Source of the DNA: Phaeosaccion multiseriatum
Taxonomy: Eukaryota; Protista; Ochrophyta, other classes
NCBI GenBank assembly: GCA_965112735.1
Contig: OZ218951.1
Location: 1,364,001-1,428,000, forward strand
Direction: 5' to 3'
DNA: 64,000 bases
This document shows positions 1-64,000 of this stretch, in pieces (within the stretch, counting starts at the first letter, position 1; each line of letters begins with the position of its first letter). The notes under the pieces are model-generated. The model worked only from the letters and a program-made list of their open reading frames with translations. It was not told the origin of the DNA and made no database searches. The position numbers and the translations under genes were made by a program.

Positions 1-3000
1 GTCCGTCAACAGAAGCGTCATCCTCCTCTCCTTCTCCAAACAGGACCGTCTCCAGGTGAGCTGCGAGTAGAGCTGGTGTCGGATAGTCAAAGAAGGCGTC
101 GGGCCCAACCTCAAAATCCTTGTTGCTTCCGTTCTCGGTCTTCTCGCTGCCCAGAAAGTCCTCGAGCATCACCGCCAGCTCGGCCATCAATATCGACGTC
201 ATGCCCGCCTCCATGAAGCGGTCGTCGGCGGTCAAATCTCCGTTGTGCGTCACCTCTACGGCAAACTCGAGGAGCTTCTCCAAGATGATGGCCACTCTTG
301 CCTCCCTACCGAGGCTGTCCATAGCGCGAATGGCCAGACCGCCTTCTCGTCCTCCTCTCCACTCCGAGACATGGTCTTCGACGAAGCAAGCCCTTTCCTC
401 CGGAGCTGAGCACACGCTGGCAAGGTTCACAGGAGGAGAGTCCTGTCGGGGTGGGTTGGGGGAGAAATGGGCATGACAAGTGGGGTGAGACTCGACGCAG
501 AACCCTCAGCAGACGATTCTCTCACACAACTGCACGGTAAAAGGGCTGTGAAGGGCACACACGAAAGCACACAGATTGAAGGGGGCAAAGGATTGGAGAG
601 ATAGGCAAGAGGCCTCCACTTCCGCTCACTCGCACCTGTGACATCGCAGTGCGGTCCTCGATGAGCTCGTGCACCATGTGCAGCTCGCCAGCGTGAAACG
701 CCTGTCTCGTCGCCCGCCGTCGGATCTTGCCGCTCGTGGTCTTGGGGATGGTCTTCTGCTTGATGGCCACCACCTTCGCCGCTCTCAGACCCAAGGAGGA
801 CGACAAGGCGGCTTGAGCAGCCTCTACCACTGCCGGGGCCTCGCCCTCTCGCTCCTGGCGGATCTCGAACACCACCTCCAGCACACCGTCCCCTCCCGTC
901 TCGTCGGAAGAGAAGGCCGCAATGCAGCCCTGCCGAACGGCGCTGGAGGCCTCTTGCACAGCGAACTCGACGTCCTGCGGGTAGTGGTTGACCCCGTTGA
1001 AGATGATGAGGTCATTGATGCGGCCGCAGATGTACAGCAAACCCTCCTCCACAAACCCCACGTCGCCTGTCCGTAGGTACTGGCGAGGAGACGAGCTGTC
1101 ACTGCCCCCGGCCCCACCCTGGAGAGAGAGCTTCGCCTGGAACACCTCCTTCGACAGCTCGGGTTTGCCCCAGTACCCGGCGGCGGCAGAGGGGGAGGAG
1201 AACCAGATCTCTCCTGTGGCTGCTGCTCCGCTGGCCTCGGCCATGGTGTCGGGATTGACGATTCGAATGTCCATAAAGTCTGCTCTCTCGCTCGGGGAGC
1301 CGACGCTGGTAAGCTCTCGTCTCGAAGTGGAGCTGTGCCGAGAGTCGGTCCAGCAACCTGCTCCCAGCGAGGGCGCGAGAGAGGTCAGGGTAGATGAGTA
1401 TTCGCATCAAGAAACAAAGCAGGAGCTTGCTTGCGCAGCCAGCCAGCCCAAATGACCTGCGGTGAACTTTCCAAGTGGGCAGACGCACCTAATACCACGT
1501 GCTCTGCCAAACCGTAGGCCGCCGAGAACCACCTGACAGCGAAGGAAGAGAGCCAGCGAGACCACCACAACCTTCTGAGGATCTGAAACTGCACACTGCT
1601 TCCGGCTGAGCCTCACTACGCTGTACACGGCCAGGTAGTGCCATCAATGCAGCACCCACAGCTGAGTGCACATCACACTGCGAGACAGAGTATAGTACGC
1701 CAAGACGGCACGCCCTTCGACTCACCCGTCAGGGAGGCCGTGGGGGCGGAAGGCTCGCTCGAACCTCTCAATGGTCTCTCTCCGAATCGGCTCGGCGGAG
1801 CTACAAAGGGAGATGACATGTGACAAGTCGATAGACGGCTGCCTCTTGGTGCCGCGCACCTTGGCCATGTAGCGGGCGCAGAGGGCGTAGGCGAAGTCGG
1901 GGGCGACGGACCACTCCACGCAGTGCCGAGAGACAAGCTCCAGCCAGAGCAGGGGCCGCTTGATGAAGCTGACGGGGGACATGTAATGCATAGTCATGCC
2001 CGTTAGGAAGGGGCCCACAAGGCCCACAACCAGGCCCATATCCTAGTGTGAAGGAGGGGGGCGAAGGAGGGAGGCAGTAAGTACAGGCTCATAGCCATGC
2101 GAGGGTAATGTGTCCCCCTCTCTCACTCCCATGCCGACGAGAGCTCCCAGCCAGAGATGTTGCATGGCGTAGAAGCAAGTCATATATGTGAGCACTTAAC
2201 ACTCACTCACATGGTATTGAGGCAGCCACGAGCAGCCTGTCAGCGGCAAGGTGACCACCTGCAGGTCGGTGCTTCCTCCTCCAGGAGCTCCCTCTACCGC
2301 GAGAGACAGCTGCTCACCTCCATGTGCATCCTCCTTCGCTCGCCGCGCCCACTTCACCATTCCTGTTCCGTGGCTCATCAGAAGGTACACATTGGCCATG
2401 AGTGCAGCGAAGGTCACCATGACGCCTTTGGGGTCGCCGGTGGAGCCACTGGTGTACTGCAGGAAGGCCAAGTCCTCTTCGGCCACCCTCGGTTCGTCAA
2501 AGCTCCTCGCTGACGACAAGGAGAAGAAGCTCGGAAGCAACCCCTGATCTGTAGCCTTAAAGTCGAGGTCCTCCGGCCACAGCTTGCGCGAGTCAGAAAG
2601 TGGATTGGCCCTGTCCACTCTGCGCACAGCTGCTATCGTTGAGTCGGTGAGGCACAGCAGGGGCTTGCAGTCCGTCACGATCTTGCTCATCTTGGGCAGT
2701 GACTTGGACAGAGGAGAAGCAGGCGGGTACACCATCACCGCCACCACGCCCGCTCTGAAGCAGCCCAGGAAGGCGGCGAAGAAGTGCAGCCCCGGCCCGT
2801 AGCACAGCACCACCATGGCCCCCTTGGGCACGCCCCACCCCTCGCGCAGCATGTAGGCAATCTTGCCCGCCTGAGGAAGAAGGGTTGGGAGAATGTTCGC
2901 ATCTTGGGCTAAATATCACAAGAGTCTAGGACTGCCGGGGGGGGGGGGGGTAAGGTGCAAGACTAGCTACAGCAAGACAGCGGACGAGAACAAGGGCATC

Positions 3001-3287
3001 GCCAGCCACCTCCACGGAATGTTGCTTCCTTCGCGTACCTCATCCCACATGCGCTTGAAGCTGTACTTCTCAGTCTCCTTTCCCTTTCCATCGTACCAAT
3101 AGGCGAAGGGCTTGTCGCCGAGCTCGGTCACAACCTCGTGCGCCCTGCTAAGCAAAGGAGCGAGACCAGGACCCGCTGCTGCAGTCACTGGCACGTCGGA
3201 TCGTTGCAGCTCTGTTCCAGTTCTGCGAAGTCTGTGCAGAGATTTCATATCTTCCTCGTCGTCTGAAGAGTCAGTGGCGTGCCACAT
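1..3287 (-). CDS. Fatty acyl-AMP ligase (FAAL)-like adenylation domain followed by an acyl-carrier (ACP/PP-binding) domain; multi-exon, continues past the left edge
   Basis: Motifs AFLQYTSGSTGDPKGVM, SWLPQYH|DMGL, SAEPIR, AYGLAEH, GEIWFSSPSAAAGYW, YLRTGDVGF, GRINDLII, PKTTSGKIRR. The exon at 442..1 reads FMEAGMTSILMAEL...FFDYPT (ACP with Ser). GT-AG introns join the ORF fragments. Confidence 0.85.
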
Positions 3288-3474
3288 CCACTGCTGACTG
3301 CATTGTGTATTGGGGTATTCAATCAAATCAATCAATCAGCCACAGCATGAGGGAAAAACGAAAAAGAAGAAAAAGTAAAAAGTATCGCAAAAAAGGGGGG
3401 GGGGGGGTTGATGTCGATATCGATATCGATATCGATATCGAACATTCCCGACGCACTCCATCATCAATCAATTG

Positions 3475-3505
<31 letters not shown>

Positions 3506-4020
3506 TATTACGACGTAGCCTTACTATAGCAAGTATACAGGCACCTAAATACAGGTACGATCTTCCTGCTTGTGCAGAGAAAGGTCTGTGAGGCAGCTTG
3601 GAATCCGCTGCTTCCTGGGTTGTTGCTCCGCTCTCTGTTTTTCTCCGCCTCGTCTCTCCACGCTCTTTGACCCTCTGTGGAGCTCAACATCGGCCCAAAT
3701 GATTTGCTTTCTTCGTTATTTGTCCAATACCTCCCCCTTGAAGCTGTGCTTTACGGCAGGGCTCCGTTCGCAGAGCGACTCAGCAACTTCGACTCGGCGC
3801 AACTTCGAATTTGCCTCAATTGCTTGCAAGTAGGCGTAAGCCATAGGAACGTGCTTGCCAATGCTGATTATGAAAGGGTGATACAAGCTGAGCATACCAG
3901 CAGGGGGGGGAGGCTTTGGGAGGGGTTGGTGGAGCGGGCCCTTGATAGAGACCGATATATACATAGGGCATGCAGGACAACACAAGAGGGGGAGTCGGAG
4001 GGAGGGGGGGAGGAGGGGCA

Positions 4021-4086
4021 ATGGCGGAAGGGTTCAATACCATTGACCTTGCCTTTGATGCTCTGACTATTGGGGAGAAGCTGACT

Positions 4087-4118
<32 letters not shown>

Positions 4119-4960
4119 ACAACAACAACAGACAGCCTATCAAATACACCTCCAACAGCAGCAGCATCAGCAGCAGCAACAGCACTACCAGCGAGCAGCA
4201 GATGTGCCCGTAATGCAGACCCCTCCACAACCACCTACTCACCAACAGCAGCAGCAGCATCACCACCACTACCAGCAGGAGCAGGTGCGGCAGCAGCAGC
4301 CATCGGAGGCCGTGTACTCACAAGCACACGTGGACGGGCTACTTGGGGAAGTATCGCGGCTTCGAATGGAGAATGAGCGGTTGAAGGGGGTCGTGGGCAC
4401 GCTAGAAACAGACAAATCGCGCATCGAGAAAGCAGAAAAGGTACGAGAGCGTGTGTGTGTTGATGGCGGAGAGGACGCTCTCTCTCTCTCTCTCTCTCTC
4501 TCAACAAAGCGTTGATACTGCAAGAGGCTCTCTCTGCAACACCGGTCGCTGCCGGCCAGCTTCATCGGACGTGCTGCTGTGGAGGTACTGTTTCGTTTGT
4601 ACACAGGGAGTTTATTCTGATGACGCCCTGCTGCTACTCGTTCCTTCCTTCCTTCCTTCCATCCATCCTTCCTTCCTTCCATCCATCCATCCATCCATCC
4701 ATCCATCCATCCTTCCTTCCTTCCTTCCTTCCTTCCTTCCTTCCTTCCTTCCTTCCTTCCTTCCTGCCTGCCTTCCTTTCTTCGACTCACAGCTGGCGGG
4801 GGCACAGTGCGAACGCATGCAGCAGGCTCTCCTACGGGGGGCGGAGCAGCTCAAGCGGCTTGAGGCACACAACTACGCCCTCACCTTACGCCTCAGAGAC
4901 ATGGAGAGCTCCAGAGACCCCTTCTTCAACACAAACCAACGCCCGCCTGACGTCTTTTGA
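4021..4960 (+). CDS. Poly-Q coiled-coil protein whose C-terminus resembles plant 'ubiquitin system component CUE' proteins; 2 exons (4021-4440, 4793-4960)
   Basis: C-terminal LEAHNYALTLRL...RPPDVF* resembles the NNYAL..HL...HPDVF terminus of that family; intron gtacga...cacag keeps frame. Confidence 0.6.
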
Positions 4961-6914
4961 GGGCCTTTGAGGGGGGTTGGAGTGTGGTGGAGGGTGTGTT
5001 GAGAAAGTCCATCAGACGTCTTTTGAGGGGCTTTGAAGCGATCGTTGAAGTTGACGTTGGGAGCAGTGCTTGAGGTGGCGGGCTTCAGGGCTGAACTTGT
5101 TTATATGGTGCTCTCTGGACCCTTCTGTCTTCTTTTGCCCCCACACTTGACGAAGGGTCTGCACGAAGCCTGCCTGTCTGCCCGCAGATGGTTGAGGCCT
5201 GCCTTTGTGCCTGCAGAGATTTGAGGCCGGCCTGTCTGCCTGCAGATGGTTGAAGCCTGCCTTGGAGGGGGGTTTTATTGGAGTCTGCCCCCCGTTGGGT
5301 ATCGTTGTTGGTGTTGTTCTTGTCGTCGTGGTGGCGGCGGTGGTGGTAGTATCTTTGCTGTGTGTGTGTCGTCGCCTCGCGCGGTGGGGCCGATGGGGCA
5401 ATGGGATAATTCATTCTTGGGACTTTGAGTGGGAACGAGTGAGAGCGTTGCTGAGCAATCTTTTCCCGAAGTATTGGGCGGGAGTGCTTGGGAACGCATG
5501 TATCTAACGCGGGCCGAAGGCTTGCAGTCATCCTCCTCCGTGTGGGGCACCATGGGGTGGATTGTCTTCAGTCGAGGGCGCAGGAGGCAAGGCCCCCTCC
5601 CAGGAAGAGGCGAAACGAGGAGAGGACGGCGTGTGTGCCGACCTACATGTACAGGATGTACGGGGGGGGGACATCGTAGGCAGGACTATTTGGTAAGGGG
5701 TACTTTGCTCTTCTGCTTCGGGGGGATTGGCTTGTCCTCTTTCAAGTGGATGTGGAGCGTCGTCGCCTCACTTTCCTTGTGGGTAGTGAACGGCTTCGGG
5801 GGGACCGAAGGGGGCTAGCTTGGTCTCGATGCTTGGATATCTATCGAGCTCGTTTCATCGACATCGTCATCGAGTCTGTGCGGGCGCCGTTGGGTTGGGG
5901 CTTTGCCCTTGAGTTTTTGGTCGCAGCGCCCAAAGGATGAAGTGTTTGACCCCCCCCCCCCTCTCTCTCTCTCTGGGAAAGGGTTCTCGACAGAGGAAGA
6001 GGAAGAGAGGTTGGGCGTTGATGTAGCGCTCCTTCACAACTTCACTGCCCGGGAGGGGGGTGCAAGCTCTGCAGCAAAAGAGCATGGCGGAGGCAAAGAG
6101 ACTCTCTCTGGTAGCGTCAGAGAGGGAGAGAGGGAGGGGATAAGACTAGAGAGGACAGAGAGAGGAGAAAAGAGCAACGAGAGAAAGAGAGGGAGAGACG
6201 GAGAGTAAGAAATGGCTTTCATTTGCGTCTCAGGAAGCCCCCCCCCGGCGTCGCCGCCCGAAGGAGCGACGCATTTCATCCCGACAACAGCCGAGACGAC
6301 ACCCTGGGGGAGCAGAGGGGGCAGAGGGAGATGACGAGACGGGCAAGCAGCAGCAGTTGGTGATACAGCGGCAGCCCATAGGGGTGGGCAGCACTGTACC
6401 ATCGTATGTATCGAAAGAAGTACTACGAGTAAGAAGGAAGGGCGAGCACGTACTTAAGAATATGTGTATGTGTATGAATAGTCGGGTGACTGATGGTACA
6501 CGAGACTGGAACCACTTGGAGTAGTTAGCGGCACCACCTCTGGGTAGGAGGATGAGGGGAAGTGGTGGCATGTGCGAATACGTATCTATCGGACGTACCC
6601 TTATGTATGGTACCAACTTCACCAGTTGGTTATCCACCGCATCAAGTCAATAAATGTACCTCGCTTGGGAAGATTGTGTTACGCATTTCCTTAAATCCTT
6701 TTGGGCGAAGAAGCCTTCTTTTGATTTCTTTTTGTTAAGATGAAGCAACGAGAGAAGGCTGCGAGGGGGAGAAAGGAGAGAGAGAGAGAGAGAGAGACAG
6801 CACAGAGCCCAATCCTTTCGCCCCAGCGAGGCCTAGAGAGAGACTGGATCGCTGGCTCGCTGGATCGCTGGCTCGCTGGTGCTGTCTGCAGTAGCATCAA
6901 CAGTAGTAGTTGGT

Positions 6915-6953
<39 letters not shown>

Positions 6954-7054
6954 TACCCCCCAGCCCCCCTTATTGCAATGCTTTCTACATTACCATGCCT
7001 TCTCTTTGCCTTGCTGTCACTCCTTCCTCCTTTCAGCGACGCTTCCGCGACCCT

Positions 7055-10000
7055 TCAGCGCGACACCCCCAAGAGCTCCAGTACCATACCCACCGCAACG
7101 GTGCTCCCCTTCTGCCGCAATACGAAGCGCCCCAGGGCCCGGCAATCGCTATAACGCTCCAAGCAGAGCGGCTTGGATAGGACCAGCTCAATGTGGGCCG
7201 TCCGTCCCGAGGGCACACAACGCGGCCTCTTGGGTCTTGTTGCTGCTCTACCTGTATCACCAACTGCTGTGTCCTCTCCTCCCCCTCCCCCTCCTCCTCC
7301 TCCTCCTCCTCCTCCTCCTCCGCCTCCGCCTGCTCGACCTGTTCGCCCCCTTGCCGTGGGCTCCGAGCTTCCAGATGCTACGCCAGCCTGTGAGGGGGAG
7401 GGGGGGGAGGGAAGGGGAGGGAGGGCGGAGGTGGGGGGAGGGGAGGGTAAGAGAAGGAGGAGAAGGAGGGGCGGGGAGACCAGAGGCTTAACATCAATGG
7501 GGAGTGTGTCATGTGATGTGACGGAGTCTGCTTTGGCAACTGAGAGAGCACACTTCACGAAAGCTACGCACAAACAAACAAACAAACACTATAAACCACG
7601 TTCCAAATCGAACCCTCTTCCCCTTACAAATCGAACGAAACAACTGAAACTGCACCGACCCCTCTCCCCTAAATCGATGACCCCTCTCCCCTAAATCGAT
7701 GACCCCTCTCCTCTAAATCGATGACCCCTCTCCTCTAAATCGATGACCCCTCTCCTCTAAATCGATGACCCCTCTCCTCTAAATCGATGACCCCTCTCCT
7801 CTAAATCGATGACCCCTCTCCTCTAAATCGATGACCCCTCTCCCCCTCTCCCCTCTGGATCCTACTCTATATCAACACACCTCTACCACCTCTCCCCACG
7901 ATGTCTCTCCCATATACCTGGAGATAATGCTCCTTCCTGATGTTAACAGGCTCGCCCGCCGAGTTGGTGAGAGAGATGAGCCTTCCGCAGTACGCAATCA
8001 CGTCCAACCCGTGAAGGTGCAGCTGGAATTCTGTGCCCCGGATGATGGGTACCTGTAGAGCTTCAAGCGTTGCCACCTGAGGGAGGGAGGGAGGGAGGAA
8101 GGGGAGGGAGAGGGAGGGGAGGAAGGGGAGGGAGAGAGGGGAGGAGATGCGAGTGGTAGTTCGTTGGGTTGAGAGAGAGAAAGGGAGAGGGAGCGAGAGC
8201 GAGAGAGCGGCCACGTGAGCGGCCACGTGAGCGCGTATGCGGGTGGGAATTAGATAGGTAGAGAGGTGTGAGACAGAGAGAGAGACAGAGAGGTAGAAGA
8301 GAAGACAAGAAGAGAGAGAGAGGGGGGGGGTCAGAGATAGAGACAAGATGGAGAGAGAAAGATGGGGAGGCATAGAGGGGAGAGAGCAGTACCACCCACC
8401 TACCTGAGCGAGTATGCGAGAAGCTACAGGCACGGGAGTGCGGGCCTTGCAGAGCACATGGCCGACGCTGAGTCTCTCCGGCAAGGCCCCACTGAGGACG
8501 AGGTCGGCGTTGTCGCCTGCCTGCGCCTTGTTGGCAGGAGCGCCGAATCTCTCCAGGCGGCTCACTACCCAAATGTCGCCCACGGGCATCACAATCACCT
8601 AGTGAGTGTGCCGTGTATTGGAGTTATGGCGTTGCCCAGCGGGAGGGAGGGAGGGAGGAAGGAGGGATTATGCCTTGTCCACTAAAAGATGGCCGTAATC
8701 GCCCGCGGCTGGGACCCACCCCACCCCACCCCACCCCACCCCACCCCATCCCACCCCACCTCACCCCACCCCACTCCTGTCCCTGGCCTGTCCACCTCCC
8801 CTTACACCCCTATTGCATCTCCTCACCTTGTCTCCCACCCTAACCCGGCCCGCCAATACTTTACCGCTCACGCGCAGCCCCCTGCCGACGGTTACAAAAT
8901 CCGACACGGAGAGGCGGAAGGGGCTCTTGACCGCCCGGGGAGCCGCCGTGAAGGCATCCACTGCCTCCACGAAGGAGGGGCCGTCGTACCATTGACGCAG
9001 GAGGGTGGCACCGCGTTCCTCCTCCTCTTTGCCCTTGCCTTTGCCCTTGCCGTTTGTCGGAGCATCGGAAGAAGGCGTTCCCTTCCTCCCGTTGCTGCCG
9101 TTGCTGCTACTGCTGCCGCTACTGCTGCGGCTGGCGTGCACATTGTCCATGACGTTAATGCCCGTCAATCCCGACACAGGCACGAAGCGAATCTTCTTGG
9201 GCTTGAAGCCCACCGAGCGCAGAAAGGGCTCCACCTGCTGCTTGATCTGCAGGTACCGTGCCTGGCTCCAAGCCGGCTCCGTCCAGTCCAGCTTGTTGAC
9301 GGCCACAAGGATCTGGTTCACGCCCAGTGCCTTCACCAGAGTTGCGTGCTCTTTCGTTTGGCCGCCAGCCTGTGAATTGAGTTGGAAGAGAGAGATTGAA
9401 ACGGAGATTGAAATAAAGAGTTCGAGTTGGGTGGTTGGGGGCAAGTAGGAGTGTCGAGAGAGCGAATTGAGTTGTGTGGAGTTGAGAGGAGACTTTGCGA
9501 GTTTGATTCGCTTCATTCGACGTGAAGGAGTGTGGTACGTAGTAGGGAGCGCGTGCGAGACAGAGACACACAGAGAGAGAGAGAGAGAGAGACATACACA
9601 GAGACCCATCACACCCACCATCACCATCATCGCTGATCATCACCATCACTGACTTACCACAAACGCGCTCTCAAACTCCCCTGCAGTGGCCGGCACGACA
9701 AGCACAGCAGCGTCCGCCGAGCACGCTCCACTGATCATGTTGGGGATAAAGTCTCTGTGACCGGGGGCGTCAAGGAGCGTTACAAGCTTGGAGGGCGTCT
9801 CCATGTGCTTCGTGGCTACCTCGATGGTCACGCCGTGCTCCCTCTCCTCCGCGTCTTCGTCAAGGACCCAGGCGAGATAGAAGGAGGCCTTGCCCATCTC
9901 CCTGTTGTGTACGTTGGTGTTGTTTGGTGTTGTTGTGATAAGAGGGAGAGAGAAGTATAGAGTATGGGTAAGAGCGGTGAGCAAAGAAGGGTGCAAGTGG

Positions 10001-11678
10001 GTACGTACGACGGAAGGAAGGAAGGAAGGAAGTTTGGGAGGAAGGGAGGAAGGAAGGCAGAGAGGAAGGAAAGAAGGAAGGAAGGGACAGGGGAAGGAAA
10101 GGAGAAAGTAAGCAAGCAAGCAAGGAACGTAAGGGTACATGGAAAGAAAGTAGGCCCTGTTACGTAAGTAGGTACGTAAGGGTAAAGAACAGACCTGGCC
10201 GCCTTCTCGTGCTTCGCGATGGCTCGTGCGTTGACCTCCCCTGCCTGCAGCAGTACCTGCCCCATCAACGTGCTCTTGCCGGCGTCAACGTGTCCGATGA
10301 CCACCATACTCATGCGTTGCTTCTTCTTCTGCTGCCTGCGCTTCTCTTCCTCCTCCTCCGCCTCCTTTGACAGTGACCCCTTCTGTCCTCCTCCCTTCTC
10401 CTGCTTCCCTCGCTCGGGCACCATGAACATTTCGTCGACTTCCTCCTCCTCCTCCTCCTTCTCCTCCTCCTCCTCCCCCTCCACCTCCTCCTCCCCTGCC
10501 CTCCCCTCCCCCACTCGCTCCTCCTTCTCGGCCATGCCCCCAGTCTGAGCCTCCAAAAGCGCTCCCTGTAGCCGCTCTTGTCTCCCTCGGACCCCTGCTC
10601 CTCCTCCTGCCCCTCCTATTCCTCCAAGGTCATCATCGCTACCCGACTGTCCCTCATCATCCTCTGCCAGCGCGGCCTCCCACAACGCATGCCTCAGCAG
10701 CGGCGCAGGGGAGTTGTCCCTTGTCGGCGGCCTGGAATGCCCCTGACTACTCCCCCCCCCGTCGCTATTGCTGCTGCTAAAGGCGTCACCTTTGGGAGTA
10801 GTCAAACCTCCTGAACCCAACCCCAACACTACCCCCCGGGGGGACTTGGAGCTGTCTCTAGAGGAAGGCGTCCGCCCCCCCACACTTACGGCCGCCGCCG
10901 CCGCCGTCGGAGAAGACTGCGCTCCTCCTCCTCCTCCTCCTCCTCCTCGTCCTTTGCCCTCCTTTCTGTGGCCTTGCTGCACCTGGCGCATCAAGGCAAG
11001 GTCAGCTGCACTCGGGCCGCCCAAGTCCCTGTCGAATGACTCTGATGGTGTTGTTGGACTACTATTACTACTACTCACGCCTACAAAGGTGATGGAAGCA
11101 GGGTACCCGTCATTTGTGATGCTGTCAGGAGGCAGAGGCGGTGACGGGGAGGGCGGAAGTGCGCCTCCGGAGTGGGCTGACGACATCGCCTTGCGCCCCT
11201 CCTCCTCCGTCGTCGGGCTGTCGCCGCTCAGCAGTATCGCCACGGCCACGTCCAGATTGTTGTCGCCAGTGGACTCGATAGCACGACGAACTGTCTCTTC
11301 GTCAAAGTGCGTGCCCACGACCGCCTGAACTTCGCTCACTTGCTGTGGAGATACGACCTGCCCCTGGAAGCCTGGGGGAGCACCCACCCACTCCCCCCCG
11401 CCTGCTGTTGCTGCCCCCCCCCCCCCTCCCGGCGCCACAGCTACAGCCTCTGAGATGGACTGCAAGCCCGGGAGGGAAGCAGAGTGACTTCCAGGAATAC
11501 TCACTTGCTCCAGCTGGTGTCCATCCTTCTCCTCCGTTGGAGGAGCATTTTCTCCGCCTCCGTACAGGAGCGCCTGCTGCTGCTCGAACGTGAGAAACTC
11601 TTCCTCGTCTTCCTCATCGTAGTAGTCATCATCGTAATCATCGATGCTGTACTTGCGTACCGCCCTATGGCGAGACAT
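7055..11678 (-). CDS. HBS1L: HBS1-like translational GTPase (eEF1A/eRF3 family), multi-exon
   Basis: N-terminal [17 protein letters not shown]-like segment, [65 protein letters not shown], and C-terminal [16 protein letters not shown]. Confidence 0.93.
7657..7852. repeat. 22-bp minisatellite (CTAAATCGATGACCCCTCTCCT) x ~8.5 in an HBS1L intron
   Basis: TAAATCGAT recurs every 22 bp from 7670 to 7824. Confidence 0.95.
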
Positions 11679-12496
11679 TGTTTTTTGTTCGCTGCTCCGC
11701 GCCCGCCCGGCCGGGCTTGGGAACTACGCCGTCGCGCAACAGACGAGCTTCGGGGTTAGGGTGGTGATGGTGATACTCGCACTTACTCACTCATCAACGC
11801 TCTCATTCACTCTGTTGACACAAGCAGAAAAAGTCGAACTTGGACTTTCCTTGACATCAGGGGCACATTACCGTACATAATAATATCGATCGGGAAACCG
11901 AAACCTCCACACTCCGACCACCAACCACCCCCCCTTCCCCAACTTCTTCCCGCGGTAGATACCAATGGGTACCCGTCCAATATCTCCCCTCTGAGTCCAC
12001 CAGTCCCCCGGGTCGGGTGGGTGGGAGAAGATTCACCGGGTTAGCTGCTTTCAGGGCAGCGACTCCTACTCCTCTCTATCCACTCCACACGACACCACAC
12101 CACAAGCACAAGATGTACTCCTGTGCCCCACACCCCAAGCTTCTGACCACCCGCCCGCCCTCCCTTGCCAGTCCGCGAAAAGTCGTTTTCCCAAGGGGGC
12201 GAGAGAACTTCCCTCTTGAGCTTGGTGATGTCTGATCTCATGCTCGTCCACTCGATGGATCCACAGGTGGAGAGGAGGTGGAAGAGCAAGACATTCATCA
12301 AGTACCATCCGAGTGTGATAGGGAGGGTCGAATTCAATAGACTAAAGTTTCCGAGAGGGATGGCTAAACTTTCTGTGTCTCCCCCCCCCCCCCTCGTAGC
12401 CTTACACTCCGCCGGTGTCCTGGTCTCCTCGCTGTCTCTGATCCCCCTCTCGGATTGATGAGGGCTGCATCGAGCTGCCGTTCTCCCACCCTCTCT

Positions 12497-13951
12497 CTAC
12501 CTCCCTTTGGGCTTAACGAGGGCTGCGTCAAGGTGCTTGGCGTGGAATTGAGACACGTCGAAGAGCACCACCTCTCCATCATCGTCCACCACCACCGCCA
12601 TCAAACGCACAGGGGACACCGCGACAGCCTCGAGAGGCTCGCTTGCCCCTCCACCACCACCACCACCACCACCACCAGTTGGTGATACAGCAGCAGCACC
12701 AGCAGCACCAGCAGCAGGAGTACCACCACCATCAGCAGCAGCAGGGGCAGCAGCAGCAGCAGCATCAGCAGCAGCATCAGCAGGGGGTGTAGCCACCTCC
12801 GAAGCCTTCGCTGTCTCGGTTGTGGGTGGCTGTGAAGCTGCAACGGAGAACTCTGACGACCGCGAAGCTGGCGATGGAAACCCAACTCTTACTTGTCCTC
12901 CTTCACCGTTCGTAGACGTGGTCGTGCTTGTTGTTGTTTCCTCCTCCTTCGCGTCCCCTCCGTCGCCGCCGCCACCGACTCCCTTCTCCTCCCCCTCCAT
13001 CCCCATAGCCTCCATATCCTCTTTCTCCTCCCTCTCCCTCTCCCTCTTCTCCTTCTCCTCCCTCTCCTTCTTCTCCTGCTTCTTCTTCCTCTTCAGCTGT
13101 TTCTCCTCCTCCTCCTCCCTCGCCCTTGTCCTTGCGCTGATGGCCAGCAGTCTCCTCTCCTCCACCACCTCGGCTGACAACTTCAGCGCAAAGCCCTCCC
13201 TTGACACCGGAAGGAAGGTATTGCCGGGCCCGTGTGACATGGACAGCACAATGGCGTAGAAGTCGGGCGGTCCCGGGTTACTCTTCTTAAATCTCGAGTT
13301 TGGCTCCCAAACGTCGAAGATCACCTTCACAAGCAAAGTACAATTGCAGTTCAAGTGAGGTCAAATGAGCTGAACCTTCGTTGAGGTCTGATACACTGAA
13401 AACTCACACACTATCAGCCGGTCAATGGTTGATTGATGGCCAAGTAAAGGGTCGAATCGACACAACGATATCGAAGGCTTTTCGTGGATAGATGGATCAA
13501 ACTCCAACTCCATCTCACCTTGGAAGGGGTGCCTCTGCCATGGAGTGCCATCAGGTCCACGCCCCTGGGTCGCTTCGGGTCCTGCTCGCTAGGCTGAACG
13601 ATGCAAGTGATGAAAATGAAGACACAAAGTCATGAAGGAGGAAGGGGGGGGGGGCGGCGGAAGGAAGAGGGTAAGGGAGGGAGGGAGGGAGGGAGAAGGC
13701 AAGGAAGGAAGCGTGTGCAAAGACAGATATATATATATATATATATATGGGTCAGAGAGGGTAAGAAAGGTGGGTGGGATGGCACTGAATGGGGGATCCT
13801 GGAGAGGAGGAAGAGAGGCTGGGGTGGGCTCAGACCAGGCTACAGAGATTGCTTCGAAAGAGAACGCATGCAACCCACGCCACACAGAGAATTAAGAGAA
13901 AAGAGAAAATTTGGTTATCAGCCTGTCAGCCTGTCTGCCTGTCTGTCTGCC

Positions 13952-13983
<32 letters not shown>

Positions 13984-15926
13984 GGTCTGTCTGTCGGTCT
14001 GCCTGTCAGTCAGTCAGTCAGTCAGTCTGTCTGTCAGTCAGTCTACTAGTCAGTCAGTCAGTCAGTCAGTCAGTCAGTCAGTCAGTCAGTCAGTCATCTT
14101 TCTTTCTTTTTTTAGTATCTGCCTGTCTCTGCATCACCTTGAAATGCACGTCTGGATGCCGCCTCACCACGTAGTCCCTGAGGGAGGACGACAAGGGGCA
14201 CACATGAGCGCGCACACACACACGCACGTACGCACAGATAGTATGGAGGGTTAGGTACAGGAGCAGTAGCAGCAGTTGGTGATACAGCAGTTGGTCATAC
14301 AGGAAGTGGTGGCAATGCAGGAGCTCAGCACAAAGGAGAATGAACTTCCCTTTGAGAAGAAAGAAAGAAGAATCAACACCTTTCCTCCCCTCTCTCCCTC
14401 CTCTCTTCCCTCCCTCCCTTTCTCCCCCCCTCCCTCCTTTTCTCCCTCCCTCCCTCCCTTTCTCCCTCCCTCCCTCCCTCCCTCCTCTTCCTCCCTCCCT
14501 CTCTCCCTCCCTCCTCTTCCTCTCTTACCTCTTTTTGAGCTGTGCGTATGCCCTGTACACCTCCCACGGAACGTCGCCTCCGGTCATAGCATGTTGGTAC
14601 ACCTGTCCCAGGGTTGGCGCAACTCCTTCGGCCTCAGCCCCTGTCCCCCCCCCCCCACCTCGAGCTCCTGCTCCTCCTCTACTCTTTCCCTCCGACGCCT
14701 TGCCCTCTACCGCTGCTGCTTCTGTATCACCAACTGCTGTTACTGCTGATGCAGCAGCAGCTGCTTCTCCCTGCACGCTCTCCATGCCCTCGGCCTCCGC
14801 CCCCCCCCCCCCCTTGCTCCTGCTGCTGTTGCTCCTCCTTCTCCTCCTTCTCCTCCTCCTTCTCCTCATTCTCTTGTTCTCCTCCTTCACCCCTCTGCTC
14901 ACACCCCCACTCCTTGACATAGGCCTGAGCCTTCTCCGCCAGGAAGATGCCCTCCTCGGGGTTGAGATAGACGGTGCCTGCCACGCTGCTCCCGCAGTAC
15001 TTCTATAGAGGGGGGGAGGCAACATGCACAGGGTGTGTATGTGCAGGGGGGGAGGGGTGGAAGCGGAGAAAATGAGAGGTGAAACGGCAAACAAATCACT
15101 AACAATGGGCGGGGGTGGGGGGGGGGGACCCCAAGCACGTGCACGTCTCACTTATGTACATACCCGTATGGGTACTCAATGCACACACGTACATATCCCC
15201 TTACTCACTTACCACCACGTGACCTCTGCTGATCATAAGCTGGAAGAGCTTCGTCTCGGGCTGCCACTTGACCGTGGAAAGGGTCGTTTTATTCTGAAGC
15301 TGCCTGCCTCCTCCTCGACACCGGGATCCTCCAGCCACCGCACACGTGCTAGCACCACCACCCCCACTTCGCTTGGCAGAGGCAGCAGCCAATGTGTGAA
15401 TAGAGCAGGGGCCACATCCTCCACCTTCAGTACTACCACCAACACCATTGGCTGCCATCCCACCACCACCAGCGGTTGCCATCCCTCCACCACCGTCATG
15501 CGTGTGGTCGATGAATGCCCCTTGCCCCACCTTGCCTATGCAAAAAGCCGCCATTTCCCGTGGACTCTTTCCCTCTAACTCGGCGCAGAGCTCCTCCTGC
15601 TCGGGCACGTCCACCACGGCACCAAAGGTTTCCGCTTCGAGGTCCATGTCCACCCAATCGGCGGCATCTTCCGGCTCAGCTCGGGCGTTGGCTGCCTTGG
15701 TAGTCGAGGCTCTACTGCCCCTGGTGATGATGATGGTGGTGGTGGTGGTACTGCTGCTGGTAGTACTGCAACTGGTTCCGTTGCTGTCCCCCCCCCTCTT
15801 CACCTCTTCGTGGAGGGAGCCATCTCCCTCTCTCTCTCCCTCTCCACCGCTGCTCATGATATGGGAATCGACGGCCGGACTATTGGCCACTACTTGAGAC
15901 GATGCATCACCAGTACCGGTAGTAAC

Positions 15927-15960
<34 letters not shown>

Positions 15961-16397
15961 GCGGCGGCGGCGGCAGCGGAAGCCGTAGCCGCCGCTTTGG
16001 CAGCTTGCTTCCGCTCGCCGCGCATATCCCTGTTTGTGGAGGGGCGGGGTTTGCACCAGAGTGGGATTGTGCTATGCCAAGTCAGCATTAGGCCAGAGAA
16101 AGTGCAACCCTCCCGCCTATCCATCTGGAGTCGTACGCGCCCGAGGAGCACTTGCCTTTTGGCGACCTTTGTCGGCTTCTCCTCCTCTAATACCACCGCC
16201 GATGTTGCTGCCGCTTCAGCTCCCGTATCGCGACCCCTGTCGGTGGAGAAGGGCGGGTTTGCAGGTGAGGTCTTAGATGGCTTATCCCCATGTTTGTGGG
16301 TGATGAGTTACTCTCCTCTCCAGCTTCTGGCTCACCTCTTATAGTTTCGCTTCTTGCGGGGCTCCCTTCTCCTATACTGGACCTGCAGCTGCATCAT
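12497..16397 (-). CDS. TSEN54: tRNA-splicing endonuclease subunit Sen54-like, multi-exon
   Basis: VYLNPEEGIFLAEK, VYRAYAQLKKR|DYVVRRH and FDVWEPNSRFKKSNPGPPDF are Sen54-type motifs. Inferred first exon MMQLQVQYRRREPRKKRNYK from ATG 16397. Confidence 0.75.
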
Positions 16398-16580
16398 CTT
16401 TACTACGACAGCGCGGGCAATAAGGGAGGTAGAGGAGGGGAAGAGGAGGGGAGAGGAGGATCAGGATGAGGAGGGGAGCCGGAATCAGGAATTGATTGAG
16501 CGGGTTTCCCCACCGGGTTTTTTTTTTTTTTTTTTTTCTTCTTTTTCATTCTACACGTACTCATCGGCAGCTGCGGCACT

Positions 16581-20481
<3,901 letters not shown>

Positions 20482-21183
20482 CAGGGGGGGTGTTGCTGCA
20501 CCCGATTGTTGTTGATTTTGATATTTGTTTGGTTGATTTCATCTGTTGTGTTGTTGTGTAGATTTTTTTGTAGTTTCCCCTTTTGTCCCCGTATAAATTC
20601 TCCCTCCTCCCCCCCCTTTCAATTTCTTGGATGATTTATTGTTAAATCAATAATCACCCTTGTCCCCCACACGATAGTAAAAGGGGATTGATTCTGCTCA
20701 AGGGGGTCTAATATTCCTATTAAGAACGGCCCTTGGACCCCCTTGTGGTGGTTCCCAGGAGAAAGGGAGAAGAGGGAAAAGGAAGAAGAAAATGAAAAGG
20801 AAAAGAAAAGAAAAAGAAAAGAGAAAAGGCCGTTCACAAATGGGTCGATCCAATGCAGTTGTAATCCGGGTGTAACGTCCCCCTGCGGCCGTGCGCACCA
20901 GCGGATGTAGTAGCAGGAAAGGTCCTCCTCCTACTCAAAGGTACACCAAAGAAGAGGACGCAGTCCTTCCCAGTGGAAAAAAGGAGAACCCACTTTTAAG
21001 CGTGTGTTGGGGGGGGTGGGGAAGGCAGAAGCGGCTAAGCCGCGTTCAGGGGCCCCTTCCTCCACCTATAGCGCTGCTGCTGCTGCTGCTGGAAAGCTCG
21101 GAGCGAAAGCAGTTGGGGGGCGGTGGAGGGTGTGAAGGAGTCCACCCAGCAGCAGCGGTAGTTAGTATAGTGTTGAGACCACC

Positions 21184-22111
21184 ATGACATCCACCATGCG
21201 GTCGGCTCATGACCCGGGGGATGAGCAGCGCGCGGCGGACCTGGCGCAGCTGCAGAGGGAGTACAGAAATATGGAGCTGAATAGGAGGGCGTATGCAGAA
21301 GAGAGTCACTCGCTGATGAGGAAACAACAGGTAGGTGGTGGGGAAAGAGAGGATGAAAAGAGGGGGAAAGGGGAAAGGGATCACGGTGTGTGTGGTAGTA
21401 CAGCAAGGGGTGGTGGCTGTCGGAAAGCCCTCGTGCGTGTCTGTAGAGCCGAGAGGTAGCAACGGTGATACATTGTCGCTATGAGATCGAGAAAAGGCGG
21501 GTCTGTGATCGCTTTGCCTTGATCTTGCAAGAAGTGTGTCAAGCCAGACCACATGGTGAACGGTAGCAGCCGAAGCAGCAACAGCAGCAGTACAGTACGC
21601 TCCTGTCTCTTCGAAGGAGGAGGGGAGTATTGAGAGGGTAGCACAGACAGCCATGTGCCGAGGAGGGAGGAGCGACGATTGTTAAGGGTCATAGAAGGTC
21701 GTGTGACTGCTAGTTGGCAGGCCTCAAGGCCCTGTGATGCTGTGGCAATTCCTGGCATCGCTCATCCACGGAAGCCGATGTATCTGTCCGCTTGGTCCAT
21801 CACCCCCCCCCCCCACACCCCCCTCCTCCCTCATACACCTGTCTGTCCACTTCTGCGGCCGGTTGCGCTCGACAACATTGTTTTGCTATCAACACCCGAC
21901 AACAATAACAACAACAACAACAAAACAAACAAACGACAGATTACGCTCGAGAAGGCCAGAAAAGAGAACGATGTGCTCAAAGCGGAGCTTGCGATGGAGT
22001 TCAGGCAGTTCCGCAAGCCCGCTGATGCGGGAGTTTCAGAGAAGATTCACAAGCTTCAGGAGCAGGGGGATCACTTTGCGAGGCTTGTGGAGCAGGAGCG
22101 GAGTGCAATAC

Positions 22112-22185
<74 letters not shown>

Positions 22186-22304
22186 TTGTGGTGTGTGTGT
22201 GCGTGTGTGTGGCGTGTGTGTGTGGTTGTGGTGTGTGTGTGCGTGTGTGTGGCGTGGGTGTGTGTATGTGTGTGTGTGTGCGTGTGTGTGGCGTGGGTGT
22301 GTGG

Positions 22305-22365
<61 letters not shown>

Positions 22366-23456
22366 TGTGTGTGCGTGTGTGTGGCGTGGGTGTGTGGTTG
22401 TGGTGTGTGTGTGCGTGTGTGTATGTGTGTGTGTGTCCGTATCTCCATCTCTGTGTGTTTATGTGTGTGTGCCCTGCCTGTCTGCCTGCCTCCCTCCCTG
22501 CCTCCCTCTCTCTCACCCAGCTCAACTGATACCCTGTACCCTCTAACATGTACCACCACCTGCTGCACTTTTCTTCTTACCTAAGGTGATGGAGGAGCAA
22601 ATGTTAATGATGCGGAACAAGACGCTGCATCAGAGGAAGATGATGGGGGGCGTCAATGCGGCCAAAGAGAACGAGATTATGATACAGAAGCAGGTATGCC
22701 CACCCGTTAGTCCGAACAGGGAAGGAGGGAGGAAGGGAGAGATGGAGGAAGGAAGGAAATGAAGAAAGGAGGAAGGAAGGAAGGAAGGAAGGAAGGAAGG
22801 AAAATAGGAAGGAAGGAAGGAAGGAAAACCTCCCCCTTCCCCTCCTCCTTCCCCTTCGCCGTCGCCTTCGCCTCTGTCTGTGCTCTCGAATCGGTCTTGC
22901 CTCTCCTCCCCAACAAACAAAAACAAAACGAACCAAAACAACGACAATTCCACACCAAAACAACATCCATTTACTGCTAAAAAACAGGTGCGTATTCTGG
23001 AGAATCGTCTCGACAAGGCGCTCACCAAGTTCAACGAGGCCCTGTCCCACAACAAGACGCTTCGTGCCTCCATTGACGACCTTCGGAGGGAGAAGGTGGT
23101 GTTTGAGAATGTGCATCGAAAGCTTGAGAAGGAATTCATGGAGAAGAAGAAGTCAATGGCCAACATTATTGAGTTGAGCAACCTCAGCTATGAGCAGAGA
23201 GATAACTTTCAGGTGAGGGAGAGAAGGGACGGAGTGGAGGGAGTGGAGGGGAGGGAAGGGGAGGGGGGGGGAGGAAACGAGTGAGGGGAGCGAGGGTAGG
23301 GGGGAGGGGGAGAACGCAAAGAAACCTCATTCTTGTCCCCTCGAACTGAAACTTGAAGCATGAAACTTCTACTTCAGAAGAACAGGAAACCGAAAATGCT
23401 CTGCCTCGGCTCCCATCCCTTTGTTGCGTGCCGGTTTATCGCCCGTCTTCTCAATC

Positions 23457-23492
<36 letters not shown>

Positions 23493-23501
23493 TACCCACA
23501 C

Positions 23502-23577
<76 letters not shown>

Positions 23578-26500
23578 ACAGATGGAGATCGCTGCAATCG
23601 AGCAGGCCAATCGGCGTGAGCAGGACGACTTCGATGCCCAGATGCTCGAACTGTCCAGGTACGTAAGCTTACGTAGGTCTTTTCCTCTCACCTCAGTTCA
23701 GCTCATGACATAATACCAATCCCATAACAAAGAACATGCAAATGTTACGTATGTACTTAACTCTTTCAACTCAAAGCTCGAACCCAAACTCCCACCTACA
23801 CTCCAACTCTACCAGGGTGATGGAGGACGACCTCAACCCCAGCAGCAGCAGCCAGCACAACAACACCAACACTGGTGTGGCCCTGAGCAATGGGGCTGGA
23901 AACAGGGGAGGGGCGGCTGGTGATAAGACAAGTGGAGGTGGTGGTGGTGGTGGTGGTGGGGGAGGAGCGAGGGGTATGAGTGCCACGCAGCAGCGCACGC
24001 TCGCGTTGGGCAGCACCACTTGCGAGGAGAAACAGCTCAAGCACAAGCTTAACAAGGGGGCGTGGGGACTCGCCAAGGACAAGATGGAGCTCCAGGTGGG
24101 TGCGTGCGTGCGTACGTGTGTGTGCGTGCGTGTGTGTGCGTGCGTGTGTGTGTGCGTGCGTGCGTGCGGTGCATGTGTGTTTGGGGGGAGGGGGCCACTG
24201 TACGTGGGTGCAACCTTTCTCCTGATGAGCCTTGTTTTTGTCTTGTAAGCTTACTTAATGGCCCTTCTCCTCTTCCTCCTCCTCCTCCTTACTGAACCTC
24301 CCCCCTAAAGGTGTCCATCGAGCGTATTCAGAACTTCGAGGAGGCCTTCTCTCGCATCAAGTCCGCCACAGGCAAGCCTTCGGACAGTCAGCCAGCCAAC
24401 TAGCCAGTCAGTCAGTCAGTCAGTCAGTCATACAGTCAGTCAGTCAGTCAGTCAGTCAGTCAGTCGGCCTTTTAGCCTTGTTGAAAGGCCCACTCTGCCC
24501 TGACGGGCTTGCTTACCAGTGAATTACCTGACTCTGATGGCGGCAGCGTGTGTGGGGGATAAGACCACACCAAATCATTGATGTACTGACTTACGAAGAC
24601 ATGCGCACACTAACACACACACACACACACACACACACAACGCGCACCCCCCCCCCTCCCCCCTACACACACAGGGATTGACGACATCGAGCGGCTCGTG
24701 CGCACGTTCATCAAGAACGAAGATCACAACTTCTCACTCTTCAACTATGTCAATGAACAGCAGAACGAAATTGAGAAGCTGGAGGAACTGCTGCAGGTAC
24801 GTGTACATACATGTGTGTGTGTGAGTGTGTGTGTATGTGGGTGGGTGGGTGTGCGTGTATGTAGTCTTGGAGCCAATAAATATCTCAGCTGCCGCTGTGA
24901 GTCATTGTGTGTGTGTGTTTATGTGCATAGCTTTCTATCTACCCGCCTCCCATATGCCTCTGCTGTCTGGTGCCATCCTCGTATGACCACACGCTGCAGG
25001 AGCTGCGCCAAGAGGAGTCCAAGTACGCAAACGAGAGCGGCGAAGACGTACATCAACACAAGCAGGTGCGTGCGTGCGTGTGTGCGTGTGTGGGTGGGTG
25101 GGTGCGTGGGTGGGTGCGTGCGTGCGTGGGTGCGGAAAGAGAGGCCCGAGAAGGGAAGACAAAGAGGGATCCATCCCACACCCACACCTACCCCCATCCG
25201 CTGCCGACCCCCACCCTTCCATCCACTGCCATCCCAATGACGTACCCCCCTCCTTCCATCCACTGCCATCCGCACCGCCCTCCCATAAACTGCCATCCCT
25301 CAGGCCCTGAGCGAGCTGGAGGCCAAGCTGCACAGCACGGAGGTGGCGTGTGAGAAGTACGAGGGGCGTAGCTCAGACGCCGCAGTGACCATGGAGGGAC
25401 TGAAGGACGGAGTGTTGCTCTTCCTCAAGATGTTGTCCTTGTCGGTCGACCATGAGGTGCGTTACGGGAGGGAGGGACTGTAACGGAGTCAGTGAGTGAG
25501 TGAGTGAGTGAGTGGCAAGACAGTGAGTGTGTGTCAGGATAGTGAGCGTCAGGACAGCGACGGAGTGACGCACCGTGCTCTGTGGGCGGTGCTCTCTCTC
25601 TCCCTCTTTTTTTCTTTCTGTCTTTGTCTCTCCCTCCCTCTCTCTCTCCGTCCTTCTCGCTTCCTCTCTCCCTCCCTCCCTCCCTCCCTCCCTCCCTCTC
25701 TCCCTCCCTCCCACCCTCCCTCCCTCCCTCCCTCCCTCCCTCCCTCCCTCCCTCCCTCCCTCCCTCCCTCCCTCCCTCCCTCCCTCCCTCCCTCCCTCCC
25801 TCCCTCCCTCCCTCCCTCCCTCCCTCCCTCCCTCCCTCTATCTCTTTCCGCCCCCCCCCCCCCCTCTCTGTCCATCTCTCTGTGCGTATGTCTGTGTGTG
25901 TGTGTGTGTGTGCGCGTATGGTCGTGTTTGCTGGGCTTGTGGCCCCTGCTGTGCTCTTGTGTGCTCCAGCCCCTTACGCTGGCCCTGCGCCTCTCCTCTC
26001 TCTCGCCTCGTGCCAACTGTGACCACAGGTAACGGAGTCCAACATGCTCGCCTATCTGGGCACCATCGAGGAGCGCTGCAACAACCTTCTGTCCCAATAC
26101 GCGGCGGTCAAAGACGCAAGAGATCGCCTCCAGGCAGCAGGAGGAGGAGCAGGAGCAGCAGCAGGCGGAGCGCCAGGAACTAAGATGCTTACCGCGGGGG
26201 GCGAGGGAGCAGGCGAGGGAGGGGAGCAGCTGCCTGATACCGCAAACCTCATGCTGCTTGGGGGTGCTCCGACCAACGGTGCGGCGAGCTCGAGTATATT
26301 GGGTATCGGGCCCAAGACTCCAATGGGGCAGGAGCTCAAGCACGTCAAGCCGCCCAAGTTGGAGGATTATAGTTCAGGTGAGTGGAGAGGGGGGGGGGGG
26401 GGGTTTATACGGCTGAGACCCCATACGCACACACGCACACACGCACACACGCACGCACACACACACGCACGCACTCGCATACGCCTCTAAACGCCCTCCC

Positions 26501-26683
26501 TGCCTCCCTCCCTCTCTGTCTATCTTCACAGATGACGACAGCGCGAGTGATGACGAAGCACCAAGGCCTCTGACCCGAGGGGAGCTCAAGGCCCGCACCC
26601 TGAACAAACTCCAACGGAAAACAGCGGCGGCCTCCACGCAGATTGGGGGGGGGAGGTCCCCCAAGAAGCTCAACGGAGCGTGA
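21184..26683 (+). CDS. Outer dynein arm docking complex subunit (ODA1/DC2, CCDC114/CCDC63-like), multi-exon coiled coil
   Basis: LQREYRNME, GGVNAAKENEIMIQKQVRILENRLDKALTKFNEAL, FEEAFSRIKSATGIDDI, EDHNFSLFNYVNE, MLAYLGTIEERCNNL, RPLTRGELK. Confidence 0.88.
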
Positions 26684-27134
26684 GAAGGAAGAACAAGCAG
26701 AAACAAGTGGAAGTATTGTAGAAGAAGCACGGAAGGACAACCAGAAGAAGCATAAGCACAGGGAATATAGGAAACAAGGAAGGACAAGGCGGCCTGCTAC
26801 TGTCTGTGCCTTCCTTGTCTTGCTGGGAGGTTGGCAAGTTGGTCATTCGGTTCAGTCGGGTTGGTTGTCGACAATCCCTCTCTCTCTCTGTCTGGTGTGG
26901 TGTACTGTGTGCAAGTAGGTAGCCAGGGCTCGACGAAAGATACATGGTACTCATCGACCTCTTGATTGACACTCAATTTTGGCCTCTGCCTTGTCCTATT
27001 GGTCAACGTGACATGAAGTACTTCAGAGTGCACATGTATCTGTCATCCATCCACTGCCATCCGTCCCAATCCTGATCCCAAAGTCCACACACACACACAC
27101 ACACAGTCACAGATGGCTGCTGCATACAGGGGTA

Positions 27135-29245
27135 TTACACCCGGTCCAGTGTGGCAATGTACTTGTGCAGGCGGTGGTGCTCCAACATGCTCTTACTCAA
27201 GACCACCTCATGCACTTGCCACACCACGTCCTCTCGAGCGTTGCCCCTCATCACGCGCGTCATGGTGGCTCCGTTGTTGAGGCGTCGGGGTCGGAGGTAC
27301 CAAACCTTGCCGGGCACCTGAGGCAGTGGGATGGCAGTGGATGGGGTGAGAGGGTGAGGCGGTGGGATGGCAGTGGATGCGGTGAGAGGGTGAGAGGGTG
27401 GGATGGCAGTGGATGGGGTGAGAGGGTGAGGGGGTGAGGGGGTGGGGGGTGGGATGGATTGACAGGGGATTGGGGTATGGGATAAGAGGGGGGAGAGTAC
27501 CCCTCCACTCTGCCCTCTGCCCTCACCGTGAGGCCGATGGCGTCCTCGTCCGCCGTAGCAACATGCTTGACGCCCCTCACCGCCACCCCGGCTACATCCT
27601 TGAACCACGTGCGGCCCACGGCAAGCCCCCCTCTCAGTGCCCCACTGCCGCCGGGGATGGCACTTAACAGGCGGCTTCGGAGGTGTTTAAGCGATCTGAG
27701 GGAGTAGATACCCGTATGTGTGTGTGTGTGTGTGGTGTGTGTGTGCGTGTGTGTGCGTGTGTGCGCGTGTGGTGTGTACGTGTGCGCGGGTAGGTGTCCA
27801 TGTGTGTGTTTGTGCGTGTGTTGATGTGTGTGGGCGGGTGGATGGGTGTGTGTTGTTTGTGCATGTGTGTGTGCGTGCGTGTGTGTGTGTGTCGGTGGGT
27901 GGGTGGGTGGGTGGGTGGGCGGGTGCGCGGGTGTTGAGGTGGGGGGGGGGTGGTGAGGGGACGTGTGTGCAGCCTGTTGGGGGAGGGAGGCAGAGGGCCT
28001 TGGGGTTTCCTCTTCCTAAAGAGTCAGTCTGAAGTGGAGAGCCTCGGGACTGACTCATCAGGGGCCCCAAACAACAGAAACTGAAACTGAGTCATCACAG
28101 CTGACGAGTTCCTCATAACCAACTGCTGTACCTTTCGGAGAGCCTGGGCACTGCGTCGTCCCCAAGGATGAATGAGGTGACGAAAGGAAGCTTCACGGAC
28201 AGATTGCCCGACACGCAGGGCGGGCAGCCGAAACAGTGGCACTGCACCTTGCCCTGAGCACAGCCGAGCCCGCTCCTCTTCGGACCTGGTCCTCCTCCTT
28301 TTTGTCCTTCTCCTTCTCCTCCTCCTGCTGCTGCTGCTGCTACTGCTGCTGCTGCTGCCCCTCCTCCTCCTCCTCCTCCTCCTCCTCCTCCTCCTCCTCC
28401 TCCTCCTCCTCCTCCTCCTCCTCCCCCTGCTGCTGCTGCTGCTGCTGCTGCTGTTTTTTCTGCATTTCCTTTCCCACTCTGTTTTCTCCCTTCCCCTCCA
28501 GTCCCTGATGGTACATCTTCATCCCCCTCCCTCCGCGCTGCCACCCCCTTTCGAGGTTTGGATGAGCGACCTTTTCGGCCCCCCCGGGTGGTGTCTTTTA
28601 CCCTCAAAGATCCATCCAGCAACCCTTTTGCGGGAGGGACAGCGATGGCGGGAGGGACAGAACGGACGGAAACCGGACATGGGCAATTGGTTTTGTTTTG
28701 TTTTGTTAGGTTTGAAAGATTTTAAGCGACGGAGGATGGGTGGAAAGAAGAGAGAAGAGAAAGAGAGAGAGAGAGAGGGGGGGGGGGAGACGAGAGTGAG
28801 AGATGGACACCCACATGCAGAGAGAGAGGGAGAGACACGCGCACAGAGAGAGAGAGAGGAGTGTGTCTCAAACTGTGTCCTTCCTTGTTTTGTGTATTCC
28901 TCTCTCCTCCCTCCCTCCCTCCCTCCATCCATCCATCCATCCATCCATCACTCGTTCGCTCCCCTCCCTCCCCTCCCTCCTGCCCTCCCCCCTCCCCCCT
29001 CCCCCCTCCCCCCTCCTCCCCCTGTCCTACCCCCCCCCTCCCTCACCTGCCAGCAGAGCCGCCACTGCCCCTCCGAACGAGTGCCCCACAACCCTCACTT
29101 GGAAGCCTTCCCCCTCGGGACTTGCCAGAAAGTCAGCAAGCGCACACCCGAACTGTCCCTCCAGTCGCTGGGCAGCCCTGAGAGCTTCTCTATTGACAAG
29201 GGTGGTCTCACGAATCAAGCCGTGCGAAGCTAGCTCTATCGCCCT

Positions 29246-29282
<37 letters not shown>

Positions 29283-31335
29283 TGTGTGTGTGGGTGCGTG
29301 TGTGTGTGAGAGAGTGGGGGTTGTTGGGGGGAGGTGCAGGAGAAGCGTGCGAGGGGGGGAGGAGGAGGAGGAAGGTAGCGGGCGAGGAGGAGGTGGAAGA
29401 GTTGGAGGAGTAGGCGGGGAGAAGGGGGAGGAGAGGAGAAGAGCGGGGGGGAAAGAAAGAAGGAAGAGGAGAGTGAGGATGGAGCCAAGAAGGTAAGCAC
29501 AAACAAAACAGAACAGCATCGCAACAGAGAGAGAGAGAGAGCGAGTGTGAGAAGGGCACCCCCCCCCCCCTCGTTTCTGCTAGCTCCAAACCCCCCTACC
29601 CCCCACCTCACCCCCACCAGCACGCACGCACGCACACACACACACACACACGCACGCACGCACGCACACACGAGTCTCCCTCCCCCTCGCCGGGCCCCTC
29701 CCCTTACCTAGGCGGCTTTTCGAGGCTCTGAAGCAGAGAAGCCCCGTCCAAATCATCCCCAACGGCGACGACTAACTCTCTGGCAGCGGTCGCCAGCATG
29801 ACGTCACACCACACTCTGCCGGGGTGAGGCCCTCTCTCGCACACCTTGATGGAGCAGCGGCCCATCGTCGCTGCTCTCTCGTCCTCCTGGCCCTCGTCCT
29901 CCCCCTCCCTACTCCCCTCCCCCCCACTGCCCTTCTCGTCCCCAGTGCCCTCCTCATCGGTTCTATCGCCACTCCCGTCTACTGCCATCCGCCTCGCCGC
30001 AGCTTCATCACCATCGTTATCGGGAGGGGAGTCCGTGCCGCTGGTGGCAGGAAGGCCTGCTTCCGGTACCTTGGGCGCCTTAGGTGTATTAGGTACCTTG
30101 GCTGGCAAGGGGAGGGGAAGTCGTTTCAGCCCTGCTTCTTCCATGGTGGCGTTTACATCCCCTTCCTCTGCTGTGGACGCCATCTCCGCCTATGGATGGG
30201 GTACAGGCACATGGGCAGAGGGGGGGACAGGCACCGGGGAGGGTGGGAGGTACGCGGTGATTGGATGGAGAGGACACATATGCACACACACATACACAAA
30301 CACAGAAGCGCCAAACAAGAGGCGCGCCTACCACCCGAGGAGGCAGCAGTAGCAGCACTACAAGCAGTGGCAGCAGTACGAGCTACGTTCCTTCCTTCGC
30401 TCTTGCCTGCCTGCCTTCCTGCCTGCCCATATGCCTGCCCACATGCCTGCTCAGTCCTCTCGCTTACTGCTCACCAGCATGGCCCCGTACAGTGCTTCCG
30501 AAACGCCCTCAAGCTTCCACAGAAGCTTCTTGGCCACAGTCGCCTTGGCCTCATCGCCCTCCTCGGCGGCTTCCTGCTTGAGCTACTCAGGCAGAGAGAG
30601 GGAGAAAGGGGGTGGGGGGGAGGGAGGGAGAGAGAGTAAGAGAGACAGAAAGGGGAAGAGAAAGAGGGAGGGAGAGGGAGGCAGAAAGGAGAGTCCAACT
30701 ATAGGTTTGTTACAAAAAGAGAGAGAGAAAGAACGATTGCAAAAGAGAGAGAGGTGGTGGAAAGGTGCTCGGGGAGGGATTGGGGGGGGGGAGGGTGGTG
30801 AGCGGTGGGATCGCAAAGATATGCATAGGTTTTCTGAGCGGAAGACCTCCCATAGCAGAAGGCAGGGAGGAAGATGTAAGTTGGGTCATGACCATTGGAG
30901 CGCTAGTTTTTGCTTCCGTCATAGAATGCACACACGCGCAGACATACACCACACACACGCACAGACACACACCACACACACGCGCAGACACACACCACAC
31001 ACACGCACCCTCTCAGCGTCTCGTGTGCCGTAGTCCTTCCTCCGCCCCAGCTCGTGCGCCATACCGTCCATCTTCTTGAGATAGGCCTGGCTGCTACTCA
31101 GTACTGTTAGCCCCCGACTCAAGGTTTTGGGGTCCACCGACGCCAATCCCCTGTTGCCGCTGCTACGCCCCTCCTCCGTGGAAGACTCCGGTGCCTCCAC
31201 CAGCTGCAGCCACATCGCAAGGTGCCGATAAGGGTGAGCCGCTTGGTGCGGAAGAGGGTTGGCGGCATTGCTAAAGCCGCCGAGAAGAAAGAAGGCCGCC
31301 ACCAGAGGCTGCCGGGGCAACCCCAGCGGATGCAT
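27135..31335 (-). CDS. Class-3 lipase (Lipase_3/DAG-lipase-like) with a likely N-terminal signal peptide, multi-exon
   Basis: VVGHSFGGAVAALL nucleophile elbow, FGCPPC, GDDAVPRLS (Asp), SMLEHH (His). Hydrophobic start MHPLGLPRQPLVAAFFLLGGFSNA. Confidence 0.82.
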
Positions 31336-31526
31336 GAGGTTGATATTGATATGAGGGGGGGGGGAGGAGAAGATTGAGGGGTTGAGCCGGAAGTAGTAGT
31401 TGGTAGTTTGGAGGGTGGGGTCACAGCTGGGCGGTAGAGGTGTTGGTTCCTCGGGGGTCACAGATACGCTGATCCAACCGCCTTTGGGCTTGATCCCTGA
31501 TCCCTCCCTCACTCACTGCTTCTGGG

Positions 31527-37231
<5,705 letters not shown>

Positions 37232-37414
37232 CTCTTTGAATGAGTGAAACTACTGCTTCTGCAGTCAAGGTGTTCGCTTTAAGAGAGTGCATGAGCCTCT
37301 GACGACACGTCCGCCAAGACTCACTACCTTCGCTCCTTCCCCACATACGCCGCTTGTCTGCTCGCATTATCGAGGAGCATTGCTTTTGGGCATGGGTTTG
37401 CACACGTCAACCCC

Positions 37415-37620
37415 TCACGCCGCCTCCACTGCACCATGGTCGTCGTCCTGGAATTCTATCAAGCAGCTCTTAAGCACATTCTCTGTGCCCTCCTCATAGC
37501 ATGATACCTCGATTTCGCTCTCCCCGAACTTCATCTCCACATCCACGCCGCGTTCCTTATAGAGGGCTTTGCCATGTCCATACATCATGTCAATCTGGAT
37601 TCTGGCCACCTCTCGAGTGT
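37415..37620 (-). pseudogene. Orphan 3' fragment resembling an HSPA12/Hsp70-like C-terminus
   Basis: RGVDVEMKFGESEIEVSCYEEGTENVLKSCLIEF resembles the HSPA12 terminal 'EVEMKFG.TEI.V' motif; truncated exactly where the kinase-derived repeat starts (37621). Confidence 0.45.
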
Positions 37621-38565
37621 ACGGGTAACGGCCCCCCAGGCTCGTGGGTGTACATGGAGGGGCATTTTACGCAGATGGCGTGGAGCCCTCCAGTGTGAGC
37701 ACAGCAGGCGCGCTGCCGTCGTCCCTCTTCGCACGATGGGGATAGCATTTTTAGACGGAAAGTGGTGCGAGTGAATGAGTGACTGACTGACTGACTGACT
37801 GAGTGAGTGAGTGACTGAGTAGTCTGAGTGGGTAATGGAAGAGTAGGTTCGACTGAGGGAGTGAGAGGGAGGGAACGAGTGAGCGAGTGGGTGAGCGAGC
37901 GAGAGTGCGAGTGAATGAGAGTGCGTGAGTGAGTGGGTGAGTGAGAGGGAGGGAGTTAGCTAGCGGGTGAGTGAGTGAGTGAGTTGAGTGCCGTGATGAT
38001 GAAGTTAAGGGGGGGGGGGGGAGATGGAAGGCCCTGAGGATGGCGAAAGAGCGGAGCGCAGATGGGGTTACTGGAAGGGCAGAGGTAGCTAGTGAGAGGA
38101 CGTCGGCGAACAGGGGGCAGCAGCGGCCGAAGCAGCTGCTGCTACAACACTGGGAGGAAGTGGGCGTCGAACAAGGGAGCAGGAGCAAGGAAGGAAGGAA
38201 GCAACAAGCAAGCAAGCCCTAGCTAGTGTATGCCAGTCTGACCGTAGTCCCCGAGGGGGATAGGCATAGTTGTTCTACGTGGCTACCTTAAAATTCAGGT
38301 AGTCAGCTGTCTGCTCAGCGATAATAAGAATACATAAGGGTCGGGGAAGATAGGCTGTCGCAGAGGGAGCCTGCATGTCCAACCTGACTGCACCCGCGGT
38401 GTCCACAGCTGCTGGCTGAAGGGGGCTGGTAGCTCAGTGTGTAGAGCGGAAGTCATCTCCGAGCCCGGCCGTGTGAGACAAGCAAGCAGCGTATTCTCGT
38501 GGGAGGAGTGGTAGCCCGAGCGAGGGGGGTGGGCAAGGCTGGGCAACCTTCCCCAAACAACTAGG
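37621..38565 (+). repeat. Direct-repeat copy 1: degenerate copy of kinase segment 47472-47549 fused to a copy of 48025-~48989
   Basis: Near-identical sequence, e.g. gatggcgaaagagcggagcgcagatgggg and ggctaccttaaaattcaggtagtcagctgtctgctcagcga occur in both copies. Confidence 0.95.
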
Positions 38566-39229
38566 ACATCACCGACCAACACAGCTCACTGCCTTTCCCT
38601 TCCAGCAAGCTCTTATATGTATATATAGAAGGGAGGCAAGTGATCACCCTCCCCGAATCGCTCCTCGCCCACTACGCAACCCCACCCACTACTAGTCTAA
38701 TTTACTCCCTCCCTCCACTAATCCAAGCTATACTACTCCCTCCCTTGACTAATCCAAGCCCGTCTCTTGCCTCACGATAGGTCCAAGCAAGCCTTTCCTT
38801 TGGCTCATGGTAGAGTCCCCGCCGCTCCTTCGCTGATTCCGCCCCCCGCCCCCCACCTGGTCCCACGCTCTGCCCACCGACCCAATCTCAGATCAAGACA
38901 ATCACCAGAAGCGCTCCAACTTGCGGTGCCGCCGCTGCTGCTGTATCACCAACTGCTGCTGGGCAACGGCCCGCTGTGCCGCTGTGCTTGTGCCCCGTCT
39001 GTCGCCGCTGTCACTGGCGCTGCAGACCCTCTTGTTGGTGGTGTTGGTGATCCTCCCTGTTGCTTGGTCAGGAAATGTGGCACCCCTCTTCGTTCGTGGG
39101 GTGGTCGTCATGAGCAGCAGGCGGTGGGGTTGGCGGTGCCTGTCTTATGTCGTACTAGAGGTGCGCGAGGCGGGGGGGCGGTGCCGTGTCAAAGAAGCTC
39201 GCGCAACTGGCAAGAGCGAGCGAGGCGCC

Positions 39230-41831
39230 TCACACACCCTAAAGGCTGCACAAGCCATAGACGGTACAGAACAGAGTACAGGCAACCACTACTGCCCACC
39301 ACCGCCATTCATTTCCAAGTAATGTCTAAAGCTTCCTTACATTGTTGGATGGGCGGCTGCCCCCGGCACTGCCCCCCCCCTGCCTCGTGTGAAGGTTGGG
39401 TGGTACCCGCGGGGCCTGTCCCGCAGCGTCGTGGGAGAAGGTGCACGCGTCCCCTTTCGTGCATCCTCCGGCACGCTTATCATATTCACAAGCAAGCAAG
39501 GGGCATGAGCGAGTGGCTCTTTGCATCAGTAGCTGCTCAGGCAGGTGTGACGGGGCGACAGGGTCAGTCCACGTGCAGGGCAGAAAGGATTACTTCGCAC
39601 CAAGAGGGGGAAATGATGAGCAGACACTTACTTTATAGAAATAGCAGGCCCGGGCTCCTCCGACCCTCCTCTCCGGCGACCCTGCCGCAGAGCCGCCTCC
39701 GAATCCTCCAGGAGACTTTCTCTCCGGCGAGCCTGCAGTAGAGCCGCCTCTGGATCCAGGAGACTCCCCATCCCCTCCTGCCGAGGCCTGAGACGGCCTC
39801 CTCGGCCTGCCCCCTCCAGCAGATTGGGGCTCTTCTTCCACCAAGGATTGCTCGGAGGATCGCCTTCCCACTCCTCGCCCACCTCCCCCCCGTCCTCCTC
39901 GTCCTTCTCCTCCTCGTCCTGCTCCTCGTCCTCGCCCTCCTCCTCCTGCTCCTCGTCCTCCTCCTGCTGCTCCTCCTCCTCCTCCTCCTCCTCCTCCTCC
40001 TCCTCCTCCTCCTCCTCCTCCTCCTCCTCCTCCTCCTCCTCCTCCTCCTCCTCCTCCTCCTCCTCCTCCTCCTCCTCCTCCTCCTCCTCCTCCTCCTCCT
40101 CCTCCTCCTCCTCCTCCTCCTCCTCCTCCTCCTCCTCCTCCTCCTCCTCCTCCTCCTCCTCCTCCTCCTCCTCCTCCTCCTCCTCCTCCTCCTCCTCCTC
40201 CTCCTCCTCCTCCTCCTCCTCCTCCTCCTCCTCCTCCTCGCCCCCCCGGCGGGATGATGAACTCCGACTTGTACTCGTCCAAATAGTAGGTGTGGAAGTT
40301 GGGCTCTTCTCGGTCCCTCATGTCCTTGTAATATCTGTTCATTGGCCCCTTCCACGACCACACTTCAACACTCCAGCCCCGCTTCAGCGCGTCCTCGATG
40401 GTCTGTCTGAAGGAGCCCTGTTTACACATAAGCAGGCGTGCAGACACGCGGAAGTGAGTGGGATGGTAGGCGTGCAGAGGGAAGCGATGAGCTACTTCAA
40501 GAATACTGAGGAGCGAGGGGCGGTGGAGGTGAGGGGGGGCAAGAGACTCCTGCCGCCATTTCAAGACAGACGCCCAAGTCATCCCCGTTCCAAGTGGGAC
40601 CACGTACCCAGTCGCCGTCCCCTGTGTTGCCATCCCCGGTGAGTATGGCCATGACGTGGCCTTTGTCCGCCGTGTCGAACTTGTCAAAGTCCGTCCGCGC
40701 AGCTCCCCAGATCTTGCTATCGATGCCCAACTTGTGTTCCCCCCCACCGCTCGACCTCACGACAAAGTGAGTCTTGTAGCCTGCCTCGCCCCATGCCTGG
40801 TCCAACATGGTCTTCTGCCCCTCCGTGCCGCAGGAGCCTGCCACCATCAGCCCCCGCCCCCCAGTCGGACGGTCTCTGCCGTTGGCGACTCGTTCGGTGA
40901 GCGCCTTGGCGTCGATTTTCACACCGTGTCCAAACTGATGTGTCATCGGAACGTAAATGTTGCTGTAGTCCACGTAAATGTGAACCTCATTCTTCCAGCG
41001 CTTCTTCCGCATCTCTTCAAAGTACTCATCTAAGAAGGTGTCCTCGTCGATAATGATGCTTTCAATGAAGCTGACCGCAATGTCCACCGCGTCTTTTGAT
41101 TTGCCCTCAATCCGGAGGTTTACCATCGGCCTTCGCTCCTGCCCCTCTACCACCACTGGTCCTCCGAATGAAAAGAGTACATCCAATTCCCGCTCCTTCC
41201 GGCGCCTATTCTGACCGGCGGTACCATTCGCTTTCCTTCCCCCTTCGAATCGTTCCCGATAGCTCTTAGGAAAAGGCATGTCTCTTACCACGGGTACACC
41301 AGAAGGGCGCGGGGAAGGTGGAATGGCGGGCGGTTCTTGGGCTCGGCTCAGCTGCAGTGCTTCCTCCATGCCCCGCGCCTCCTCCTGCTGGTGCCTCTCC
41401 TCGGCCGCGGCCTCGTCCGCGAGGCTCAAGCGCAATGCTTGCTCCACCACCCGCGCCTCCTCCTGCTGCCTCTCCGCGGCCGCGACCTCGTCCGCAAGGC
41501 GGAGCTGCAACACCCGCGCCTCCTCCTGCCGGTGCGTCCTCGCGGCCGCGGCTTCGCCCGCAAGGCTCAACTGCAGTGCTTCCTCCACCACCCGCGCCTC
41601 CTCCTCCTCGTCCCTCCCCGCCGCGGCGGGCATGCCGTCCGCAAGGCTCCGCTGCAATGCTTGGTCCACCTCCCGCGCCTCCTCCTGCTCGTCCCTCTCC
41701 GCCGCCGCGGGGATCTCATCCGCCAGGCTCAAATGTATAGCACGCTCCAGCTGTGCTTCCTCGTCCAGGATCCTGCTGAGGCAACGTACCCCAGCCGCCC
41801 GAGCCGCGTGTGCTTGCGCATCTTCAGCCAT
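39230..41831 (-). CDS. UIM-repeat / KH / NYN (LabA-DUF88 PIN-like) ribonuclease / poly-Gly-RGG / CCCH zinc-finger protein; exons 41831-40608, 40417-39632, 39475-39341, possibly 39238-39230
   Basis: Five to six EEAR..EEAL.LSL UIMs; KH-like segment ending LRIEGKSKDAVDIAVSFIESII; VHIYVDYSNI, GIDSKI, AILTGDGN..W|GSFRQTIEDALKRGWSVEVWSW; spliced CYFYK|RAGGCTKGDACTFSH (C-x8-C-x5-C-x3-H). All junctions are in frame. Confidence 0.8.
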
Positions 41832-42290
41832 GGTCGTGCAAATGCACTTCGCTACAAATAATAGCCGTAGTGAGTTTCTCCATACGGGGAAATCGCTGCA
41901 ATCCCATTGTTACGGACCAGAACAAAGACCTCCAGGAGGCGGAACAAACGGATGAAACTGTGAATCCAGCCGGGGGGAGGAGGGGGGAGGGGAGAGGGAC
42001 TTTTTATTTATTTTAGGAGGGCCGAGTTGGCGCCCGGCCCCACTCTTCCCCTTTCCGCTCCAACTGAACCACTGCCACATCACCTCCATCCGCTTCTTCA
42101 CAAATTTCCCTTTTCCTGCTGTATACGACCTGCAGGTCTCTGCATCCGTCCCGTCCTCCTCTCCTGCACCTGACGAATCCGCCCGCGGATTACAGTTACA
42201 GAATTTGTTGCTTCGGGAGAACATCTTTCCTACAACAAGAGGATTCACAAGAGAGAAGCCGCCCCCGCCGCCGCCGCAGGAGATTGGACA

Positions 42291-42872
42291 ATGCCCTCTT
42301 GTCCAAGAGAAAACGAATGCATCACACCCGTCTGCAGCCGGAGCCACTCTTTGGGGCAGCTCTGTGAGACGCCAAACGCCTGCCGCAGCCAGACATGGTG
42401 CACGCGTCGCCACCCCGGTGCTCTTTGGTACAAGGAGGGGGACAATGTCCTTTACTGCGCAGGCCTCGGGCACACACCCCACCTTGCAACCGTGATTGTA
42501 ATCCCTCCAATCTCTACAAGGAGAGACGACACGCGCGATGCAGTGCGCTTCATCATCGAGCTCAAGACGAGCAATAATGAAATAATGAACGTGGCCCTCA
42601 GCAACCTCGAGACACCAGGACAAGCTCAATCTGGGGGGGGGGGGCGAGGAATATATGCGCCGCAATCCAGCAGTGCCGCCCGGAGATCCGGCGGACGGCG
42701 CCCGGGCACTCCAGGAGGAGGAGGAGGAGGAGGAGGAGGAGGAGGAGGAGGAGGAGGAGGAGGAGGAGGGGGGCCCTCAAACCCTCCAGCAGGACAGAGA
42801 CCTCCTCAGGTAACAACGAGACAAACGGATTATTATTTTGTAGTCGTCGTTGCTCATGCTGGTCGCTACTAA
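42291..42872 (+). CDS. Small ORF with two CCCH-type (Nab2-like) zinc knuckles, a beta-rich SH3/Tudor-like segment and a Gly tail; may be partial
   Basis: CPRENECITPVCSRSH and CETPNACRSQTWCTRRH, then YKEGDNVLY..ATVIVI..RFIIEL..MNVALSNL. Confidence 0.5.
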   Translation: MPSCPRENECITPVCSRSHSLGQLCETPNACRSQTWCTRRHPGALWYKEGDNVLYCAGLGHTPHLATVIVIPPISTRRDDTRDAVRFIIELKTSNNEIMNVALSNLETPGQAQSGGGGRGIYAPQSSSAARRSGGRRPGTPGGGGGGGGGGGGGGGGGGGGPSNPPAGQRPPQVTTRQTDYYFVVVVAHAGRY

Positions 42873-42896
42873 GCTTTCGCTCCAGCAGCACTCCAA

Positions 42897-42930
42897 GGCC
42901 GCACCGATAAAATATTTCGGAAAGCGTCGC
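42897..42930 (-). repeat. 34-bp perfect inverted repeat, arm A
   Basis: ggccgcaccgataaaatatttcggaaagcgtcgc is the exact reverse complement of 44635-44668. Confidence 0.95.
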
Positions 42931-43299
42931 CGCCCGCGGCGGAATTTTTTTGGCCGCCGATAAACCGTAGAAGGCGAAAAAACCGTAGAAAGGCCTCCGA
43001 GTGCGCTGAGAGAGGGCCTTAGGTCGTGTACAGTGTGAGCAGAGAAGAAAGCACACCTCCCCGACTCTAAAAATCGATAAAAACAAGGTTCACGAGTAAT
43101 CAATTCGAATTTCAATTTGGGAGGGGCAGGGGGAGAACCTTTTTTTGTCTCAGGCATCGGCTCCAGACTGGCCTAGAAGCCTATGCTCTAGGCCCTAGGC
43201 CGAGCGGCCTACGCCCGCTCTAGGCCGGCCATTTTTTCTCCCTAGGCCGGCGGTTCTAGGCCGAGGCCTCGACCTATCTGATTAGTAATTACGGCCGGC

Positions 43300-44450
43300 G
43301 GGAGGGAGGGAGGGAGGGAGGGAGGGAGGGAGGGAGGGAGGGAGGGAGGGAGGGAGGGAGAGAGGGAGGGAGGGAGGGAGGGAGGGAGGGAGGGAGGGAG
43401 GGAGGGAGGGAGGGAGGGAGGGAGGGAGGGAGGGAGGGAGGGAGGGAGGGAGGGAGGGAGGGAGGGAGGGAGGGAGGGAGGGAGGGAGGGAGGGAGGGAG
43501 GGAGGGAGGGAGGGAGGGAGGGAGGGAGGGAGGGAGGGAGGGAGGGAGGGAGGGAGGGAGGGAGGGAGGGAGGGAGGGAGGGAGGGAGGGAGGGAGGGAG
43601 GGAGGGAGGGAGGGAGGGAGGGAGGGAGGGAGGGAGGGAGGGAGGGAGGGAGGGAGGGAGGGAGGGAGGGAGGGAGGGAGGGAGGGAGGGAGGGAGGGAG
43701 GGAGGGAGGGAGGGAGGGAGGGAGGGAGGGAGGGAGGGAGGGAGGGAGGGAGGGAGGGAGGGAGGGAGGGAGGGAGGGAGGGAGGGAGGGAGGGAGGGAG
43801 GGAGGGAGGGAGGGAGGGAGGGAGGGAGGGAGGGAGGGAGGGAGGGAGGGAGGGAGGGAGGGAGGGAGGGAGGGAGGGAGGGAGGGAGGGAGGGAGGGAG
43901 GGAGGGAGGGAGGGAGGGAGGGAGGGAGGGAGGGAGGGAGGGAGGGAGGGAGGGAGGGAGGGAGGGAGGGAGGGAGGGAGGGAGGGAGGGAGGGAGGGAG
44001 GGAGGGAGGGAGGGAGGGAGGGAGGGAGGGAGGGAGGGAGGGAGGGAGGGAGGGAGGGAGGGAGGGAGGGAGGGAGGGAGGGAGGGAGGGAGGGAGGGAG
44101 GGAGGGAGGGAGGGAGGGAGGGAGGGAGGGAGGGAGGGAGGGAGGGAGGGAGGGAGGGAGGGAGGGAGGGAGGGAGGGAGGGAGGGAGGGAGGGAGGGAG
44201 GGAGGGAGGGAGGGAGGGAGGGAGGGAGGGAGGGAGGGAGGGAGGGAGGGAGGGAGGGAGGGAGGGAGGGAGGGAGGGAGGGAGGGAGGGAGGGAGGGAG
44301 GGAGGGAGGGAGGGAGGGAGGGAGGGAGGGAGGGAGGGAGGGAGGGAGGGAGGGAGGGAGGGAGGGAGGGAGGGAGGGAGGGAGGGAGGGAGGGAGGGAG
44401 GGAGGGAGGGAGGGGGGAGGGAGGGAGGGAGGGAGGGAGGGAGGGAGGGA
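43300..44450. repeat. (GGGA)n microsatellite, ~1.15 kb
   Basis: Nearly uninterrupted tetranucleotide run. Confidence 0.98.
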
Positions 44451-44634
44451 AGGTGATTTGGGCGCTGTGCTGTGGGCTGTTTGGACCTAATTTGGGCTAA
44501 TGTTAGCATAATAGAGGCCTACACACACTCATACTACAAGAGGGACACTCATTGGGGGGTGTACAGGGCTGTCTACGGTTTATTTTTGCCCCGACCGTTT
44601 TTTCCGCCCGCCCGCGGCAGATTTTTCCAAATGT

Positions 44635-44668
44635 GCGACGCTTTCCGAAATATTTTATCGGTGCGGCC
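44635..44668 (+). repeat. 34-bp perfect inverted repeat, arm B, ~70 bp upstream of the DnaJ-kinase ATG
   Basis: gcgacgctttccgaaatattttatcggtgcggcc. Confidence 0.95.
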
Positions 44669-44741
44669 CAATGTATGCCTGACCATCAGCCCTCATCTCC
44701 CTCTCGTCAACCTCCTGCTCCTTCATCGCTACCCGCCCCTC

Positions 44742-46712
44742 ATGCCAGGCCAGAGGAACGGGGGGGCACGGCCGAGGGAGGGGTGAAAGAAGGACGGGAG
44801 GAGAAGCCGGGGCAGACAGGGAAATTGCGTATGATGTAAGTGCCACCTGTGCTGGGCCCACCCTTTCGGCAGTACGACCCTGACCATACCACACACCTTG
44901 AACACGACGCAACAGGTACCTCTGAAGGACCTAATGCTAGGGACGCATGGATCTCTCAACTACGTTCGCCAGTTGGTGTGCCAAACATGCGACGGGGACG
45001 AGTTTCGCCGCCCAATTTGTGAGAGTTCTGACTGAGGCCGGTGGAAACAACACTCCGCATCTTAGTGCAGAAGAGCTGGGCGCATGGAAAGATTATCAAA
45101 TTCACAGGAAAGGGCGACGTGCAACCCGGTGAGCGCGCTGCTCTGGCACGGCTGTAGAAAGTACCACAGGAGCGACGAATCAATCGGTCACGTCAATGCG
45201 CTGCCCGTAGTGGCGACCTGATGCACACACACGTGAATGCACGCACACCACACCTACTCTTAATGCATGATCAGGGTTTTCTACTCCCGGCGATCTGTTG
45301 GTGCGGCTCAACCAGCAGCCACATCCGCGCTTCACCCGCGGCTCGCCCTCGACCGGCTCGCCTGACTCGTCCACCCTCACCATGGCGCTGGACGTGACCG
45401 AACAGCAGATTCAGAGCGGCTGCAATCTGACCTACGAGCACCTCGACGGAGGCATGCGGCAGCTCCACATCCGACCGGGGCAGGTAAGTCCGTGGAGGTG
45501 TTGGCGGCGCCCGTGGGGGGGAAGGAGGTCAGTGGAGAGTGTTGTATGTCGATGCCCTCTGTGATCTAGGATCCACCCCGGTGGGCACGCGAACGTCTGA
45601 CGCATCTCAGGAGCTCCGGCGCCCCCTTCAGAGTCTGGTTGTGTAAGGATAGAGCGGCGAGCAGGCTTGCTCACGGGTTGTAAATAGTCACTAGGACTAC
45701 TAGACAGGTGTGCGTTACTGGTAGCTATGTGTATTTGTACAGTGTCAGTAGTCTTAGTGAACTATTTACAACCCGTGAGCAAGCCTGCTCGCCGCTCTAT
45801 CCTTACACAACCAGACTCTTGAAGACTCTGAAGGGGGCGACGGAGCTCCTGAGATGCGTCAGACGCTCGCGTGCCCACCGGGGTGGAACCTAGATCACAG
45901 ATGGCATCGACAGACAACAAGAGTCCCGGCAGCAGAGCTGGGGCCGATCGTAGTTGCGTAGCTTCGGGGAACCCCTCATGTTCCCTTCAACTTGCTCATG
46001 GGCCTTGTTTCATGCAATACACTCCCCGGCCGGCTGCCCCACCTCCTCAGGTAACGGGCGAGGGCTACACCATGACCGTTCCCGAGGAAGGCATGCCCAA
46101 GGTGCAAGGCAGGGACCCCCTCCGTGGCGACTTGGTCATCCGCTTCAGGCAAGTCCCGTCAGCAGCAGCAGCGGCACGAGCACCACCCAGTGGCGCACCC
46201 ACTCCCACCGCATTTGATGATTTGCTGAGAGCCGGCGAGGCGAGAGTGATGGAAGCAGGGGGACGACAGAGCCGCGGTGAGCGAGGAGCCCTGCGGGCAG
46301 CGCTGAGGAGTGTATATGGTGAACTGGAGCTGCTTGGACAGCAACTCGGCGGTCAACTCGAAAGGCTGCGCGGCGAGGCGCGAGTGATGCGGGCCGGGCT
46401 GCAAGAGAAGGATGGTCAGCTCGAGGCGCTTCGTGCCGCGCAGCAAGAGAGAGTGCAGGAGCTGGAGGCTCTAAGAGCAGCACAGCGAGAGAGTGCTGGG
46501 GAGATGGAGGCATTGAAAGGCACGGTGCGAGACATCACTGGCCAGCTTGAGGCTTCGAGTGCCGCGCAGCGTCAGAAAGAGGGTGAGGCGCGAGTGATGC
46601 GGGCCGGGCTGCAAGAGAAGGATGATCAGCTCCAGGCACTGCGTTCCGCGCAGCAAGAGAGAGTGCGGGACTGGAGGCTCTAAGAGCGGCACAGCGAGAG
46701 AGTGCTGGGGAG
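44742..46712 (+). pseudogene. Frameshifted 5' portion of the kinase gene: DnaJ/Hsp40 zinc-finger and C-terminal substrate-binding domain, then coiled coil (exons 44742-44835, 44916-45128, 45275-45483, 46051-)
   Basis: VPLKDLMLG..YVRQLVCQTCDG, ILVQKSWAHGKIIKFTGKGDVQP|GFSTPGDLLVRLNQQPHPRFTR, EHLDG, EEGMP..RGDLVIRF. Frame breaks near 44760, 45030 and 46670. Confidence 0.7.
45540..45919. mobile_element. 380-bp foldback MITE (TGTTG...CAACA) with 4-bp TSD AGAG, in an intron; Ginger-like termini
   Basis: Arms of ~165 bp are near-perfect reverse complements; AGAG at 45536-45539 and 45920-45923. Confidence 0.85.
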
Positions 46713-46750
46713 ATGGAGGCTTTGCGAGGCACGGTGAGAGACTTGCGCGC
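46375..46750 (+). repeat. 210-bp (70-codon) tandem duplication within the coiled-coil coding region
   Basis: gaggcgcgagtgatgcgggccgggctgcaagagaaggatg at 46375 and 46585. Confidence 0.9.
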
Positions 46751-48017
46751 AGCACAGAGAGAAAGGGACGTCGAGTCGACAGCACTGAGGGCAAGACTGC
46801 GTGAACGAGAAAGAGACATGCCCGCCGGGCGTGCAGAGGGGCTGCCGCCACCACCCCCGTATCAAGAGAGGCAACCGACGGTGCGCCTCTTCACCCTTTC
46901 ACAGATGGAGGCGTGTGTCGACTTTGCGGACATGGATCTTGTGCTGGGCAGGGGGGGCTTCGGGGGGGTGTATCGAGGACGTGGCGTGGCCTTGGGACTG
47001 GGGGGCGCGCAGGAGGTGGCCGTGAAGAAGCTCGATGGGGACAGCACGCAGACTCTGGCCAACTTCCGGAAGGAGGTGCGGGTGTTGAGCGAATGCAGGC
47101 ATGAGAACCTCCTGCCGCTGCTGGGCATTTCCCTCGATCCGGAAATCTGCCTGGTGTACCCACTCATGAGCGGGGGCAGCTTGGAGGCGTATTACCCAAC
47201 GGGCACCTCGCGAGCGCCACTGCCCGCTCGGAGGCGCTTGTGTATAGCACTCGGCGTTGCCAAAGCCCTGATGTACCTGCACACCGACATGGGCTCCAAG
47301 CCCAGCATCATTCACCGGGACGTCAAGCCCCACAACATCCTGTTGGAGGAGGTGGTGGAGGAGGAGGGGGCTGAGGGGGGCGAGAGGGGTGGCGGAGGCG
47401 TGCCCGCCTGCCTGGGAGTCCGTCTGGGTGACGTGGGCATTGCCCGGGTCACTGATTCGGCGATGACGAGGACGGGTAACGGCCCCCAAGGCTCGGGGGT
47501 GTACATGGACGGGCATTACGCAGATGGCGCGGAGCCCCAGTGTGAGCACGATGTGTACTCCCTGGGCGTGGTGATGCTGGAGCTCGTCATGGGCAAACTT
47601 GCGCGCAGGGAAAATCTGAACCACGACGCCAAGGAGCAGCTGCTCTCGGACGACGGTTTGACGAGGGTGGCGGATACAGCCATCTCCTGGACGGGGAAGG
47701 CCAAAGAGGTGCTCGCACAACAGGCACACGCTTGCCTGCAGCGCAGTCTGCAAGCCAGGCCGGTACTGAGCGAGCTTGTTCGCACCCTGGCCGCCGCATT
47801 CGAGGTGCCTCGGCCGGCTCGGATGCGCGAGTGTAATGTATGCTATAAGGACCTCTCGGGGGACAGCCAAGAAGCTCGCTTCTTGCCGTGCTTCCATTCC
47901 TGCACGTGCGAGACCTGCGGGCTGGCGCTGAAGGACCTCGAGAAACCCTGTCTCCTCTGTAGGGCGACCATCGAAAGCGTGGAGATAGGACACTTCGGAG
48001 TAACCAACGCAAGATGA
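46713..48017 (+). CDS. IRAK/Pelle/RLCK-like protein kinase with a C-terminal C3HC4 RING; intronless ORF
   Basis: RLFTLSQME, LGRGGFGGVYRG, VAVKKL, FRKEVRVLSECRHENLLPLLG, LVYPLMSGGSL, IALGVAKALMYLH, IIHRDVKPHNILL, DVG, DVYSLGVVMLELVMG; RING CNVC...LPCFHSCTCETC...CLLCR. Confidence 0.9.
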   Translation: MEALRGTVRDLRAAQRERDVESTALRARLRERERDMPAGRAEGLPPPPPYQERQPTVRLFTLSQMEACVDFADMDLVLGRGGFGGVYRGRGVALGLGGAQEVAVKKLDGDSTQTLANFRKEVRVLSECRHENLLPLLGISLDPEICLVYPLMSGGSLEAYYPTGTSRAPLPARRRLCIALGVAKALMYLHTDMGSKPSIIHRDVKPHNILLEEVVEEEGAEGGERGGGGVPACLGVRLGDVGIARVTDSAMTRTGNGPQGSGVYMDGHYADGAEPQCEHDVYSLGVVMLELVMGKLARRENLNHDAKEQLLSDDGLTRVADTAISWTGKAKEVLAQQAHACLQRSLQARPVLSELVRTLAAAFEVPRPARMRECNVCYKDLSGDSQEARFLPCFHSCTCETCGLALKDLEKPCLLCRATIESVEIGHFGVTNAR

Positions 48018-48024
48018 TAAGAGT

Positions 48025-48989
48025 AGCAGGCGCGCTGCCGTCGTCCCTCGCACGATGGGGATTGCATTTTAAGTGAGTGAGTAAAGGGAGGGAGGGAGGG
48101 AGGGAGGGAGGGAGGGAGGGAGGGAGGGAGGGAGGGAGGGAGGGAGGGAGGGAGGGAGGGAGGGAGTGAGTGGTGGTCTGAGTGGGTAATTGAAGAGTAG
48201 GTTCGACTGAGAGAGTGAGAGGGAGGGAACGAGTGAGCGAGTGGGTGAGCGAGCGAGTGGGTGAGCGAGCGAGAGTGCGAGTGAGTGAGAGTGCGTGAGT
48301 GAGTGAGTGAGTGAGTGAGTGAGTGAGAGGGAGGGAGTTAGCGGGTGAGTGAGCAAGTGGGCGGCTGAGTGAGTGAGTTGAGTGCGTGATGATGAAGTTA
48401 AGGGGGGCGGGGGAGATGGAAGGCCCTGAGGATGGCGAAAGAGCGGAGCGCAGATGGGGTTGCTGGAAGGGCAGAGTTAGCTAGTGAGAGGACGTCGGCG
48501 AACAGGGGGCAGCAGCGGCCGAAGCAGCTGCTGCTACAACACTGGAGGAAGTGGGCGTCGAAAAAGGAAGGAGCAAGGACGGAAGCCTGGAAGGAAGGAT
48601 GGAAGGAAGCAATAAACAAGAAGGGAAGAGGACAGTGTATGCCAGTCTGACCTTAGTCCCCGAGGGGGATAGTCATAGTTGTTCTACGCGGCTACCTTAA
48701 AATTCAGGTAGTCAGCTGTCTGCTCAGCGAGAATAAGAATACATAAGGGTCGGGGAAGATAGGCTGTCGCAGAGGGAGCCTGCATGTCCAACCTGACTGC
48801 ACCCGCGGTGTCCACAGCTGCTGGCTGAAGAGGGCCGGTAGCTCAGTGTATAGAGCGGAAGTCGTCATCTCCCGAGCCCGGCCGTGTGAGACAAGCAAGC
48901 AGCGTATTCTCGTGAGGGGAGTGGTAGCACGAGCGAGGGGGGTGGGCAAGGCTGGGCAACCCCGCGGCCTAGGGCAGACGCCAACTAGG
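48025..48989 (+). repeat. Direct-repeat copy 2 (3' flank of the kinase gene)
   Basis: Homologous to 37703-38565. Confidence 0.95.
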
Positions 48990-49474
48990 CGGACGGTGGG
49001 AGTGCCCAGAGTGCAAAGAGTATTCAGTTTTAAGCAGTGTATTGCAGGGGATTGGAAGTGAGGAGTAGACTTGGTATAGGTGTGCTGCTACCCACTGGCT
49101 GGGCGGCACCACGCACGCGCCCACGGTTACTGGGAGGCTGCCTAGAGGCGGGCTAGAGGCCGCCTAGGACTGAAAAAGTGAGCGGCCTAGAGCGGCCGGA
49201 GGCCGAGCGGCCTAGCGGCCTAGAGCAAAACCGCTAGGCGTGCATGGGGCTGGGGCTGAGCACAGCTCGCAGAGGGGCGGAGCACAGCATTGAACGCAGT
49301 CCGTTCGCTCCCCGCTCGCAGCTTTCATTTCAGTTTGGCTCTTTTCTAGGCACTAGGCACAGCTTCGACGTCAAGGCTTGGCATTGCTTGTTCAGTTTTT
49401 TTGCTCAGCCCCTCCTAACCACAACCCCCCAGCCATCTTCATTATCTTATCTTCCCTCTTCTTCCTCCTCCTCG

Positions 49475-54047
<4,573 letters not shown>

Positions 54048-54254
54048 GTTCAATCAGGGACAGCGATCGAAGAGCTTTCTTCTGCGCTTGCGCGCCTGCG
54101 CGACCGGCCGCCCCAGGCTGCCTGACAATTTTCTGTAACAGATACCCGAGGGGGTTGGAGAACCAACTCTCTCGTTTTACACACAATCGCTGACGACGGA
54201 GGGATACCAGGGAGGACGAGGCGAGGGGAGCGGGAGAGAGACGACGCGTGCGGG

Positions 54255-57200
54255 ATGTCGCACACCCAGGTATGCCATGGATTTCCACGTAAATGTCTCC
54301 CTGAATCCCTACCAGTGACGGAGCTTAGGGGGGGAAATCCCGAACCTTCTCCGCCTGCCCTCTCCCCATCTCTCATCATGTGCTTTCCATTGGTGGCTTG
54401 GCCCCTTCCGTCAACGCAACAGTCTCCGTCAATCTCCTTGAAATGCCTGTCCTGGCAACCTTTGGCCGTCTCTCGCCTGCTCACCCTTTGTCCCTGTCGC
54501 CCTCACCCACTGCCCCTGGTTACCCCCCCCCTCGTTACCCTCCCCCGGTCAGGTCTTCGTTCCCGATGCAGATGCTGGTTGGGTTAGAGGGGTTGTGGTC
54601 GACCAGCCTTCCCCCTCCAAGTTCACCGTGCGCCTGGAAGGGAGAGAGAACCACGACGACCTCAAGCCTTCGTCGGACGGGGCAGGGGAGGTGGTGGAGG
54701 TCGACATTGCGAAGCATGAGGTGCTCCGAAGCATGGCAGTGGAGGACGGAGAGGAGGCAGCTTTGCCACAACAGGTACGCCGAGTTTATTCAGTTCGGGT
54801 GTCAGCAGTTCCGTCTTCCATGCATGGCCTGGGACGGGCCGTCCGCGGCGAGACGGGAGAGGGTTGGTCTATTATCAGACTCGAAAAGATTGCATGGGGG
54901 CGGAAAGGGGGAAGGGTTGTAAGTGTCAAGGACGCTAAGGATGATATACGGCTACCACTATCCCTGTGTCGGAATCAGACTATAGTCCCCTTGACGGCTC
55001 TATTTCTCCTTCTCCCCGACACCTGCTCCTGTTCCCCCTCTCCTCCTCCCTCCTCCTCCTCCTCCATCTCCTCAAACTCCTCAAACTCCACCTCCAACTC
55101 CAATTCCAACTCCCCATCCACTGCCACCCCCCCTCCCCCCCCTTCTCCTCCTCCACCACCACCACCACCACCACCACCACCACCCTCCTCCAACACCACC
55201 AACACCAACACACTCCCAACACCCCCAGAACACCGGGCTGGCCGAAGAAGGTGTACCGGACATGACCTCCTTCGACCACCTTCACGAGGCTTCCATCCTC
55301 TTTAACCTGCGGCGACGCTTCTTCCGAGCCCTTCCATACACATACACTGGAGACATTGTCATTGCCGTCAATCCGTACCGGTGGCTCAAGGACCTTTACG
55401 CACCACAACTGGGCGACAAGTACGCAGCCTTGGCTGATAGGACGAGGAGGACTGAGCTGCCTCCTCACGTGTACAGCGTGAGCACCTACGCTTATCGCGG
55501 TCTCATGGGTGATGAGGGTGGTGCTGGGGTGACGGGAAATCAAAGTATTTTGGTGTCTGGGGAGAGTGGAGCGGGCAAGACAGAGACGGTCAAGATTTTG
55601 ATGGGGCACCTCGCCACGGTGGCGAGTAGCAACAGCAGCAGTGGCAGCAGCAGTGGTGGTGGAGAGGAAGAAGGAGGAGGGGGCGATGGGGGCACGATCC
55701 GGAGAATCATAGAGAGCAACCCCCTGTTGGAGAGCTTCGGCAATGCGAAAACCGTTCGCAATGACAACTCTTCACGCTTTGGGAAGTTCACTCGGCTCCA
55801 CTTCGGTCACAACGGAGCAATGCTGGGCAGTCTGTGCACGCATTACCTGCTGGAGAAGAGCCGGGTCGTGGCGCACACCGCGGGAGAGAGGTAAGTCGGG
55901 CTGGGGCGGAGGTGGAGGGGAGGTGGAGGGGAGGGGGAGGGGAGGGGAGGGGAAGTGGAGGGGAGGGGAAGTGGAGGGGACGGGGAGGGGAGGGGAGGGG
56001 GAGGTCGGGTGGGTGGGGAGGGGCCGTTGGCAGGAGCGGGCGGGGCTCTCCCCTTCTCTGGATGTGTCTGATGTATGTATGCATCCATTTTGTCTGTCTG
56101 GTGTGTGTTATAGCCTTTACCCGTAGCTCTTGTTTGTCTCTAAGGGGATGGCAGTGGATAGGCAACTTTCTGCAGGAGAGGGGGTGGCCGTTGAACGGGC
56201 GCCTCTCCCTCGGAGGCGATAACTCTCCTCACCCCACTCTCCTCCCTCTCTTTACTCACGTGACACATGTGTGTGTGTGTGTCTATGTATTCACTCCCCG
56301 CAGGAACTATCACATTTTCTATCAGCTTCTGGCGGCGGAAGATACAGAGAAGAGCAAATACGGCCTTGAGGGGATGGAGGCCTCGCAGTTCAGATACCTT
56401 ACGGCAGACGGATTGGAGGTGAGAGAGTGCGTGCGTGAGCGCGTGAGTACGTGAATGCGTGCGTGCGTGAGTGCGTGCGTGTGCGTGCGTGTGTCTGTGG
56501 CGGTGGCAGTAGACCCAGTCTGTGGCAGTCATTACCGTCCAACTGACCAACGGGATGGGGGCATCTCATTGCGATCTCTTTTTCTTCCCATCCCACTCCC
56601 CTCAAGCCTCCTACCTCCTCTCTTCTTCCTCTCGCTCCTCCCTCTGGCGCGCCTTTTGCCCGTACCGAAGGACAAGCACTCTCTAGCCGCCCCTTCGATC
56701 AACAATGCCTCCTTCCCATGCACACTGCCATCCGCTTCCCTCCCCATCCATTGCCATCCCTCCTCCCCGACCCATTTGTGTGCCCCACACTACACACACA
56801 CAAACGCACTTTGCACACGCACACTCATACGCTCCCTGCTACCCTGCTCCTACTACTACACACACATACACACGCAACAACAACGAAGGCGTCGGCTGTG
56901 ATTGAGGGCAAGACCGACGCACAGCATTTGCAGACCACCCTTGCCGCCCTTCGCACCATCGGGCTGTCCGAACAAGAGATGCTGCTGTTGTGCAGGGGTC
57001 TCGCTGCAGTGGTGCATCTTGGAGCGCTCTCCTTCCAGCAAGGCAGTGGAGGGGGGGGTGGGGACGGCGGTGGAGGGGGGGGTGGTGACGAGGAGGCATC
57101 GGAAGTGGGCAACAGGGCGCAGCTCTCGTCTCCGTGTGATTTATTGGGCCTGTCAGCAGCAGCAGCAGGGGAGGGAGGAGGAGAAGCGGCGCTAGAGAAG

Positions 57201-60200
57201 GCAATTTGCAGCAGGACCATTCGGGCGAGGGGGGAGGCCTTTGTCAAGCCCAACACGGTTCAGCAGGCCACCAATGTGTGCGACGCAATGGCCAAGGCTC
57301 TCTACTCGAGCCTCTTCGATTGGTTGGTCAAGAGGGTCAATGCCAGCACAGGGAAGGGCCTTGGAGGAGACGGGGGCAACAGCGGTAGCAGCGGCAGTAG
57401 TGGTAATGCGGGCAGCGGCAAGAAGGGCAGGGGCGAGATTTCCCTGTTGGATATCTTTGGTTTCGAGTCCTTCGCCGTGAACCGCTTTGAGCAGCTGTGC
57501 ATCAACTATGCTAACGAAAAGCTGCAGCAGAAGTTCACATTAGATACGTTCAAGACGGTCCAACAGGAGTACGAGGAGGAGGGCATCCCTTGGAGTCACA
57601 TCGACTTTGCGGACAATGCAGACGTAAGTCAGTGAGGGAGTGAGGAGGCAGTGGATGGAGAGGGAGGGAGGGAGGGAGTGAGGGAGTGGAGGAAGAGAGC
57701 GAAGGGGGGGGGCGAGTTGAGGGAGAGAGGGAGGGAGGGAGGGAGGGAGGGAGGGAGGGAGGGAGGGAGGGGGAGAGGGGCGGGATGGAGGGAGGGGGGA
57801 AGGGGTGGAAGGAGGAGGAAGAGTATCATGCTGACGTCATTACTTTCACTTCCCAGGAGACATGCTCCGTGTCAGTCAGCGCATGTGGGGAGAGAATGTG
57901 GCACGCATCTCGTCTTGTGCCTCGCCCCTCCTTCTCCTTCTTCTTGTCCGGCTTCTTCACATATGCCGGTTCGCCTCCCCCTCATCCTCTCCTCTCTTGT
58001 CGTGCTTTGGTGGGCTCCTAACCCGGCTCCCAACCCCCTCCTTGGCCCCCCCGCCCTCGCTCGCCCCAAACTCTTGCTCACATCACACCACACCACACCA
58101 CACCACACCACACCATACCACACCACACCATACCACACCACACCACACCACGCAATCCCCCACTGCATGACAGGTGCTGGCGCTCATTGAGAGTCGTATG
58201 GGGGTGCTGGCCCTGCTCAATGAAGAGTCGCTCCTACTGCAGAGAGGCAGTGACGAGAACTTTACCAACAAGCTGGCCACGCTTCACAAGTGAGTGAGCA
58301 GGGTTCGTGATCAGGTTTCCGGGTCTGGATATACGTGTGTTATGCGATGGATACATTCATCCACCCGTATGCACCAAGCCCCCCCCCCCCCTCCTCCTTC
58401 TCCTTCCTTCCCTGCAGCACTCCAACTCACACTAGTTGTCCTAGGGCCCATCCTCACCCCCGCTCCTCCCTCCCTCCCGTCTCCCGTCTCCCTTCTCTCT
58501 CCCTTCGCTCGTCTCGCCAAACAAAAAGGGATCACTCCGCTTTCGGTCGCTCCAAGATGAACGCCACCTCCGAGTTCTCCATTCGGCACTACGCGCAGGT
58601 CAGTTTCAGCTTCATTGTCCGTTTCAGCTTCAAGCTTCAAGTGTATAAGTGTATAGATCAGTTTATCGTATCTACTACCAGTGTAGACACAAGAAGCGTC
58701 GGTGGTCATTACAAAGAAAGTTGGCATGGTTCCATTTATGTCATCATTGACATACTGCACACTGCAAACAAAGTGAATCCAAGACCCCTATGCTCTGATG
58801 TGATTGTGTTTGTTGAACCCTCAGGCCGTCGTGTACAGCACCGCAGGCTTCCTTGAGAAGAACAGAGACCAGATTGGGTGAGTGAGATGAGTAAGACTGG
58901 GCACGACACGCCCGATATCTCTCTCTCCCACACACGCTCTTCTCGCTGTCTTTCTCTCTCTCTTCTCCCTCTCGCTCTGCCTCCCTCTCTTCTCTCTCTC
59001 GCTCTGCCTCCCTCTCTTCTCTCTCACCCTCTCTTTCTCTCTCTCCTCTCTCCCGCTCTTCTCTCCCTCCTCCTCCTCTTCCTCCTCCTCCTCCTCCTCC
59101 TCCTCCTCCTCCTCCTCCTCTACCACCACCACCACAGCGAGGATGTGACCGACTTGCTGGGCGGGTGCGGCAACCCCGTCGTGAGGGAAGCGATGAACGG
59201 AGAGGCCAGTGGTGGAGACGGTAGCGCCAGCAGCAGTGGAGTGCATCACCACTCCCACTCGCACTCCCACAAGCGAAAGACGTCCTCTATGGCGCAGAAC
59301 ACGCTTGCCGCCAAGTTCAAGGGCAGCCTCACAATCCTCATGGACAATATCGGGAGGACGCAGGTTTGTTTGTGTTTTCGTTGTTGACATACTCTTCGGT
59401 TGGGCGGTCGGTGCTTTGTTGGCATACTCGTAGGGGGTGGTTTTTTGTTGGCGTATGCGGTGGTTACGTGTTGTGAATTGTGTGTGGTGTAGTGGGGCCG
59501 GCTGGGCTGGATCGGCTTTGGTGTGCTCCTTCTTCCCCATGCAGCGTGCGATGTTATACACACATGTATGTAATCGATATGTCATTAATGGATGGGTGCA
59601 TCGATATTAATTCGAGGTCCGATGTCCATGCCCTCCCCGCCTCCCGTATGTCATGAACAGGTGCAGTACGTGCGCTGCATCAAGCCCAACACGCTCAAGA
59701 GCAGCGCGAGCCTCGCCAACAACAAAGTGTTGGAGCAGCTCAGATGCGCTGGAGTCATTGAGGTCCGTACGCAGCTCAGCAGCGCGCACGCACACACACA
59801 CACACACACACACACCTCTGCTCTCTCTTTCCTTTCTCTCCCTCTCTATACTCTTCTCTCTCTCTTTTCTCTTTTGGTCTCACCACACCCCACACATGTA
59901 TAACGTCTGCTGCCATCTCCTCCCACCCCCTGCCCCCCATCCTTTCCCATCAGGCCATCCGGGTGTCCCGAGCGGCATACCCCAACCGCCTCTCGCACAG
60001 AGAATTCCTGCAGCGCTTCTCCCTCCTACGCCAGGGCAAGGGCAAGCCTCAACAGCCGACAGGTATGTAACGTATGAAACGCATGTAACGCATGTAACGC
60101 ATGTAACGCATGTAGCGCATGTGTAGCCCTCTCCGCTAAAGCAAGCCCCTACCGTGACAATGAACGACTTGTGTCCTCTTCTCTCCTCTCCGCAGCACCC

Positions 60201-63157
60201 CCTCCCCCCCCGAGCACCACCAGTGACAGCAGCGACGACGAAGGCTTAGCGACGCAGGGCAGCAGGAGGGAGTGCAGAGCTCTCATGGCGGCCATCGCGG
60301 GCCCACCGGGGGACGAGACCGGCTACCAGCTGGGCAGGACAAGGGTTTACTTTCGCTCGGGACGGTGAGTTTCAGTTTCAGGTGTTTCAGTTGTTTGCAG
60401 TCGGTTGATTGGTTGGTGGGTTGGTGGTTGCTGACGTCTCTTCTCTCGCATACTCAAGTACACGAAAACACGTACACAAATGCACACAAACTTACTCGGC
60501 CTCCTCCCTTCCCTCGTTCCCTCCCTCCCACTCCCCCTTCCCATCCCTCTCTCCTGTCTGGGTCTCTCTCTCTCTACCATCTCTCTTTCCTCCCTGTCTG
60601 TCTCCTCTCTCTCCCTCTTCTCTCCCTCGCTCTGACAGGCTGGAAGGCCTGGAAAGGCGCCGCTTGGAAGTCCAGAATAGCACGGCCACCAAGCTGCAAG
60701 CCTTCACTCGGGCCGCCCTGCTGCGCTCGCGCTACCTCAGGCTGCTCAGGCGCAGTGTCGAGGTGCAGGCCTGGTGGAGGAGCCGGCAGGTACGTGTGTG
60801 TGCGTGTGTGTATATGTGTGCGTGTGTGTGTGCGTGTGTGTATGGGTGTGTGTGTGTGTGCGTGTTTGCGTGTGTGCGTGCGTGTGTGTATGCGTGTGTT
60901 GCGCAGCGTCGAGGTGCAGGCTTGGTGGAGGAGTCGGTAGGTTCGTGTGTGTGTGTGCGTGTGTGTGAATGTGTGTGCATGTAACTCGAGTGAGCAAGTG
61001 AAAGAGTCGAGTTGAGGAGCATGCCATTTGGCCCCTCTGCGTGACAGCATTGACCCCTCTGCTTGACAACATTTGACCCCTCTGCTTGACTCATTGATCC
61101 CTCTGCCTGAAACTGCTTGACAATCCTCACAGGGCAAGCGGCGGTACCTCCGGACGCTGCGGGGTGTGGTGCTGGTGCAGTGCCTGGCGAGGCGGAGGAG
61201 TGCCACCCGCAGGTGGGTGAAGGATAAGAGGCATACTTACGGGTGGGATGGCAGCAGATGGAAGCATGTTGGGATGCATCGGATGGCAGCGAAGGCCTTG
61301 CAATGGGGTACAAGACTCCACCCCACAACCATTCCAATCCCCGGTGTCTCGCGCCATCTGCCTAAACCCTCCATCCACTGCCATCCTCCTCCTCCTCCTC
61401 CTCTTGCTCTCAAACACCCATGCATCAGGGTGACGAAACTTCGGCGTCATCGAGCATCAGCTGCCATCCAAGCGGGCTGGCGCATGCGGCAACAACGAGC
61501 GATCTTCACTCGGGAGAAGCAGGCGGTGAGTTTTACTCCAGGGGGGGTACAGTATAAACTGGAATTGTGAACTGAAGCTGTCCTGGGCACTGGAATTGTG
61601 AACTGAAGCGACGCATTCAACACCAAGCTCGCCCAAACGGACGCTCTCAAGGAAAATTGTAGAGCGTGTGTTACTTACGGGAGCTGGTAGGGGACTTTTA
61701 ATGCCTTACGGAATGGTTTGGGCCAGAGAGGGCACTTTTGCTCCTCCTCCTCCTCCTCCTCCTCCTCCTCCTCCTCCTCCTCACCGACATTGCGTACATC
61801 TCGTGTGTTTGTTTGTTTGTTTGTTTGTTTGTTTGTGTATGTGTGTGTTTGTGTATGTGTGTTTGTGACAGGCCCTGCGGTTACAGTCACGAATTCGTAT
61901 GGCCCAGGCGATGGCTAACTACAAAGTGTTGGCGACGGAGGCACGAGAGGCCGCCAAGCTGGAGAACCAAATCGCGGCCTTGCAAAGGAGGCTGCAGGAG
62001 GAGCACGAGGCACGCTTGCAGACAGAGCAGGTCAGTGGCAACACGCAGAGGCGTATGGGCATGCGTATGGGCAGGCAGGGAAGGCAAGGCCTCACTCCTC
62101 CCCCTCCTCCTTCCCGTCCTCCTCCTCCTCCTCCTCCTTGTCCTCCTCGTCGTATTTGTTTCTCCTTCCGTCTCTTCTATTGATGTTGGTTGTTTGTGTT
62201 GCACCCCCCCCCACCACCACCACCACCCACTCCCCCCTTACAACAGGCCCACAAGCAACTCGCAGCGAGGCTGGAGCAACAGACAGACGAGGCGCACGCA
62301 GCCAAGCAGGCTGCCGAGGCGGCAATAGGAGCAGCAGGAGCAGCAGCAGCAGCAGCTGGACAAGCACGAGAGACAGGAGAAGGAGGAGAAGGAGAAGGAG
62401 AAGACGGCCTTGCTCTCTCGGCCCAGCACCCTCGTCTAACAGACCTCACGGCGGAGGAGAGTAGCCCCTCAGCGGGTGGCATAACGTCGCTGAACTTCTC
62501 TCCGAGGACGGCGGCGGCTGCCAAGCAACTCTTCTCGCAAGAGTCCAACCGAGCGGACCTTATGGGGGAGAGCACGCAGGTATATGGGCATGGACGCGGG
62601 ATGGTACTGGACGGGCGTGGTACGGACTGACTTTGTGTGTTCTTATTCTTGCTTTGCGTTCGTGGCCTGTGTTTGGGGATTACTTACATCATTCACTCAC
62701 TCACCCACTCACTCAATCACCCACTCACTCACTCACCCACTCACTCACCCACTCTCACTCACCCACTCATCCACTCACTCCCACAGGTCATTACGCAATT
62801 GCAAGCCGAGGTTGCCCGCCTTCGGAAAGAGAACAGTAAGTTGAAGGTTGAACTTGAGTTTGAGTTGAAATGTCAAAATGTTGACCACCCCACCTACGGC
62901 CGGGAGGGACGGAGCGTCGTGTAGACAAATTTATGCTGTTTCAGTTTCTTGTGTATGCGGGCACGTCGTGTGTGTGTTTGTGTATTTGAGTGTATGTATA
63001 GGTGTGCGTTTGTGTATGTGCGTGTATGTATAGATGTATGCGTTTGTGTGTGTGCGTGTGTGTGTGGCGTGCGCCTACTTGATTTTCATTTCCCACCCCG
63101 ATGCTGCACGAAGAATCTGTCTCTATCACTCACACCTGCACGCACACACACACACAC

Positions 63158-63194
<37 letters not shown>

Positions 63195-64000
63195 AACACA
63201 CCCGCACGCACGCACACAACGAAAAGGTCGAGTAAAGGAAGAGAACGAGGATCTGAAGCGCGAGAAGGCCAAGGCCGCTACCTCGCAGGAGGCTTCAAGC
63301 ATGAGCTATCACGCGCTCTCCGTGCAGATCAAAAAGCTCAGCGGGTAAGGAAGGGGTGGTGTCAGCCATTGTTTGGTCTTTTGGCACTCATTGACAGCTC
63401 ATGGACATGGTCAGACAGGAAGTTTAGCTCACATGTCCTTCCTTCTCGACTCTCGCGACCCCTTGTGATTCACTGACGCATCCCCCCCCCCCTCCCTCCC
63501 TCTGTCCTCCCCTCCATCCCCTTGTGATTCACTGACATATCCCCCTCCCTCCCTCTGTCCTCCCTCCATCCCCTTGTGATTCACTGACATATCCCCCCCC
63601 CCCTCAGGGCCAACAAAAAGTTCATCGAAGAGGTGAGCCGTGTGTCAGACATGCGTGATGCCGTGGAGGTCCGCAACCTCCAGCTGGAGGAGCAGCTCTT
63701 CAACAAGAAGGAGGAGGTGGAGGCGCACAGGCTCTTCTACGAGAGTGAGGTCACCAAGGGCAAAAAGTACTTGAAGGTGTGTGTAATGGGGGTGGCGTCG
63801 GTACCTGGTGTCAACAGGGTGGGTGGGTAGGTGGGTGGGTGGATGGATGTGGTTGGAGTACGATGATAGTAGAGCAGTAGGTAGTGGTACTGGGAGTAGA
63901 GCATAGTAACAGTAGTTGTTGCAGTAGTAGGAGTCTTTTCCGACTATACATTTCTCTAACCTCCACGCCCCTTTCCGCCCCACCCTTTGCTTACGTGACG
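54255..64000 (+). CDS. Myosin heavy chain (SH3-like N-terminus, motor, IQ motifs, coiled coil); continues past the right edge
   Basis: MSHTQ|VFVPDADAGW, HLHEASILFNL, YTYTGDIVIAVNPY, SGESGAGKTE, RNDNSSRFGKF, LLDIFGFESF, YVRCIKPN, QLRCAGV, IQAGWR. Confidence 0.95.
63458..63606. repeat. Three ~52-58-bp tandem copies (ccccttgtgattcactgac...ccctccctctgtcct) in a myosin intron
   Basis: Seen directly in the sequence. Confidence 0.85.

What the first reader, a model, noticed from the sequence alone, without database searches (positions are those of the whole stretch)
37415..49246. Candidate mobile innate-immunity-like island: ubiquitin-binding NYN RNase next to an IRAK/Pelle-like kinase-RING E3 ligase
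Seen: a ~12-kb rearranged block between ordinary housekeeping genes. It holds a UIMx5-6/KH/NYN/RGG/CCCH gene (-), a double-CCCH ORF and a DnaJ-C/coiled-coil/kinase/RING gene (+), with the RNase and kinase genes divergent, plus direct repeats, inverted termini and gene fragments. Known: in animals IRAK kinases, ubiquitin chains and PIN/NYN RNases with ubiquitin-binding, KH or CCCH modules (Regnase-1, N4BP1, KHNYN) act together in immune RNA decay. Inference: a self-contained writer (RING/kinase) plus reader-effector (UIM-RNase) cassette, assembled independently in a protist and possibly moved or shuffled by transposons. The Hsp40-type domain could act as a sensor or decoy.
Basis: partly seen in the sequence, partly recalled or inferred. 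Interest (0 to 1): 0.85.

Follow-up and report, generated by a model that had tools for sequence, protein, structure and literature searches.

The report
Algal ubiquitin-linked RNase beside kinase-RING gene
A golden-brown alga has a real gene for an RNA-cutting enzyme with ubiquitin-binding repeats, from a rare protist family that is often fused to ubiquitin ligases; it sits beside an immune-type kinase-ligase gene, but nothing shows that the two work together or that the block is mobile.

Summary
The interpretation as a mobile immune cassette does not.

**RNase gene (minus strand, 41831-39338).** It is an intact three-exon gene. It encodes UIM-like repeats, a degenerate KH domain, a NYN nuclease, about 90 glycines plus RGG, and one CCCH finger.
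- The nuclease is of the MARF1/LabA type (Pfam PF01936). It is not the Regnase/N4BP1/KHNYN type.
- Only 13 cluster representatives among 1.84 billion proteins are related.
- Many of the relatives found carry a RING, a U-box or UIMs. The tie between this RNase family and ubiquitin is therefore a family trait. This is the most interesting result.

**Kinase gene (plus strand).** It has a J-less DnaJ_C domain in three collinear exon pieces, a coiled coil, an RLK/Pelle/IRAK-like kinase and a C3HC4_3 RING.
- One missing base at 46670/46671 puts the DnaJ_C/coiled-coil part and the kinase/RING part in different frames. A single protein is unproven.

**Repeats.**
- The "direct repeats" are a decayed partial copy of the kinase 3' end.
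- The "inverted termini" belong to two small repeated elements.
- I found no transposase.

**Linkage and expression.**
- None of 16 foreign loci pairs the two gene families. Only five of these give 10 kb or more of DNA around the gene.
- No RNA data exist.
- The scan had noted both genes before, on this same stretch.

The parts
39338..41831 (-). UIM-KH-NYN-polyGly/RGG-CCCH gene. Model: exons 41831-40608, 40417-39632 and 39475-39338 (alternative in-frame acceptor at 39532); 719 aa.
   Evidence: GT..AG sites with matching phases. The exon 1/2 junction is confirmed by collinear alignment with relatives. GC by codon position is coding-like, 0.69/0.44/0.74.
41328..41780 (-). Six tandem units of 26-27 aa; five carry a UIM core.
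   Evidence: Pfam UIM 22.9 bits for unit 1. The minimal motif is found only here in the window. The DNA units are 64-77% alike (D8).
41037..41291 (-). Degenerate KH-like domain.
   Evidence: It aligns with the Pfam KH_1 domains of relatives. The family profile hits KH structures at E 1e-7. The window's own GXXG loop is lost.
40247..40991 (-). NYN nuclease domain (PF01936 type), split by a 190-nt intron at 40418-40607.
   Evidence: phmmer E 1.7e-15 to relatives. The relatives pass the Pfam NYN cut-off. Family model pLDDT 92; Z 16.7 to 2qip and 14.4-14.8 to MARF1 NYN. The conserved D, N, E, D and TGDG residues are present.
39632..40246 (-). Run of about 90 glycines, encoded by (GGA)n at 39871-40239, followed by an RGG-rich tract.
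39430..39650 (-). CCCH zinc finger C-x8-C-x5-C-x3-H across the last intron.
   Evidence: Partial Pfam zf-CCCH-type hits, E 1e-4 to 6e-3, on exon 3 alone; pattern.
42291..42872 (+). ORF with two CCCH-like patterns. Its status as a gene is unproven.
   Evidence: The patterns are non-random within the window. No Pfam or atlas hit. GC by codon position 0.56/0.57/0.64.
42897..44668 (.). Non-autonomous element bounded by perfect 34-nt inverted repeats; it holds (GGGA)288.
   Evidence: Its right end is laid at 5-10 times single-copy depth.
45032..46150 (+). DnaJ_C (Hsp40 client-binding) domain in three exon pieces: 45032-45128, 45276-45484 and 46051 onward. There is no J domain.
   Evidence: Collinear Pfam DnaJ_C hits of 14.5, 17.5 and 14.7 bits. 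Intron phases are consistent. Hsp40 fragment 2q2g is the only PDB hit. No HPD motif in 41900-45300.
45540..45919 (.). 380-nt near-palindrome inside the DnaJ_C intron; a repeated foldback element.
   Evidence: 5-7 times single-copy depth.
46151..46940 (+). Coiled-coil region with a recent tandem duplication (46372-46533 and 46582-46742). One base is missing at 46670/46671, which changes the frame.
   Evidence: the reads show no indel there.
46941..47789 (+). RLK/Pelle/IRAK-like protein kinase domain.
   Evidence: Pfam 1.6e-28. Best solved relatives are BAK1, SymRK, FERONIA, BIK1 and IRAK4. The glycine loop, VAVK, HRD, DVG and GxxGYxD-like motifs were read from the translation.
47826..48017 (+). 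C-terminal RING (zf-C3HC4_3) and stop codon.
   Evidence: Pfam 5.5e-8. Closest to the RINGs of brown-algal ankyrin-kinase-RING proteins.
37614..38548 (+). Decayed partial copy of 47467-48961 (mid-kinase to the 3' flank). It has a 487-bp gap and 14 nt of filler.
   Evidence: The joint 47537>48025 with the same 14 letters lies at single-copy depth in four read sets.

Best explanation
This is an ordinary nuclear region of a brown-alga-related microalga. It holds two neighbouring genes that belong to separate gene families.

**Gene 1** is an intact member of a rare, apparently undescribed protist family of KH-NYN endoribonucleases.
- Its nuclease is of the MARF1/LabA type.
- Other family members are repeatedly fused to ubiquitin modules (RING, U-box or UIM).
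- Here five or six N-terminal UIMs replace the ligase domain.
- The likely mechanism, which is inferred, is as follows. The tandem UIMs dock the protein on poly-ubiquitinated partners or ribonucleoprotein particles. The KH remnant, the RGG tract and the CCCH finger hold the RNA. The NYN site, which keeps the family's conserved D, N, E, D and D residues, cuts it.

**Gene 2** is one member of an expanded algal family built as variable N-terminus, coiled coil, RLK/Pelle-like kinase and RING.
- In this copy a J-less DnaJ_C domain lies upstream of the coiled coil.
- A one-base loss in a recent internal duplication leaves it open whether the gene is still one protein.

**The rest of the block**
- The long direct repeat is a local segmental duplication remnant.
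- The inverted repeats belong to small non-autonomous elements.
- The adjacency of the two genes is most likely fortuitous.
For: - Gene models, splice phases and coding-like GC by codon position.
- Rare family: 13 representatives among 1.84 billion.
- Relatives carry Pfam KH_1, NYN and CCCH, plus RING or U-box or UIM repeats (L006, L012, L013).
- Conserved catalytic-type residues.
- Family model pLDDT 92, with Z 14-17 to NYN structures and Z 10-12 to KH structures.
- Kinase class.
- Paralogous kinase unitigs in the reads and scan notes on LRR- and ankyrin-kinase-RING paralogs.
- No co-occurrence of the two families in 16 foreign loci.
- The left repeat is a kinase pseudogene fragment, present in the reads at single-copy depth.
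- TIR element and palindrome at multi-copy depth.
- No viral relatives.
Against: - No RNA data, so expression, splice sites and co-regulation are untested.
- Only five foreign loci give 10 kb or more of DNA around the gene, and all are from distant organisms. No close relative's genome, nor the rest of this genome, could be searched.
- Ubiquitin binding and RNase activity are inferred from motifs and fold only.
- The structure model is of the closest homologue (P0121), not of the window protein. The window protein alone folded poorly.
- A RING ligase beside a multi-UIM protein is what a writer/reader pair would look like.
Confidence: 0.7

Rival explanations
1. Writer/reader immune cassette. 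The neighbouring kinase-RING protein builds ubiquitin chains, and the UIM-RNase reads them to trigger RNA decay. The two divergent genes would form a co-regulated functional unit.
For: - The genes are adjacent and divergent.
- The NYN family is tied to ubiquitin ligase domains in relatives, several of them with the same Pfam RING type, zf-C3HC4_3.
- The kinase family has variable sensor-like N-termini and RLK/IRAK-type kinases.
Against: - No locus among 16 from other organisms holds both families.
- The neighbour's RING is closest to brown-algal kinase-RING proteins, not to the RINGs of the NYN family.
- About 3 kb separates the genes, with a repeat element, a 1.15-kb microsatellite and another ORF in between.
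- The kinase gene has a frame break.
- No expression data.
Confidence: 0.12
2. Mobile or transposon-delivered island. The 12-kb block moved as a unit, bounded by direct repeats and inverted termini.
For: - About 1-kb direct repeats lie roughly 10 kb apart.
- Repeated small elements lie inside the block.
Against: - The left repeat is a truncated copy of the kinase gene's own 3' end and flank, with a 487-bp gap. It is not a terminal repeat of an element.
- The inverted repeats bound only a 1.77-kb and a 0.38-kb element.
- No transposase, integrase or reverse transcriptase domain was found in the ORFs tested.
- Read depth over the genes is single-copy.
- GC content matches the flanks.
- No viral relatives.
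Confidence: 0.04
3. The plus-strand locus is now two products or a pseudogene. A truncated DnaJ_C/coiled-coil peptide ends at 46680, and a separate kinase-RING product starts at the ATG at 46713. Alternatively there is no functional product at all.
For: - One base is missing at 46670/46671 relative to the sister repeat.
- The reads show no alternative allele there.
- An ATG-initiated ORF of 434 aa runs 46713-48017.
- Standalone kinase-RING relatives of 327-607 aa exist.
Against: - Both frames keep coding-like composition.
- Many GT..AG pairs could bridge the shift, including a GTGAGG donor at 46583.
- The listed read pieces leave 46615-46690 uncovered (table 8), so the base call rests on depth alone.
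Confidence: 0.4

Closest known systems
MARF1 NYN domain and bacterial LabA-like NYN proteins (PDB 5YAA, 6FDL, 2QIP; Pfam PF01936)
   Same: Same fold. Z 14.4-16.7 over 146-158 aligned residues. Relatives pass the Pfam NYN cut-off. An Asp after the first strand and an Asp in the G-D-G motif are conserved.
   Different: The second motif is T-G-D-G-N rather than the usual S-G-D-x-D, as I recall it. The domain is preceded by a KH domain and UIMs and followed by CCCH. MARF1 instead has RRM and LOTUS domains (my own knowledge). Sequence identity to MARF1 is only about 10%.
N4BP1 and KHNYN (animal KH + PIN-like nuclease + ubiquitin/NEDD8-binding CoCUN/CUBAN)
   Same: Same design logic and domain order: KH, then nuclease, combined with a ubiquitin-family reader. 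PMC7226360 describes this group as combining RNA-metabolism modules with ubiquitin/NEDD8 recognition.
   Different: No PF11977 (Regnase-type) hit at E 0.1 or below in the window ORFs or in the ten relatives scanned at that cut-off, and no Regnase, N4BP1 or KHNYN structure among the matches shown. The resemblance is analogy or very distant clan-level kinship, not membership.
Regnase-1 (ZC3H12A)
   Same: A PIN-like RNase followed by a CCCH finger, and linked to ubiquitin (my own knowledge).
   Different: Different nuclease family. It has no KH and no UIM array.
RNA-binding E3 ligases such as MEX3 (KH-KH-RING)
   Same: Relatives of the window gene combine KH with a C-terminal RING of the same Pfam type. 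MEX-3C KH domains match the family model at Z 10.5.
   Different: MEX3 has no nuclease. The window gene itself has no RING.
Brown-algal ankyrin-kinase-RING proteins (e.g. P0005, 'receptor protein kinase-like', Ectocarpus siliculosus) and Prymnesium parvum kinase-RING P0007
   Same: Kinase plus C-terminal zf-C3HC4_3 RING in the same order. Identity is 38-41% over 79-93% of the query.
   Different: Their N-terminus is ankyrin repeats (or nothing), not DnaJ_C plus coiled coil.
Plant RLK/Pelle and animal IRAK kinases
   Same: These are the best solved relatives: BAK1 at 3e-30, IRAK4 at 6e-21. The kinase is RD-type and has the GxxGYxD-like activation-segment motif.
   Different: No death domain, no transmembrane or extracellular part was found, and a RING is fused at the C-terminus.
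Hsp40/DnaJ C-terminal client-binding domain
   Same: Collinear match to Pfam DnaJ_C positions 31-148. The P-G-D-L...H-P-R-F-T-R junction is shared with a solved Hsp40.
   Different: No J domain (no HPD motif). Profile positions 1-30 were not found. Each piece is below the family cut-off on its own.

Membership tests
NYN nuclease, Pfam PF01936 (MARF1/LabA type) | Significant match to the family profile | tested here: inconclusive
   The window ORFs give no NYN hit at E 0.1 or below. Their relatives (E 1.7e-15 to 6e-4) score 33-36 bits against a cut-off of 24.2. Membership therefore rests on transitive homology.
NYN nuclease, Pfam PF01936 (MARF1/LabA type) | PIN-like alpha/beta fold | tested here: met
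   Model of the closest homologue built with the family alignment, which includes both window exon pieces: pLDDT 92. Z 16.7 to 2qip and Z 14.4-14.8 to MARF1 NYN.
NYN nuclease, Pfam PF01936 (MARF1/LabA type) | Conserved acidic active-site residues | tested here: met
   D, N, E, D and T-G-D-G are invariant or nearly invariant in the family and present in the window protein. Their geometry in the model was not inspected.
Regnase/N4BP1/KHNYN nuclease (Pfam PF11977) | Match to the RNase_Zc3h12a profile or to its structures | tested here: not met
   No PF11977 hit at E 0.1 or below in the window ORFs or in the ten relatives scanned at that cut-off. None among the 50 Foldseek matches or 50 re-aligned entries shown.
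UIM (ubiquitin-interacting motif) | Acidic run, then hydrophobic-x-x-Ala-x-x-x-Ser-x-x-acidic | tested here: met
   Unit 1 scores 22.9 bits against a cut-off of 21. Units 2, 3, 5 and 6 fit only the minimal motif; unit 4 does not. Binding was not tested.
Type I KH domain | beta-alpha-alpha-beta-beta-alpha fold with a GXXG loop | tested here: inconclusive
   Relatives have Pfam KH_1 and the fold. The window protein aligns but has an insertion and no GXXG.
CCCH zinc finger | C-x8-C-x5-C-x3-H spacing | tested here: met
   The spliced model gives the exact spacing. Exon 3 alone hits five CCCH models at E 1e-4 to 6e-3.
RLK/Pelle/IRAK kinase group | Kinase domain closest to this group, with catalytic motifs intact | tested here: met
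   The 56 best solved matches are all RLK, RLCK or IRAK kinases. The glycine loop, VAVK, HRD and DVG motifs are present.
RLK/Pelle/IRAK kinase group | Death domain (IRAK/Pelle), or a transmembrane segment plus ectodomain (RLK) | tested here: not met
   No such Pfam domain in the upstream pieces. The upstream part is DnaJ_C and coiled coil.
RING E3 ligase (zf-C3HC4_3) | Cross-brace Cys/His pattern matching the profile | tested here: met
   32.9 bits against a cut-off of 27.
Hsp40/DnaJ co-chaperone | J domain with an HPD motif | tested here: not met
   No HPD in any plus-strand frame of 41900-45300.
Hsp40/DnaJ co-chaperone | C-terminal client-binding domain (DnaJ_C) | tested here: inconclusive
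   Three collinear pieces score 14.5, 17.5 and 14.7 bits, each below the 26.6 cut-off. Together they cover profile positions 31-148.
Mobile genetic element or genomic island | Terminal repeats at the block ends and a mobility gene | tested here: not met
   The repeats are a gene-fragment duplication and two small internal elements. No mobility domain was found.
Conserved two-gene cassette | Recurrent linkage of the two families in other genomes | tested here: not met
   0 of 16 loci. The test is weak because only five give 10 kb or more of DNA around the gene.

The most novel reading that the evidence does not exclude
KH-NYN nucleases of the MARF1 type, wired to ubiquitin through RING, U-box or UIM modules, would form a widespread and undescribed protist system of ubiquitin-gated RNA decay. 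It would parallel animal N4BP1, KHNYN and Regnase-1 but be built independently. In this alga the UIM version would read chains written by the adjacent stress- or pathogen-sensing RLK/Pelle-type kinase-RING ligase.
Probability: 0.1. Interest if true: 0.8.

Novelty: new variant of a known kind. Interest (0 to 1): 0.5.

Why it matters
In animals, RNA-cutting enzymes that read ubiquitin or NEDD8 (N4BP1, KHNYN, Regnase-1) are checkpoints of inflammation and antiviral defence. This work shows that a different nuclease lineage, the MARF1/LabA-type NYN, has been joined again and again to ubiquitin ligase or ubiquitin-binding modules. The relatives come from green algae, stramenopiles and uncultured protists.

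That gives a testable case for convergent, or very old, coupling of ubiquitin signalling to RNA decay outside animals. It also gives a small, tractable protein family for testing it.

The kinase-RING gene adds one more N-terminal module, a J-less Hsp40 client-binding domain, to an algal family that looks like a set of diversified intracellular sensors. The mobile immune cassette idea should be dropped unless new data appear.

Tried and rejected
**Searches that found nothing or failed**
- Pfam on the whole ORFs found no NYN or KH.
- The word-based homologue search with the 444-aa ORF found nothing, probably because the UIM repeats are low-complexity.
- phmmer against PDB with the single sequence found nothing.
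- The single-sequence AlphaFold model was unusable, pLDDT 38.
- The atlas gave only a weak NYN lead, score 0.76.
A narrower alignment worked.
- Exact-product look-ups of the two window ORFs found no record.

**Ideas tested and dropped**
- I looked for a RING exon downstream of the CCCH exon, since relatives end in a RING. None is present on the minus strand of 37300-39420.
- I looked for a J domain upstream of DnaJ_C. There is none.
- I asked whether the neighbour's RING derives from a fission of a KH-NYN-RING gene. It does not: it groups with brown-algal kinase-RING proteins.
- I asked whether the block is viral. There are no relatives in viral contigs or phage records.
- I enumerated introns that could bridge the frame shift. 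There are 332 in-frame GT..AG pairs and none is decisive.

**Reads**
- The four read sets proved to be genomic unitigs of one sample, so they say nothing about expression.

**Left out**
- The spliced proteins were not sent to the structure or library tools, because they have no reference.
Full report
**Setting.** The window is eukaryotic, spliced DNA with 55-64% G+C. Earlier notes of this scan describe the organism as an unsampled golden-brown, brown-alga-related microalga. The best relatives of the kinase gene are brown algae, which fits. The scan had already noted both genes on this same stretch (s1-345994, s1-346054).

**The RNase gene (minus strand).**

*Gene model.* An ATG at 41831 opens a long ORF. 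Two introns have GT..AG ends and matching phases: 40607-40418 and 39631-39476. The result is a 719-residue model.
- The first junction is confirmed independently. After the T-G-D-G-N motif, relatives continue with S-F, a G-W-x-V-E-V-W-S-W strand and L-D-x-Y. This is exactly what the second window exon encodes.
- GC by codon position is coding-like: 0.69/0.44/0.74.

*UIM repeats.* The N-terminus holds six tandem units of 26-27 residues.
- Unit 1 passes the Pfam UIM cut-off, 22.9 bits against 21.
- Units 2, 3, 5 and 6 keep the minimal core: hydrophobic-x-x-Ala-x-x-x-Ser with flanking acids.
- My regular expression found that core four times in the six-frame translation of the whole 64-kb window, all inside this array. 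It missed unit 3, which I read by eye.
- The DNA units are only 64-77% alike, yet the core is kept. This argues for selection on the motif.

*KH and NYN domains.* Pfam sees neither directly.
- An exhaustive phmmer search of 1.84 billion cluster representatives with residues 180-408 found just 13 relatives, with E from 1.7e-15 to 6e-4.
- Several of these carry Pfam KH_1 and NYN (PF01936) above the curated cut-offs.
- A profile of the family hits solved KH domains at E 1e-7 and the LabA-like NYN protein 2qip at E 0.04.
- An AlphaFold model of the closest homologue (P0121, Tetraselmis) was built on a 22-row alignment that includes both window exon pieces. It reached pLDDT 92 and pTM 0.88.
- Structure matches of that model:

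| Structure | Z | Aligned residues | rmsd |
|---|---|---|---|
| 2qip (LabA-like NYN) | 16.7 | 158 | 3.7 |
| MARF1 NYN, mouse and human | 14.4-14.8 | 146-147 | 2.7-2.8 |
| FUBP1 KH2 | 11.9 | 64 | 0.9 |

- No Regnase, N4BP1 or KHNYN structure appeared among the matches shown.
- The family's invariant or near-invariant residues are all present in the window protein. They are the Asp and Asn after strand 1, a Glu and an Asp in the G-E-x-x-x-x-D segment, T-G-D-G, and the Trp of G-W. An active nuclease is therefore likely. This is inferred, not shown.
- The window's KH has lost its GXXG loop and has an insertion, so it may be only a structural remnant.

*C-terminal part.* Downstream come about 90 glycines encoded by (GGA)n, an RGG tract and one CCCH finger with canonical spacing. 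No RING exon follows.

**What the relatives show.**

| Feature beside the NYN domain | Relatives |
|---|---|
| C-terminal RING, mostly zf-C3HC4_3 | P0122, P0125, P0126, P0129, P0154, L013/L015/L016 |
| U-box | P0128 and its cluster, P0133 (Incisomonas), L008; L007 only weakly (E 0.03, below cut-off) and L009 by eye |
| N-terminal UIM-like repeats in front of the KH-like region and NYN | L012 (Pfam UIM 20.6 bits, just under the 21 cut-off); L006 and L013 by eye |
| RanBP2/NZF-type finger | P0152 (E 0.002) |

- Named sources are the green algae Tetraselmis and Chlamydomonas euryale and the stramenopile Incisomonas marina.
- The coupling of this nuclease to ubiquitin is thus a property of the family. 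The UIM-KH-NYN layout is not unique to this alga.
- I found no paper on this family in the held library.
- The known parallel is the animal group of N4BP1 and KHNYN, described as combining RNA-metabolism modules with ubiquitin or NEDD8 recognition (PMC7226360). Their nuclease belongs to another Pfam family.

**The kinase-RING gene (plus strand).**

*Kinase and RING.* ORF 46626-48014 holds a kinase (Pfam 1.6e-28) and a zf-C3HC4_3 RING (5.5e-8).
- Its best solved relatives are all RLK, RLCK or IRAK kinases: BAK1 at 3e-30, SymRK, FERONIA, BIK1, and IRAK4 at 6e-21. Other TKL kinases follow only later.
- The catalytic motifs are intact.
- Its closest homologues are brown-algal ankyrin-kinase-RING proteins, 38-41% identical over 79-93% of the query. 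A Prymnesium parvum kinase-RING protein also matches, at 31% identity.
- Scan notes list LRR- and ankyrin-kinase-RING paralogues elsewhere in this genome. The reads contain diverged paralogous kinase unitigs.

*DnaJ_C.* Upstream, three ORF pieces match Pfam DnaJ_C collinearly, at profile positions 31-63, 61-118 and 117-148.
- They are joined by introns with consistent phases, 45129-45275 and 45485-46050.
- The only PDB hit of the middle piece is an Hsp40 client-binding fragment.
- There is no J domain.

*Frame break.* The coiled-coil region contains a tandem duplication of about 160-170 bp whose copies lie 210 bp apart and are 92% alike.
- The second copy lacks one G at 46670/46671.
- As a result the DnaJ_C/coiled-coil frame stops at 46680, while the kinase/RING frame is open from 46626.
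- The read sets report no indel there. However, the listed contig pieces leave 46615-46690 uncovered.
- Many GT..AG pairs could bridge the shift and none is compelling.
- The ancestral gene was very probably one DnaJ_C, coiled-coil, kinase and RING chain. Its present state is open: it could be spliced around the shift, split into two products, or decaying.

**Repeats and mobility.**
- The long direct repeat is 37614-38548 against 47467-48961.
- The left copy starts in the middle of the kinase domain. It lacks 487 bp, which are replaced by 14 nt of filler, and its reading frame is decayed.
- The same joint, with the same 14 letters, is present at single-copy depth in four read sets of one sample. 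It is therefore real and not an assembly artefact.
- This is the signature of a local segmental duplication with deletion, not of element termini.
- Perfect 34-nt inverted repeats bound a 1.77-kb element at 42897-44668, filled mostly by (GGGA)288.
- A 380-nt near-palindrome sits in the DnaJ_C intron.
- The palindrome and the right end of the 1.77-kb element are laid at 5-10 times single-copy depth, so both look like members of repeated families.
- The ORFs tested carry no transposase, integrase or reverse transcriptase domain.
- No viral or phage relatives exist in the collections searched.

**Linkage of the two genes.**
- I fetched five loci that give 10 kb or more of DNA around the gene. Three lie around KH-NYN relatives (two with 10 kb on each side, one a 10-kb contig). 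Two lie around kinase-RING relatives in Ectocarpus and Prymnesium.
- I also fetched eleven short metagenome contigs.
- tblastn found the partner family in none of the 16.
- Within the window there is no further copy of either gene apart from the pseudogene fragment.
- The neighbour's RING groups with brown-algal kinase-RING proteins and not with the NYN family's RINGs. A fission origin is therefore unlikely.
- The test is weak, because the organisms are distant and most contigs are short. What evidence there is goes against a conserved cassette.
- No RNA run holds the stretch.

**The double-CCCH ORF (42291-42872).**
- Apart from the NYN finger and microsatellite artefacts, its two CCCH-like patterns are the only ones in the six-frame translation of the window. 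They are probably not chance.
- There is no Pfam or atlas support, and GC by codon position is not coding-like.
- Its status stays open.

**Verdict.**
- Nothing supports a mobile, self-contained immune cassette.
- Shown: the gene structures of the RNase, the domain identities, the rarity and architectures of the family, and the nature of the repeats.
- Inferred: ubiquitin binding, nuclease activity, and any link to the neighbouring gene.

Noticed in passing
42897-44668: A 1.77-kb element bounded by perfect 34-nt inverted repeats. Its body is mostly a (GGGA)288 microsatellite. Its right end is laid at 5-10 times single-copy read depth, so it belongs to a repeated family.
   Followed up: partly
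45540-45919: A 380-nt near-perfect palindrome inside an intron of the DnaJ_C region, laid at 5-7 times single-copy depth. It looks like a foldback or MITE-like element.
   Followed up: partly
39475-39650: The last intron of the RNase gene has two in-frame acceptors; exon 3 can start at 39532 or at 39475. Both give a C-x8-C-x5-C-x3-H finger, because a first-cysteine segment occurs twice: once at the end of exon 2 and once inside the intron.
   Followed up: no
39871-40239: About 90 consecutive glycine codons, (GGA)n, lie inside a coding exon, between the NYN domain and the RGG tract.
   Followed up: no
46904-46907: A paralogous kinase unitig (11 differences in 128 nt) loses all likeness exactly at 46907. 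This is 3 nt after an acceptor-like site (a pyrimidine run followed by CAG). It may be the exon-shuffling boundary at which the family swaps its N-terminal modules.
   Followed up: no
33889-34503: The left flank has a Dzip1-like N-terminal domain hit (E 1.6e-4, below the cut-off, probably one exon). The ARM call on the right flank found no Pfam support.
   Followed up: partly
L014:158-1891 and P0152: One NYN relative has a LOTUS-like stretch (by eye only), several CCCH fingers and NYN, which recalls MARF1. Another relative starts with a RanBP2/NZF-type zinc finger (E 0.002), a fold that binds ubiquitin in some proteins.
   Followed up: no
Same genome, another piece (scan note s1-354579): An unchecked first-stage note reports a HEPN RNase with 8-10 UIMs elsewhere in this genome. 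If real, UIM-tagged RNases would be a recurring theme in this alga.
   Followed up: no
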